A stretch of 64,000 nucleotides of DNA from Ginglymostoma cirratum (lineage: Eukaryota), in NCBI GenBank assembly GCA_024137785.1, contig JAHRHZ010000270.1, forward strand, positions 11,720,788-11,784,787, written 5' to 3'. Under the pieces are notes generated by a model that was given only the letters and a program-made list of their open reading frames with translations, was not told the DNA's origin and searched no databases. Shown piece after piece: positions 1 through 64,000 of this stretch (positions within the stretch are counted from its first letter, which is position 1; each line of letters starts with the position of its first letter). The translations under genes and the position numbers were made by a program.

Positions 1-198
1 CTGGATGAACACAGCAGGCCAAGCAGCATCATAGGAGCAGGAAAGCTGACATTTCGGGCCTAGACCCTTCTTCAGAAAAAGGGTCTAGGCCCGAAACATC
101 AGCTTTCCTACTCCTATGATGCTGCTTGGCCTGCTGTGTTCATCCAGCTCTACGCTTTGTTATCTCAGATTCTCCAGCATCTGCAGTTCCTACTATCT
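1..198. mobile_element. Short fold-back element made of Penelope-like (PLE) termini, cut by the window edge
   Basis: Positions 1-69 are the near-perfect reverse complement of 79-147. Hammerhead-like core on the minus strand at 45-77. Confidence 0.85.
45..77 (-). ncRNA. Minimal hammerhead ribozyme-like motif
   Basis: Minus strand: CUGAAGA-A-GGGU(CUAG)GCCC-GAAAUGUC-AGC. The core boxes are intact; the helix III palindrome ACGU has decayed to AUGU. Confidence 0.6.
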
Positions 199-1189
199 AT
201 TAACATGCTCAGCTGACTTTTTTAAAATGGAGGTGAGTTGCCAATTTTGACCCACTGTTTTATGAAGAATGGGTCATGAGATGGGCATGATGGTATTGGG
301 CTAGCCAACATCATCATATTTCACATGGTCCGAAATGAAATGGTGAAATTCAACCCATTGAATACTTTTAATCATTCCACCTGGCTCACAGAAAATGTAA
401 CTAGTGGAATAGCTGGACCTATAAAAGATATTTTCAAAATAATGCTCATTGAAAAGCACATGCCAATAGTGCACCAGAGCTATCACAAAGATTACAGCAC
501 AATGTAATACTACAAAAAATTGTGTCTGTATCCCTTTAATTTTGTTTCAACACAGCAAACACATAACTCTCTCTTATATAAAGTACACTTCACAGTTCAT
601 CTTTGAAAGCTCCTTCTGTGACCTTAGCTGGAAACCGCACTCTAGGCACAGCTAGCAAGATGCAGACCTTTTACTTCAGTTCAGAGCAATTGCACATCTC
701 TGTCAGAATCACCTGCAGAGACTGACAGTAAACAAATTCAGGTATCTGAGTGATTTTTACTTGCGCAATGCAAAGTCATTCTCTGACTGAACACCATCAG
801 TAACCCATTAAAACCTCAGCTCAGAACCAGTTTCTGAAGGCAGTGTGTTATGTATGCACTTCCTCTCTAATGTATAGCTTCTGTCTATATCACAGCTATA
901 ATCTAAAGTCCAAGATTTTTTTGCGTATAGATAAAATCACGACCATGCACTAGTTCAGCTACATCTTAACGGCTTCCCTCTGTTATTGAGAAAGGAAGTT
1001 CTTGAATGAAGTGTTACCGTTGTGAAAATACCATCAAAATGAACTCCAGTTTCAAGCCCCTTATGTAACCCACACCTACACGGTTGAAAGATTTCAATTA
1101 CTGGAGAAAACTCCTCCATGCAAAATCCCTCGGAAATAAGCAGTGACACTTCTTCATTCAAATAAAAGGGGGAAAAAATCTGCAAACCA

Positions 1190-1295
1190 GATTTCAAAAA
1201 GAAAATGCTATAAAATACAAAGATCCAGCCAGCACCTGTGGAGAGAAGATTGGTTTGGGTGTGAACGTTTCAGAGATGGTCCTTTCGACAAACTA
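1190..1295 (-). mobile_element. Degenerate PLE terminal fragment
   Basis: Resembles the left arms of the elements at 22188 and 42372 (…cagcacctgtggagaga…aacgtttcag). Confidence 0.45.
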
Positions 1296-3149
1296 ATAGC
1301 AGTTTATGTTTCTCTTAAAACTCAATCACTATACCCATGCAGAGTAAACCAGATGTAGCACGGACTAACTGAATTCATCAGAAGTCCTCTTCACAAATCT
1401 GATATTTATTAAGTAAACACCGTATACAATACACTTTCATTGATGACAGTGCAACTCTGCAAATGATTAGAAACCTTGACTGTTAAAGGCTCCCCACCAT
1501 TTTTTTTGGAACCCTGGAATTTTACAGTGGTAGTCATCCATCCATCATGACTTTGCTGGCTCTCTGACAGAGCCATTCCCATAGGTTAATTCCTCTGTCC
1601 ATTCCAGGCATAAGCAGCAACTTAAGGGGACCAATGCTTGCCCAAGTTGCAACCAGAAAGAAAAATAGATCAGACCTTGTCTGTGCCTCTATATGGTTCC
1701 TACCACTTTTTGCAAGATGGACCGATCAGCACCTAGTAAAATGAAATCACTGTATGTAAACATGGAAAAGAGTGATTCATTTCTTCCTGCCAGGTCTTAT
1801 CAGCAAAGAACCCATTTAGCTCCTGTTTTGATGCATCCCTCTCGCTTAAAATATGAGTGAGCCAACCAAAGCTCAGTGTATTTCAACGTGTTTAATAACT
1901 AAAATAGTAAATAAAATCACACCACGTCATCACCGTTTATTGGAGGATGTTTTGTTTTTGGAAGTTTGACATGTACCTTTAAATTTACAGTTCCTTCCAA
2001 GGTCAGAGAAAACCAGCAGTAAATGACTGCCTGGCGTTCACTTTTTTTGATTTAAGCGTGACGCAGGAAATTTGCATGTTCAATGTCCAAATTGTGAAGC
2101 CTGGTGTGACAAATGCACCTCAAACCTTTTATATTTAAAAACATCCCTATCGGCTTTACTTTTATTGTTGAGCAATACACAACCTCTAATCAGGTGTTAA
2201 AGTTCAGTAGTGAATCAATTAATTTAAAACAAAAAATTGCTCGTTGCTACACATGGAAATCTACTGTACCACTAATTTATCATGCTGAAACTATATGCAT
2301 TAGAAATGCTGCAACTAAAATAAAGAGGAAAAATAGTTATCTATTTAATTTGTATTCTGTACATAATGCATTTTTATGCAATCATTTCTTGCGATGTTGA
2401 AAGCATTGCTCTGATATTGAATTCTTGACATGTGGCAGAAAACGTTGTAAGCAAAGCTCTCTGTCAATTACTGTGACGTCTGTGACATGCTGATGTCACC
2501 TCCTTTCATTGTGGCTCAGCCTTTGCATTCATGAGAGAAGAATGTTTTCTTCTTGAGTGACATGAAATGGTGGTAAATGGATAAAAGGAGTCTAAAGTAA
2601 GACTCAGTATCTTTTTGTCTGGTTTTGTAAACAAGCTTGAAGCCTTTTCCAGATGTTAAACAGATTTCACTATCATTTTTATTTTGGTCCAGGAAGGGAC
2701 CGAGATAGTCAGATTTTTTAAAATGTAAATATCTATAAACTTCAATTGTTGCAGGCACTATAACAGATATGATAGAATGCACCCGTATATCAGATCATAG
2801 ACAGTTAGTATCTATGAATGTTCAATGTGCTACTACAGTCAGAGAAAGACATCAACAAGCTAGAAACATCATTGTTCCACCACCTTCATACATCAGTTGT
2901 GAATGAACCAGCATATGTAGTTATTACTGTAATGTATGCTCAGTTATTCAATTATAGAGTCAGCAACATGCTCCAATACAATTGCTAAGATAAAACAAAA
3001 TTAGCGCATTAGCTTGCCATGTAAAATGATGATAGGGTGACAATAGCAGCTAAAGGAATGGTAGGGTGTGAAAATATGTGTGATCATAGGGCTTTTGGAA
3101 AACATAATGAAGGAAAGGAGGAACAATGTGGTATTGGATATGTGGAACA

Positions 3150-4465
3150 TTGCTGTACTAGAGAAAGAGGATGGCTTCGAGGGTTCAAGGACCGAAACTA
3201 TTTGTCTAGAATCAAGGAACAATAAGGGTGCAATGAAATTGCTCAGAGTAGTCTACAGACCACTAAATGGTAGGGGGATGTAGAAGTTCAAATCTGCAAG
3301 GAAATTACAGAAAGGTCAAGCATCATACAGTAGTTATAATGAGATGTTTAAATGACATAAATATAAACTGGCATGGTGGTAGTGTCAAGGGCAGTGAGGG
3401 GCAAGTTTTCTTTGACTATGTTCAGGAGAATATTCCTTGCAGTATGTGTTAAGTTCAACAAGAAAAGAGATGTAGCTGGACCCGGTTCCTGGGAATGAGA
3501 TGAGTGAAGTAGGTCAATGACAGTGGTCAGAACAATTCGAGGACAGTGATGATTGTATCATATGTTTCGGGTGAAAAAAAGACAATGAATGTCCACAGTA
3601 TAAATAATCAACTGAGGGAGAGTCGACTTCAATGGAGCAAGAACGGAGCTGAGTCAAATAGACTGGAGCCAAAGGTTAGCAGGGGAAAAATATCTGTAGC
3701 CGGACAATGGGTTGCCTTCAAAAATGAGACGGTTCATTTACAGTCAAAAGATATTCCCTTAAACGAAAAAGGTACATCAAACAAAACCGGAACTCCTTGG
3801 ATGCACATGTGCATAAGTCATTAAAGGAGGCAGGACGGGTGAAGTGTATGGTTAATAAAGCATATATTATCCAGGCATTATTAAAAGGGGTGCAGAGAAC
3901 ATGAACAAGGAGGTTATGATGAATTTACATAGAATATTGTTTGGCTCTTGGATGGAGTCTTGTGTACAATTCTGGATTCATACTTCAGGAGGGATGTAAG
4001 TTCATTGGAGAGAGAGAGAGTGCAGGGATGAGAAACTTCAATTATGAAGATAGTTGGAAAACTGGGACTTTTTTCTTGAAAGGAAAGGGTGAGGAGTAAA
4101 TTTGATTGAAATTTTCAAAATCATGAGTGGTCTGAACAGAGTAGACAGGAATAAACCATTTCTGCTCATGAAAGGATTGAAAACCAAAGGGCACAGATTA
4201 AAGCAGTAAGTGCAATGTGAGAAAAGTCTTTTGCACACAGCAAATGGTTTGAGTCTGAAATGCAGTGCCTGGACATGTGGTGGAGATAGTTTCAATTAAG
4301 GTATTCAAGAAAGACATTGGATGACTATTTAAATAAAAATCATGGTGCAGGGTTATGGAGAAAGGACAGATGATTGACACTAAGTCATGATGCTCAGTTG
4401 GAGAACCCATGCAGACATGATGAGTCAAATGGCCATCTTCTGCACGATAACAATTCTGTGACTTT
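3150..4465 (+). mobile_element. Old, internally deleted CR1-type LINE
   Basis: Decayed endonuclease-like (VVYRP, DININW) and RT C-terminal-like segments, ending in a CR1 3' tail (…aaatggccatcttctgcac). Confidence 0.65.
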
Positions 4466-5147
4466 GTGAAAGAGTCAGAAATCTATCATGGCACAGTTGT
4501 TACAGTATCATATACAGGTACTAATATATCATACGAGGCCACTATGCAATCATATAGTTATACCATACCTTTCCAAAAAGCTACTACTCTACTGTCTGAC
4601 ACAATTGCTACTGTACCTTCAGACATGTTCACCAGTGAATTATCATCTACGGACTCCAATGTAGCATCAAACACAGTCATTATTACAATATCATATAGAT
4701 CAGCCAGCTTTAACCATTTGAACAGGCGTGGTTATTTTTGGCACTGGTGTTTTACATACTCCTTATGTCCAAGAATATATTTGATATAAAATGAGTAAAA
4801 AGTCACCAATATGTTTTAGCAACGTAACAATATATAATTATCAAAAATAAAATCAAAGTCATAGTAACTATATACTGTTACGAGATTTGGGGTCTGGATA
4901 AGTATTGTCCCCCTATCTGAGAGAGAAGGTCCAGTTTAAGTACCTCTTGCCCTAGAGATGTGTCACAGCATGTTCAAACAGGTTGATTAAAATAACTATA
5001 TTGGTATAAATTATAGCTGTTATCAAAATATAGTGGCACTGGTGTTTGGTTATCACAATAACGTTACTTTCATATGTACACAATGAGCCACAATTACAGC
5101 TAATCTTTAATGGCCCAGTCCACGTTAATACGCCAATTATTTTTGCT

Positions 5148-5563
5148 TTGGCTCAGTAATAACATCCTGCCTCAGAGTTTAAAAAAAATTGAGAGTTCAA
5201 GGCCCACTCCAGAAGCTTGAGCATGTAATCCAAGGTAACACTTTAACACATTATTGAGGGAGTGCTGCATTGTTGGAGTGGCCATCTTTCTGATTACATA
5301 TTCAACCTGCCCTTCCTGCCTCTCAGTTGATCATAAAAGATCTTACAGCCCTATTAAGATGATCAGGGAACTTCTCCTGTGTCCTGGCCAATATTTATAC
5401 CCCAACAGATATCACTAAAATAAGTCATTCATCTCATCATTTCAGCAATCCAGTGGTGTATAAATTAGCTGCTGAATTTCTCCACAGTACAGCAGTGATG
5501 GTGAAGTCCTACTCTAATGATCAAGGTCATAAAAGATGTTGTATGAATGCAAATTCTTTCTTT
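5148..5563 (+). mobile_element. tRNA-derived Deu-domain SINE (SacSINE1-like)
   Basis: A-box-like TGGCTCAGT and B-box-like GAGTTCAAG, a central 'aaaagatc…tgtcctggccaatattt' domain and an 'atgcaaattctttcttt' tail. Related copies occur elsewhere in the window. Confidence 0.65.
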
Positions 5564-6714
5564 AACCATTGACACAGAATCACGGCAGCATATTTCAACT
5601 CGATCCATTCACCAAAGTACATCACTGTGGTGAATCAAAACATATCACCATCCTGTCATCATCAGTAGTCACCAATGTAAAATATGTTGCCCATCACCAT
5701 TTCCTATCATGTATATAGTCAAAAGGGAATACCTACTAACTAAGCTTCCAGCCTATCAGAAGAACTTCTAGACTCTGACAATTATGAGCAGTAATATGTC
5801 AAATGTTACTAAGCCATAACTTTAAACATCAGATCAACAGCATAACCATAATGTACAGACACAAATGAGTAGTAAGGACCATAGAGTTTTCCAAAGCAGT
5901 AATGCAATATTGTACTTCTGGCATTTTATTTAAAGCTCCTTTACAGTCACATTCCTAACATAAAGCTTTCACTAATTGGTTTGTAGTGTGCTACCAGTTT
6001 ATTGACATTAGCTAGTGGAACTGTATTCCCACTGGAAGCAAATGTCAACTTTAAAAAAATGCCATTTCTAACTTGTCAAGTTGCTTAGGGTATTGTAGTC
6101 AACATAATAGTAAATATTCCATTCATTACATCAAACATTGTGTAATTTTTTTACTGTGATTCTTGGTTGTTTAACATTTCTCAACACTTCCCACTTTTTA
6201 AAGCTTCACTGTTCCTAGAAATTGAAGCATTTGGTAGCTTAAAACATATATTATAATTTGGATACCTGTTAAGAGAAACAGGCAAATCTATAGTACAATT
6301 ACATGAAGTCCTAGATAATATCTAACTGTATTAGGATACATTTTTAAAATTCACTGCAGCCTGGAGCCTCACTGGGTGAAAATGTGGGTCAATCAAGACT
6401 TTACAGCATTAGTTATATACTCAGCTAGTGGTCTAGCAAGGCACCTCATTAGATTAGCCTTAGATATATTTTTAATAATAATTCACGTATTTGTTGTTCA
6501 TGTTCAGTAATGAATAAATATAGCTCCTCTTCATTGTAATGTGCTCTTTCTGCTTTGAACATACAATATGTTGTAATTGGTTACTCTCCACTTTACTTTT
6601 CCAGTCTTGTTATGCAAAATCTTTCTCCAAATGTTGATATTTTCTAATCATGTTCCATCATTTAAAAAAGTAATGCTTTTCAATTAAAATACGTCATCCA
6701 ATCCTATGTATTTA

Positions 6715-7030
6715 TAAATGCAGGTAAGGCCATTTGACCCCTTGTGCCACTGCTAGTACTATTACAATTGACCCATTCCCCTGTTCTTTCCCCGCAGCCC
6801 TACAAGTTTTACTTTTCATGCACACAACAGTTCTCTTTTGAAAGTTACTATAGAATCTGCTTCCACCACACTTTCAGACAGTGCATTACAAATCATAAAT
6901 ACTAACGACGTGATGAAAATTCTCTTCACTTATCCTCATTCTTTAATCAATTGCCTTAAGTGATTACTAGCACACACTTGTCTCTCCTCTCACAATGTAA
7001 GCACATTTCCCAATGTATTCTGTCAGATCA
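6715..7030 (-). mobile_element. Old CR1 3' fragment
   Basis: Reverse complement of CR1 3' tail motifs (aggccatttgaccc…tctgcttccaccacactttcagacagtgcatt). Confidence 0.5.
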
Positions 7031-7554
7031 TAAAGGCAGTTTGGTCCAAGTGACCTTCTCCCACTACTCCATTGTTAATCTAAAATCAACATTTAATGCC
7101 ACTCTCCAGATCCCACAAGACACTGCATTAATACATATTACTAATGCACAAAGAAACACCATTCATCGAAACTGATGTGTCCAAAGAAAGAAAGCATACT
7201 CCAACTTCAAGCAGCCATTGTCCAATGAAATAGCCCAAATCTTGGATTTTTCTGTTCCATCCTTTCCTATCTGCAGCCTTCTCACCTCAACTTTCACCTA
7301 GCTGCTATTCTGCCTATTTGCGACAGCCCCCTGCCGTGACTCAATCTGCTTTCACAACCCGTATGATTGAAGTTTCTTACTGATTAGCAATATCCTCAAA
7401 CCCATCAGGAAACAAAATTCAAATGAGTGTAACTATGGGCTGCCAATTATTTATCATCCATATTGCACCACCACCCATGAATAATTTCACCTTCGTTGTG
7501 AGATAAGTATATTAGTATATTGTGATATATATTAGTCACCTCTCATTGAATCCC

Positions 7555-7872
7555 CACAGTGTGGAAGGAGGCTATTTTGCTCACCAATTCTGCACCAATC
7601 CTCCAAAGAGCATCCCACCCATTCCTATTCCCCAACCCTATACCCTTAAAGCCACATTTACCATGTCTAATCCGCTAAGACTACACATCACTGGACACTA
7701 CAAGGCAATTCTACAGGCTTTGAGCTGTGGAAGGAAACTGGGGCCTCTGGCAGACATTGACACAGACATGAGGAAGACATGCAAACTCCACACAGACAGT
7801 CACCCGAGGCTGAATTGATTGCAGGTACCTGGTGCTGTGAGGCAGCAGTGTTAATCACTGAGCCACCATGCC
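7555..7872 (-). mobile_element. HE1-type V-SINE
   Basis: Minus-strand tRNA-like head GGCATGGTGGCTCAGTGATTAACACTGCTGCCTCACAGC, V-domain 'gtctgtgtggagtttgcatgtcttcc' and a CR1-like tail. Confidence 0.8.
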
Positions 7873-9369
7873 ACTTCTCCAACCAAACGTTACAGACTCT
7901 GGGGTTTTCAACCAATATCTTGCAATAATTTATAAGATTTTATTTTTCCTCATTCTGTGCCCACGAACAACAAATATCAGAAATCAGAATGATTAAACAT
8001 TGAGCTAAAATATTGAACCATGCCAGTTTTGGAATATTCAACGTACTCTGGCAATCCTGGGCTGCAGCAGACAGGCCCTTGAGGGTCTGACGGTTGCATC
8101 CCCACACCCCACCCCCAGTCTCCCCACACAATGTGCTCTATGTGTCAAAAATACAGAGTTGTTACTTTTTAGCGAAAGAAGTAATTTGACTTTAATTTCA
8201 AAGAACTGTATAATTGTTTCACCAACAGTTGTCCCATTAAAACAGAATATGACAAGGAAAAATGGCCTACTCATCCTGAAATTGGAAACATCATTAGTTG
8301 GATTTAGGATTCTATTTTCATCATAATTCAATGAAAAAAAACTTCCTTTTTCTTGGTTTAACGTTTTGCAATGGGGACAATAGGGAAGACACAATTAAGT
8401 GAACTGAAGCTGAAATCTAAATGTTTGCAATATAATTGATAATGGGCCCATCTTCGAAGTAATTAGCATTTAAGGGCTCTGATTTCAAATTACTGAAGCT
8501 TATTGATTAAAGATTATCCATACAGTACAATGTTGTGCAGGCATTTTCCTAGAACTAATCTTTGCTGATGCGGAAATTTGTGAATTTACAATTGTAGGAC
8601 GTGAGAAAGTGGCTAAACAATCAGGTAGGAATTTCATTTGCACAGTCAATGCTATGATGTAGAACACATTGCCTGAAGGGATGGTGAAAACAGATTTGAT
8701 AATGACATTCAAAAATTATTGACAATATACATTGAAAACATTGTAAAAATCAGAACTATAGGAAATAGCAGGCGTGAAACTAATTGGATAGCTCTTTATG
8801 AATGTAAAATAAATTACTTTACAAACGTTTCAGGAATTACATGTGTTATGCTGCTTATTGGTTGTATACACAGGAGACAGAGAAAACAAAGAAATCACCT
8901 GATGAACTGTATTCTGATTATCCTGATGCTATGCACCTATAGAAATCTCTTCCACATCCCCCCCAAAAAAAGAAGCAATAACCTTGCTTCAGATTTCAAA
9001 AATAAATACACAGAGGAACTTTGAAATTTAACCAAAGCAAAAGAAGCAGTTACAAGGAGGAACATTAACAGTGAATAGCTTCAAGTAGAGAAAGAAGCTT
9101 GTGCTGTCTTCCAGCTCTGCTCTCAGTAATTGCTGCTTGCCTAAAAGATATATCAGGTGTTGCCATTTGCAGCTTGTTTCTTTGGAGATTCTAGACAAAT
9201 TAAAAGGACCACAGTGACTTTTATTCTGGGAAAGTCCTCAGCCTCAGGAGTTGGTTACAGGTGACTCATCAGCATGGATCAACTGATGGCAAATCCTATG
9301 GCATGATGACGCCGATATTTACATCTTAACTTCTGGGACGCACCACATGTGTGTTTGTTCCAGCAATCC

Positions 9370-11030
9370 AAGTTGTTGGTTGGTTCGCCGAGCTGACTGG
9401 TTTTCGTGCAAACGTTTCGTCTCCCTTCTAGGTAACATTGTCAGTGCTGTCTAACCTCCATTGAAGCACTGTTGTTCTGTTCCGCTCTGAATTTATATGG
9501 TCTGGTCTGTCACGGTGGGTAGTCCTGTTTCCAGTTTTGCACTGTAGCGGTATGTAGATGGGGTTTATTTCGACATGTTTGTTTATCGCACCGGTGGTTG
9601 AAAACCAGGCCACAACGAATTCTCACACTCATCTTTATCTTGCTTGTCCTAGTACTGTTACTTTGTGCCAGTTAGCTGATGTCCTTCCACGTCAGAGTGT
9701 ATTGAAACAAGGGAGAATTGGTCATGCCGTTTTGCTGTAAGTTGGTGTCTATGTATCCTGGTAGCGAGTTTCCTGTCCGTCTGTCCTATGTAGTGTTTCT
9801 CGCAGTTGCTGCATGGTATTTTATACATCACATTTGCTCATTGTGGGTATTGGGGTCTTTCGTTTTTGAGAGTAACTGGCGAAGTGTAGCTGTTGCTTTG
9901 TGTGCTATCATTATTCCAAGAGGTTATAGGAGTTTTGTAGTCAGTTCCGATGCATTTCTAATATAGGGTAGGGTAGCCAGTGTGTTGAGGCTTACAGTGT
10001 CTTCTTGATGTTGTTTATTTGCCAACAATCGGTGGACAAAGCTGTGAGGATACTCATTGTTCATAAAGACTCTGTATCGATGTTCCTCTTTGTTTTTGCA
10101 CAGTCCCAGGGTGTTCCAGTGTGTTATCGTTTGTTTACACAAAGCCTTGACACAGCTCAATTTGTGGATGCTGGAGTGGATACTGTTGTAATTCAGGATT
10201 CGGTCTGTATGTATAGTCTTTCTGTACACACTGATGAGGAATTCACCATTGCTCAATCGTTCCACTGTTATATGTCTAGAAATAGGGGCTGATTGTTGTT
10301 CTCTTCTTCCCTGGTGAACTTGATCCCAGTGAATATGCTGCTAATAAGGTGATATGTTTCTTCCAACTTTGCTTGTTTAATGATCACAAAAGTATCATCC
10401 ACGTACCTAATCCATAGTTTAGGCTGGGTCTGGGGAAGGGCTATGCATTCAAGTCTTTGCATAACAGCTTCTGCTATGAGACCCAAGAATGGTGAACCCA
10501 TGGATGTCCCATTAAATTTGTTCATATAACTGACTGTTGAAGACGAAATGCATGGTAAGGCATATGTCTGGTAATTTTAGTATGTTGTCCTTGTTAATAG
10601 TTTCATTGGAGTTTTGTGTTCTCAGGTTGTCTAATAATGTGGCCTGTGTCTCCATTGCTGGAGTCATGTTGATAGAGGTGAATAGTGCTGTAACATCGAA
10701 GGAGACCATCATTTCCTCCTTGTTGATTATTATGTTTCTGATGTTATCCAGGAATTCCTGTGCTGAGAATATGGACAAAGTTGATCCATTGGTGAGGTAT
10801 TTCAGTCTTTATTGTAACTCCTTGGCTAGCCTGTGTGTCATTGTGCCGAGCAGAGAAACTATGGGTTTGAGGGGGTTGTCCAGTTTGCGTACCTTTGGTA
10901 GTCTGTAGTAACGGGGGGGGAGCGCTGTTTGACCCCCCCAGTGAAAGACAAGCAGGACACTCACTGCCAGGATACATGAAAACCAACTTGCAGCAAAACG
11001 GCAAAACCAATTCTCTGTCTTGAACCATTC
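9370..11030 (-). mobile_element. Penelope-like retroelement (RT + GIY-YIG endonuclease), frameshifted and 5'-truncated, with an inverted 5' fragment
   Basis: Minus-strand ORF pieces SFDVTALFTSI, GTSMGSP, LWIRYVDDTFVII, SVYRKTIHTDRILNY and TLPYIRNASE, with a frameshifted …HYIGQT… endonuclease region near 9780-9830. Positions 10945-11015 are an inverted copy of 9715-9790. Confidence 0.9.
9408..9447 (-). ncRNA. Degenerate hammerhead ribozyme at the 3' end of the PLE
   Basis: Minus strand: GCA-CUGACAA-U-GUUACC(UAGAAG)GGAGAC-GAAACGUU-UGC. Helix I GCA/UGC pairs; the core G8 is mutated. Confidence 0.6.
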
Positions 11031-12329
11031 TCGGAACACTCTACTCAGAATAGAAGTGAGGATGTCTTCACCTTTAAAGTTATGAGAACAATCACATTTG
11101 ATAGCAGGGTATTGCCATGTAATTCACAAAGGTCAGCTCCAACTATTGACAAAGGCCTAACTATGGTCTTGTGTCATAATTCCTTACTTAGAGAACTCCA
11201 ACACGTCAAACAGATACCGCATTTCGGAATGTGTTGTTTAAGTTTGGCTGATATCCTGAGTCAATAATCACAGATGCTGCAGGCCCGACCTTCTATGACT
11301 AAGCCTGCTGAATGAACAACTGAAATTTTTTTTTTGTAAGGTAACAGGTACTATTAATTGTTGTCCTTTGAATAGTAATCTTCTTGGAAAGTTAGTTTAT
11401 CTTGAAAGTTAAAGTACTGGATAAATACTTCAGATATCTCTGACTTGATACAGGACTTACCGTGCCAAATAATAATCTGCAATTATTTCTGCACCAAGTC
11501 ATCCATTGCAGCTTGGTTAAAGCTGTTTCCAGTGTGAATCTTCAACTGGAAGTAATCCATGATTATCAATTTCTGGTTTTAAAATTAAAATCACAAGTGA
11601 CAGCATCTGGTAGGTATTGGCAAACTATCCACTACGACCACCTTTTGTAGTGTCTTATAAGTTACTTTCCGATAAAGTTTTTTAAGTCTTAACACTATTC
11701 TTTGAAATATCTAAGGCACTGTGTACAACTTTGATTAGATCCCCACACAGTCCTTATCCTGTGGCAAGGTGTCCTATAAATTAGGCCCGACAAAGTATCA
11801 TTTTATCAGTTCGTAACACCACACCATGATCATTGCAGCTATGTAGGGAAATGTTTGGATTTCATAATGGTCTTGACTCAATATTTCAAACATTTCTCTG
11901 AAACCAACCGTCACAAAATCTTCTGCAAAATATTTGCAGCCATTCAGTCAGCTCATGTATCTTTTGTTGGAAAATTTATGGCAATCTCTTATTCCCAACA
12001 CATCCAGCAGTGTTGTCCTTCAGGTTTATAGAATCATGTCAGATAATATCATGGCAGATATATATGCATTGAGACACATTTTCCAAAATCCATCTTAGAC
12101 ATCAAGAAGCATGAAGACTTGAGACTGAACTAAAGATGTGGCTACAGTTTTAATAATTGGTCAAGTATGATGGTCTCACTTGATAGTGTTTAGGATTTAA
12201 GTAGAAATGTAGCATATCATTCTGGTTAGGTATAGCTGCCATAAAACTGATCCATGAAACTGATATTATTCCAGGAACAATGATCTTTTGTCTGACCAGG
12301 CCATTAAAGTTTTCCTCCAGCTTAGCCTT

Positions 12330-13215
12330 TAAAACTGTTGGTACATATCATGAGACAAAACAAGATGGAAATTAAGCTTTATGAGGAGGGCATAAAAGGG
12401 CTGCAAAGAGGTGTGGATATGTTAAGTGATTGGACAACAAGGTGAAAAATGGACAAAGTTGTGGGGAATTTATTTGATTGCAATAAAAAAATTAGCTTTT
12501 TTGTTCTAAGGCATGAACTTGTAAATCTCAATGTTCAGAAAAACTTTGGTGTATTATACAAAAGTTAGCATGCATGCACAATAAACAAGAAATTCAGAAA
12601 GTAAAAGACATGTGGCCTTTGTAATAAAAAAAGGTTGAAGTAGAAGAATAAAGAGGTTTTACAACAACTGAATGAGGTTTTGGTGAGATCATAACTGGAA
12701 TGACGTGTGCAATTTTGGTCTACATATCTACAAGAAGACATATACTCACATTTGAAGCAGAACAGTAACAGTTCACGAGTTTAGTCACTGGAATGGGTAA
12801 TTTGAGTTTATATTCTCTGCAGTTTAGAAGCACAAGACATGATCTCAGTGGACATTACAGATTATGACAGGGGCTTAAGAGAATAGAATCTTTATTTCTT
12901 CTAACTGGAGAATCTAGAACAAGATGGCACTGTTTTAGGATATGAGGCTAATCAGTTCTGTCTGAGTTAAGGAGAAATGTATTCATTTAGAGGTTTGAAA
13001 ATCTTTGGAATTCTTTGCCCCAGAGAATTGTGGATGTGCCATCTTTGAACATAATTAAGGGTGGGATAGGCAGATCTTTGGTCTCTCAACAAAATCAAAG
13101 ACTATGGGAAATAGGCAGGAAAGTAAAATTGAAACCAGGATCATGTTAAATGGTCAAAAAGATTCAATGGAATGAGTGATCGTATCCAGTTCCTAATCCG
13201 TCTATTTTCGTATTC
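12330..13215 (+). mobile_element. Old CR1 LINE 3' part
   Basis: Decayed RT C-terminal pattern and CR1 tail, similar to 23780-24790. Confidence 0.6.
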
Positions 13216-13529
13216 TAATGAGATATGTTGGTCTGGATCTACTGCTTTGTCAAGCCTAATTCAGTATTTTCACTCAAGTTGTCATACTCAAATCTCAGAA
13301 TACTTGAGGATATTGACTTTTGCTCATTAATCATGTTTACCATTACTCCAATAGATGGTATCTAATGTTATATTGTGCAACAATATCAGTTTGAAATCTG
13401 TGATGACTGCCAGAGTCCAGCTTAATTATAACACATTTTGAACCATTTAACCATTTGCACTGATCACACTGATGACAAAGAACTATTTTTCCCTTAGTTT
13501 TGTCCGTCTGTGCACAGGTAGTGTAATAA

Positions 13530-14750
13530 ACATCACTATTCCATTTACTTCCTAATCACTTGCTGTACCTGCAGATTAACTTTTCGTAATTCACATACAA
13601 GGTCAACCAGAACCCTCTGTATCTCAGAGTTCTGCAACCTCTCTCTATTTAACTAACATACTTCTTTTATATTCTTCCTCTCAAAGTAGACAAGTTCATA
13701 TTTTCCTACACTAAACGATATCTGCCAAAGTTTTGCCAACTCACTTAACCTATTGATATCCCTTTGCAGACTCCTCATGTTGTCTTCGCAATTTACACTC
13801 CTATCTACCTTGTGTCACCAGCAAATTTAGCAACCATACATTTGATCCCTTATTCCAAGTTATTGCTATAGATTGAAAATGGTTGAGGCCCCAGCACTGA
13901 TTCCCATGCCAATCTACTCCTTACATCTTGACAATCCCAAACCAACCCATTTATGCCTACTGTCTGTTTCCTGTCAGCTACGCATGTTAATATTATCTTC
14001 TACACCATGAATTCTCGTTTTGTGTAGTAACCTTTGATGTGGCATCTTGTCAAATGCCTTCTGAGAATCTAAGTAAACCACAACCACAAGTTCCCCTTTA
14101 GTCAAGCTGCTTTCTCAAAGAACCTGAATAAACTTTCAAATTCAATTTCTCTTTCATAAAACTACATTAGCTCTGCTTGTCGATACTAAGATTTTCTTTT
14201 CTGTTATTTTGTAATCTGGTATGATCTTTCCAGAATTAAGTAAATTTCAGATTATGAAAGCCAATGTATCTCCCTCTCAGCAGCCACTTTTTTTTAGACC
14301 CTAAAAATAAGTTTATCAGCCTTTAGTTGTAGGCATTTTCTTAGTTCATTTTCCAGGCAACTGTAATTGTTTTAAGTTCCTCTCTCTTTTACAAGTCTTG
14401 ATTCACAATTATTTATTATGATTATTTGCATCCTTTCCAGTGAAGACAGATGCAAAGTATCTGTACAATTCACCTGCCTTTCCTTATTTTCCATTATTAA
14501 TTTCCCAAACACACTCACTGGAGGACCAATACTCACTTTCCTTGTTTATTTCCTTTTTAAATACCAGTAGAAACTTTTACTGTTTTATATTTTCGCTAGC
14601 CTTTTCTCTCACTCTAATTTATTTCTCATTCATCTTTTGGTCATTCTTTGCTTTATTAAGCTGCCACTATTCTTTGCAGAATTGTACATTTTTCATTTAA
14701 TTTGAAACCGTCTTCAGCCATGGATGGCACATCCTTCCCAAGCATTGTAT
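13530..14750 (-). mobile_element. Old CR1 LINE RT fragment
   Basis: Reverse complement of RT motifs (tgtggcatcttgtcaaatgccttctg = QKAFDKMPH; gtgtcaccagcaaattt = KFAGDT). Confidence 0.7.
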
Positions 14751-15594
14751 TGTTTGCAAGCTTTTAAACCCACATCTGCAGTTACCGAATCATAATGTCT
14801 TGCCCCGCCTCATCTTCTCTCCTTTTCTTTTCCACCTTTGCCAATGGCCTTCACTGGGCCCTGCACCTATTCCTATTAGGTAATTCAACCTGTATCTTGG
14901 ACTATAATCACAATTTATACTACATTGGACACAAAGCTCTTTAATACAACAACGTTCTAACCACACACAGCATCTTCCATTGAACTCAAAGGTTTGCCCT
15001 TATTTCACAGTACCACAGCATCAATAACACAAAACCATAAGTAAATGCACAGTGCTATTTTAAACACACAAGTCAGAAATGCATGACAGGTCAAGACTGT
15101 AATCCTATCTACAGGTGTAGATTACATTTATAAATGGGTCTTATTTCACCCTCGTAATTTATCAACACCCTCTGATCCTGTGATTAGATTATTGCTTGTA
15201 ATTCACTTGCCCTTATCTCTTATTCTATAATGTGATCAATAGTCACTGAGACGGGTTTATGTCAAAGCATGTTGCAGGGTGAGCAACCCATGTTTGTTGA
15301 CATCATTGTGGCATATAGTGAAATCAGGGTAGAATTATGCTCTGATTCTATTAAAATGTAGTGAAACAATTCTGTACTATCCTATATTAAATATCTTGAG
15401 GACTAAAAGCTCATTTCTCTATAGTGAACCTGTATTTAATATGCACTCCTGGTACAGAAAATTCCATCAATGCAGGGAGCTCATGTATTTATCTGGTTCC
15501 TTCTCTCCCCTGCACATCTGTCTCTTTCCCCATTCCCAGGGGTGAAATTCTGCTGAAAAGGAGCATCACCAGGTATTCAGGGTGTCACTTAAAA

Positions 15595-15700
15595 CATCAA
15601 ACTGTACAGCACAGGAATGGGCCCTTTGGCCTACAATGTCGTGCCGAACATGGGGCCAAATTAAACTAATCCATTCTGCTTCCCCCGGTGCATATTCAGA
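15595..15700 (-). mobile_element. Short CR1 3' tail
   Basis: 'acagcacaggaatgggccctttggcctacaatgtcgtgccgaac', similar to the tails at 35625 and 52170. Confidence 0.55.
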
Positions 15701-16489
15701 AAGATCTTGAGCAAGACCAGCTCCATAGCAGTTAAACGTTTTTGTCATTTAAATTATGCCAAGAGACATTAGTCAAAATGTTATTTTTGCTATCACCCAC
15801 ATCAGACAACCCTCAAAGCTCCAGTGAATGTCTTCCCTCTGTAAGACCAAGGGTGATGTGTTTGAGACTGTCCACAATCTCTCTCTCATTGACTTGTTCT
15901 TTATGTGACTACACCACAGTTTGCGGTTAAATCAGGGACTTGTCCATCCATAATTCGATGGGGTTTCCTTCCTCAAGAATCTGATGGAGCCTCCTCTGGA
16001 AACTCACCCACTTGAATCTGTTGACACTTGGAGGCCAGGTCATTCACCTACCAGCAGCACTTGACATTTACCAGGCTCAGGTACCACCATTTTTAATCGC
16101 ATGATAACACAGGTCAAGTCCATGACTGACTAGTTTAACTGTTCTTGTGTAACATATCTATATCTGTTACTGTCTGGTCAAACTCTAGAAAACTGTTTCC
16201 TGTAAATTTTTTTTCTCTCCAAATCGCTGTGTTCTTTTTCCCCCTTTTTTTCTATTCATACAGTTAACCCTCAATTTTCTTTTTGTCTAGTTTCTCTACA
16301 AATCCTTTTGAATTTTTTTACAATACCATCAATCTCCATATCATTTCCCTGTTATTCTCAAATTCCTATTCGACTGTGTGTTCACTCTGGGGATCTCCCT
16401 AGCCTGTCAGTCACAACCTAAGTTGTTTCACTTTACTTCCCTTGCAGACCTCTATCAGCAGCTGCACCACAGATAAAAAAAAAAATTTA

Positions 16490-16780
16490 CAGAGCAGATG
16501 AGGCCATTTGGTCCATTCTGTCTGCACCAACTCTCTAAATGAGCAATTCACTTACCACCATACACCCTGTAACCTTGCACATTGTTCCTTCATAGTTAAT
16601 GGTCTAATTCACTTTGCATATTTCAATTGAAGTTGCTATCACACCTTTGGGCAGTGCACTCCAGATCTTGACCACTCACTGCATGAAAAGGTTTATTTCT
16701 CATGTTATTTTGCCCTTTTTACCAATTACTTTAAATCTGTGCCCCTTCATTGTTGATCCTTTCACAAATGGGAACAGTCG
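16490..16780 (-). mobile_element. Old CR1 3' fragment
   Basis: Same reverse-complement CR1 tail motifs as 6715-7030. Confidence 0.5.
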
Positions 16781-17639
16781 CCATTCTGGGAACCACTTGA
16801 AAGAAGAATCTCTCGGTCTTCCTGACACCCACCTATCATGTTGTTCCAATGCAATAAAAACACCATCTCACACAATCAGCTCTTTGGTATCTTCCAGCCT
16901 TCAGCTGAAAGCTGCTTCCTCTTCTCCACTGAGAATGAATATACAGGCCATTGCTGGTTACATCAATCAAACATTTTGAACAGAGCTGCACATTTACAGT
17001 GACCCAGGCTTCACTCGTGCTCCTTTCTGTGAGGATATTGTACATGTAAATCGATGGAAAAAAATACTTGCTCTTTCAATTCTATTTTTCAATCTCATCC
17101 TCCGTTTTGTTTCCTTGGTACTCCATCACTTGGAATTTGCTCATCCTCCATCTTGATTAATTTTCTTTCACTTCCCTGCTTATTTTGAATCTCAGTTTCC
17201 CTTTACCTCATTTCTATTATTTGAAGTCCTCTTCTTGCTTCCCTTCCCTTTTAAACCTTTTACTTTTTCTCTCCTACACTCTGTAATTCTTCTGTTTTAC
17301 TTCCTTCACCTGTTGGCTTTCTCTCTCTCCTTTTGTGTTCAGTTTTAAATTTTTAAACTTTTTTTAGCTTCGGCAAGCATGCCACAGAACAGCGCAATAG
17401 AACGTAAAATACAATAATACAATAGGTGTGGGAATTAGGCGAACAGTCCATCAAAACAGACAAAGGATCAACAAACCAAAAGGTAAGGCAGCAGATCAGA
17501 AGCAATCATAAAGAACAGGCAAAGGAGCAAACAATCAGCTCGTGGCAATGCGTCAACAGTCTGAGAGAGCAGACAAGAGAGCCAACAATCGGGTTGTGCA
17601 CAAGGGAGCAACTACCCAGAGGAAGCAGGAAAAAGAATA

Positions 17640-17860
17640 GCAACAACTTGCATTTGTATAGCACTGTAAGATACTATAACAGCCCAAGAAGCTTCTCAGA
17701 AGTGTTATCAAACAAAATTTGACAGCAATCGGCAAAAAGAGATATTGGCTCAGATGCTTAGTCAACGTGCTATGTTTTAAGAGGTATCTCTAAAAGAAAA
17801 GAGAGAGAAACAGTGAGGTTTCTAAACAGAATTCCAGACCTTAGGGTCTTAGCAGTGAAA
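17640..17860 (-). mobile_element. L2-like LINE 3' fragment
   Basis: Tail 'aacaacttgcatttgtatagc' is shared with the SINE tails and followed by 'gaattccagaccttaggg'. Confidence 0.4.
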
Positions 17861-20229
17861 CACCAAGTCAAGATATTGTACAATTGAGTAACAATCCAAA
17901 AGCACAGATGGGAAGACTGCATGTCGACTCATTAGAGTTGTAATGCTTTACATCAATGCCAGACATCAAGCACATGCAGAATTTTTAGTTTACAAAAGGA
18001 AATTTGCAAATATAGGTGTTGAAATATCTGATACATTTGATGAAGGTTAAGGATTTTCACATGATGAAATTTGCTGCTTAGAAAAGGTGAGGCAAAGAGG
18101 CTGATGGAACTAAATCCATAAACAAATCTGTTATTTGACTGCTTTTGACTTTTTTCATGTGTTTCTTCCTTCTTCTGAAGATTGTACTCAATCTTAAAAA
18201 ATACCCTGTTGGACCAATGTAACTGTGGAATATTTTTGATGATGTGCGATGCCGAAAAAGATTGTAATTAGGCAGAAAGTTTTGTGCAATATGCGAGGTG
18301 AATGAGAAAGCTGGAACTGAATAGTTAAAATAGAAGGTATCTTAAATATTTACCTTGTGTGAAAGCAAACTGACACCATCTTACGAAATAAAAATCATAT
18401 TGTTATTCACATGTACATTGGAAAATCTGTAATTTTTATTACATTTCTTGGAGAAACCAAAGCAACATTTGTAATATGCAATTGTGAGTCATATATTTAC
18501 AAGCTAGAAAACACTTATGCAAACAAATACAAGAAAAACTCGTTTTCCTTATGACCATTCATTTTCTGAATGTTTAGATAAAAGATTTTTTCCCCTTTCT
18601 GACATGAATGTGAATTATTGTAAGAGGGGCCGATGACATCAAATCCAATGTCATGATTCATTTAGAGAAAAAGAATGTTTGGTTTACATCGAGATATAAA
18701 ATTGAACAGATGCTCTAGCTTCAGTACACACAGCAGTACCACAGGCATATGGAACTGAAGCAAGTCAAGAATAAAATGGTACCAAATGGCTTGAGCTCTA
18801 TTTAAGCCTGCACTTTTAGTAAAATCTACTTAACACACCCACTCATATTTTTGAACAATATGTTTCAAATGATATGCTAACAAGTACTGATAAAAGAGAG
18901 AATAGACTTAATGGATACCATTTTGATTCCCATATTCAGTCAATGATAGATTACTATTATCTGTTGATTTATTTCACTGAAGACAAAATGTTTCAGCTCC
19001 TTTCAAATTATTAAGTCCATTTTATTAAAGTAACCAAAAATGTGTAGGGCTATATTTCAGAGCCAGCATTGGGATCAATGCCAGGAATATTTTTAAGAGC
19101 AAACAGCAGAAGACTTGTGCCGGATATTAGTCACAAATTGAAAACAAGCGCCATTGGGTGAATGTTGATGGTTCTAACTCTGAAGACCTTTGGTTCAAGT
19201 TTCTCAGTGATGTATTTTTTTTGTGCAGCATAGGGAGTTTAAGAAGACACCCTGTTATGCGAGAAATTCAAAAATATACTTTTAAAGCTTGTAGTGGAAT
19301 ATACTGTTCAGCTTCTCAATATCACCAGGGACAGAATGCAGGCTTTAGTAAAATATTCTGTGAAGTGTGGCATCCTGCCATTACTACATCGTCTCTAGAG
19401 TGGAGTTATTGGCTGCCGACTGCAGTGCCAATTCAGATGGAGCTGAATGCAGTGCCAATTACTTTTTTTAATTTGCTGTCACTTGACATAACCCATTAAT
19501 GAAACTGGTCCTGTCCTATCCTACCTCAGTGTTACAGCACGGTGCAACCCTGTGGTGCCACAATTGTGATTCCAAATCTGTAGCTTTGTACATTATTATG
19601 ATTGTGTTGTCAATGTAGAGACGGTGTGTCTGTAAAATACATTTGCCTGAAATGTTTGTGTTAATTTGCAACATGTAATATGCTACAGTCTGTCTGCCCA
19701 GAAGATCTTCTTCTGTGTATTGCCAGATGGACTCCAACACACTCCAAACATCCTGAAAACCAATTTAGCCCTTAGTTAGTGAAGCCCAATGACATTTATT
19801 GTAGACCTCAAACAAGAAAAGAAAGGTCCCCTTATAAATGTCACTGTTAAAAACAAACCAAAAAGAGGGAGGGGAACCCTCTCAAAGAGGCTGCAGAAGT
19901 GCCAATGGACCAAATGGCCTCCTTCTGTGCTGTATGATTATGGCCTATTGTCTCAACTAAATTGCCATCTTATTGCCGATCTCTTGTTTCTTTAGAAAAG
20001 TATCTCATTGTTTTTATACATTCCATTTTAATGGTTTTCCCAACAAGACTTTCAATTTACTCGTCCCTAACCTGACTCTTTGCATTTGTGAACACTGTGA
20101 GAAGTTTGCTGGGAATCATTTGATTAATTCCTTTTAGAATCTTGAGAAACCTTGAAATTCCTCACGCAATTTCTAAAGCAAATAAACAAAAATTCCTTCT
20201 AACATTTTGACTCATTAATAGTTCTTGCA

Positions 20230-20560
20230 CTGAAAGTTTGAAGGATGTAGGTTCAAGGCCAACTCCAGACACTTGAGCCTGGAGTCTATTACAGCACTTC
20301 ACAACATTACTGAGGGAGTGCTGAACTGTCACGGGTACTGTTTTTCAGATGAGAAGCTAAATCAAGAGACCATCCCTTCTCTCAAACTAATATAAAAGAT
20401 TTTGATGGCACTCATTGAAGAAAAACTGGGAAATACTTTGGGCCAATAGTAATTCCTCCACCACCATTGCTAAATTTGGCTGTCTAGTCATTATCTCATT
20501 AGTTGTTTCTGGGGCAATGGGATTGCAGAAATTGGTTGTCACATTCTACTTCAATTTCAT
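20230..20560 (+). mobile_element. Deu-domain SINE
   Basis: Colinear with 5148-5563 (ggttcaaggccaactccagacacttgagc…tactgagggagtgctg…aaaagatttgatggcact). Confidence 0.6.
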
Positions 20561-22099
20561 TACATGCCAAACTTTTCTGGAGTCATGATAACCATGTCTT
20601 TCCTCCTGAAATTCAAGCTGTGATCTTTATCACTGATCTTTACCACTGGCCTCTACAGAGCAACTTCTATCAATGCCACCTTTCTAACAAATAGTAGCCA
20701 CAATAACACTGTTTTCAGAGACGAGGCTTCGGTTAAAAAAAAAGCCGGAATTGTATTTGTAACTCTAACGAGGAAGGGATGTCAGTTCGAGTCAAACCCA
20801 GAAGTAATACTCAGCACAGCGAGAGTCTCTACAGTTAAACATTTCAGATACTGCTCCATAATACGTTGTGCCTCAAGCATATGGATTTGCCAGTTCCTCG
20901 GGGTAGAGGGCTCTCTCAACAAGGTACTCTGTGGACGGGTCTTCACTATTTCCAGCAACATCAATAAGCTGAAACTCTCCAAGAGATCAAAGCAACAGCA
21001 ACGTGACGATGTGGGGGAGTTTGGTGTACTATCTGGTTGTTCACGGCGTTTAACAATGAATTACCAACACGGAAAGGTGCACAGGGACCCTGTTCTAACT
21101 CAAAGGCTCTTTCTGCATCGGTTTTGTAAAAATAAACTTTCCATCGAATCCACAGCCTCGGTTGATTGGAGTGTGCAAGTGAGGTGGTTTTACTGAAGCA
21201 AATTGTTTCTAGCCCTGCTGTTATATTAATTAATGTAAAAGACAGAACTCCTATCGTCACTGTTTGTCAAGGATAAATGACCGGCATTAATCAGCCCATA
21301 ACACCCATCAAACCCTACCAAAGTCCCCCCTCCCTTTAAATCGAGATGAGGAGTGAAAGCCCCCTCTTTTGTATAACAATCCACGACAGATGTCCTTGTT
21401 CTGAGACTCAGCAACAGATCTCCCACCAAGGCACAACATCTGCTGTAAGTCCATTTACTCCAGGAATCGGAGGAGGGAAAATTGCTCTTTAATTCATGCA
21501 GAAACCCAACAGACACTGCCTTCCTCCCGTCAACAAATATTCTGTGGACCCACTGGTTTAAGCGTGAAGCTAATCTGGTAGTTATCAAATACTAGTAAAT
21601 ACAGACAGAGTAACAAAGCCCTTTTTAAAATTATTTTAGCCCCTCCAGGTCAATTACCATCCGGGAAAGGAACAAACCGGGATCTGAGGGTCAGATGTGG
21701 CCTGCAGAAAATGCATATGAATATTCTGAGATGTATATACGGGCCAGCAGCACTGAACGTGACTGTAAAAGAATAGCACTGTTAACTGGGTCAAAAGTCC
21801 AGAATCAAGATGACTGCTGTCCTGTTGTAAAACATTTTCATTCCTGCACTATCTCTCAGTTCTGTAATAGAAAGACCTTCCATTTACACTATTCACCTTC
21901 ACATTCCCAAGCCGTTGACAGCCACTGAATTGCTGTTTTTTTTATTGTATGTTTTTTAGGCAAGTGTAACAATCAATCGCACACAGTAAGTTCTCAAACA
22001 TCAAATAAATAAATGACCAGTTAATCTTTCAGATAAATGCTAAAGATCCTGCGGCACTATTTGAAAGAGCGGAGTCTCAGTTGACATCTGAGAGAGAAT

Positions 22100-22725
22100 A
22101 AAAGGCACGTGTTTATACGTTGCCTTTCACAAACATGGGCTGTTCCAAAAGCCTTACAGTTAAATGTATACATTTCAAAGTATAGTTAAAAACTAAAAGA
22201 ACTGTGGATGCCGTAAATCAGAAACAAAAATAGAAATCGCTGGAAAAGCTCAGCAGGTCTAGCAGCGTCTGCGGAGAGAAATCAGAATTAACCGTTTCCC
22301 GAAACATTAACTCTGATTTCTCTCCGCAGATGCTGCCAGACCTGCTGAGCTTTTCCAGCAATTTCTATTTTTGTTTCAAAATGCAGTCAGTTGTATGATA
22401 GGAAGCTGTGATGAGTTTAGGTAGCAATGCCATCATAGCAGATCATTTGAATATGATACAAGCACTGGTCAAGGTACCAAAAGAAAATGCCCGGGCATTC
22501 TTCAAGAACTACAATGGGATCTTTTAACTCCACAGAGCTAGCAGATGAACCATGCTTTAATATCTCATCTAATATCTCATCTAAAAAGCCACATTTCCAA
22601 CACTGATACACTACTCTGTCCTGGACTAAAGTATCAGTCTGGATTATGTGTTCAATTCCTGGAGTTGAACTTTAATTCACAATATTTTAATTCAGAGGCA
22701 ACCAGCAAATGCTGAGTCAAGCTAA
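22100..22725 (-). mobile_element. Deu-domain SINE interrupted by a fold-back PLE-terminal element
   Basis: Reverse complement of the 5148 SINE lies on both sides of 22188-22378. Confidence 0.55.
22188..22378. mobile_element. Short fold-back PLE-terminal element (second subfamily)
   Basis: ~22221-22292 (gaaacaaaaatagaaatcgctggaaaagctcagcaggtct…) is inverted at ~22305-22377. The centre keeps CCCGAAAC but lacks the CUGANGA box. Confidence 0.85.
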
Positions 22726-23779
22726 TATTATTGTTAACAGGTCTAAGACTATTCTGCACTAAATTTAAAGTGTACAAGATCAAACTGATGTGCTTACTTA
22801 CAAATGTATCACCACAAAACATTCTCATTTGAGGAAAGGATCATGATTTTGGTCTCAACACTATTTTTGCTTTTTGTTTTGCAATGCAGAACAAATGAAT
22901 ACCTACAAGGGGTGTTGAATTTCTTTGTAGTCAGTTGCAGATTATTTCACGATAAATCTACAGAACGGGCATCACAAGACATTATTAACCTTTTGTGAAT
23001 GTCACTAGACATCGAGGATATGGCATGCACACTGACAGCTGCTGCAAGCATTCGGGGAAAGCAGAGCTAATATTAAGCAATAAATGTGTACGAACAGAGG
23101 GTGTCTGAGAGAGAATGAAAAACCAAGGAGCTTCCAGCAGTGATGTGAGATATTCAGAAATTGTCAACCACTGAAGTAAAACCTTCTCACTCTCAAGCAT
23201 CCATTCACTTTCCCCCTGCTTTTCTTCCCTTCCTGAAAATAGTGAATTCTGTGGAGCTATTGTTTCACTCCATCCACAGTTCTTCCAAGCAGCTGTTCTT
23301 CATGGATGTACTAATAGCCTATTCAACCATGGAAGCATTATGGTCCCAGACCCGATCCCGTCCTCACATGATATCTGCAATCATGCAGCTTCCAGGAGGG
23401 AGCTACTGAAAAGTGAACTGAAAGTGGAAATGGAGCTGGGTTAAATTATTTTAACCCCCTTTTACTGTCCTGACTGAAATCAGCCAACTAGGAGCATTTA
23501 ACCTTCTATTTACAAGTCCAACTGGGAAGCTTTTTGTGTAATATAATGGGAATACAATTAAGAAATATTCAATTGTCTTCAAAATGTGTTGGCAAGTCCT
23601 AAGGTATGATTGGAATGATATAAATAGAAAAACATTTTGAGTTTTTCTTTTCGAACCACCTATATTATGGTAAAGTAAACTTTTATTTTTAGTTTTCATT
23701 TATGTAATAAACCCATTTTACTGGCTTGTGTAGATCGTTGAACAGTTCATGTCCATTGGAAATAAAATGAGAGTGTGGG

Positions 23780-24790
23780 AATTTAAGGTGGGCTTTTGAC
23801 TCAGGCTAAATTAATTAGGAGACTGGAGATGCAGTAGAAAAAGAGAGGTAGGTATTCTAATCATCAGGTTGTAACAATATTCTGGGACCTAATTTCACCA
23901 TGTACATTATTGACTTGAATGAAGGAATGGAGAATTATTTATTAAGTTTGCATGTAGCCTAAATTAGGAGGCACATTCAGTAAGGTAAATGAAAGCAGAA
24001 AGTTGCAAAACAATACTTATTGATTAAATGGGTTGGCAAAATTACAACAGATAGAGTTTAATGTTGCAAGTGTGTGGTCATTCACCTTTGACCTGACAAA
24101 GATAAGTCAGAACATGTTCCAAATGCTGAAAGGTTAGGAACTTCAGAAGAACAATGAGATTTGGCATCAAAGTACACAAATCATTTAGAGCTACAAGACA
24201 GGTAAAAAAAAGACATTCAAACAGGCTAATGAAATGTTGGCTTCCATCTCAACGCAGAGGAAATACAAAAGAACAGAAGGTATGTTTCAGTGGCGTTATA
24301 GCCTTCATTAGACTCCATATAGAATTCTGCATACAGTTTGATTTTGTGTACCATATCTGAGGAAATATATATCAGCATAGAAGGTTGTTCAGCCAGATTC
24401 ACCAGAAGGCAACTGGGACTTAAATATATGCATTTCTTTGAGGGCACTGAGGGTTTTAAAGTGTTAAAAGGGATCAAAAGGGAAAGGATCTCCCCTGATG
24501 AAGGAGTCAAGAACAAGGGAACACAACATTAAAATGCAACCTAGGCTATTTAGGAGGGAAATCTGGAGGCACTTCTTCACACAATAGAGGCAGTAGAAAA
24601 CTGCAATTCTCTGCACTAAAGAGCTTTGGACACTAAGGCACTTGGAACTTATAAGTCCAGATTGGTAACTTTAACCCAAAGTAAAACCTATCAAGGGATA
24701 TGAAGTTGAGGTACATATCAGCCATGATCTAATTGAATGAAGATATGGACCCAAGGGACTGAGTAGCCTACTCTTGTCCCTTTGCTGCTT
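23780..24790 (+). mobile_element. Old CR1 LINE 3' part
   Basis: Decayed RT C-terminus (ORF 24154: IRLHIEFCIQF) and CR1 tail. Confidence 0.65.
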
Positions 24791-25194
24791 CTTTTGAAAA
24801 TAGGCACTTGGAGTCCACATTTCACAAAATTAAGGAAAGATTTTATATGTGGTGGTTAATGGGCTATGAGCTCATTAGATTGTACAGGAGTTTCAGAGTC
24901 CCTGAGGTTATTTAGATTACAGCCTGCTTACAATACCCCAAACTCAGAATGCCTGCACTGTTTGTAAGTGTTACTTACTGATATTGTAAAGCTGTTTTGG
25001 TCAGCGATAACAAAGTTCATTAAAATCTTACACTTCCCCTGATAAAGTCAGGTGCATACGAGGAAAGTTGTTAGTTAGAAATCCTAATAAATCAAGACCG
25101 TCTCATTCGGTCAAGCATGAGTTTCAATTCTCAATGCTCATCAACCTTAGTCCATTAAAACCTCCAACCAGAAAGATAGTTATTCTATTCCAAC

Positions 25195-25460
25195 CTGTGA
25201 CTTTTCTCTCCCTTCCTGAAGGTGCTGAGTTACTCTTTCTGTCCCTGAAGGTACTGACTCTCTGTCTGTCCCTGAGGCTGCTGACTCTTGTTCTTTCTAT
25301 CTATTCCCCAAGGTTTCTGACTCTCTCCCTCCTCTCTCTCTTGCTCTCTCACTCTCTTCTACTGTGCCGAAGAAAATGACTCTCTCTTCCTCCTACTGTA
25401 AAGGTGCTGACTTTCTCCCCACTCTGAAAATGTCAACTCATTTGCTCCTTCACCAAAGGC
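25195..25460 (+). repeat. Degenerate minisatellite, ~27-40 bp unit (ctgactctct…ccctgaaggtg)
   Basis: About 7 imperfect units, plus one more at ~25757 after a CR1 tail fragment (25465-25750). Confidence 0.6.
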
Positions 25461-28255
25461 AAGTCATTTAGGAACTTCTTCCCTCAGTGTAGTGGATCGT
25501 TGGAATTAACCCCTCCAGAGAGCTTGGGAAGCTCAGTTAGTAAGTTTAAGAGATTGGTTGATAGATTCATAGTTACTAATGACATTAGGTGAGGTTGTTA
25601 AGTGAGCTACAGATCTTTGCCAAAATTTTAATGACATTAAGTGATATATGGGGATAGTGCAGGGAAGTGGTAGTGAGGTAAATGATCAGCCATGATCTAG
25701 ATTGCAAAGCAGGCTCAAGGGCTGTATGGTATAACTGTGCTGATATGTTTCAATGTTCCCTGAAGGTGCAGTCCCTTGTTAGGGAACAACTGCAAAGGTG
25801 GCTATCATCTACTGTATCAAACAATCCCCTATCCTTCAAAAATCACATACTCAGTAGATCTGTCCAGGCAATTTGTTTGCATACAGCGTCACAACTGAGA
25901 CCTATTTCAACCTCTTCAATTGCCAATGAAAACACAATTCCACCCAACTTTATAAGACTGATCAAGAAATTGTATTATTTTTATTCAATTTTGCAAAAAG
26001 CACAGGACCAAGTCACACAAAACACAATGGCATGAACTTATGAGTCCCAAGAGTTACATACCAATGACACTCCTGGGTTCTCCAAAATATTATACCTCAT
26101 GACTCACTTCAAAACAATTCCTCCTTGAAAAACAACAACTTTTAAAAACAGCACAGCATCAGATTTTTTAAGTATTGTCAGCAATATCCACATGCCAGGA
26201 AAGAGTAAGTGTAACTAAAAGCTATGATTCTGTATTAAAACACTTGGATAATAAATACAAAGTTCAGTTTGTAAAAGGAAGATACAGCTGAATTCTAGAA
26301 AAGATGCCAAGATTGGTGCCCAATGCACTGATTTCAGCCTGAACAAGAGTGGCAATACTACAATTAGCCTTCCATCAGCATCCGTGGAAGGGAAGAGGCA
26401 ACATATTCATTAGTGTACTTTGCTGCAAAGTCCACTGTAGCAGAGTGAACCACTGTCGAGCTGCAAATTGAGCAAAAACTGTTCAATGAGCCGCCAGATG
26501 ATGAGCAGCACCCATGGAAATGTTCTCAGTAGCATTCAACATCTTTAACACAAAGAGTTCATGCAAAATTGGTAAAGTAGCCTGGATCTGCAGCAAGAAA
26601 ATAAATTCCATCTGTCTTTCACTTTGATTCCCATATTCTTCTGGTTGGAATTCATGCTCTAACCAACATCAAACACCCACTAACTTGAAAGAGATGGTGT
26701 CACTTGAAAAATGCCAAAACCTCAGATATAAAGTAATTCAGAAGTTAAACAATTAATTTGGTCGCTGAATGTTTTAAGTAACCCACTCTAAGGCCTTTGA
26801 AGAGAATATTTCTCCCAAATGTGTTGTTTTGTTGTTATTAAAATAGTATTCTGCAAATAAAACTATAGCTAACAATTTGTTAGAATCCTTATTGCTGGTG
26901 GGAATACAAAGGATACTGGGATGGAGCTAAGGTCCTGGCCCACACTCCAACATGATGTGAACTAAGAAATAGTGAAAGATTATGACTGCCTTCCCTTCCA
27001 CACGTTCAAAAATTAAACTTCCCAACTTGCTGAAATGGTACTGGAAAGCTTTATGTTTTTAAATAATATGTTTGTAATATGCTGATGTTTTAATATTTAT
27101 GCAAATTATAATGCTATCTCTATACAAGATGGCAAATCAAAGTTAAATAAGCTAATTGGGAAAGCATATATTGGAAGATAGACACTTCAGGTATAGTTAG
27201 AATATTAATGAAAAACATGTACGTCACTTTTGTGACAAATCCTGGACTGAACAGAGCTTCATATTCATTAGGACAATTGTTCAGAGTGTGTGGCATATCT
27301 CACAACAGCCTGAATAAGGTTTCGCAGCTCAGAAAACTGCTAAAATAGAACTTTACAAAAACACAGTGAATAAAAAGCATGCAAAAAGTGTGCACCCACC
27401 CCCAACCCTCTCCAATATTGTTCAGAATTGAACAGTGTGTCATCTTTCCTTCCCCGGTCTTCACATTTCAGTAAACAGGACCACAGCTGGAGAACTCTGT
27501 CTTATGATCATCGTTACCCTATTAACTCCTGCCTATTGCAGCATTTCAATTAACTGGCAGCGCAAACAACGTCTCCGTGAAAATGTCTGCACATACGCCT
27601 CTGTTACGGCAAAATACTATACTTTTCAAACTTAACATGTTGTAGCACAGCTCACACAGCACTATCAGGGACAGTAAAAATAAGGTACCTGGAGAAGCTT
27701 TTGGTTTTGTACATAGTTTTCATTGTCCTACTTATCACCTATCACATTTCATGCTACCTCCTATCCACAACCAAACATAACAAAATCAAGAATATCAACT
27801 AAGAAAATATAAAACATAGTGAGACAATGTCTTTAAATTCCAAAATGTTGGTTGTCGTAAAATATTTTACACTTCAAAACAGCATTAATTTCTGCTCAAG
27901 TAATGTAATAACCTGAACTTTTTCCTGCAATTGAAAAGTATATTGTTACATGATGTCTGGTGTAAATAATAATCAATTTGAATTTATTTATTTCCACATA
28001 AAGTTATAGCTTTGCAACTTTAGCATCAGGTCCCAAAAGTTGTGCTCCATTATCATTCATAGTGCTAGCCATATCAAGGCATGATTGATTCAGTTCTGAC
28101 TTCATTCCAGTGAAGAATTTGGATTTAATGGAAAAAGTAGAATATTCTGTCTGTACAAGGAGAAAATGTTTGCATTTCTCTCTTTAACATGATAACATTC
28201 TTCTTAATTCCCTAAAGGGGAGTTCTTTTTTTCAATCTAGTGTTCTTACGCTTAC

Positions 28256-28387
28256 CTTCATCACGTTTTCTCTTGTTATTCTCAGCACTGGAAGGTGTGA
28301 TTCCCAGAATGCCACTGATAGAGTAGGAAGATCCCGCAGGGTCAGTGGCAGCAGATGGAACAGGAGTCACTGCCACTGTGCTTGGTG
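28256..28387 (-). CDS. pax5: Pax5 exon 5 with octapeptide ([44 protein letters not shown])
   Basis: 132 bp. ACACAG acceptor and G|GTAAG donor. The octapeptide YSISGILG (Pax5 type; Pax2 has YSINGILG) and the basic NKRKRDE motif are present. Confidence 0.96.
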
Positions 28388-30544
28388 CTGTGTAAAACAA
28401 CAACAGCAAGATTTAGACAGAATAGAAAAAGAAACTACCCAGATCTGGAACTTCCTCCTACGTGAAACCAATCCTGAGATTGAGTTTCAAAATAATCACC
28501 ACAGAAAGCCATCTCCTACACTCAGGATGAACGACATTTGGATTGCAGACACCCAATGCTGGAGAGGAGAAGTAAACCTGATCTGCAGCCACAGTGGTAA
28601 ACTTAACTCAAATCGAAATATGCATTGTTTTGTCAAAGGCATTCAACTCTATGCATCTGGTCTTCTTTCATCATTAAGTTGACAATGATAAGAATAATAT
28701 TTTTTTCCTAGAATTCACAGGTGGATCCCAACATTTGTGGCAGGACTTATGGCCTATGGATTTTCCAGCCCTAGTTTTCTCATTTGAATATAAGAGCAGC
28801 CAAACCACTCATCAGGAAACATCTGAAAGTCAAACAGTTAACACAACTGGCTCTACGGTCCATTTATAATTGATTTTGCCTTACTGTAGCCCCACACTAG
28901 TTATGTTTAACCAATGTAGCAGTCTCTGTGTTGCTTTGTCTTAATTAATTGAACACAAAACTTCCAACCTAACGATCCTGATTTTGAAGATATTCAGAAA
29001 TTAATCCATTGAAACTATGAGAAGTTATGTATATTCAACTATTGAACCCATTAGAAACTTTGGATATTGGTCTGTTGAATCTATTAGAAGCCAATGGAAA
29101 TTGGTCAATGAAATCAATTTCTTTGCTTGCGTTGGCTTTGCCAGTCTCTAAATTGGTCATTCCATTGAAAGGAATGAACTGCACTTAATAATTTATCCAC
29201 AGTCAATACTATATTATAGTACGATACTGTGTACAGGCAAACTATCTGCTGAAGTTCACCGTCTAAGCTAGCACATAAAGACACTCGATTGAGGTACTGA
29301 AGATCTAACTACCAGTGAAACCAACATGAAGCACCATCTTCAGGAAAGGTAGTGAGAATGGAAAGGGAGTTCTTCAATGAAACCTTAATAACCTTAAGTA
29401 CCATTGTGCCTAAAACAACCACTTTACAGCATAGTCAATGCAGAGCTTAGCAATCGATGATCCATCAGTGCTGTAAAGCATAAACATACAGGAGCACAGA
29501 GAGTTATGCTTAAAATTTATGAATTAAAATTTTAATAGAAACCTGAATCTCATGCTGAGAACTCCAAAGACACAATCAACACAGGAGAACAGGAATTAAA
29601 AGAAAAGAAAAAAAACTTTCATAACTCCTTAGTACCTAATGATGCAGAAAATGTAATGAATAGTCCCCTTTGTGAATTTATTACTTTAATTACATCACAT
29701 TCAATGGCCATTCTATTGCTGCTTTAAATTTTAGATTTCAATTTTGTATTACAATATGAAATCTTTTTATCATAATAATCGTCAGACTTCAGAACCCAAG
29801 TTATATTGGCAAATTTCATTTGAAGTATTAAGTTGCTTAGAAATACAGAGGCAATTGAGAATTTGAGCGTTCTGATTGTTAAACAGAGAAACCCAACCAT
29901 AATAACAATCAGTTATTGCTCAAATGAGTAGTAACTAATTAGAGGTTAATCCTCCTATCATGTTTTCAGATCAGTCTGATCAAGGATGAATACAATAGTG
30001 GCCTAATGTGTATTCATATCAAGGCTAGGCATGGCCAGGTGCAGGAGATGAGTTTTCATGAGATACGGTGGGCTATCAGCAGTAACAGAATTGTATTCGA
30101 TCACTATCTGTAGCCTCATAGTCCAGCACATTCCTCATTCTATCTTTACTAGCAACACAGGGATATTACCAGGGATGCACATTGATCTAAATATTAACTA
30201 GAAGACAATCAACTCAATGAATGACTTTACTTGGTCTGATCTGCTAGTCTTCCAGGGCAAAGAGCTGTTTTAGACTGAGTATTGCAGACTGGTATATTCC
30301 AAGGTAAAAGACTATTTGCTGAGAAAAGGACCAAAGCATGGGACAACTGCTGTAAAGACTAAATGGGAAAGCCATTGACTAAAGCCTTTCCACCATAGTA
30401 TAGCAAGAGACTGAGAACAATGTAAAGTACTTTAGGTTGTTTATACCAAAGAAGGTTTGACAGAAACTATAAATGAACATTGTAAGTTTAAACTTCCATG
30501 TCAAGGCTATTGAGGAACCCAATGTACAATATTGAAAGAAACTT

Positions 30545-30952
30545 AGAGATGGCAAGAACTGCAGGTGCCAGAGTCAGAATCGATACAGTGCAGAGCTGGA
30601 GGAGCACAGCAGGTCAGGCAGCATCAGAGGAGCAGGAGAGTCGATGTTTCAGGCCTAGACCCTTCATGAGGGGTAAGGGATGTGGAAAATAAATAGAGGG
30701 GAGAGGGGTGGGGCTGGGGGAAGGTAGGTGGGATGGCAATGGGTGAATACAGTTAGGGGTTAGTGGGGATTGGTCAGTGGGAAGGGTGAGGCAGATAGGT
30801 AGGGAAGGAAATAGATAGGTAGTGTCAGGTCAAGGAAGCAGGGATGAGAGGGAAAGTTGGACATGGGCTGAGGCCAGGGGTGGGGAGATTTTGAAACTGA
30901 TGAATTCTCTGTTTAGGCCATCAGGCTGTAGGCTCCTGAGGCGGAATATGAA
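30545..30952 (-). mobile_element. PLE 3' fragment (GIY-YIG C-terminus plus terminal repeat)
   Basis: Minus-strand peptide IFRLRSLQPDGLNREFISFKIS is homologous to 54945-55005. The terminus is homologous to the fold-back arms. Confidence 0.8.
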
Positions 30953-31149
30953 ACTTAACTGCACTTGTTTAATGTCAAATTGAACTACTTTTTTATTGAA
31001 CTTCTGCAAATTTTTCGAATAAAGTATGTTTTTGAAAAAATGATTCCCATCAATATAAGGAACCCACATGGTTTAAAAAAGCAGTGTAGAAGAGCTTGAA
31101 AGGATGTACCAAAATTTTAGATGCAATCTGGCAAAGGTATTACACAGGT

Positions 31150-32285
31150 CTGCATACATGCAGAACAGCAGAAGCAGCATGAGATAGACAGAGTGAAATG
31201 ATTTTACAACCAATGCATCATTTCAAAACTCTGTATCACATCCAATCATGAATGGTGGTGGACAATTAGCTAACCTCTTGTGAACATCTGCAACCTCAAT
31301 TATGGCAGAGCCCTTTGCCCAATGACAAAATTCAAGGTTGCAGCATTTACAACCATCTTCAGCCAAAAGTACTACAGGTGTTCCATTTTGACCACTTCTT
31401 CAGGTACCCACCATGAACAGAAGTCTATCTTCAGCCAATTTCATTCACTCGATATGATACCAAGGAACAGCTGATCACACTGGCTTCAGCACAGGTTAGG
31501 GACCCTGACAACATGCCAGCCTCAGTCTGGCTGATCCAGCAGTTACAATCCCTGCACTACCCGACAATATGGAAATAGCCTGGGCATATCCTATCCACAA
31601 AAGGCAGGCTAATCAGGGGAAACATTCTTCACTAATAGGAGGCATATGTATCACAAAGGCAGATGGTTTTGTTTGTTAAAGGCCAATCAGCTGAGCTCCA
31701 GGGCATTTCCACAGGATCTGCTCAGGACAGCATCCTAAGCTAAATCATTTTTAGCTTCTTTGTTAATGATCTTACTTCTATCATAAGGTCAGGTGTGGAA
31801 ATTTTCATTGATCATTGCACACTGTTCACCTCCATATACAATTCCTCAGATAATGAAACAGACCTTCCCCATACGTTGCAAGATCTTGACAATATGTGTA
31901 CATGGACTGATAAGCAGCAAGTAACATTCATGCCCCACAAGTGCCAGGCAATGGCCATATCCAACAAGAGAAAGTGTAATCCCCTTCCCTTGATATTAAT
32001 TGAAATTACCATTGTCAAATGTCCCATGATCAAAATCCTGCTGGCTGCCATTGACCAAAAATTTGACTGAACCAGCCACAAAAATCCTATGGCTACAAGA
32101 GCAAGTCAGAAGCTGGGAGTTATTGCGATTCACCACCTGTCTCGCCAAAGCCATCCCACCCTCTACAAGGCAGAAGTCAGGAGTATGATTGAATACTTTC
32201 CAGTTGCCAGAATAAGTTCAGCTACAACGATACTATGAAAAGGCAATAGCATCCAGGAGATGAGATGGCTGTCTTGATTATGCTG
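31150..32285 (+). mobile_element. Old CR1/L2-clade LINE RT fragment
   Basis: ORF 31795 (IFIDHCTLF…LQDLDNMCTWTDKQQVTFMPHKCQAM) resembles an RT FADD motif and thumb region. Confidence 0.7.
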
Positions 32286-32501
32286 TTTTCAGGCAAACAA
32301 GGTGAACGCGGAGTGCATGGGGTGGAGGTCACAACAAACAACACAGGAAGGATTTGGACAGACAGCAAGAATGACTTCCTACAGAGCTAAGGGCTCATTG
32401 TAGATATCATTTAATCCTGAGATAAAATATCAGATTTTTCAAAGATTTAAAGCAATACCATTCTAACAGAGGGCAAGTGATATAATAGCAATGATTCTCA
32501 C

Positions 32502-32566
32502 CTATAGTATGGGATGTCACTGGCGATTGCTGGTTTGGAGGCTGCTGCACCTTTGTTCGAATAATC
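32502..32566 (-). CDS. pax5: Pax5 exon 4 ([21 protein letters not shown])
   Basis: 65 bp. TTCAG acceptor and G|GTGAG donor. Resembles mammalian Pax5 [21 protein letters not shown], and the phases fit exons 3 and 5. Confidence 0.96.
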
Positions 32567-32999
32567 CTGAATAAAGGTAAATTAATTAAAGATAATCAAT
32601 TTTCAAGAACCCATTGTTAAAAAGAAAAAAAATTTAAATAACCCCTAATCAGGAATTTTCTACAAACTCTTTTAATGCCATGTTTCTCTTCGAGTTATGT
32701 GTGAAATTCCTAACATGGCAATTTTTGCAAAATAAATAGCCTATGCATGTTTCAAGCAGTGAATTTACTGTGTATTTCTTTACCCTTCCCTTGTGTAAAC
32801 TTGCTCCATGCCTCAATCAAGTGTAATGGAGCCCAATAGCTCCCAAGTTGTGATGTGTGCACTGTGGAGCTGGAGAGCTAGACATGAAGATTAAATTAAG
32901 TATCCACTATGAAAGAACCTTTCACCTTTTCAGAGTGGTACACAGTGATTCACAAGTAACAAATTATTTTTTAGATGTTGTCACTGTTTTAATGCAGGC

Positions 33000-33330
33000 A
33001 AACACGGCAGTCTATTGTCACTGTTTACAGAAACAACAAGCGAAATGAATGATCAGACATTTTGTCTTTCATGGTGTTGAAATATGAATATCAGCCACAA
33101 TACCAGAGGAGTCCTGGTCTTCAGAAAAAGTACAATGGATCATTTAAGTCCAACTGAAAGGCAAACTGATTTTTTTTTTAATTGTCTCATTCAAAGGACT
33201 GCATCTTTGATAGTAAAGTACTAAATTAAGTGTCGGCAGAGATAATGCTCTTAAACCTGATGTGTATTTTAATCTCTGACTTTCTACTTCAGAGGTGACA
33301 GTACTCGCTTTGCGCCAAGGCTGATACTAG
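33000..33330 (-). mobile_element. Deu-domain SINE fragment
   Basis: Colinear with 33570-33980. Confidence 0.5.
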
Positions 33331-33569
33331 GCTGCCCACCCCACGTGCCGTTCATTTGGAATGTAGGACTATTGTAGCTTGTCAGTTTTCTAGGATAAAT
33401 AGCTGTGTTTGTAAAACTATATTCCACTGGTGAGGCAGTATGACCTCTGCCTAAATTTTCCGTTTTCTGGAATTTTGGGAATACTCTGCTGGAAGTAAGG
33501 TAAATATCTCTTTTACAAAGAGATATGTTGAGATGTAATATTTCTTTAACTTAATCTGTTTATTGTAAA

Positions 33570-33980
33570 AGAAACCTCACATTTATATTGACCACAGCAC
33601 ATCCTAATGCAATTTAAAACCTATGAAGAACTCTTACAGCATAATAATGCAGAGAAAGTGTCAGTCAATATGTACATAGCAAGTCCCTTAAACAGCAATG
33701 TGGCAATAACCAAATAATCATTTTTTATGGTATTGACTAAGCAATAAATATTGGCCAGCACACCAGGAATAACTCGCTACTCTCCTTCAAAATAATACCT
33801 TGGAGAGAAGGCAGCACCTCAGTTTAATGCCTCGTCTGAAGGACAGAACCACCTACAGAGTAGGTCGCCCTCAGTATTGCACTTTAGTGTCAGCCTAGAT
33901 TTTTTGGAGAATTGGAGAGGGCTTGAATCCACAATATTAGGACTTATTAGGCAAATGTGCTACAAAGTGAGCCACAGAAG
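33570..33980 (-). mobile_element. Deu-domain SINE
   Basis: Reverse complement of the 5148 copy (aaatattggccagcacaccagg…ccctcagtattgcac…gagccaca). Confidence 0.65.
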
Positions 33981-35604
33981 ATACTACTCCTTTATACTCA
34001 TGTAAATAATCAAGCACTGCAACACAAACTATTGGCCACTATTGCTGCTACGCAGTACTGGTCCTGTTCTATTTCTGAAAGTTAGTACAAAGCCAGTTTT
34101 ATAGACATGCTATTACAGTGTTTGATACATTTTAAAACATTTATTACACTGCAGCATAGATTTTTGTGCTCCAGTACTGGAGTGTGCTTGAATCCATAGT
34201 CTTATGGTCATAAGACAAACATGCTACAAATTGAGCCACAGAAGACATGGAATTTAATGTAAAGAATCAAGTTTTTAAATCAGTACAGCCCAAAGTATGA
34301 CCTGCTAGTGCTGCAATGCAATGAAACAGTGCAATAAAACTTGAGAATTACAGATGGTGAATCTCATTCCTGCCTTTAATAGTGGGCCAGCTAGGAGGAT
34401 CACATTAAATGAGTATTCTTCCTTTTTGTATCTAACTGCTTTCACATTGATTTCTTTTTATAAATTGACACTTGGCTGATGCACATTTTCTTGTGGCTTT
34501 GATCATTTCTATCTTTCCTCCATTTGCTTCAACGTACCCATAACAAATGTCATGAAAATACAGCTTGAAAATTTTCATTATGTTAAGAGGGCTGCACGTT
34601 AGAGCAAATCTTTATTTAAAGAGGAGGGACACTTTTGCTGAATCTGGTGTGGGGAAGTGAGATAGTCAAGTTTAGCAAGTAGTCAGTAGGTGACTATCTA
34701 GTACACAATGATCCTATGAGTTAATAAGGCTACACAATAGAATAAAAAGCATCCCAGAATAAAATGCTTGCTTGTTGGATTTCCAGAGAGTTGGAAAGGG
34801 ATCTGGCTCAGATAAATTGAAATAAACAATTGACAGACAAAACTGTAATCAGTCGGCATCCTTTAACAAAGAGGTAGTCTGAACACAGTTTAGGTAAATT
34901 CCAAAGAGGGTAGAAAGCACGGCAACCAAAATCAAAACTCTCTGGACAATGAAATTGATAGAGATTAAAATGAAGCAGAAAAAGTTTATGTGTGACAGAT
35001 GTCACGTTTATGACACAAGAGAGAACCAGGCTAAATAGGGAAAGTTCAGAGGGCGTGTCAAAAGTGAGATAAGAGAGTATGTGAGTAAGATAGACAGCTA
35101 ACATAATAGACAATCAAAACAGCAAATAAATAATCAACATGTGATAGGAGGAGGGATGGGTCAGGTTACAGATCAAAAATGAAAAACATAGATGGGGCAG
35201 CGGACATGGCTAAAATAATACTTGTCTTTGTCTTTATTAAAAAAGAACAACCAAAGTCACAGTGAAAGAGGAGAGGCCTGGCATACTGAATGGATTGAAC
35301 ATTGACAAAGAGAAGGTATTGGCTGAATGGATGGAAAGTAGGTATAAAGAAGGTGGTGCCAGAGTACTTTCAGATTGTGATTGTTACACAACCTGTTCTT
35401 CAATGAGGAGAAGTATAAACATGCATTTATGGGTTAATCAGTTTGACATCAGTGGTGCTGAAGCTTTTAGATAAGATAATCCAGCCAAAATGAATAACCA
35501 CCTGGACAGTATGGATTAAGTGCGGACAGCTAGCACAGAGTTGTTAAAGCTAAATCATGTTTAATCACTTGAATGAGTTTGTTGATGGGGTAACAGAGAG
35601 ATTT

Positions 35605-36470
35605 AGAGTCATTGAGCCATAGAGTGATACAGCATGGAAACAGACTCTTTGGTCCAACTAGTCCATGCCAACAACATTCCCAAATAAACTAGTCCCACTT
35701 GCCCATGTTCAGCCCATATCTCTCCAAACCTTGCCTATTCATGTACTTATCCAAATGTCTTTTAAATGTTGTAAGTGTACCTGCATCCTTCACTTCTTCT
35801 GCCAGTTCATTTCACACACAAACCATTCTCTGTATAAAAATGTTACCCCTCATGTTCTTTTTAAAATTTTCTTCTCTCACCTATGGCCCCTGGTTTTGAA
35901 CTCTCCCACCCTATGGAAAAGACCCTTGTTATTTACCTTATCTATGCTCCTCATGATTTTGTAAACATTTATAAGATCACCCTTCAACCTCCAAAGATCC
36001 AGTAAAAAATGTCCCATCCTATCCAGCCTATTTTTATGACTCAACTCTCCATTCCTGGCAACTTCCTGGTAAATCTGTTCTGAACCCTCTCCAGCTTGAT
36101 AATATTCTTCCCATAACTGGGCTTCTAGAACTGCACACTGTATTCCAGAAGAGGCCTCACCAACATCCTGTACAATCTCAACATGACATCCCAACTCCTA
36201 TACTCAAAGGTTTGAGCAATGAAGGCAAGTATGCTAAAAGCCTTCTTAACCATCCTGTCTACCTGATCCCCTAGGTGTATTTGCTCTACCACACTACTCG
36301 GGGAAGTGCCATTAATAGCATAAGTCCTGCTCTTGTTTGTTTTGCCAAAATGCAATACCTCACATTTATCCAAATTAAACTCCATCTTTCGTTCCTCAGT
36401 CCATTGACACAATTGATCAAGACCCCTTCGTAATCTTAGATAACCTTCTTCACTGTCCACTATACTACCA
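35605..36470 (-). mobile_element. Younger CR1 LINE 3' part nested in an older plus-strand CR1 (~35260-36740)
   Basis: ORF 36125-36538 (MEFNLDKCEVLHFG…LYRMLVRPLLEYSVQF) and ORF 35877 (LKGDLINVYKIMR). The older copy resumes after 36470 (aaagggcatttgataaaatgccac). Confidence 0.85.
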
Positions 36471-37827
36471 ATTTGATGAGAGTAATGTGGTTGATCAAGA
36501 ATACAGGGACTCCCAAAGGGCATTTGATAAAATGCCACACAGCAGGCTTGTCAATAAAGTTGAAGCTTACCAAATCAAAAGGAGCAATGACAGCAGGGAT
36601 ATGGAATTGGCCATAGGATAGAAAACAGTGAGTAGTGGTGAATAGTTACTTTCAGACTGAAGGGTGGCTCTTCCAGAATCCTGAACTCCTGAATGAATGC
36701 ATAACAGGCTCCTTTTGTCCTATAGCAATTCTATGATTCTACTTCAGTTTTGAGGACCCAGAAAGGATCATTTAAAGAAGCAGACTCAGTAGGGTCAGTT
36801 AACACTTTTAATTTTAATGCACCACAGATGTAAGTAGGTGGAAAGAAATTTCGGATGGTCTATCTGTAGCTTAGAAGAAAAGGAGGAAAGAAAGTTAACA
36901 AGGGAATTGGCTGTAGTAGTACAGATGATAGAACGAATGGTAGAAATTCAATGCTCGAAGTGAGAGAGGGATGTTGAGCTACCGAAGAGCACAAGAAAGA
37001 GATTTTGGAACAGTATTCAATTGTTTCTTGTGTTCTTTTAACCAACTTGAGCAAATGAGAATGAAGGTTCATTGATGAATGACTCTTTGTATGAAAGTGA
37101 AAAATTATGCTTCAAGAAGACAACCTCAGCCATGGAGAAGTGAATGTAACATTTGTCTTCATGTCAGATATTTAACCACAAATATGAAAAACTATCAAAG
37201 GAGTCAAAGATTAGATCACTATTCAGATTTATGACAGATATGGTGAACCTAACTTTTAAAAATCATAAGAAACTATTTTAAGGATCCCAGGATGAAAGGC
37301 AGGAGGAAGATACAGCCATAATGACCCAGCTTTGTACAATTAAAGAAAAACAGTTGTCAATGCCAAAAGTGATCAATCAGAAGGAGGTAAATGCATGTAG
37401 CAAGAAAAAAGTCATCAAGGTTGCATGGTGACAGAGAGAAGTAACTGATATTAAGAAGAAATTGAGTAGGAAAGAAGGCAATGCCGTGGAAAGCCACTGT
37501 ATAGAATGACAGAGTTACAGGATGAGAAATAACCACTTGGGCATGACATCAGACTGTACTAGAACCTGTATAGTTGTACCTCAATTAAGATCTAATACTT
37601 CAAAAGATGAAATGGGAATCTGGGAAAATTAAATATATTTTTTGTTATATACATAATATTTAGTTTACCAAACTTCTTAAAATTAGTGTTAACAGCTTTT
37701 TATTTTCTATTTCCTTTGTCCATCTATTCCAGTCCCATTTACAAACTGCTGAAACACAATAAAGTTGCTGCATAGACTGAGAACAATAATGTGAATCAAT
37801 GTTGGGCAGTGCACCCCCTATGGGTCA

Positions 37828-38031
<204 letters not shown>

Positions 38032-41000
38032 TTAAAAAGAAAACGAGAAGGAAATTATAAGGCATTACCTAAGATTGGACAAAATCCTGGTTAAAAACAA
38101 AATTTAAACTGCAAAGAGAATTCACTTAAAGGGTCTCTGCCAAACATTTCTGATGCGTGATTGATTCGTGCCCCATTAGTGATAAAGTGGCAATAAAACC
38201 ATTTTAAATTATAAAGCTAATAAAGCAAGTGTTCTATTTTAGTAATCTTTAAAAGGTGTGCTTGGATGTGCATAACAAATTTAAATGTATTCAGTGGCGT
38301 ATATACATGTCATTGAATGTGTACACATTGTGCATTTGCGTGCATAACGTATATTTGTTGATGCGTGCATGTGTGCATAACGCGTGTGTAAATGTGTGTT
38401 CATGCCTGTGTACGTATGTGCATTTGTGTTGCATAACAGAGAAAATGTTTTAGCTCTGTAATTTCCTTGCTAATGAAATTACAAATTAATCACTTACAAA
38501 GTGACCACTTCCAGCATGCAGCAAGCTTCTTGAGGGTGAAAAAAGATTTATTATTTAACACATTGTCAGACAGCAGTTTCATGATTTGTGACAATACGGA
38601 AAGGTCTAAGATCTTTAATGTCATAATTTATCTCTGCATTTTCATCACAATGGTTCAAGAGTAACAAATGCAATTTTCAATGTTATGCTAGTAGTTTTTT
38701 GTCTCTTATGAAGTTATGTAGGCAGATATTTTAAAAAATGAATAGTCACATCTAGTTGATCATGAAATGTTTTGCATTGAGCGCCTTAAATAAATAATAG
38801 GCATTTCAAAATTCTTAGCACTGTTATTTTGACTTAGCTTTAACTTTCAATCAGGCATTAGTTTCTTTTTGTTTTACGATGCTTCCATTAACTGTTATTT
38901 TTACTTTGTCATTATTTTATTTATATTTAATTTAAGATTTTAAGATGTCTAATGCATTTATTTCTTTTGCATGTTGTCAACCTTTCCAATATGTCAATCT
39001 ATGCTGCACATTTCTAACACAACAAAAATCGAATACCAAAAAGAATGATTCAAGGGGATACAGATTTGTGTGATAGCAGGAGGAAGATAAACTGCAAGTG
39101 CAAGAAAGGGAGAAAGAGAGAAAACGGAAAACAGCTAGCAAAGAAGTCAGGGAAGATGAAGAAAGAAAGTGTAATAAATGCAGAAGGAAAGTGAAAAGCA
39201 GCTTAGGTGAAGATGGAATGAAGAGGGTGAGTGCGGCCATGAAAAGGGGACGAGGCACACAGATCTTTCCAGATAAAGAGCATGGGGGAAAAAATCAGAA
39301 AGTCATAAAAGTCAGACAGAAAGCTTTTAATTTACTCATGCAGGTACAGTACTAACTGATGAACAGACTGATCGAAATGATTATGTTACTATTACCAAGT
39401 ACGTCAGGTATGGTAATATTACCACTATGACAGAAGTGACTGTGCCTCCGCGTAATTTATTGTTTTCAAGCCCTTTTCGATATTTCTGAGAGCTATAATA
39501 AGATGTCTTCTAAATGTAAGTTTTCCATGTCTGTTTTTTTTCGTAGGTTTGTAGAAGACACTACTTATGCCAATTGACTCTCAGGAGGTCATTTACTTGG
39601 CCTCAATTTCAGTGAATGTGGTGCAGTTTTTGTCTGTCAATTTATTAGAAATTTTGACAGAAATATCAAAAATAACACTGATACAATCTCTAGGGTCAAT
39701 GTACATAGTCTAATTCTGACAATTAACCCCAATAGCATCAGCATGTTCCTCTCTAAATACTAACTTAGTCTTAAAAAGGAAATGCATGTTCAGACAGTTC
39801 ACTTTTGTTTTGGAATGTTTCACTTACTTTCATAAATAAAACCGGGAAAATTGATCTGCCATTTCAGGGTGGGCCAAATAGACAGTTGCACCAATTAAAT
39901 GTAGAGAGTACAGTATCTTTGAGAAGCCTTTGCCAAGCGTAACATTATCGCGTATGTAATTTCGGCTTTAACTTGGTGTCTCAAAAGGAAACAATTTAAA
40001 TACTGAAATGGGATAGAAAAAGATTAACGTTGTTCTAATTATTAAAAATCCATAGTTAGAATCTGCAGTGGCCCATTCCTACATATTCCTGTTTCAGCCT
40101 CAAATCATTAGAGTAATGAATTTTATTCTGAGCATTAGCACCTCGACAAAAGTCCAGTGAAACATGTAAACAGCTTGTATGAAGGTTCAACCCGCATTGT
40201 CACTGGTTCATTGACCAATCTGTGGAAGTGTGGAATTACACGCTGACATCCCGCCTCGATTTCAACTATGGCCTGATCGCAGTTCGACTTGCCTGTAAAT
40301 ACAACTCTCTATTGAGTGAGGCGAATTGGAAAGCATGATGCCACATTAGTACTGCTTTTCCTACGCTCTAGATTTACACACTTTTTTTTAAAAAAAAGTT
40401 ATAGGACAGGAAGAAGTGAAGGAAACAGAGTACACGAAAAGAGATCGAGAATGGAGGGGACGCCTTACTATTCAGTTCCAAAGATCTAAAACTGGGCAGG
40501 AGCTGCAACTGGAGTGTTGTTCATTGGGGTTTTAAGAACCATGGAAATAGGGACTGTGGAAATTTCAATTCTGCCGGCATACGCCAAAAATATTCAGTTA
40601 CGCATGAACAGGATCAGAGGCCAATTCTCACGCACATAAACGTTTTAACTTGATACCCCCTTTTGTTTCTGGCATACTCTTCATATTCTGTACGTGCACC
40701 AGGAGCTTTTTACAGCGAATGTACTAGAGACGTTTAGAGTTGCCGCATACTTCTAATTTCTATAAATGTAAATTGTTCTCTGGATTCACTATCAAACATC
40801 AAGCCCACTTTCTATCCGATCCTGAACACCGAAAGAGTCAAAGTTAAAGGGAGTGGAATCAAGTGGAAAACCTAGTGAATAAGAAAGTGGGACATTGAAT
40901 GGAAAATAGTAGATGGATGAACAGAAAAATTAAAGAAACAAAAGGAAACAGTAACAGACTCCCCCCCCCCCCCCGTAAAATATGGACAAATTATTTCTGT

Positions 41001-42371
41001 GTATTATTTACATCCAACTGAGAGGCAAAATCATTACAATCCGTATCACCCTTTCCAACTTGCTTTTATTCTATTTTCGGGCAAGATTATTAATTTCCTG
41101 ACTGCGCACTCCTTCATTTCTGGCTCCTTCAACCCACGCTTTGATCTTTCGAGCTCTCCCTGGTTAATCACGTCAGACCTGCCGGATCAGGTCACCTCTG
41201 GTCAGTGTTCTCCCTCTCTCCCATTGATTTAATTCAAAATCTACTTTTTTTCTGGATCCTATGTGTTCTGTGAGATTGGCGGCGCTGTCGACAGCAATGT
41301 GGAGCCAATCTGTGCGACCGTCCAGAAGATCCTGTTGATCTCGGCCCATTAGTGCGCACTGGATTACTACCACGAATCACCCAAACCCGCGCAATCCAGA
41401 ACCAGTACCAAAAATATGAAACGAGCCTCTGTCCTTGGTACTGAACCTAATGGGTAGCTTCCAGTCGGGACAAAATGAGAGGGAGGAGAGTAGCGTCGAT
41501 GGAAACAGACACAGAAACTCGCAGAAAGGACTGGGAAAGGAATTAAGGGAGATCTCGAAAGATCAAAAGTTTGAGAGAAAGAGTGAGCGAAACAGTCAAA
41601 GCAGATGGGGGGAAAGGAGACAGATTGAGCCAAAGAGAGGCAGGTAGATAGAGAAACCGAGATAGGGGTAAGACAAACGTGAAAATGAATCAATGCAGAC
41701 TATCGTACGCACCTTCCCTTTCAAAACTAGGGGTTAAGCACTTGGACAACGGGTTAGAAAGACATTATTTGATAAGGTAGCTAATTACGATTACACAACG
41801 TACAATCAGCAATACAATTGTACGTAATGTTATATGGGAGTTACATTGACGCTAACAAAACCTGTGTTTTTTTTTCTCCCAGTTTTCTTTTGTTTGTTCC
41901 TGACGGTGGGAGCAGCTGTGAACCTCCACAAGGCGTTGAAACACCTCCAAGCCCTGAAGGCTGGTTAAAGGGACAACTCACCAAACAGAGACACCTTCAG
42001 GATGCTCTTTTTACTGACACAGTCCTAGCTTCTCAAAGCTAAACCAGGTGTCTGTTGGAAACACGGGCCTGAGCACACAAATCCGGACGACAACAGGAGC
42101 TGAGAGAGTCCATCAGAACAGCACAGGACATCTTTTCTGGCAGAGAGGGGGGAAAAAAACCATTCCTCATTCCAAAACGGGATATCATTGGCTGAATGTT
42201 TTCTCGCCACAACTCGCTCTCTATTTCGCTCATCCCTACGCTTTCTTTACTCTCACGGCTTCTTCCATCTCTTTGTCTCTACCCCTCTGGTCTTATTTTC
42301 CCAAGCTTCTCTTAGCTTTCTCAAATATCAAGGTCAGGTCTATTCTCTATGAAGCAATGCACAAGGTGTTC

Positions 42372-42555
42372 GGTATTAAAACAGAAAATGTTGGAAATAC
42401 TTAGCGGGTCTGGCAGCATCTGAAACAGAAACAGAGCTAACGTTTCAGAACTTTGAGCTTTCATCAGAAGCTGAAATGTTAACTCTGTTTCTCGCTCCAC
42501 AAATGCTGCGTGGCTTGCTAAGTGTTTCCAACATCTCTGGTACTTTGTTTTTGTA
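42372..42555. mobile_element. Old fold-back PLE-terminal element
   Basis: 42385-42448 is imperfectly inverted at 42471-42540. The minus strand at 42439-42468 reads CUGAUGA-AAGCUCAAAGUUCU-GAAACGUU. Confidence 0.75.
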
Positions 42556-45500
42556 TACCGGTTTCTGTATTACTGTTTGCAAATTGTCGACCTTAGGGAA
42601 ATAAATTGAGACCCCTGCCATGTAATGGGAGGTAGGTGTGGACACGGTATCCTTTGAAACTTCATAGCCCACTGACAGGTTCCAAAATGAAACAAATTAA
42701 CTCTGAATGATGACCTTTGAGAATCCCTCAGCTTGAAAATAAATAAGAAAACACGTTAGACACCCAACCATGTCGTAAGATTCCCAGCAAAACTGCTGGC
42801 TGTCCCAAACAAAGTGAGAAGTTTTTTTTAACGAAGCTTTAAACGGCGAGAGCGGTTTTGCATTGTTAAACAGCTCACCACAGTGCCCTTCACGCGAGAA
42901 GTAGATCAATAAATCAGCAGAGACTTCAGATAGAAGAGCAATGAGCGTTTAATTTCAAATAATGTGTCCGCCTAAACAGGCACCCTAGAAGCAAACGCAC
43001 TCACTGTTCTTGTTTTTGTGATATACCAATGGAGCGGACCTGCTGATCTGTTTCAGTGGAGGGTATATGACTGCAATAACAGCATCATGACTCTCTCTGT
43101 TGGACAGACCTTGCAGGGGAGAAATGCGGGAAAAACATGGGACTGGTGGCAACCGTGGTCTACTAGATGTGCTTAAAGCAAAGTCAGTGGGGACCAGAAT
43201 GATAATTCCTCCTTCACTACTCTCCGACCGGCCTTCTCTACTACATAAGCTTGTTTTTTTTTTCGTTTCTGTTTACGGTTTTTTTTTAACCTGCCTTCTC
43301 TTGAGCCTACGACTGTCGCTGGAGCCTGATCTGAGCTCACTATTATTGCTGATTCCGAACGGTAGAAGTTAGTGGCGGCGAAGCGCCGGGAATATCAGTG
43401 AATTGGTCGAGGTTTTATTCAAACGGATTACTTTTGCAGATGAACCGTGAAATTTGGCTACAAACATGTCAGGTTTTTATTAACACCGAAGGCAATCGGT
43501 GACTATTAGTTAATTATTAGATTAATTAGTAAAGACAGCTTTTCTAAAGTCGTGACAGATTCATTGAAATTAATAACTTAAATGAAGCTGATAGGAAATG
43601 TGAGGGAAGTCACAGCTATTGCGATGTTGTAATGATTTGTCAATGTAATTGGAATTCATTCTAGCGCCTGTGTTTAAACGCTCACAACACTCCATTGTAA
43701 CTAGGAACCATTACTGTTTAGAAGGCGTTTCGTTGTTCGTTTGCCCAACTTTCAACCGGGACATGATGTTCAAATAGGACGTGCAATTGAACTAACGCTT
43801 CACCAATTGTAAACTAATAATAAAAAAAAGAAAATGTACAAAAACACTTCGCGGTATAGTAGACATTGCAACCTGGCGTTAATAAGAACAGAAACTGACG
43901 CCTTCACCATGTGTGATGAACTATCCGGACTCTGATCTGCGATTGTAGTTTGGACCCAACGTAATTTATCATGAATTCCAAAAACGACTGGTGTAGTTTT
44001 CGACAAAATTTCGTTTATTTTGTCTAAAATTTAGCCATTTTATGACCAAAACATATTGCATTTTTGAACCCAAACTCCCAGCTGTCGAATGTTTGCTGTA
44101 TCCATTAATTTTAAACCTACGCGGTACTGAGGAAGGTTATTCCGGTTTGTTTTGGTGTTGGAAAAGAACGTCTCCTCGTGTGGTGGTTTACACGCCTGAA
44201 ATGTGGCGACCGGCGACTGAATCAGGCCTGCTTTCCTTAAACTGTGCTTGACCACGGTGAAGCAAATCTAAACACAGCCTGGAACACAACTATTTAGGGC
44301 TGAGTCCTCATCTCTAAGAGCAGGAACACGGAGAATCCCCGGGAATTGCATGGAACGTCTCCAAGTGTGTTGAGAAAAAAGGTTTCACTAAAGCCAATAA
44401 AAACTTTGTACATGTTCCCTAGTTCGACCGCTAGCAAAGTATCAAACAAAAGTTCATTTCCTGCCTGTGTTTGATACATATAACCGACACGGGTAATAAC
44501 GCCCCTCTTGTACCCCAGCCTCTATGTTCATACACATCTCATCGCTATTTTAAATCCCACGGTTACAATCCAATGAAAAGGGTTTCATCTATCCAAATCT
44601 CTCAGTCCCTCGCAGCTCCTATAATAATCGTATGGCAAACACTATATGATGATTATACTTCCATTTTTAAACGTCAGTTCTGACCGTTTTATTTTGTAAC
44701 ACAACTTGTGAGGCAGTTAATTTCCACAGGAATTAAGTCACCTTTATGTGTAAAGTGGACGATTATCCGTTACAAGATGCGTCGTCACAGATGTATTTGA
44801 AATATGAGTTGAATTTATCTACTTAAACTGTGACAGCCAGTGTGCAAACGAATTAGGAAGGGCCTTGTTTAGATTGACCCCTCTCGGTTGTGAATCTGTA
44901 TGAGCGTTTCCCTTTTGTAGATGCAAATATGCAGCGTTTAGCTGGTTGGTGTTCACGCGGGGCTGGGTGCCGCCTATATACATGTGTAAAGATATTTACA
45001 TTTGACACAGTTTCATATTAGTGCAGTTGGAACCCACTACAGAGTCCAGATAAAAATCTGTGTATATGTGTGACGTTTCAGCTTAGCATAGCCCGGTAGG
45101 TACACGGCTCTGAAACTTTTTTTTTTGCCCTTGTCCGTACTCTGTGTGGATACTGGTTGGTATAAAGGCATGACAGCGGTCAGGGCTAATATTTGAAGTA
45201 CGGGGGTAGAGTGTGCCAAGTGCCCAGACACAAAACAGAAAACTCTAGCCGCAACAAATAAAACCTGACAGACACCCATGCTGAAACAGTCACTGGTTTT
45301 CTGAGCGTTTATCTATGTACCTAGCAGGTGTTTACTGCCTGTACTGGAAGGAGCCACATACATTAAAGGATTATTTTGATTTCTTATAACCTAAGGATGT
45401 TTTCTGCATTATGCGTGCCTTTTATTAGCTGGGGTTTTGGTGAATCGTTTTCTGCTATTCTCTGATATCTGATTCTCTTAATTTAAGGATTACCTTGTTG

Positions 45501-45952
45501 TCATATCCTTTCTGATGGATTACCTGCAGGAAAGGCTTTGTCTGGGATATGTCGCTCTTGGATTATTTCTGCTCCTCATATCTGCAATGTTAGGTTTGAA
45601 TTACTACCGGTTCTCTTGCCTCTAACACTATTTCTCATTATCACTCACTTGGCTCTAAGATTGTTTCCAATATTACCATGAGTCTCTATCACAGAGTCCC
45701 ATGATCAATGTTTTCCAGTTTACACTGTCATTCTTGATTTATTTAGGCTTTTGAAACCTACTCGGAATTTTGGCTTTGAAACTCAACTTATTGACTCTAC
45801 GAGTTTACATTCGCTTATTATGTCCAATGCCATTTTATCTAAGTTAGGTTTTAAAGTCTATGCTGTGGATTTGTAATGGGTCAGTTTGGGCCCCGTTGTT
45901 ATACCAGACAGTGACTTTGGTCTGATATTTTCCTTTTTTTCCTGATTCTTAC

Positions 45953-46118
45953 CTGCCCAGAATCTTGCTGACGCAGCCGTGGCTCACCCGCAGCTGCCTG
46001 GAGATGTCACAGGGTCTCACCCCTTGATGGGCCAGCTCGACAATCCGCTGCCGGACAACATCGGGGAGAGGGCGACCATTGACAAAGACCCCTCCGAGCT
46101 GATTCACTCCGCCGTGCC
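45953..46118 (-). CDS. pax5: Pax5 exon 2, paired domain N-terminal part ([55 protein letters not shown])
   Basis: 166 bp. Polypyrimidine tract plus TACAG acceptor and AG|GTAAG donor. Classical Pax2/5/8 paired-box sequence. Confidence 0.98.
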
Positions 46119-48650
46119 CTGTATACAACATACAAAACAAGAAAGAGAGAGAAAAGAAACACTGCAGGCTCCACAGTAGAATTCCAATACCGAGTCTGCA
46201 TTTCCGAGCTCGGGTCTATTGGCAACGCGCAGGGCCCAAGCAGAAACATGGGCAGGAGAAGGAGTGACCTCCCCCCATCCCCCACCCCTACCAGCAGCAA
46301 ACCCCCCTCCACCCCCGCCCCCGCCCCCACCCCCACCCCCGCTCCGCCACCCCTGCCCTAAGTAGCTGTCTACTTGCATGGAAAGGTGGGGGAGGGGGAG
46401 ACTTGGGGAGGGAAGATACTGCAGGCACATCGGAGATTGAGGAGACCAGGAGGATGAGGGCACAAGGCAGTGTGTTTAAAAGAGGGGAACAGTTTCCAAA
46501 CGTGGCCCCAGTATTAGGCTGCACAGGAACACAGGGTGCCCGCAGCTTCCTGGTACACTCTTCATATCAGCAGATCACAGCCACGCACTCTCCGCCAGCA
46601 ACTGGACCTCCGGCTAGGAACAAGGATTTTATACCCCTGTGTATTGTGAGATGTCTATAATATGGACCCACACTAGCTTCAGTTAACAGCTTTATTTTTT
46701 AAAAAAGCAGAATGATTGTTGTTCTGAATTACAGACACATATGAGTCGTTCACTGAAAGCGAAAGTGATCCACTGAATTCGGAACAGAAAATGAGCCCCG
46801 TTCGGTGACACTTCAGCTTCCTGTGTGAAAAAAAGTGGTCGTTCGGAGATCTGTGGACGGATTTTAGTCGCCTTCACAACCTTGTAGGACCAAGACATGT
46901 TCCTAGTGAGTAATCGGCTGCAGCACAGCAAAGGGTTCCATTCTCAAACCGAATCTAACAGAATTGTTAGAGGTTTGCTAGACTTTTTGGATCAGTGTGT
47001 GGGTTATCTGTCCCGATGTGATGATACATTTCTACAAGTCTTTCAAGAAAACCGTTGGGAAAGTGAATGGGAAATCCTAACACGAAATTAGAGCGATTTT
47101 TTTTTCTCTCTAACAGCTCCAAATTGCATTCAAAGCAAATGGCATCTACAATCAAATAAAATAATACCCTTCCCTGACTACGACAAGTATTTGGTGAATG
47201 TCAATCGGTTACACAATTTTACTGTTGCAATACCTGGGAAGGAAAAATCGGCCTACTTTAATCTTTTTTTATGAGGCTGTTTCAGCCAGAGGAGACGAAA
47301 GTTAAAACGGGGACGGTCTAATACCTGCGATAGAGGGGTAATCGGCGCCGCGGGCTACTTAGCCTCTTCCAATGCCCTTTTTCCTGGTTTCAGCAATAAG
47401 TGAAATTAACGTTTTGCTAATGAGTCAGAAATGATACACTACTTCCTTTTTTTTTGTAAAGAATTGGCGTCTAATTTCACACCGTGGAGCAAGAAGATCG
47501 CGACTGTAAGGTCATTTGGTATTTTTTAAACATATACGTGCCGTCAGATTTCACGGGGGATCCGTTTAAATTTCTAAGTTTTATTTTGAGATTTTGGTCC
47601 ACTTTCCAAAACACGAGCCATGGTCATTTACTTTGGCAAATAAGTTTACGTCAAATTCAAAGTAGGAGAGGATAAATTCGGAATAGAATTGTAACAATCG
47701 CCCGACTTTTGAACGGTTTTCCTAAAATCGATATTGTTTGATTCGATCTGGAAGTTTGTGTGCGCGCTTTACTCCACATCACTATATAGCAACAATCTCA
47801 AATCGATTTTTTTTGGAGACGGCAGAAAAACTCCACCCTGTTTCATACTAAATAAACCTGGTCAACGAGGTGCGATTCCTCAACTGTGTTTAGTTCCCTC
47901 TACAATATGATTAGTTCGAGTTGATAAAGCATCTGTTTACAAGCAGTAGGTATAATAACTCTTAACACACCGTGATAGAATGTGTCATTTCATATAACAC
48001 CGACCAAATGGACAAATCCCAGCCAACTCTGTCAAGCGAAACTAACGTGCTGGAGATATTCTCCGTGGTCCACAACCTTCAGAAAGGACTTTCACTGCTC
48101 CATATCAACTTAATCTTCGCCGGTTAAGCACAAAAGTAATTGCAATCGAAAAGAGCAAAATTAAACAGTTACACGCCGACCTTATTTAATCTGTAGGTTA
48201 ATGCTCGCTAGCAAATTACTGGGAACTATTTTGTTTTGTTCACGAATTTTAATGAATCATCTATTGATGCGGCTGACTTTTACTAACGATGCTTGTGACA
48301 GAAAGCAACTATATCACATGCCCTTTGGTAGTAAAAGTACAAGCCTTTAAGATAGCATTGCAATTGTGCTGTCGCTTTCGATTTAACTGTGAGAATTCAG
48401 AAATCTTTGCATTAACTCGTTTTCTTTTATAATTCGGGAAAAACCGGAGGTGATATTAAAATGAACCTTGCACGTGTGACTCGATCGTGCCTTTCTGTTA
48501 AAAAAAATGAGTCCCTTTCAAAGATTTCGCATTGCTCCGGGTCTAGGAGTCACTGATCACCAGCTTCTGGATCCGGGTCTCCCAGCACTCCTTACACACT
48601 ATCGCTCACTAGGAACCGCCAGACAAGCAGGGAAGGAGCTGCCTACTTAC

Positions 48651-48693
48651 TATGCATTGCTGCAAACGGGTCGTGCTTACAGTGGATTTCCAT
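48651..48693 (-). CDS. pax5: Pax5 exon 1B, coding part (MEIHCKHDPFAAMH + phase-1 A)
   Basis: Minus strand reads ATG GAA ATC CAC TGT AAG CAC GAC CCG TTT GCA GCA ATG CAT A|GTAAGT. This matches the known Pax5 1B N-terminus MEIHCKHDPFA(S/A)MHR, and A+GG from exon 2 completes the Arg codon. Confidence 0.96.
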
Positions 48694-49059
48694 GAAAAGG
48701 CGCAGCCGGTCTTCAACTCGGAGAACACCTCGATTTCCTGGTCTGGATTTAACCCCTTCACCTATACTCCCAAAAACAAAAGAGGGGTGAACATCACCCC
48801 ACGCAAACCCAGAAGAAGGTCTCGATGCCAGCCACTAATTGCAGGTCCTACGTCTTTGTGATCCACAAGGTTTCGGACGGATTGTGCAAGGAACGTAAAA
48901 GTTAAGTTTGACAATTGCAATTCATTGCCCCCAAAAAAGAGATCCAATTGCTACCCAGTGACAGCAGTGAATTTTAACTTCGAAATCGTTCGAAACCGGA
49001 AAAAAATCCCTTTATGATTTCCAGCTTTTTTGGCGTTTTCCTATGCAATTTGTCCGCTG

Positions 49060-49500
49060 TGTGTGTGTGAAGGCGGGTTTCCCGTTTCCCCGGAGTGCGC
49101 TGGCCCCCTGCTCTGTATTCAGTGGCGCTCACTCTCCTCCATAGTGTTTAAATGTGCCTGAGCCCGCGGTGAGTCGCCCCAGGCTCCGCCCGCCGCTCTG
49201 CCCCCAGTCGCTGGCAATCACAACAGCGCCGACCAATCAGCGAACGTCCCTACACGCCAACAACCAGTCACGCTCAAGAGCCCAGTTGGTGGACCAATCC
49301 TCGCTCGAGGTGTGTGTCATCGCGTGCTGACACGCCCCCGTCTGGGAAAGACGGCAATTCATAGGCACGTCCGTTTGAACATTAACCAATCACCTGAACG
49401 CCTTCTCCAGGGAAGAGGCAGTCTCTTTGTTAATTGGTTAGTTCATGCACCACCTCGATTGGCTCATTCTGCTAAACTCTAGAGGCGGACCTCTTTATTC
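49060..49500 (-). promoter_or_regulatory. pax5: Probable TATA-less promoter of Pax5 exon 1B
   Basis: CpG/GC-rich block about 400-800 bp upstream of the 1B ATG. CCAAT at 49233, 49294 and 49386; ATTGG at 49433 and 49458; GC boxes CCGCCC (~49186) and CACGCCCC (~49331). The TSS is not determinable from sequence. Confidence 0.7.
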
Positions 49501-52149
49501 AAAAGATCCATTCACATGTTTAAAAAATGAATTTAATTTTTCATTTGAATAATTTTAGACAATAATTTTTTCAAAGAAAATCCTCCGACTTTTTGGCAAT
49601 ATAAATAAATCCTTCACTTTTGACTGTAACTTAAAGAGCCTGTATAAAATTATAGTGTCTATCTTGAGTGCAAATGTCTGTTTTAAATGCAGGTGTTGAT
49701 ACCAATTAATGAATGATTAGCTGGTTGGGGCATACATTACAGAACAACAAAATTAAGTTATTGTTAGAATTTTTTACAAAACTGTTCCTGGGTAAGACTA
49801 AAAGCAGAACTGTTAATAGTGAAGAGCCGATTTGTATTTTAGTTTATGTTGACAATACATAAAGAATCTTGAGGATTTTACGTTATTTTAGAGGTTAGCT
49901 GCAGCGTTTAGTAGTCCTGAAGTCAAAAGGACCATCTTTTGGTCAGTTAACAAGTGTCAAATGTTCACAGTTTGATCATTGAAATTGAATTTACACATCA
50001 TTTATTACTACTGTTCAGGGAAGTGGATTGAATACTGTTGCTAAACGTATATTATTAACTGAGCTCAAATACTTGCCGTATGATGGGAAACTGTTAACCT
50101 CGACATTTCGATGTTGAAATAATTAGACAAAATTTGTCCACCACGAGACGACCCTTGAACCAATGGATCTCTCATTGTTAATTTAAAAGAATCTCGATGA
50201 TCACATACATAGGATTAATTGCAATTCTGGTCAATCATATTTTAAAGGGCAAGTCATTTCGTCTCACTTTCATTGTTAAATCTCTATCTGCTCTAGTTTC
50301 TAAAAGCTACTTTTTTCTCTCTACGACGTCAAAGTGCTGACATGCATATATACACATGTGTTTGCGCGCACGCACACCGACACACTTTCTAGTTTTCGAG
50401 TTCACGCTCTATTTGCATAATAACTATTTATCAGTTCTCATCATTGACAACTGATACAAAACAATAACACAGTGAATTTATACGATTATTTAATACTCGA
50501 TAATGATTTTATGTATGATATTCAACAATTCAAAACGACCGCAAGAACACATCAACACTACTATTTAATCCAGTAGCCCCCGAGATGAGTTTGTCTTCCA
50601 GAAATATATAAACAAATCCTCTTGCTATTTTATTCCAAATATCAGCAATTAGTAGAGTTTTAAAAGTTAAATTTACCAAATATCACCATTAAAACACTTT
50701 AGAAATTTCACGTCAGAATGTACTTTGGATTTCGAATACCATTAATTTATCTTTTTGGTGTATAATACGTTTACTATCTATATTGAAATGACCACAGATA
50801 CAGGGTTAACAGAGTTCGACAATTTTTTTGCGTTTTGTAAGAATGTTTATAACAGAATTAAAATATCACAGCCAATTCTCATGGACAGTCGTGATTTAAT
50901 CAATAGCAATAAACTTTCACGGCAGTGTTTATAACACCCTGCCTGTAAATACTTTTAATTATTTTTTACATATTTCTAAGAAACCTGAGGGTATTTATCT
51001 TACAAAAAAAGGGAAAATCCAAACCCGAATTGTCTTACTTCAATGGAAAGCTTTGGCTAAAGGAAATATTCAAAGAGCAGAGGCTTGGTCTCACGGCTGA
51101 AATCCACGGCGTCTTGGATATGTCTGATTGGAGTTATTAAGGACGTGAATTTTCGAGCTGAGCTGAGGACAAGTGTTAGCTGGACGCATTTTTCAAATCC
51201 AAATAGAATGCCTTTGGTGAGACATTAAGTCCAAGCGCAGACCTACGAGTACAACTCAATAACTTCTAGTTCATCAGCCCAGCGTTTCCGAACCTAGGTT
51301 TCAAGAAATTTCAAACGTCTGGTGCCGCCCTCATTTCATTTCAGTGCTGCGAGAAAACCCATCTGTTTAGCTTTCACCTGCGGAAGTACCCAGACGTTTG
51401 CTAAGATATGACTTTGCTTTCACATCAGCAAGTTCACAGTTTCCTGTGTAAGAGTTACCTGACATAAGTAAAGCGTTTCCTCTCGGGGTGAAATATTGTC
51501 ACGGTCACTGATAATTTGAACTTCTCTAAAGTTATACTTCTATAAGGATTGCGCAATATTTCTCTACCTATAGGTACAGATTTATCGAAGCAAACAATTA
51601 TTTCATGTGGTGAAATGCCATTTTTAAATTCTTCCAACAAGCCCACAAAGGACCTTAGAACAAAATGAGAATGAAACTTGGCTCTTGTTCATTAACCTGT
51701 TCTCCAGTGCATTTAACTTGGACTATTAAAGGATATATTTTCCAGTTTTATTTTATATCTACACTCTGGAGGGGTTTACTGTTGTAAATTCTTCGTAAAA
51801 AGGCACTGCAAAGGTCCATTCCACAGCAACCCAATCAGTCTGTAATGATGGTGTTCTTGTATTAAAAGCCCAGTGACGATAATGATAAATCTGCATCAAA
51901 GCAGAGTGGATCCCCTATCCACTGTATAGCAACAAAAACTAACCAAGGCCTGCTTTTCCTGGCAGAAATTCTTTCCCGGTCGTCCCCATCCCATGCAAAA
52001 ACAGACAGCTCTTCACTTGTTCGCTATGCTCATGTTCTTTGCTAAACGGTGCATAGCGGGAAGGGGGCAGGATAAACTCCTAGGCCTACCCTAGGGTCAA
52101 GCCAAAGCTTCCAACCATGAACTTGAGAACTAGAAGAAGGGTCTTCATC

Positions 52150-52830
52150 ATAGTCATCATCATAGAGATATACAGCACAGAAACAAACCCTTCGGTCCAA
52201 CTTGTCTATGCCGCGCTGAATATCCGAAATTAATCTCGTCCCATTTGGCCCATATCATTCTAAATCTTTCCTATTCATGTGCACATCCAGGAGCCTTTTA
52301 AATGATGTAATCGTAACAGACTCCACCACTTCTTCTAGCAGCTCCTTCCATACACACACGGCCTTCTACGTTAAAAAGAAGCCCCAGGGGTCCCTTTTAA
52401 ATCTTTCACCTCTCACCTCAGTCCTATGCCCTCTAGTTTTGGACTCCCCTACCGTTGGTTAAAAAAAAACTTGGCTATTCACCCTATCCATGCCCCTCAT
52501 GTTTTTATAAGCCTCTATAAGGTTATCCGTCAGATTCCACGCTCCAAGGAAAAAGCCCCAGCCTATTCAGGGTCTCCCTGTAGCTCAAACCCACCAATTC
52601 CGGCAACATCCTTATAAATCTTTTCTGAACCCTTTCATTTTAACAACATCTTTCTTCTAGCAGGGAGACCAGGTTTGCACGCAGTATTCTAAAAGTGGCC
52701 TAACCAATGTCCTACACAGCCACAACATGAGATCCCAACTTCTACACTCAATAGACTGACCAATAGAGGCAAGTGCACCAAACGCCTTCTTCACCACCCT
52801 GTTTACCTGACTCCACTTTCAAGGAACTAT
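52150..52830 (-). mobile_element. CR1 LINE 3' part
   Basis: Colinear with and similar to 35605-36270. Confidence 0.85.
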
Positions 52831-53548
52831 TCTTGTCTTTTGATGGCTGGTCTTTCTTCAGCAGTCCTGAAGAGTGACTGTGCTGTGTCAAGCTGTAAAT
52901 CAGGTGTTCCACGACCTGTTTGATCTAATTGACGGGGAAGCCAAATGTTGCTTTAGTTGTACTTCTTATTTGTATCTCTCAATTGTAGGACATTACTTTA
53001 TTGATCATCTCTTCCGGGGGCATCCTTGCAACGGTGCAAGTTTAGAAGGCTCTGAAAATTCCGAGACATCCTACTGGTCGAACTCAAACAGTGCAGAGGA
53101 GATCGACTGTTTATAAGGGCAAGGACGCCCAAAACAATGTTTTTCTATCATCCTTGACCTTTTGACATGTTGGAGAACCTTTGCACAAAAGCAAGAAAGT
53201 CTGAAATGCCAGGTGAAAACTAATTATTTCATTCGGTATTAATTTAAACAATGCACATGAACCTTGATTGTGTTTCCCCTCACGCCCACTATCTTGTCGT
53301 GAATACACTCCCAAACCGCAGAATAATCACTAACCAGTAAACCGAATCAACTAGAAGCTAACTTACCATTTCCGATGATTAAGCATTTGGACAATGATGG
53401 AGAGAGAGAGAGAATTTGCGCGACGTCATGTTAAAAAAATGGACTGTTCCACATTTCACTGGCCCAACCTAGCCTCAACAGGAGAGAAACTTACTTCCCA
53501 GCTTACTTGTTTAGTTTTTAGTACTGGCCTACTACAACATCTGGCTCC

Positions 53549-55355
53549 AGAGTCAATAGATGCGAAGCTGGAAAAGCACAGCAGCTCAGACGGCATACGA
53601 GGAGCAGGAAAGTCAACGTTTCCGATGGAAACCCTTCTACAGGGCTGGGGAGGGGGTGGGGTTGGGGCAAGGATAGGTGGGATGGTGATAGGTGGATGCA
53701 GGTAGGAGTTTATTATGATTGGTCTGTTGGATGGGTTGAGTGGATTGGTGAGTAGGAAGGTGGGCAGGTTAGGTCATGTCAGGGGTGGGGCGGTTGGACA
53801 TGGTATAAGGCTGGAGGTGAAGGGATTTTGAAGCTGGTGAAGTCAACATTGAGGCCAGTGAGCTGTAAGCTCCCAAGATGAAATATCAGGTGTTCCTCCA
53901 GTTTACATTTGGCCTCACTCTAACAGTGGAGGAGATGAAGGATGGACATGTCACCAGGAGAGTGGGAGGGGGAGTTAAAATGGATGGCAATTGGAAAGTC
54001 GCGTTGGTTGGTGCATGCAGAGCACAGATACTCTGCGAACCAGTCCCCAAGTCTGCATTTGTTCTCCCCAATATAGAGGAGACCACATCAAGAGCAACGG
54101 ATACAATAGATCAGGTTGAATGAAGTGCAGGGGTAACTCTGTTGGATCTGGAAGGATTGTTTGGGGCCTTGATTGGAGGTGAGAGGGGTGGTGTAGGGGC
54201 AGGTATTGCACCTCTTGCAGGGAAACGTACCGGGTGTGGTGGAGAAGTTGGTGTGCAATGTAGAGCTGACATGGGAGTCACAGAATGAATGGTCCCTGTG
54301 GAAAGCAGACAGGAGTGTGGAAGGAAATATCTTTTAAATGGTGGGATCTGATTGTAGATGGTGGAAATGTCAGAGGTTGATGTATTGGATTCAGACTCTA
54401 GTCCTCACATCCCACCCCACCAACTTCCAAATCAAACATATGATCCTCCAACATTTCTGCCGCCTACAATCAGACCCCACCACCCAAAAGATATTTCCTT
54501 CCCCACCTCTGTCTGCTTTCTGCAGGGATCATTCATTCCTCAACTCCTGTGTCAGCTCTACACTCCCCATCAACTTCTCCACCACACCTGGTACCTTTCC
54601 CTGCAACAGTAAGAGGTGCAACAGCTGCCCCTAACATTTCCCCTTTCAACTCCGTCCAAGGCCCCAAACAATCCTTCCAGATTCAGCAGTTTCACCTGCA
54701 CTTCATCCAACCTGATCTATCGTATCCGTTTCTCCGGCCGTGATCTCCTCTATATCGGGGAGACCAACACAGACTCAGGGACCGTATCGCGGAACACCTG
54801 CACCCTGCATGCACTAACCATCCCAACCTTCCGGTTGCCATCCATTTTAATACCCCTATCACTCCCCTGGTGATATGTCCATCCTAGGCCTCCTCCACTG
54901 TCAGAGTGAGGTTAAATGTAAACTGACAGAACAACACCTGATACTTCACCTTGAGAGCTTACAGCCCAAAGGCCTCAATATTGACTTCACCAGCTTCAAA
55001 ATCTCTCCAACCTCAGCCTTATCCCATGTCCAGCCCTTTCCCTCCTCCTCTCCTCCCTGACCTGGCCTCATTGTCCATCTTCCTATTCACCTTTCCGCTC
55101 TACCCTTCCCACTGACTAATTACAATAACCCCCAACCTGCATCCACCTATCACTATCCTTCCTACCCTTCCACCAGCCTCCACTCCCCTCCCTCTATTTA
55201 CTTCTAGGCTCCCCTCCCCCTCCCCAGAAGAGAGGAAGGTTTTCTACCCCAAATGTTGACTGACCTGCTCCTCGTATGCTGTCTGACTTGCTGTGCTTTT
55301 CCAGCTTCGCACCTATTGATTCTGGCTTCCAGCATCTGCAGTCCTTACTGCTTCC
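53549..55355. mobile_element. ~1.8 kb head-to-head inverted pair of PLE 3' halves (GIY-YIG endonuclease remnants)
   Basis: The plus arm encodes LVLTSHP…PGTFPCNSKRCNSCP…FTCTSSNLIYRI…LYIGET…EQHLILHLESLQPKGLNIDF. The minus arm (53549-~54400) is its diverged reverse complement, and the pair is flanked by a 15-bp direct repeat. Confidence 0.88.
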
Positions 55356-55476
55356 ACAACATCTGACCCCGCCAAACACAATCAGAGAAATTCTGCAAAG
55401 CTCAGTTTATAGAAGAATCCCTAATTACCAGGGATTCATACAATGGAACCCAAAGCCAACAAGAGGATCCTGGTAG

Positions 55477-55671
55477 AGATAACAAAGTGAGGAGCTAGAG
55501 GAATACAGCAGGCCAGGCAGCATCAGAGGAGCAGGAAAGTTAACCTTACGGGCCTGAACAATTCTGAAGAAGGGTCCCGACCCGAACGTTGCCTTTCCTG
55601 CCCCGCTGATGCTGCCTGGCCTGCTGTGTTCATCCAGCTCCACAATACGTTATCTCTGCCTCCAGATCTCT
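55477..55671. mobile_element. Short fold-back PLE-terminal element with TSD
   Basis: Inverted arms; plus-strand CUGAAGA-A-GGGU(CCCG)ACCC-GAACGUU at 55564-55590; flanks GATCCTGGTAG (55466-55476) and GATCCTAGTAG (55672-55682). Confidence 0.85.
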
Positions 55672-56242
55672 GATCCTAGTAGGGATGTTGTTTTTGAAGA
55701 CTAGCTAGAAATGTTAGCAAAAGGGAGCGTTAGCGAGATATTCAGGTGTACACGGAAATCTGCGGGATGGCATTTAAGCCGGAAAACAACTTGGGCTTTG
55801 TGGCAAGACGGTGTTGGAGGACAGTCGCGTTGAATGATTGGTAAGAAGGGAGCAGGCAGAAAGAACAGCCAGGGCTGTCGGTATGGAACCATTTTCGTCC
55901 CTAAATATATGCGCTAGAAGCCTTGGATTAGATTTGTTCCAGGAAGGTCTGCAGGGATCACGTGTTAAGTTATCTGCTTTAGAGTAGTTAGTTTTTTTTA
56001 ACATTCTCATGACAAGGCAGGAATTTATTGCTGCCCCATAACAACAGAATGGCTCTCAGTCACTTCAGAGAACAATTTAGAGTCAAACATTGTGATGTGG
56101 CGACAGGATCATGTTATGCAGCCCAGGGCTTCTGGCTCCCTTTTCAAGAATATTAGCAATCCAGTTGGGTTTTACGACATACTGATACGCCTTTTGATCA
56201 CCTTTCTTTTTTTAAAATTTGAAACTGAAATCAAATACTAAA

Positions 56243-56380
56243 CTTCGGAGGAAAGGTCACCGGACCCGAAACGTTAACTCTGTTTTTTCCATAACAGATG
56301 CTGCCAGACCTGCTGAGTTTTTCCAGAAACTTCTGTTTTTGTTCCTGATTTACAGCATCTGCAGTTCTTTCGGTTTTTAC
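56243..56380 (+). mobile_element. Single PLE terminus starting at a hammerhead-like motif
   Basis: CGGAGGA-AA-GGUC(ACCG)GACC-C-GAAACGUU at 56246-56275, followed by an arm of the 22188 subfamily. Confidence 0.75.
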
Positions 56381-56476
56381 GAAACTTCTTATTATCCCTC
56401 GATTCCTGGTCCCGCCCTCTGCCACATGGTTCATCCGTTAAGCCTTACTGTCCAATCTGAATTTATGGCAATTCTT

Positions 56477-56881
56477 CAGAGATAGCAAGAACTGCAGATG
56501 CTGGGGTCAGAGATAACACGTTGTGGAGCTGGAGGAACACAGCAGGCCAGGCAGCATATTAGGAGCAGGAAAGTTAACGTGAGAGATAATACGAACTGCA
56601 GATGCTGGAGAATCCGAGATAACGAGGTGTAGAGCTGGACGAACATAGCAGGCCAAGGAACACCATAGGAGCAGGAAAGCTTGACGTTTCGGGCCTAGAC
56701 CCTTTCCTATGATGCTGCTTGGCCTGCTGTGTTCATCCAGTTCTACACCTTGTTATCTAGGAAAGTTAATGTTTCGGGTCGGGACCCTTCTTCAGAATCG
56801 TTCAGACCCGAAAGGTTAACTTTCCAGCTCCTCTGACGCTGCCTGGCCTGTTGTGTTCCTCCAGCTCCAAACTGTGTTGCC
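56477..56881. mobile_element. Fold-back PLE-terminal element containing a nested second one (56581-56758)
   Basis: Outer TSD TATGGCAATTCTT (56464-56476) / TACGGCAATTCTT (56882-56894). Inner TSD AGGAAAGTTAACGT (56567-56580) / AGGAAAGTTAATGT (56759-56772). Confidence 0.88.
56766..56797 (-). ncRNA. Minimal hammerhead ribozyme-like motif
   Basis: Minus strand: UU-CUGAAGA-A-GGGU(CCCG)ACCC-GAAACAUU-AA. Confidence 0.6.
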
Positions 56882-57296
56882 TACGGCAATTCTTGACGTT
56901 CATGATCACAGGTTGTATTTTTACTGCGTTTAAACAACAATGTTTCATCATTGTTTGAGTCAGCAAAAGGTACAATTTAAATGAGAAAAACAAGCCAATG
57001 AGGGGCGTCACACCGACCTGTGTTTCCAAAGGTGCCGCATTAACTCGAGAAAGAGTTATTTTGTTTTTGGCATAATGTTCTGTCCCAACAAAGGGATAGA
57101 ACAATTTCAGTCATCTTCCAGTACAACATGGCTCCACCGACGGCTTAGTGCGCGTACGCCGCCAGCTGAGAAATGAAATTAGACGAAGCGAAGGTAACAA
57201 TTTATGCCATCGCTTTGGGCATTGGCTGGGAAGTAATGTCTGTTAAAGGATAACTCGGGAGTCACAGGGACTACCGACTCCGCTAAAGCAAGTCAA

Positions 57297-57560
57297 AAGC
57301 AAAACACTGCAGACGCTGGACATCTGAAATGAAAACTGGAAATGATGGAAACATTCAGTAGGTTTGTAGCAGCCGATGAGTCAAAAACCGAGTTAATGTT
57401 TGTGGTCCATAACCTTTAATCAAAGTTAAAGGTTTTCAGCAAGTGAAAGGAGGTGGGGAGGGAAAGGTAAGGTCTATGATAGAGTGGAGGGTGAGAGAGA
57501 TTAAAAGACAGAAGGCTGATGTCGCTATATCAAAGGGACTGGAAATGGGACAAGTGGGAA
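57297..57560 (-). mobile_element. Old PLE 3' terminal fragment
   Basis: 'aaaacactgcagacgctggacatctgaaat…gagttaatgttt' arm followed by a purine-rich tract, as at 30545 and 53549. Confidence 0.55.
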
Positions 57561-58165
57561 AAAAACTTGAGGCTGGATGGCAGAATCACGTACACCTGTT
57601 CATCTCTCCACACTAGCTGCCGGATCTCCACCCTGTTACGTGCTATGTCGGATTACTGGGATCGATGGCACGGAACCAAATCATGCTGGTGTTTATTCTC
57701 CCGTCTTTTCTCATCTACATGCATCACGGTGACCACCTATTCCCGTGTCCATCATTTGCTTGTCCATTTTCCCCTTACACGCACCCATGTTTTTCGCTTC
57801 ACCTACTACCGGCGGTACCGAGTTCACTATTGTCATTATTTCAGGTAAAATGTTTAATTTGAATTCCCTATTGGATTTCTCAGTCACTGTCTTATATCAC
57901 CGGCCTCCAGTTATGCTGTCCCTCACGCCAAGAAACATTTCCTCTGTATCCTCTCTAGCAAATATTTTAGATTTTTTAAAAACCTCTATTAGGTCACCCT
58001 ATTGCTTTTAAGAGGGAAGACACCCACCCTTTTCTTTGATGTGTAAACTCACAGATTTCTACTAAAGAGGCCCCCAAGTAAATTAGGCACATACAGCTCA
58101 ATAGCAAACTACATTTTAAAAGGGCACGCGGCCAATTTAGGACACCACGGAACTTTACAAATTTA

Positions 58166-58281
58166 TCCGAGATAACAAGCATGGGGCTGGATGAACATAG
58201 CAGGTCAAGCAGCATCATAGGAGCAGGAAAACTTGACGTTTCGGGCCTAAACCCGTCATCATTTCTGATGAAGGGTTTAGG
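58166..58281. mobile_element. Fold-back PLE-terminal element cut by an assembly gap
   Basis: Left arm as in 1-69. The centre 'cctaaacccgtcatca-tttc-tgatgaagggtttagg' is palindromic and starts a plus-strand CUGAUGA box at 58265. Confidence 0.8.
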
Positions 58282-58681
58282 NNNNNNNNNNNNNNNNNNN
58301 NNNNNNNNNNNNNNNNNNNNNNNNNNNNNNNNNNNNNNNNNNNNNNNNNNNNNNNNNNNNNNNNNNNNNNNNNNNNNNNNNNNNNNNNNNNNNNNNNNNN
58401 NNNNNNNNNNNNNNNNNNNNNNNNNNNNNNNNNNNNNNNNNNNNNNNNNNNNNNNNNNNNNNNNNNNNNNNNNNNNNNNNNNNNNNNNNNNNNNNNNNNN
58501 NNNNNNNNNNNNNNNNNNNNNNNNNNNNNNNNNNNNNNNNNNNNNNNNNNNNNNNNNNNNNNNNNNNNNNNNNNNNNNNNNNNNNNNNNNNNNNNNNNNN
58601 NNNNNNNNNNNNNNNNNNNNNNNNNNNNNNNNNNNNNNNNNNNNNNNNNNNNNNNNNNNNNNNNNNNNNNNNNNNNNNNNN
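58282..58681. other. Assembly gap (400 N)
   Basis: Run of N. Confidence 1.
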
Positions 58682-61600
58682 TTTTATCTCTTTTACAAAT
58701 TTATCATTGGCTTTTAATACTGTAATTCCCCGTGCCCTAGTGTGGTATTAAAATGAGCTCCCCCGTGGAGTAAAATTCGACCTCTGCGACCAAACACCCA
58801 CGCACACCCTTTGTTCCTAATCCCGCCTCTAGATGCGGAATAACTAGGGTCTGAAGTCTGGAAGTCGAGGTGTAAACATGCCGGTCTGAGAAAGTGCCTG
58901 TAGTGTAACTGCAACGTCGAACTATAATCTGGGCTGCATGGATATAATTTCTCGATGCGGCGCTATAGAAACTTCTTTTAAATGTACTCTGCTCAAAGAA
59001 GGAAGCTGCTACTGTTCTCCCAGCTGAACTGGACCTCTTTCAGTCTAAGCGCAATTTTGGCGGTCAATATCCCGCAGAATGAGAGAAATTATTCATAACG
59101 CCACTTGGCGCTTCCAGTTTGATCCACTGATCGACCAGGTCTTGTCGGATTTTGTTTTTAAACGTGCAAGTGTCCAGAGCAGTATTGGTGGTGGAGGGCA
59201 GAGCGAGACCCATGTGAAGATTACAGCGTTTGCGCAAGAGTTGCACATTGGACCGTTCGACAGAGGGCACTAACTCGCAAACTACTGCTTGTCACTTTCT
59301 CCTCCTCCAGCACCGCTTCCTCTCCTTATTTCCTCAGACATTACCTATTCTTCGAAGTCCATTTCTCAGCTTTATCTTCCATTTACATTCGCCATTTGAC
59401 CATATAGTATGTTTACCCAAAAAATACATTCCCTGGTTTCCAATGATTATTTTTCATTAATTTGGTTTTAACGGTTTGTCTCTGAGGTTAGTATTAGTAG
59501 TTAGATGGCATTATTATCTTGGGGATGGATTCCGAACTTTAATGCAACGAACTAGCCGCTTCGTACACCTCCACTTAATGGTCCAAACATTAGAGTGGTA
59601 TCACTGAAACTAAACAGTTATGGCGACTGTCAACCAAACAAGTCACAATAATTTTGAGATGGTTTAAGAAAATTGTTTAGTCCAATGACTGGGCAGAATA
59701 ATAGTTAAATGTAAATACTGTGTAGAAGTAAAGTTTTAAATTTCAATATCTAACGTTGCTGAATTCTTTAGTTACAGAGGGACCAAAACTGTAGCCTATT
59801 AGGTTTTACATGAGATGCCTGTTGTTATTTGCACATTCGCATTTACTGACATGGTACCATAACTTGAATTAAAGCACGGATTGTTAGTAGGGTAATTCTC
59901 AAATCCGAATGAGTTTAACTGACCAATATGACCATTACTGTCCAATGACGGTATCCTGTCCTTCCTTTCTGAAATTGTCTTTAGCAGGTAAATCGTCCGT
60001 GAAAATCACTAGAAGCTTCATTTTCATTGAAGGAATCTCAATTACAAAGTAGGAAATCGGGTGCTGCCGACTAAATGTAGTACAAACTAAAATTATTACT
60101 GCCAATGTCAGAATTCGGTCCAAGGTTTGGAATCACGCCTGTGGACACTGCTTTATTTATTTTTTCTGGCACTATATTGTTTCCGAACAACTTTACAGTA
60201 TTGCGTGCAAGGAAAACATCATGATACAGCAACTTGCCAACGTTATCAGAGAAAATTACAAAAGTCCTTTTTCAATTCTCTGTTCACTCTGATTTGACAA
60301 TGTGACTTGGTCCTGGCAGTCCTATAACTTCACTCACAAGATTCTACACAAGATTGCACGGTGTGAACGGGTACGTTGTATCAATAACCAATATGTACCT
60401 TTGCATGCCTCTATAATCACTGCAGTCTATGGGTCTGATGTTAGATCTCTGATCTACTGGGGCATCAGTCACCTACTATTTACAATATTTCATATTGGGA
60501 TTCAGTGGAACAGATACAGAGGATGAATTATGGAGAGAATTGTGACGGAAGATAATACATCTATCGATTCTCCTTGTATAATACACAGCGCACTTCTAAA
60601 GGCCTGGCTTACTCTTGTGTTTCCCTATAGCCTGGCAGGTGACTGACACTTGTGACCTGGCAAATCTAATCTTTCTACATCATGAAACATATAAGGCCAT
60701 TGATTTAAGGGCGACGTTCAGAAGGCTCTTGAAATTATCTGTGAATGAGGTGGGTAAAAAAGCGTTGTCAATCCATGAAGTGCAGGGCAATGCCGAAAGC
60801 GCTAACTCTCAACATATTGGTGCATTCCACAAGTCTGACTTTATTGTCTGGTTTTCCTTCATCGCAGTTCGTAAATGTGAACCTCCCTGTGATTAAAATG
60901 ACAATTTAAAATGGTAGGGAACAATTTACAATTTGTACTTGAAGAACACTGCACTCCTCCCTCTCTGTTCATTCCTCCGCCCTACTCTGGCGGTTTTAAT
61001 CTCGCAGGTGCAGAAAGTGAAATCGCACTCTTTGATGGGGTGAGGGGAAGTTTAGTGCGTTTCTATCTTAAGCAACTGCTGCCAATTCCTCTGCTGCTGT
61101 TTGGGCGACCTCCAGCGCTGAACAGGGCATCACTTCGGTTCATGGCTTTGCACGTTGCAGTCTCTGGAGGCCATTCCTGCTGCACGTTTTCTGAACCGGA
61201 AACGTACCAGTCGGTAGCCCCAGTGAGTCTAGTCTGACAGAGATGTGAGGTCTGTGTTCCCACACATTCGCCCCCACCCCCACCATCAACCCCCACCGCC
61301 CTAAACATTCTAATAGGAATTGATCTCCAGTGTGTCTTGTGGGGCTCTAAATTACAAAGCAGCTCTTTGCCGAGCATATTTAAAAGGTATTATTGTAAAA
61401 CTCGACTGGATCTATTCAAAAGACATTTGTCCTGTTAAGTGGACACTTTCAAAAGCTGCTCCTGAGGCGTGAATGTACCGTTTGGAAATCTTGGTACTTA
61501 TTTTTTCTCTAAAGTTTTAAGCAAAGACCAGAATCTAACAACAATGCAGTGACTGTAACTTGTAATTGTGCTAAGTCGCTTTCGAGTGTTTTTTTCTGAC

Positions 61601-63780
61601 CCAGGAAGCGCAGCCCCTTGAAAGTCTGCACCGTTTCAACTGTGTGTATGTGCCTATAAATAGTGCATGGCACACAGTCTGGAAGGCTTATTTGACATGA
61701 ATATAGAGGCAGACAATGTAAAGTTCATCACCAGAAAGGCAACTAATTAACAAAGGCAGCATTTTAAAACAGGCCAGGCCATACCGAACAAGCGTGGCTC
61801 GCACGTGCTGATACAAAGGATTTCGACCCTGTCATCTGTCAGCTCGGAAGCTGAAGGTAAACAATGATATAGATTATTTCACGGGTCACAGACAGGAAAA
61901 GCAGTTAATGTCCCAGAATGGCACAAATTCATTCTGGTGTCAAGCTCGGCAACTGGAGCCCTTTATGATCAATAACTGGGCAGGATTCTTTCGGAAGCTG
62001 AACTGGGGAAGGGCGGAGGGGTCAGTTAATCTGTCAGGGACTGAAGGGCACATGAACCCACTCTTTGTTTTCAGTGATTGCTCGTGAACTATGTGATAGA
62101 TTTCAAATTCGTACCCCGAAAAACACTTGAGTTTAAATGCGGCCTGCATTTTTTTGAGTAGACCTGTTCAAGGTCCTATTCGTTTTCTTGTTTTTTATTA
62201 CGTTGCCATTGAGAGGAAGGGCAAAGGCGCCCTGGTGATAGAGCGCCCGGCAGTGCAGCCGGAGTGCAGACTGCTGTGTTATCCTAAATAGAAAAAAAAG
62301 GTAAAACTACAACCTATAAACGCCAGCGCTTACGGGGCTGTGTCCTTATTAGGCTTTCTACCTTTGGAAGATCGGGATTGTGTTTCATTGAATAACTTCT
62401 TTCTTGCAAAATAAACCATCATCTATAACCGGATTTAATATCTTAAAAGAGCGGTGGGGGTTGGGAGGTGCTGAGTGGAGACCAGGCAATGCTAAACACA
62501 GTCCATCGATCTGAACCATCACATCAGAAGACACAGACTGGTTTAATTGGTATTGGCAAACAAACTGCTGGGGAGACCTGTTGAATTAATTTTCAAATAA
62601 GGAAAATAACAGTGGTTTGAAATTCGCAGAAAATCACATGGCATTTCACACGCCGAGACATCGGCCACCAGCCCCGTTCCCTCTACAACCTGTTCCCCCA
62701 CTGCAGTTCTTAGAAGCAAGATCTCAGCGCCCGGCTCCACCATGTTCGGTGTATTCACGGCCTATCACTTTAAAAGTGAAGCAAATCAAAAGGAGATGTT
62801 GTTTGTGATCAAATGCTACAGTTATTATTTTAAGACATACAGACCCATACACATTTCACACTGGAGAAGATTCTGGTTTCACATTTGCAGACTTACTTCC
62901 CAGTCCCTAGACTGAATCCAGGCACCGAGTTTAAATCGACTTTGAAACTGCTCTCGTCAAATCAATTTTGCCTTACATTTTAATCTAGAAAGTGGACGAG
63001 CAAAATCGTGTGGATTTATCGGAATTGATGGGCCCTGTGTTGAGAAACTGATTGGAGAAACTTGCCTTGATGGTTCAGTGGGCGTTGTGGAGAAAGTTAC
63101 CGGCGAACCCAAATCAGAGACATTTGATTACAGTAAAATCAACACCCCCTCCCCCCACCCACCCAAACCTCATTTTACCAACCTACATTTACAAAGAAAT
63201 GTGGGTAAAGCTGGTTTCAATTTGCCGATGAAACATTCTATGCAATTGCTTTTTTTTCGGCCAAAGAGCAGGTGTTCGACAAGTGACAACCCAAAAGAGA
63301 CCTTATTTTATTTTTTACCTATTTTTAAACAACTTCTCTGGGGTTCTTCTTGCTACGCCAAGTTTCACCGGCAAGTTTTATATCAATGTTTATCAACAAA
63401 CCGAACAGGGCGGGTCAATTTCAGTTCTCTATAGAGGCCTCCTATATTCTGATTTCATATTTGGAGTTCATGTTTAAGCTGTAGCGGGAGACGGTTATTT
63501 CAAAAGTATCCGGGACAAGGGTTGGGGGGAAGATTTTTTTTTAAAATCAACAAGTCAATTTCTATTTTCTATTAATCTCCGAAACTGAACGTCCGGTATC
63601 GCCCACACCCGCAGCGCGTCTATTGAACAGTCGAGATACTTAATTTTAAAAAATACAATCGACGTGAATTGAGCAAAGAAAAGGAGAACGGGGCAACCAG
63701 TTCAGGCACTTGCATGCGCTTTAGCTATTTTAATGTTGAAAAACAGCAAAATAAAATCTACAAATAAGCCCCCAATCGGC

Positions 63781-63788
63781 GCGCGCGC

Positions 63789-63819
<31 letters not shown>

Positions 63820-63827
63820 TACACACA
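63781..63827. repeat. (GC)n(AC)n compound microsatellite
   Basis: gcgcgcgcacacatacacatacacacacacacacacatacacac. Confidence 0.9.
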
Positions 63828-64000
63828 AGCAGCGACAATGTCCCTCTCGTACATGAAAACAGAGGTTTGTGGTGAACTGCGGGACTTCTTTTTAGTGCTT
63901 TTTTTCTCTCAGTACATTCAGCTGTAGACCTGGTTTCAGTAGGTTTGCGTCGTGCGTACTGATGGCAACCGTCACGTTGCGAATATTCAATGGAAACCAA

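Follow-up and report, generated by a model that had tools for sequence, protein, structure and literature searches.

Results

Head-to-head pairs of Penelope-like 3' ends in a shark genome

The 64-kb stretch of Ginglymostoma cirratum DNA analysed here (the window) holds a genuine feature that belongs to a known kind: it illustrates cleanly, for a shark, something that Penelope-like elements (PLEs) are known to produce but that is poorly explained. Each of seven fold-backs is a head-to-head pair of PLE 3' ends (Table 1), and we consider it probable that these are short insertion products of autonomous PLEs, the hairpins having mostly been made at insertion. Two of them, E55 and E56, descend from one palindrome.

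The initial annotation, made from the sequence alone, had listed seven inverted structures of about 200 bp, and all seven were found at about the positions it gave. The two compared with shuffled sequences are far more stable (z = -12.5 for 55477-55671 and z = -20 for 1-198). Most inserts have no ORF between the arms and end at or inside the hammerhead, giving hairpins of 180-215 bp. The size given at first is nevertheless too narrow, as the same architecture occurs at 1.8 kb and at ~1.4 kb, alongside single-arm inserts, and arm length ranges from ~54 nt to 0.9 kb. A census of PLE-terminus inserts in the window, combining self-BLAST with a profile search, adds four inserts with these termini (E53, E30, S56 and S57) to the seven. 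The ~1.4-kb case (~9660-11075) belongs to a second PLE lineage that shows the same head-to-head inversion; a target-site duplication (TSD) was looked for around this element, and no convincing one was found.

Table 1. PLE-derived inserts and junctions in the window, with the tails and hammerhead cores of their arms.
Feature	Coordinates	Strand	Description	Tail	Hammerhead core
E55	55466..55682		Head-to-head PLE terminus pair 55477-55671; short arm left; TSDs 55466-55476 and 55672-55682	16 nt, right arm	Minus one A, right arm
E56	56464..56894		Palindrome 56477-56881 in opposite orientation to E55, split by N56; TSDs 56464-56476 and 56882-56894	34 nt, left arm	Intact, 56772-56795(-)
N56	56567..56772		Younger fold-back 56581-56758 nested in E56; own junction; TSD 14 bp, 1 mismatch	36 nt, left arm	No CUGANGA
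Shared E55/E56 junction, copy 1	55549..55568	-	Centre motif		
Shared E55/E56 junction, copy 2	56791..56810	+	Centre motif		
E1	1..198		Young family-A fold-back; own junction; arms 96% identical; left end clipped by window edge	33 nt, right arm	Intact, 52-75(-)
E58	58166..58281		Family-A fold-back; own junction; right arm enters N gap		Runs into assembly gap
E22	22188..22378		Family-B fold-back; arms 94% identical; weak TSD	33 nt, left arm	No CUGANGA
E42	42372..42562		Old family-B fold-back; arms 82% identical; weak TSD; approximate right boundary		42443-42467(-), stem II decayed
E53	53534..55365		Head-to-head PLE insertion 53544-55355, 1.8 kb; arms ~0.85-0.9 kb, extending into broken GIY-YIG-like coding sequence; perfect 10-bp TSD	34 nt, right arm only	
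E30	30538..30957	-	Single-arm 5'-truncated family-A PLE end; no inversion; 8-bp TSD	32 nt	
S56	56236..56388	+	Single-arm family-B terminus; 5' start at hammerhead 5' edge; no inversion; TSD 11 bp, 1 mismatch	32 nt	
S57	57290..57560	-	Old single-arm family-B terminus; pyrimidine-rich sequence upstream; approximate boundaries		
Second PLE lineage	~9660-11075	-	More diverged; broken RT and GIY-YIG-like frames; inverted 3' end 10943-11015		

Two terminus families and many junctions

The seven had been taken as one family. The arm tree instead separates two terminus families (support 100/99), A (E1, E30, E53, E55, E56, N56 and E58) and B (E22, E42 and S56), with S57 placed in family B by profile. 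The seven also have six different junctions; with E53 included, eight fold-backs have seven, a count that covers one 64-kb window and in which eight distinct elements leave room for several masters genome-wide. Since even the youngest subfamily (E1, N56 and E58; tree support 90/93, compared arm pairs 88-100% identical) has three junctions, the hairpins appear mostly to form anew at insertion.

Among 17 visible arm 5' ends (E55 and E56 counted once), 5 lie within ~5 nt upstream of the hammerhead core, 8 lie inside the hammerhead or shortly past it, and 4 lie far upstream. In the full-length context, as back-translated from whale-shark peptides (P0001, P0003 and P0008), CCATTTC directly precedes the core, and we take this to be a match to the Initiator consensus. 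We infer that the arm 5' ends are those of run-off cDNAs, reaching from reverse transcriptase (RT) start sites in the 5' pseudo-LTR (pLTR) to the 5' end of the RNA; alternatively, they could reflect a splice acceptor in that position or a stall there caused by structure. In D. virilis, according to the available text of PMC4209133, an intron end maps to the 5' end of hammerhead helix I.

Target-site duplications and tail asymmetry

TSDs of 8-14 bp flank six of the eight inserts tested (lengths of 8, 10, 11, 11, 13 and 14; p ≤ 0.009), a test from which E1 (window edge) and E58 (assembly gap) were omitted. The three clear TSDs of 11-14 bp noted at the outset stand up to comparison with 1500 position pairs drawn at random. 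E55 has one of 11 bp with 1 mismatch (55466/55672, p ~0.009), E56 has one of 13 bp with 1 mismatch (56464/56882, p ~0.0007), and in N56 the match is perfect over 11 bases or extends to 14 with 1 mismatch (56567/56759, 0/1500); these p-values are optimistic because the boundaries were placed by eye. The remaining two, E22 and E42, are weak (p ~0.03 each, and p = 0.59 for E42 with an alternative boundary). The six with clear TSDs include the single-arm inserts E30 and S56.

The two ends of a fold-back differ in their tails. Seven long arms carry tails of 32-36 nt, that of E55 measures 16 nt, and four measured partner arms have 0-7 nt. This asymmetry is found within E22, N56 and E53 (32-36 nt on one arm, 0-7 nt on the other) and in E56, where the long arm has a 34-nt tail and the short arm finishes at the short terminus. 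The E55 tail was probably shortened to 16 nt through a loss between two ATCT repeats.

E55 and E56 share one ancestral palindrome

The centre motif of these two fold-backs occurs exactly twice in the window (Table 1), with no further match when up to 3 mismatches are allowed and with 0.02 occurrences expected even at 3 mismatches. When the nested N56 is left out, E55 and E56 are identical at 168 of 194 columns (87%), and the alignment is continuous through the junction. Comparison of all four arms, at columns in which each has a base, gives 55 constant columns, 21 private or mixed ones, 4 that group by arm type and 0 that group by copy; the informative sites (4/4) thus join short with short and long with long arms, three of them within ~15 nt of the junction. 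In both elements the tail sits on the arm with the whole hammerhead. The arm tree leaves the four E55/E56 arms unresolved. Segmental duplication was considered and rejected because the flanks align no better than chance: of 300 random pairs, 243 and 121 scored as high. A conversion tract was sought in the E55/E56 alignment and none was seen; mismatches are evenly spread (p = 0.49), in a comparison of low power.

Identity that spans the junction, four of four arm-type sites, different TSDs and unrelated flanks together establish that E55 and E56 share one ancestral palindrome. The initial annotation had proposed that the palindrome itself was copied, and for this pair the shared junction and the 4/4 sites bear it out; the other five have private junctions, and the proposal does not extend to them. 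That the elements move as a unit is likewise borne out in part: the same junction stands at separate sites with distinct TSDs, in two of the eight fold-backs, but these are only 0.8 kb apart. Given this distance, a dispersed, genome-wide master is no better a fit than local re-insertion or gene conversion. PLE enzymes are favoured as the copying agent, since each copy finishes at the two standard termini and has fresh TSDs of its own.

Hammerhead remnants

Using the descriptor for minimal type I hammerheads from PMC4209133, we found an intact CUGANGA..GAAA core in three of the seven fold-backs, E1 (1), E42 (42372) and E56 (56477); in the others it is broken, cut by the gap or absent (Table 1). 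The motif matches six times in the window against 3.7 expected and so is not enriched by itself. Stem II and the palindromic 15.2/16.2 positions are present together with the core in E1 and E56 and are decayed in the others. An Rfam scan of the window gave eight matches at E ≤ 1, all below the gathering score (seven microRNA hairpins and one RNase MRP), and none to the hammerhead models. The description of the elements as hammerhead-bearing is therefore not sustained.

Folding predictions put the cost of opening the E1 core at 13.6 kcal/mol in the palindrome against 3.2 in a solo arm, and that of the E56 core, without the nested insert, at 12.1 against 2.3 kcal/mol; the fold-back is predicted to add little in E42 (7.0 vs 5.8) and nothing in E55 (4.0 vs 4.0). 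As the antisense arm is transcribed first on either strand, the core and the cleavage site are expected to be base-paired. The predicted cleavage site is the start of no arm. We regard the hammerhead as a passenger: most copies lack it or have a broken one, and in those that keep it the folding models pair it with the antisense arm.

Coding sequence linked to the termini

The same termini run on into PLE-like coding sequence. The arms of E53 enter broken frames that carry C..C-LLYIGE, a GIY-YIG-like motif, for which the Atlas lead is a Chordata cluster with 23% PF01541 (score 0.91). Junction-spanning translation searches returned nine proteins, namely eight Rhincodon typus gene models and one unrelated protein; yields were 1 of 403 candidates, 0 of 2, 4 in the representative library and, in the search seeded with whale-shark sequence, 6 of 17 including the query itself. 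The representative-library match P0004, a repetitive protein without relation to these termini, was discarded. In the whale-shark model P0001, an inverted family-A terminus is joined to a DKG...GVAMG RT-like stretch with an Atlas score of 0.88-0.90, which we treat as a lead only; DKG is a named PLE motif in the available text of PMC8557442.

Inside the window, no RT linked to these termini was found. Pfam gave no match on seven E53 frames and only sub-cutoff matches on nine further proteins, and a Pfam search of 148 of the 153 window frames of at least 72 aa placed only the PAX exon above cutoff; no fragment scanned matched an RT or GIY-YIG model. P0001 gave no alignment with the RT frame of the 9.7-kb element and nothing significant against PDB sequences. 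The PLE protein assignment, made through motifs and weak searches, is putative.

Three of the eight whale-shark models (P0002, P0005 and P0007) read through both arms, and their junction peptides differ from one another and from that of E55/E56, which is in none of the matches from the junction-spanning peptide searches. Judged from these translations, fold-backs of this terminus family exist in another genome with other junctions, although as copy-number evidence the whale-shark junctions are weak owing to the tiny sample, the possibly different species and the possibly spliced gene models. Scans of bacterial and archaeal genomes gave 0 matches to the junction and 0 to the arm motif, as expected for a shark repeat. 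The predicted host genes P0001-P0003 and P0005-P0009 are annotation artefacts in that they partly consist of translated PLE termini. Fold-back PLE ends of this sort are probably frequent in skate and ray assemblies.

Genomic neighbourhood

The window includes a paired-box exon of a Pax2/5/8-type gene at 45952-46119(-), whose best PDB match is Pax5, and a cluster of PLE inserts lies 7-12 kb upstream of it on the exon's strand. Seven of the 12 PLE-terminus inserts, S57 included, fall within 53500-58300 (~5 kb). The CpG observed/expected ratio is 0.56-0.85 in most 2-kb bins of 40000-64000 and 0.1-0.5 in the first 40 kb, and it falls to 0.3-0.4 across 52-56 kb. The high ratio over 40000-64000 suggests a broad hypomethylated domain, which may favour PLE insertion.

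Within this cluster, the target duplication of N56 (56567-56772) spans the predicted hammerhead cleavage region of E56, which recalls PLE insertion into its own pLTR. A 400-base assembly gap (58282-58681) starts within the second arm of E58, and this suggests that fold-back hairpins break assemblies. Among other repeats in the window are two 650-bp copies that are 70% identical (35618-36266 and 52161-52810). The frame 36128-36550(-), which overlaps the first of these and has no Pfam match, is presumably a CR1/L2-type LINE fragment. One inverted and two direct repeat pairs were also seen (12401-12437/13733-13769; 33891-33981/34152-34245; 5195-5273/20251-20329).

Discussion

A proposed route from PLE RNA to a hairpin

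The course of events that we favour would begin with a staggered cut by a PLE protein, leaving the 8-14 bp TSDs that are observed. Both target ends would then prime RT inside the PLE RNA, at either of two sites ~33 nt apart, and one arm would come out tailed and the other untailed, which is the asymmetry seen. For the anole element, in vitro work has shown initiation at two sites, with both strands extended (PMC11167929, available text), and the same may apply to these termini. The cDNAs would stop early; the observed stops lie mostly at or inside the hammerhead, which is probably the 5' edge of the pLTR. The two cDNAs would next be joined head-to-head with little or no overlap, and priming at one end only would give a single arm. 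Finally, a hairpin would have been re-copied at least once, leaving E55 and E56, whose common descent is observed, at separate target sites; PLE-mediated re-copying, most simply as a local event, would account for this. With one RT start site at each end, such a hairpin could serve as a template again. In its available text, PMC3846280 prefers self-priming on an antisense template over two-ended priming, and the two are not separated by the present data.

Relation to known Penelope-like systems

The layout itself has precedents. The typical insert described in the available text of PMC3846280 consists of adjacent inverted pLTRs with an optional 31-bp tail on one of them and a TSD of 9-10 bp; head-to-head is the most frequent arrangement there, and inverted-pLTR structures are already shown to move cargo in trans. 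A general scheme with a 30-40 bp tail and an inverted 5'-truncated copy is given in PMC8557442, and PMC8969392 counts inverted pLTRs and short 3' extensions among the known peculiarities of individual copies. From these sources, as far as their available text goes, a head-to-head pair with tail and TSD is already known as an architecture. The initial annotation was right that the window inserts are Penelope-like termini, that these retain remnants of minimal hammerheads, and that the TSDs vary.

The closest likeness is to the endonuclease-containing PLEs Pen2/Pen2a of Adineta vaga (PMC3846280; scheme in PMC8557442), which share the head-to-head inverted 3' termini, the optional one-end tail of 30-40 bp, TSDs of ~8-14 bp, strong 5' truncation and a terminus with a minimal hammerhead; compared with the available descriptions, the window inserts differ in being mostly ORF-less hairpins of 180-215 bp, one of which is present in two copies. 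In Poseidon_Ac (PAc) of Anolis carolinensis, RT starts at two internal sites that delimit the tail, cutting and extension affect both target strands, and insertion has no need of the hammerhead (PMC11167929). Two start sites and two-strand extension predict a pair of one tailed and one untailed arm, as in the window; PAc belongs to another family, and the available text reports neither head-to-head products nor re-copying of palindromes. In Schistosoma mansoni, minimal hammerheads on opposite strands ~100-700 bp apart are credited to truncated PLEs (PMC4209133), but junctions, TSDs and copy relationships are not described in the text available. Very short 5'-truncated inserts are normal for PLEs, with a median of 128 bp in Chlamydomonas (PMC9977147). 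Non-coding PLE partners are also known, among them the non-autonomous Chlamys elements MRC1 and Chlamys-N4 (PMC8557442, PMC9977147), though in the available text these are described as head-to-tail and not as palindromic units. The available text of the whale-shark genome paper (PMC8455134) names Penelope once, in a list.

Alternative explanations

A short, non-coding insert with terminal inverted arms and TSDs looks like a MITE. If they were true MITEs, mobilised by a DNA transposase through recognition of the inverted ends, neither TSDs of variable length (8, 10, 11, 11, 13 and 14) nor ends made asymmetric by a tail would be expected, and on these two grounds we conclude that the fold-backs are not MITEs; identical termini also extend into PLE-like coding sequence, and the transposase reading is the least credible of those considered. 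Hardly more credible is a retrozyme-like replicon, i.e., a hairpin or circular RNA in which the hammerhead processes a transposition intermediate. Minimal cores in three of the seven would speak for it, as would the origin of animal retrozymes in PLE pLTRs (10.64898/2026.07.22.740005, available text). The likeness to animal non-LTR retrozymes goes further, these being short, non-coding, pLTR-related, equipped with a type I hammerhead and thought to depend on PLE proteins (PMC7229834; 10.64898/2026.07.22.740005). In the available text of the same sources, retrozymes are direct tandem repeats that require two motifs and self-cleave to monomers and circles, whereas the window elements are inverted, lack tandem copies, have at most one core per strand or none, and carry the core, where present, behind its own antisense copy, where it would be masked. 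The initial comparison with retrozymes thus fails on architecture. In addition, the core is predicted to be sequestered in E1 and E56, the predicted cleavage site begins no arm, and the anole PLE inserts in vitro without need for cleavage (PMC11167929, available text). The fold-backs are probably not retrozymes, and on the folding models a retrozyme-like way of working is also unlikely.

The harder question is how E55 and E56 came to share a centre. The model of the initial annotation, narrowed to the E55/E56 type, is a master palindrome spread genome-wide by PLE RT and endonuclease, with priming in each arm. The asymmetric junction common to both copies, the arm-type grouping at all four sites, the canonical termini with new TSDs at both, and the even spread of mismatches without a conversion tract (p = 0.49) all fit such a master. 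It has to be set against this that n = 2, the sole junction-sharing pair lying 0.8 kb apart, and that the E55/E56 junction is found in 0 of 3 whale-shark fold-backs; its peptide is absent from the protein collections searched, which hold very few shark repeat translations. We think this model unlikely, while giving it real weight. Slightly less weight goes to gene conversion or another DNA-templated local copying, in which two hairpins of the same subfamily inserted independently, inverted and 0.8 kb apart, and one soon overwrote the centre of the other. Such an event would explain why they are so close; a 5-kb stretch contains 6 of the 11 inserts counted (post hoc p ~0.005, the nested insert not being independent), so that independent neighbouring inserts are likely here, and homologous sequence on either side of the junction is available in any hairpin of the same family. 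The tract would, on the other hand, have to cover at least ~100 nt, beginning at the hammerhead of the short arm and reaching the distal part of the long arm, and a low-divergence tract was not seen; as E55 and E56 are 13% divergent against 2 of 24 TSD positions, a conversion would be about as old as the insertions themselves.

Significance

Short PLE insertion products with hairpins mostly formed at insertion remain our preferred reading. The literature search, whose scope excluded Repbase, Dfam, subscription papers and supplements, found no PLE-derived palindrome amplified as a unit and did not find these shark termini. Because the hairpins combine sub-threshold microRNA-precursor scores with the look of MITEs, they are an annotation trap.

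It is conceivable, though we doubt it, that a PLE scar has here become a replicating, MITE-shaped retroelement, the first strand being primed in one arm on a read-through RNA and the second in the other arm on the cDNA. If so, the hairpin could be cut out precisely with neither promoter nor poly(A) nor functional ribozyme, a dispersed family in this shark lineage would be marked by the E55/E56 junction, and in PLE-rich genomes many hairpin 'MITEs' and predicted microRNAs would turn out to be scars that were retro-copied. Should the junction prove dispersed and abundant, it would represent a route to non-autonomous retroelements for which the literature search gave no description, and would supply the in vitro PLE system with a minimal, two-ended substrate. 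The junctions, tail asymmetry and TSDs are a natural record of the insertion mechanism, and when read from thousands of such scars they could separate two-ended priming from self-priming.
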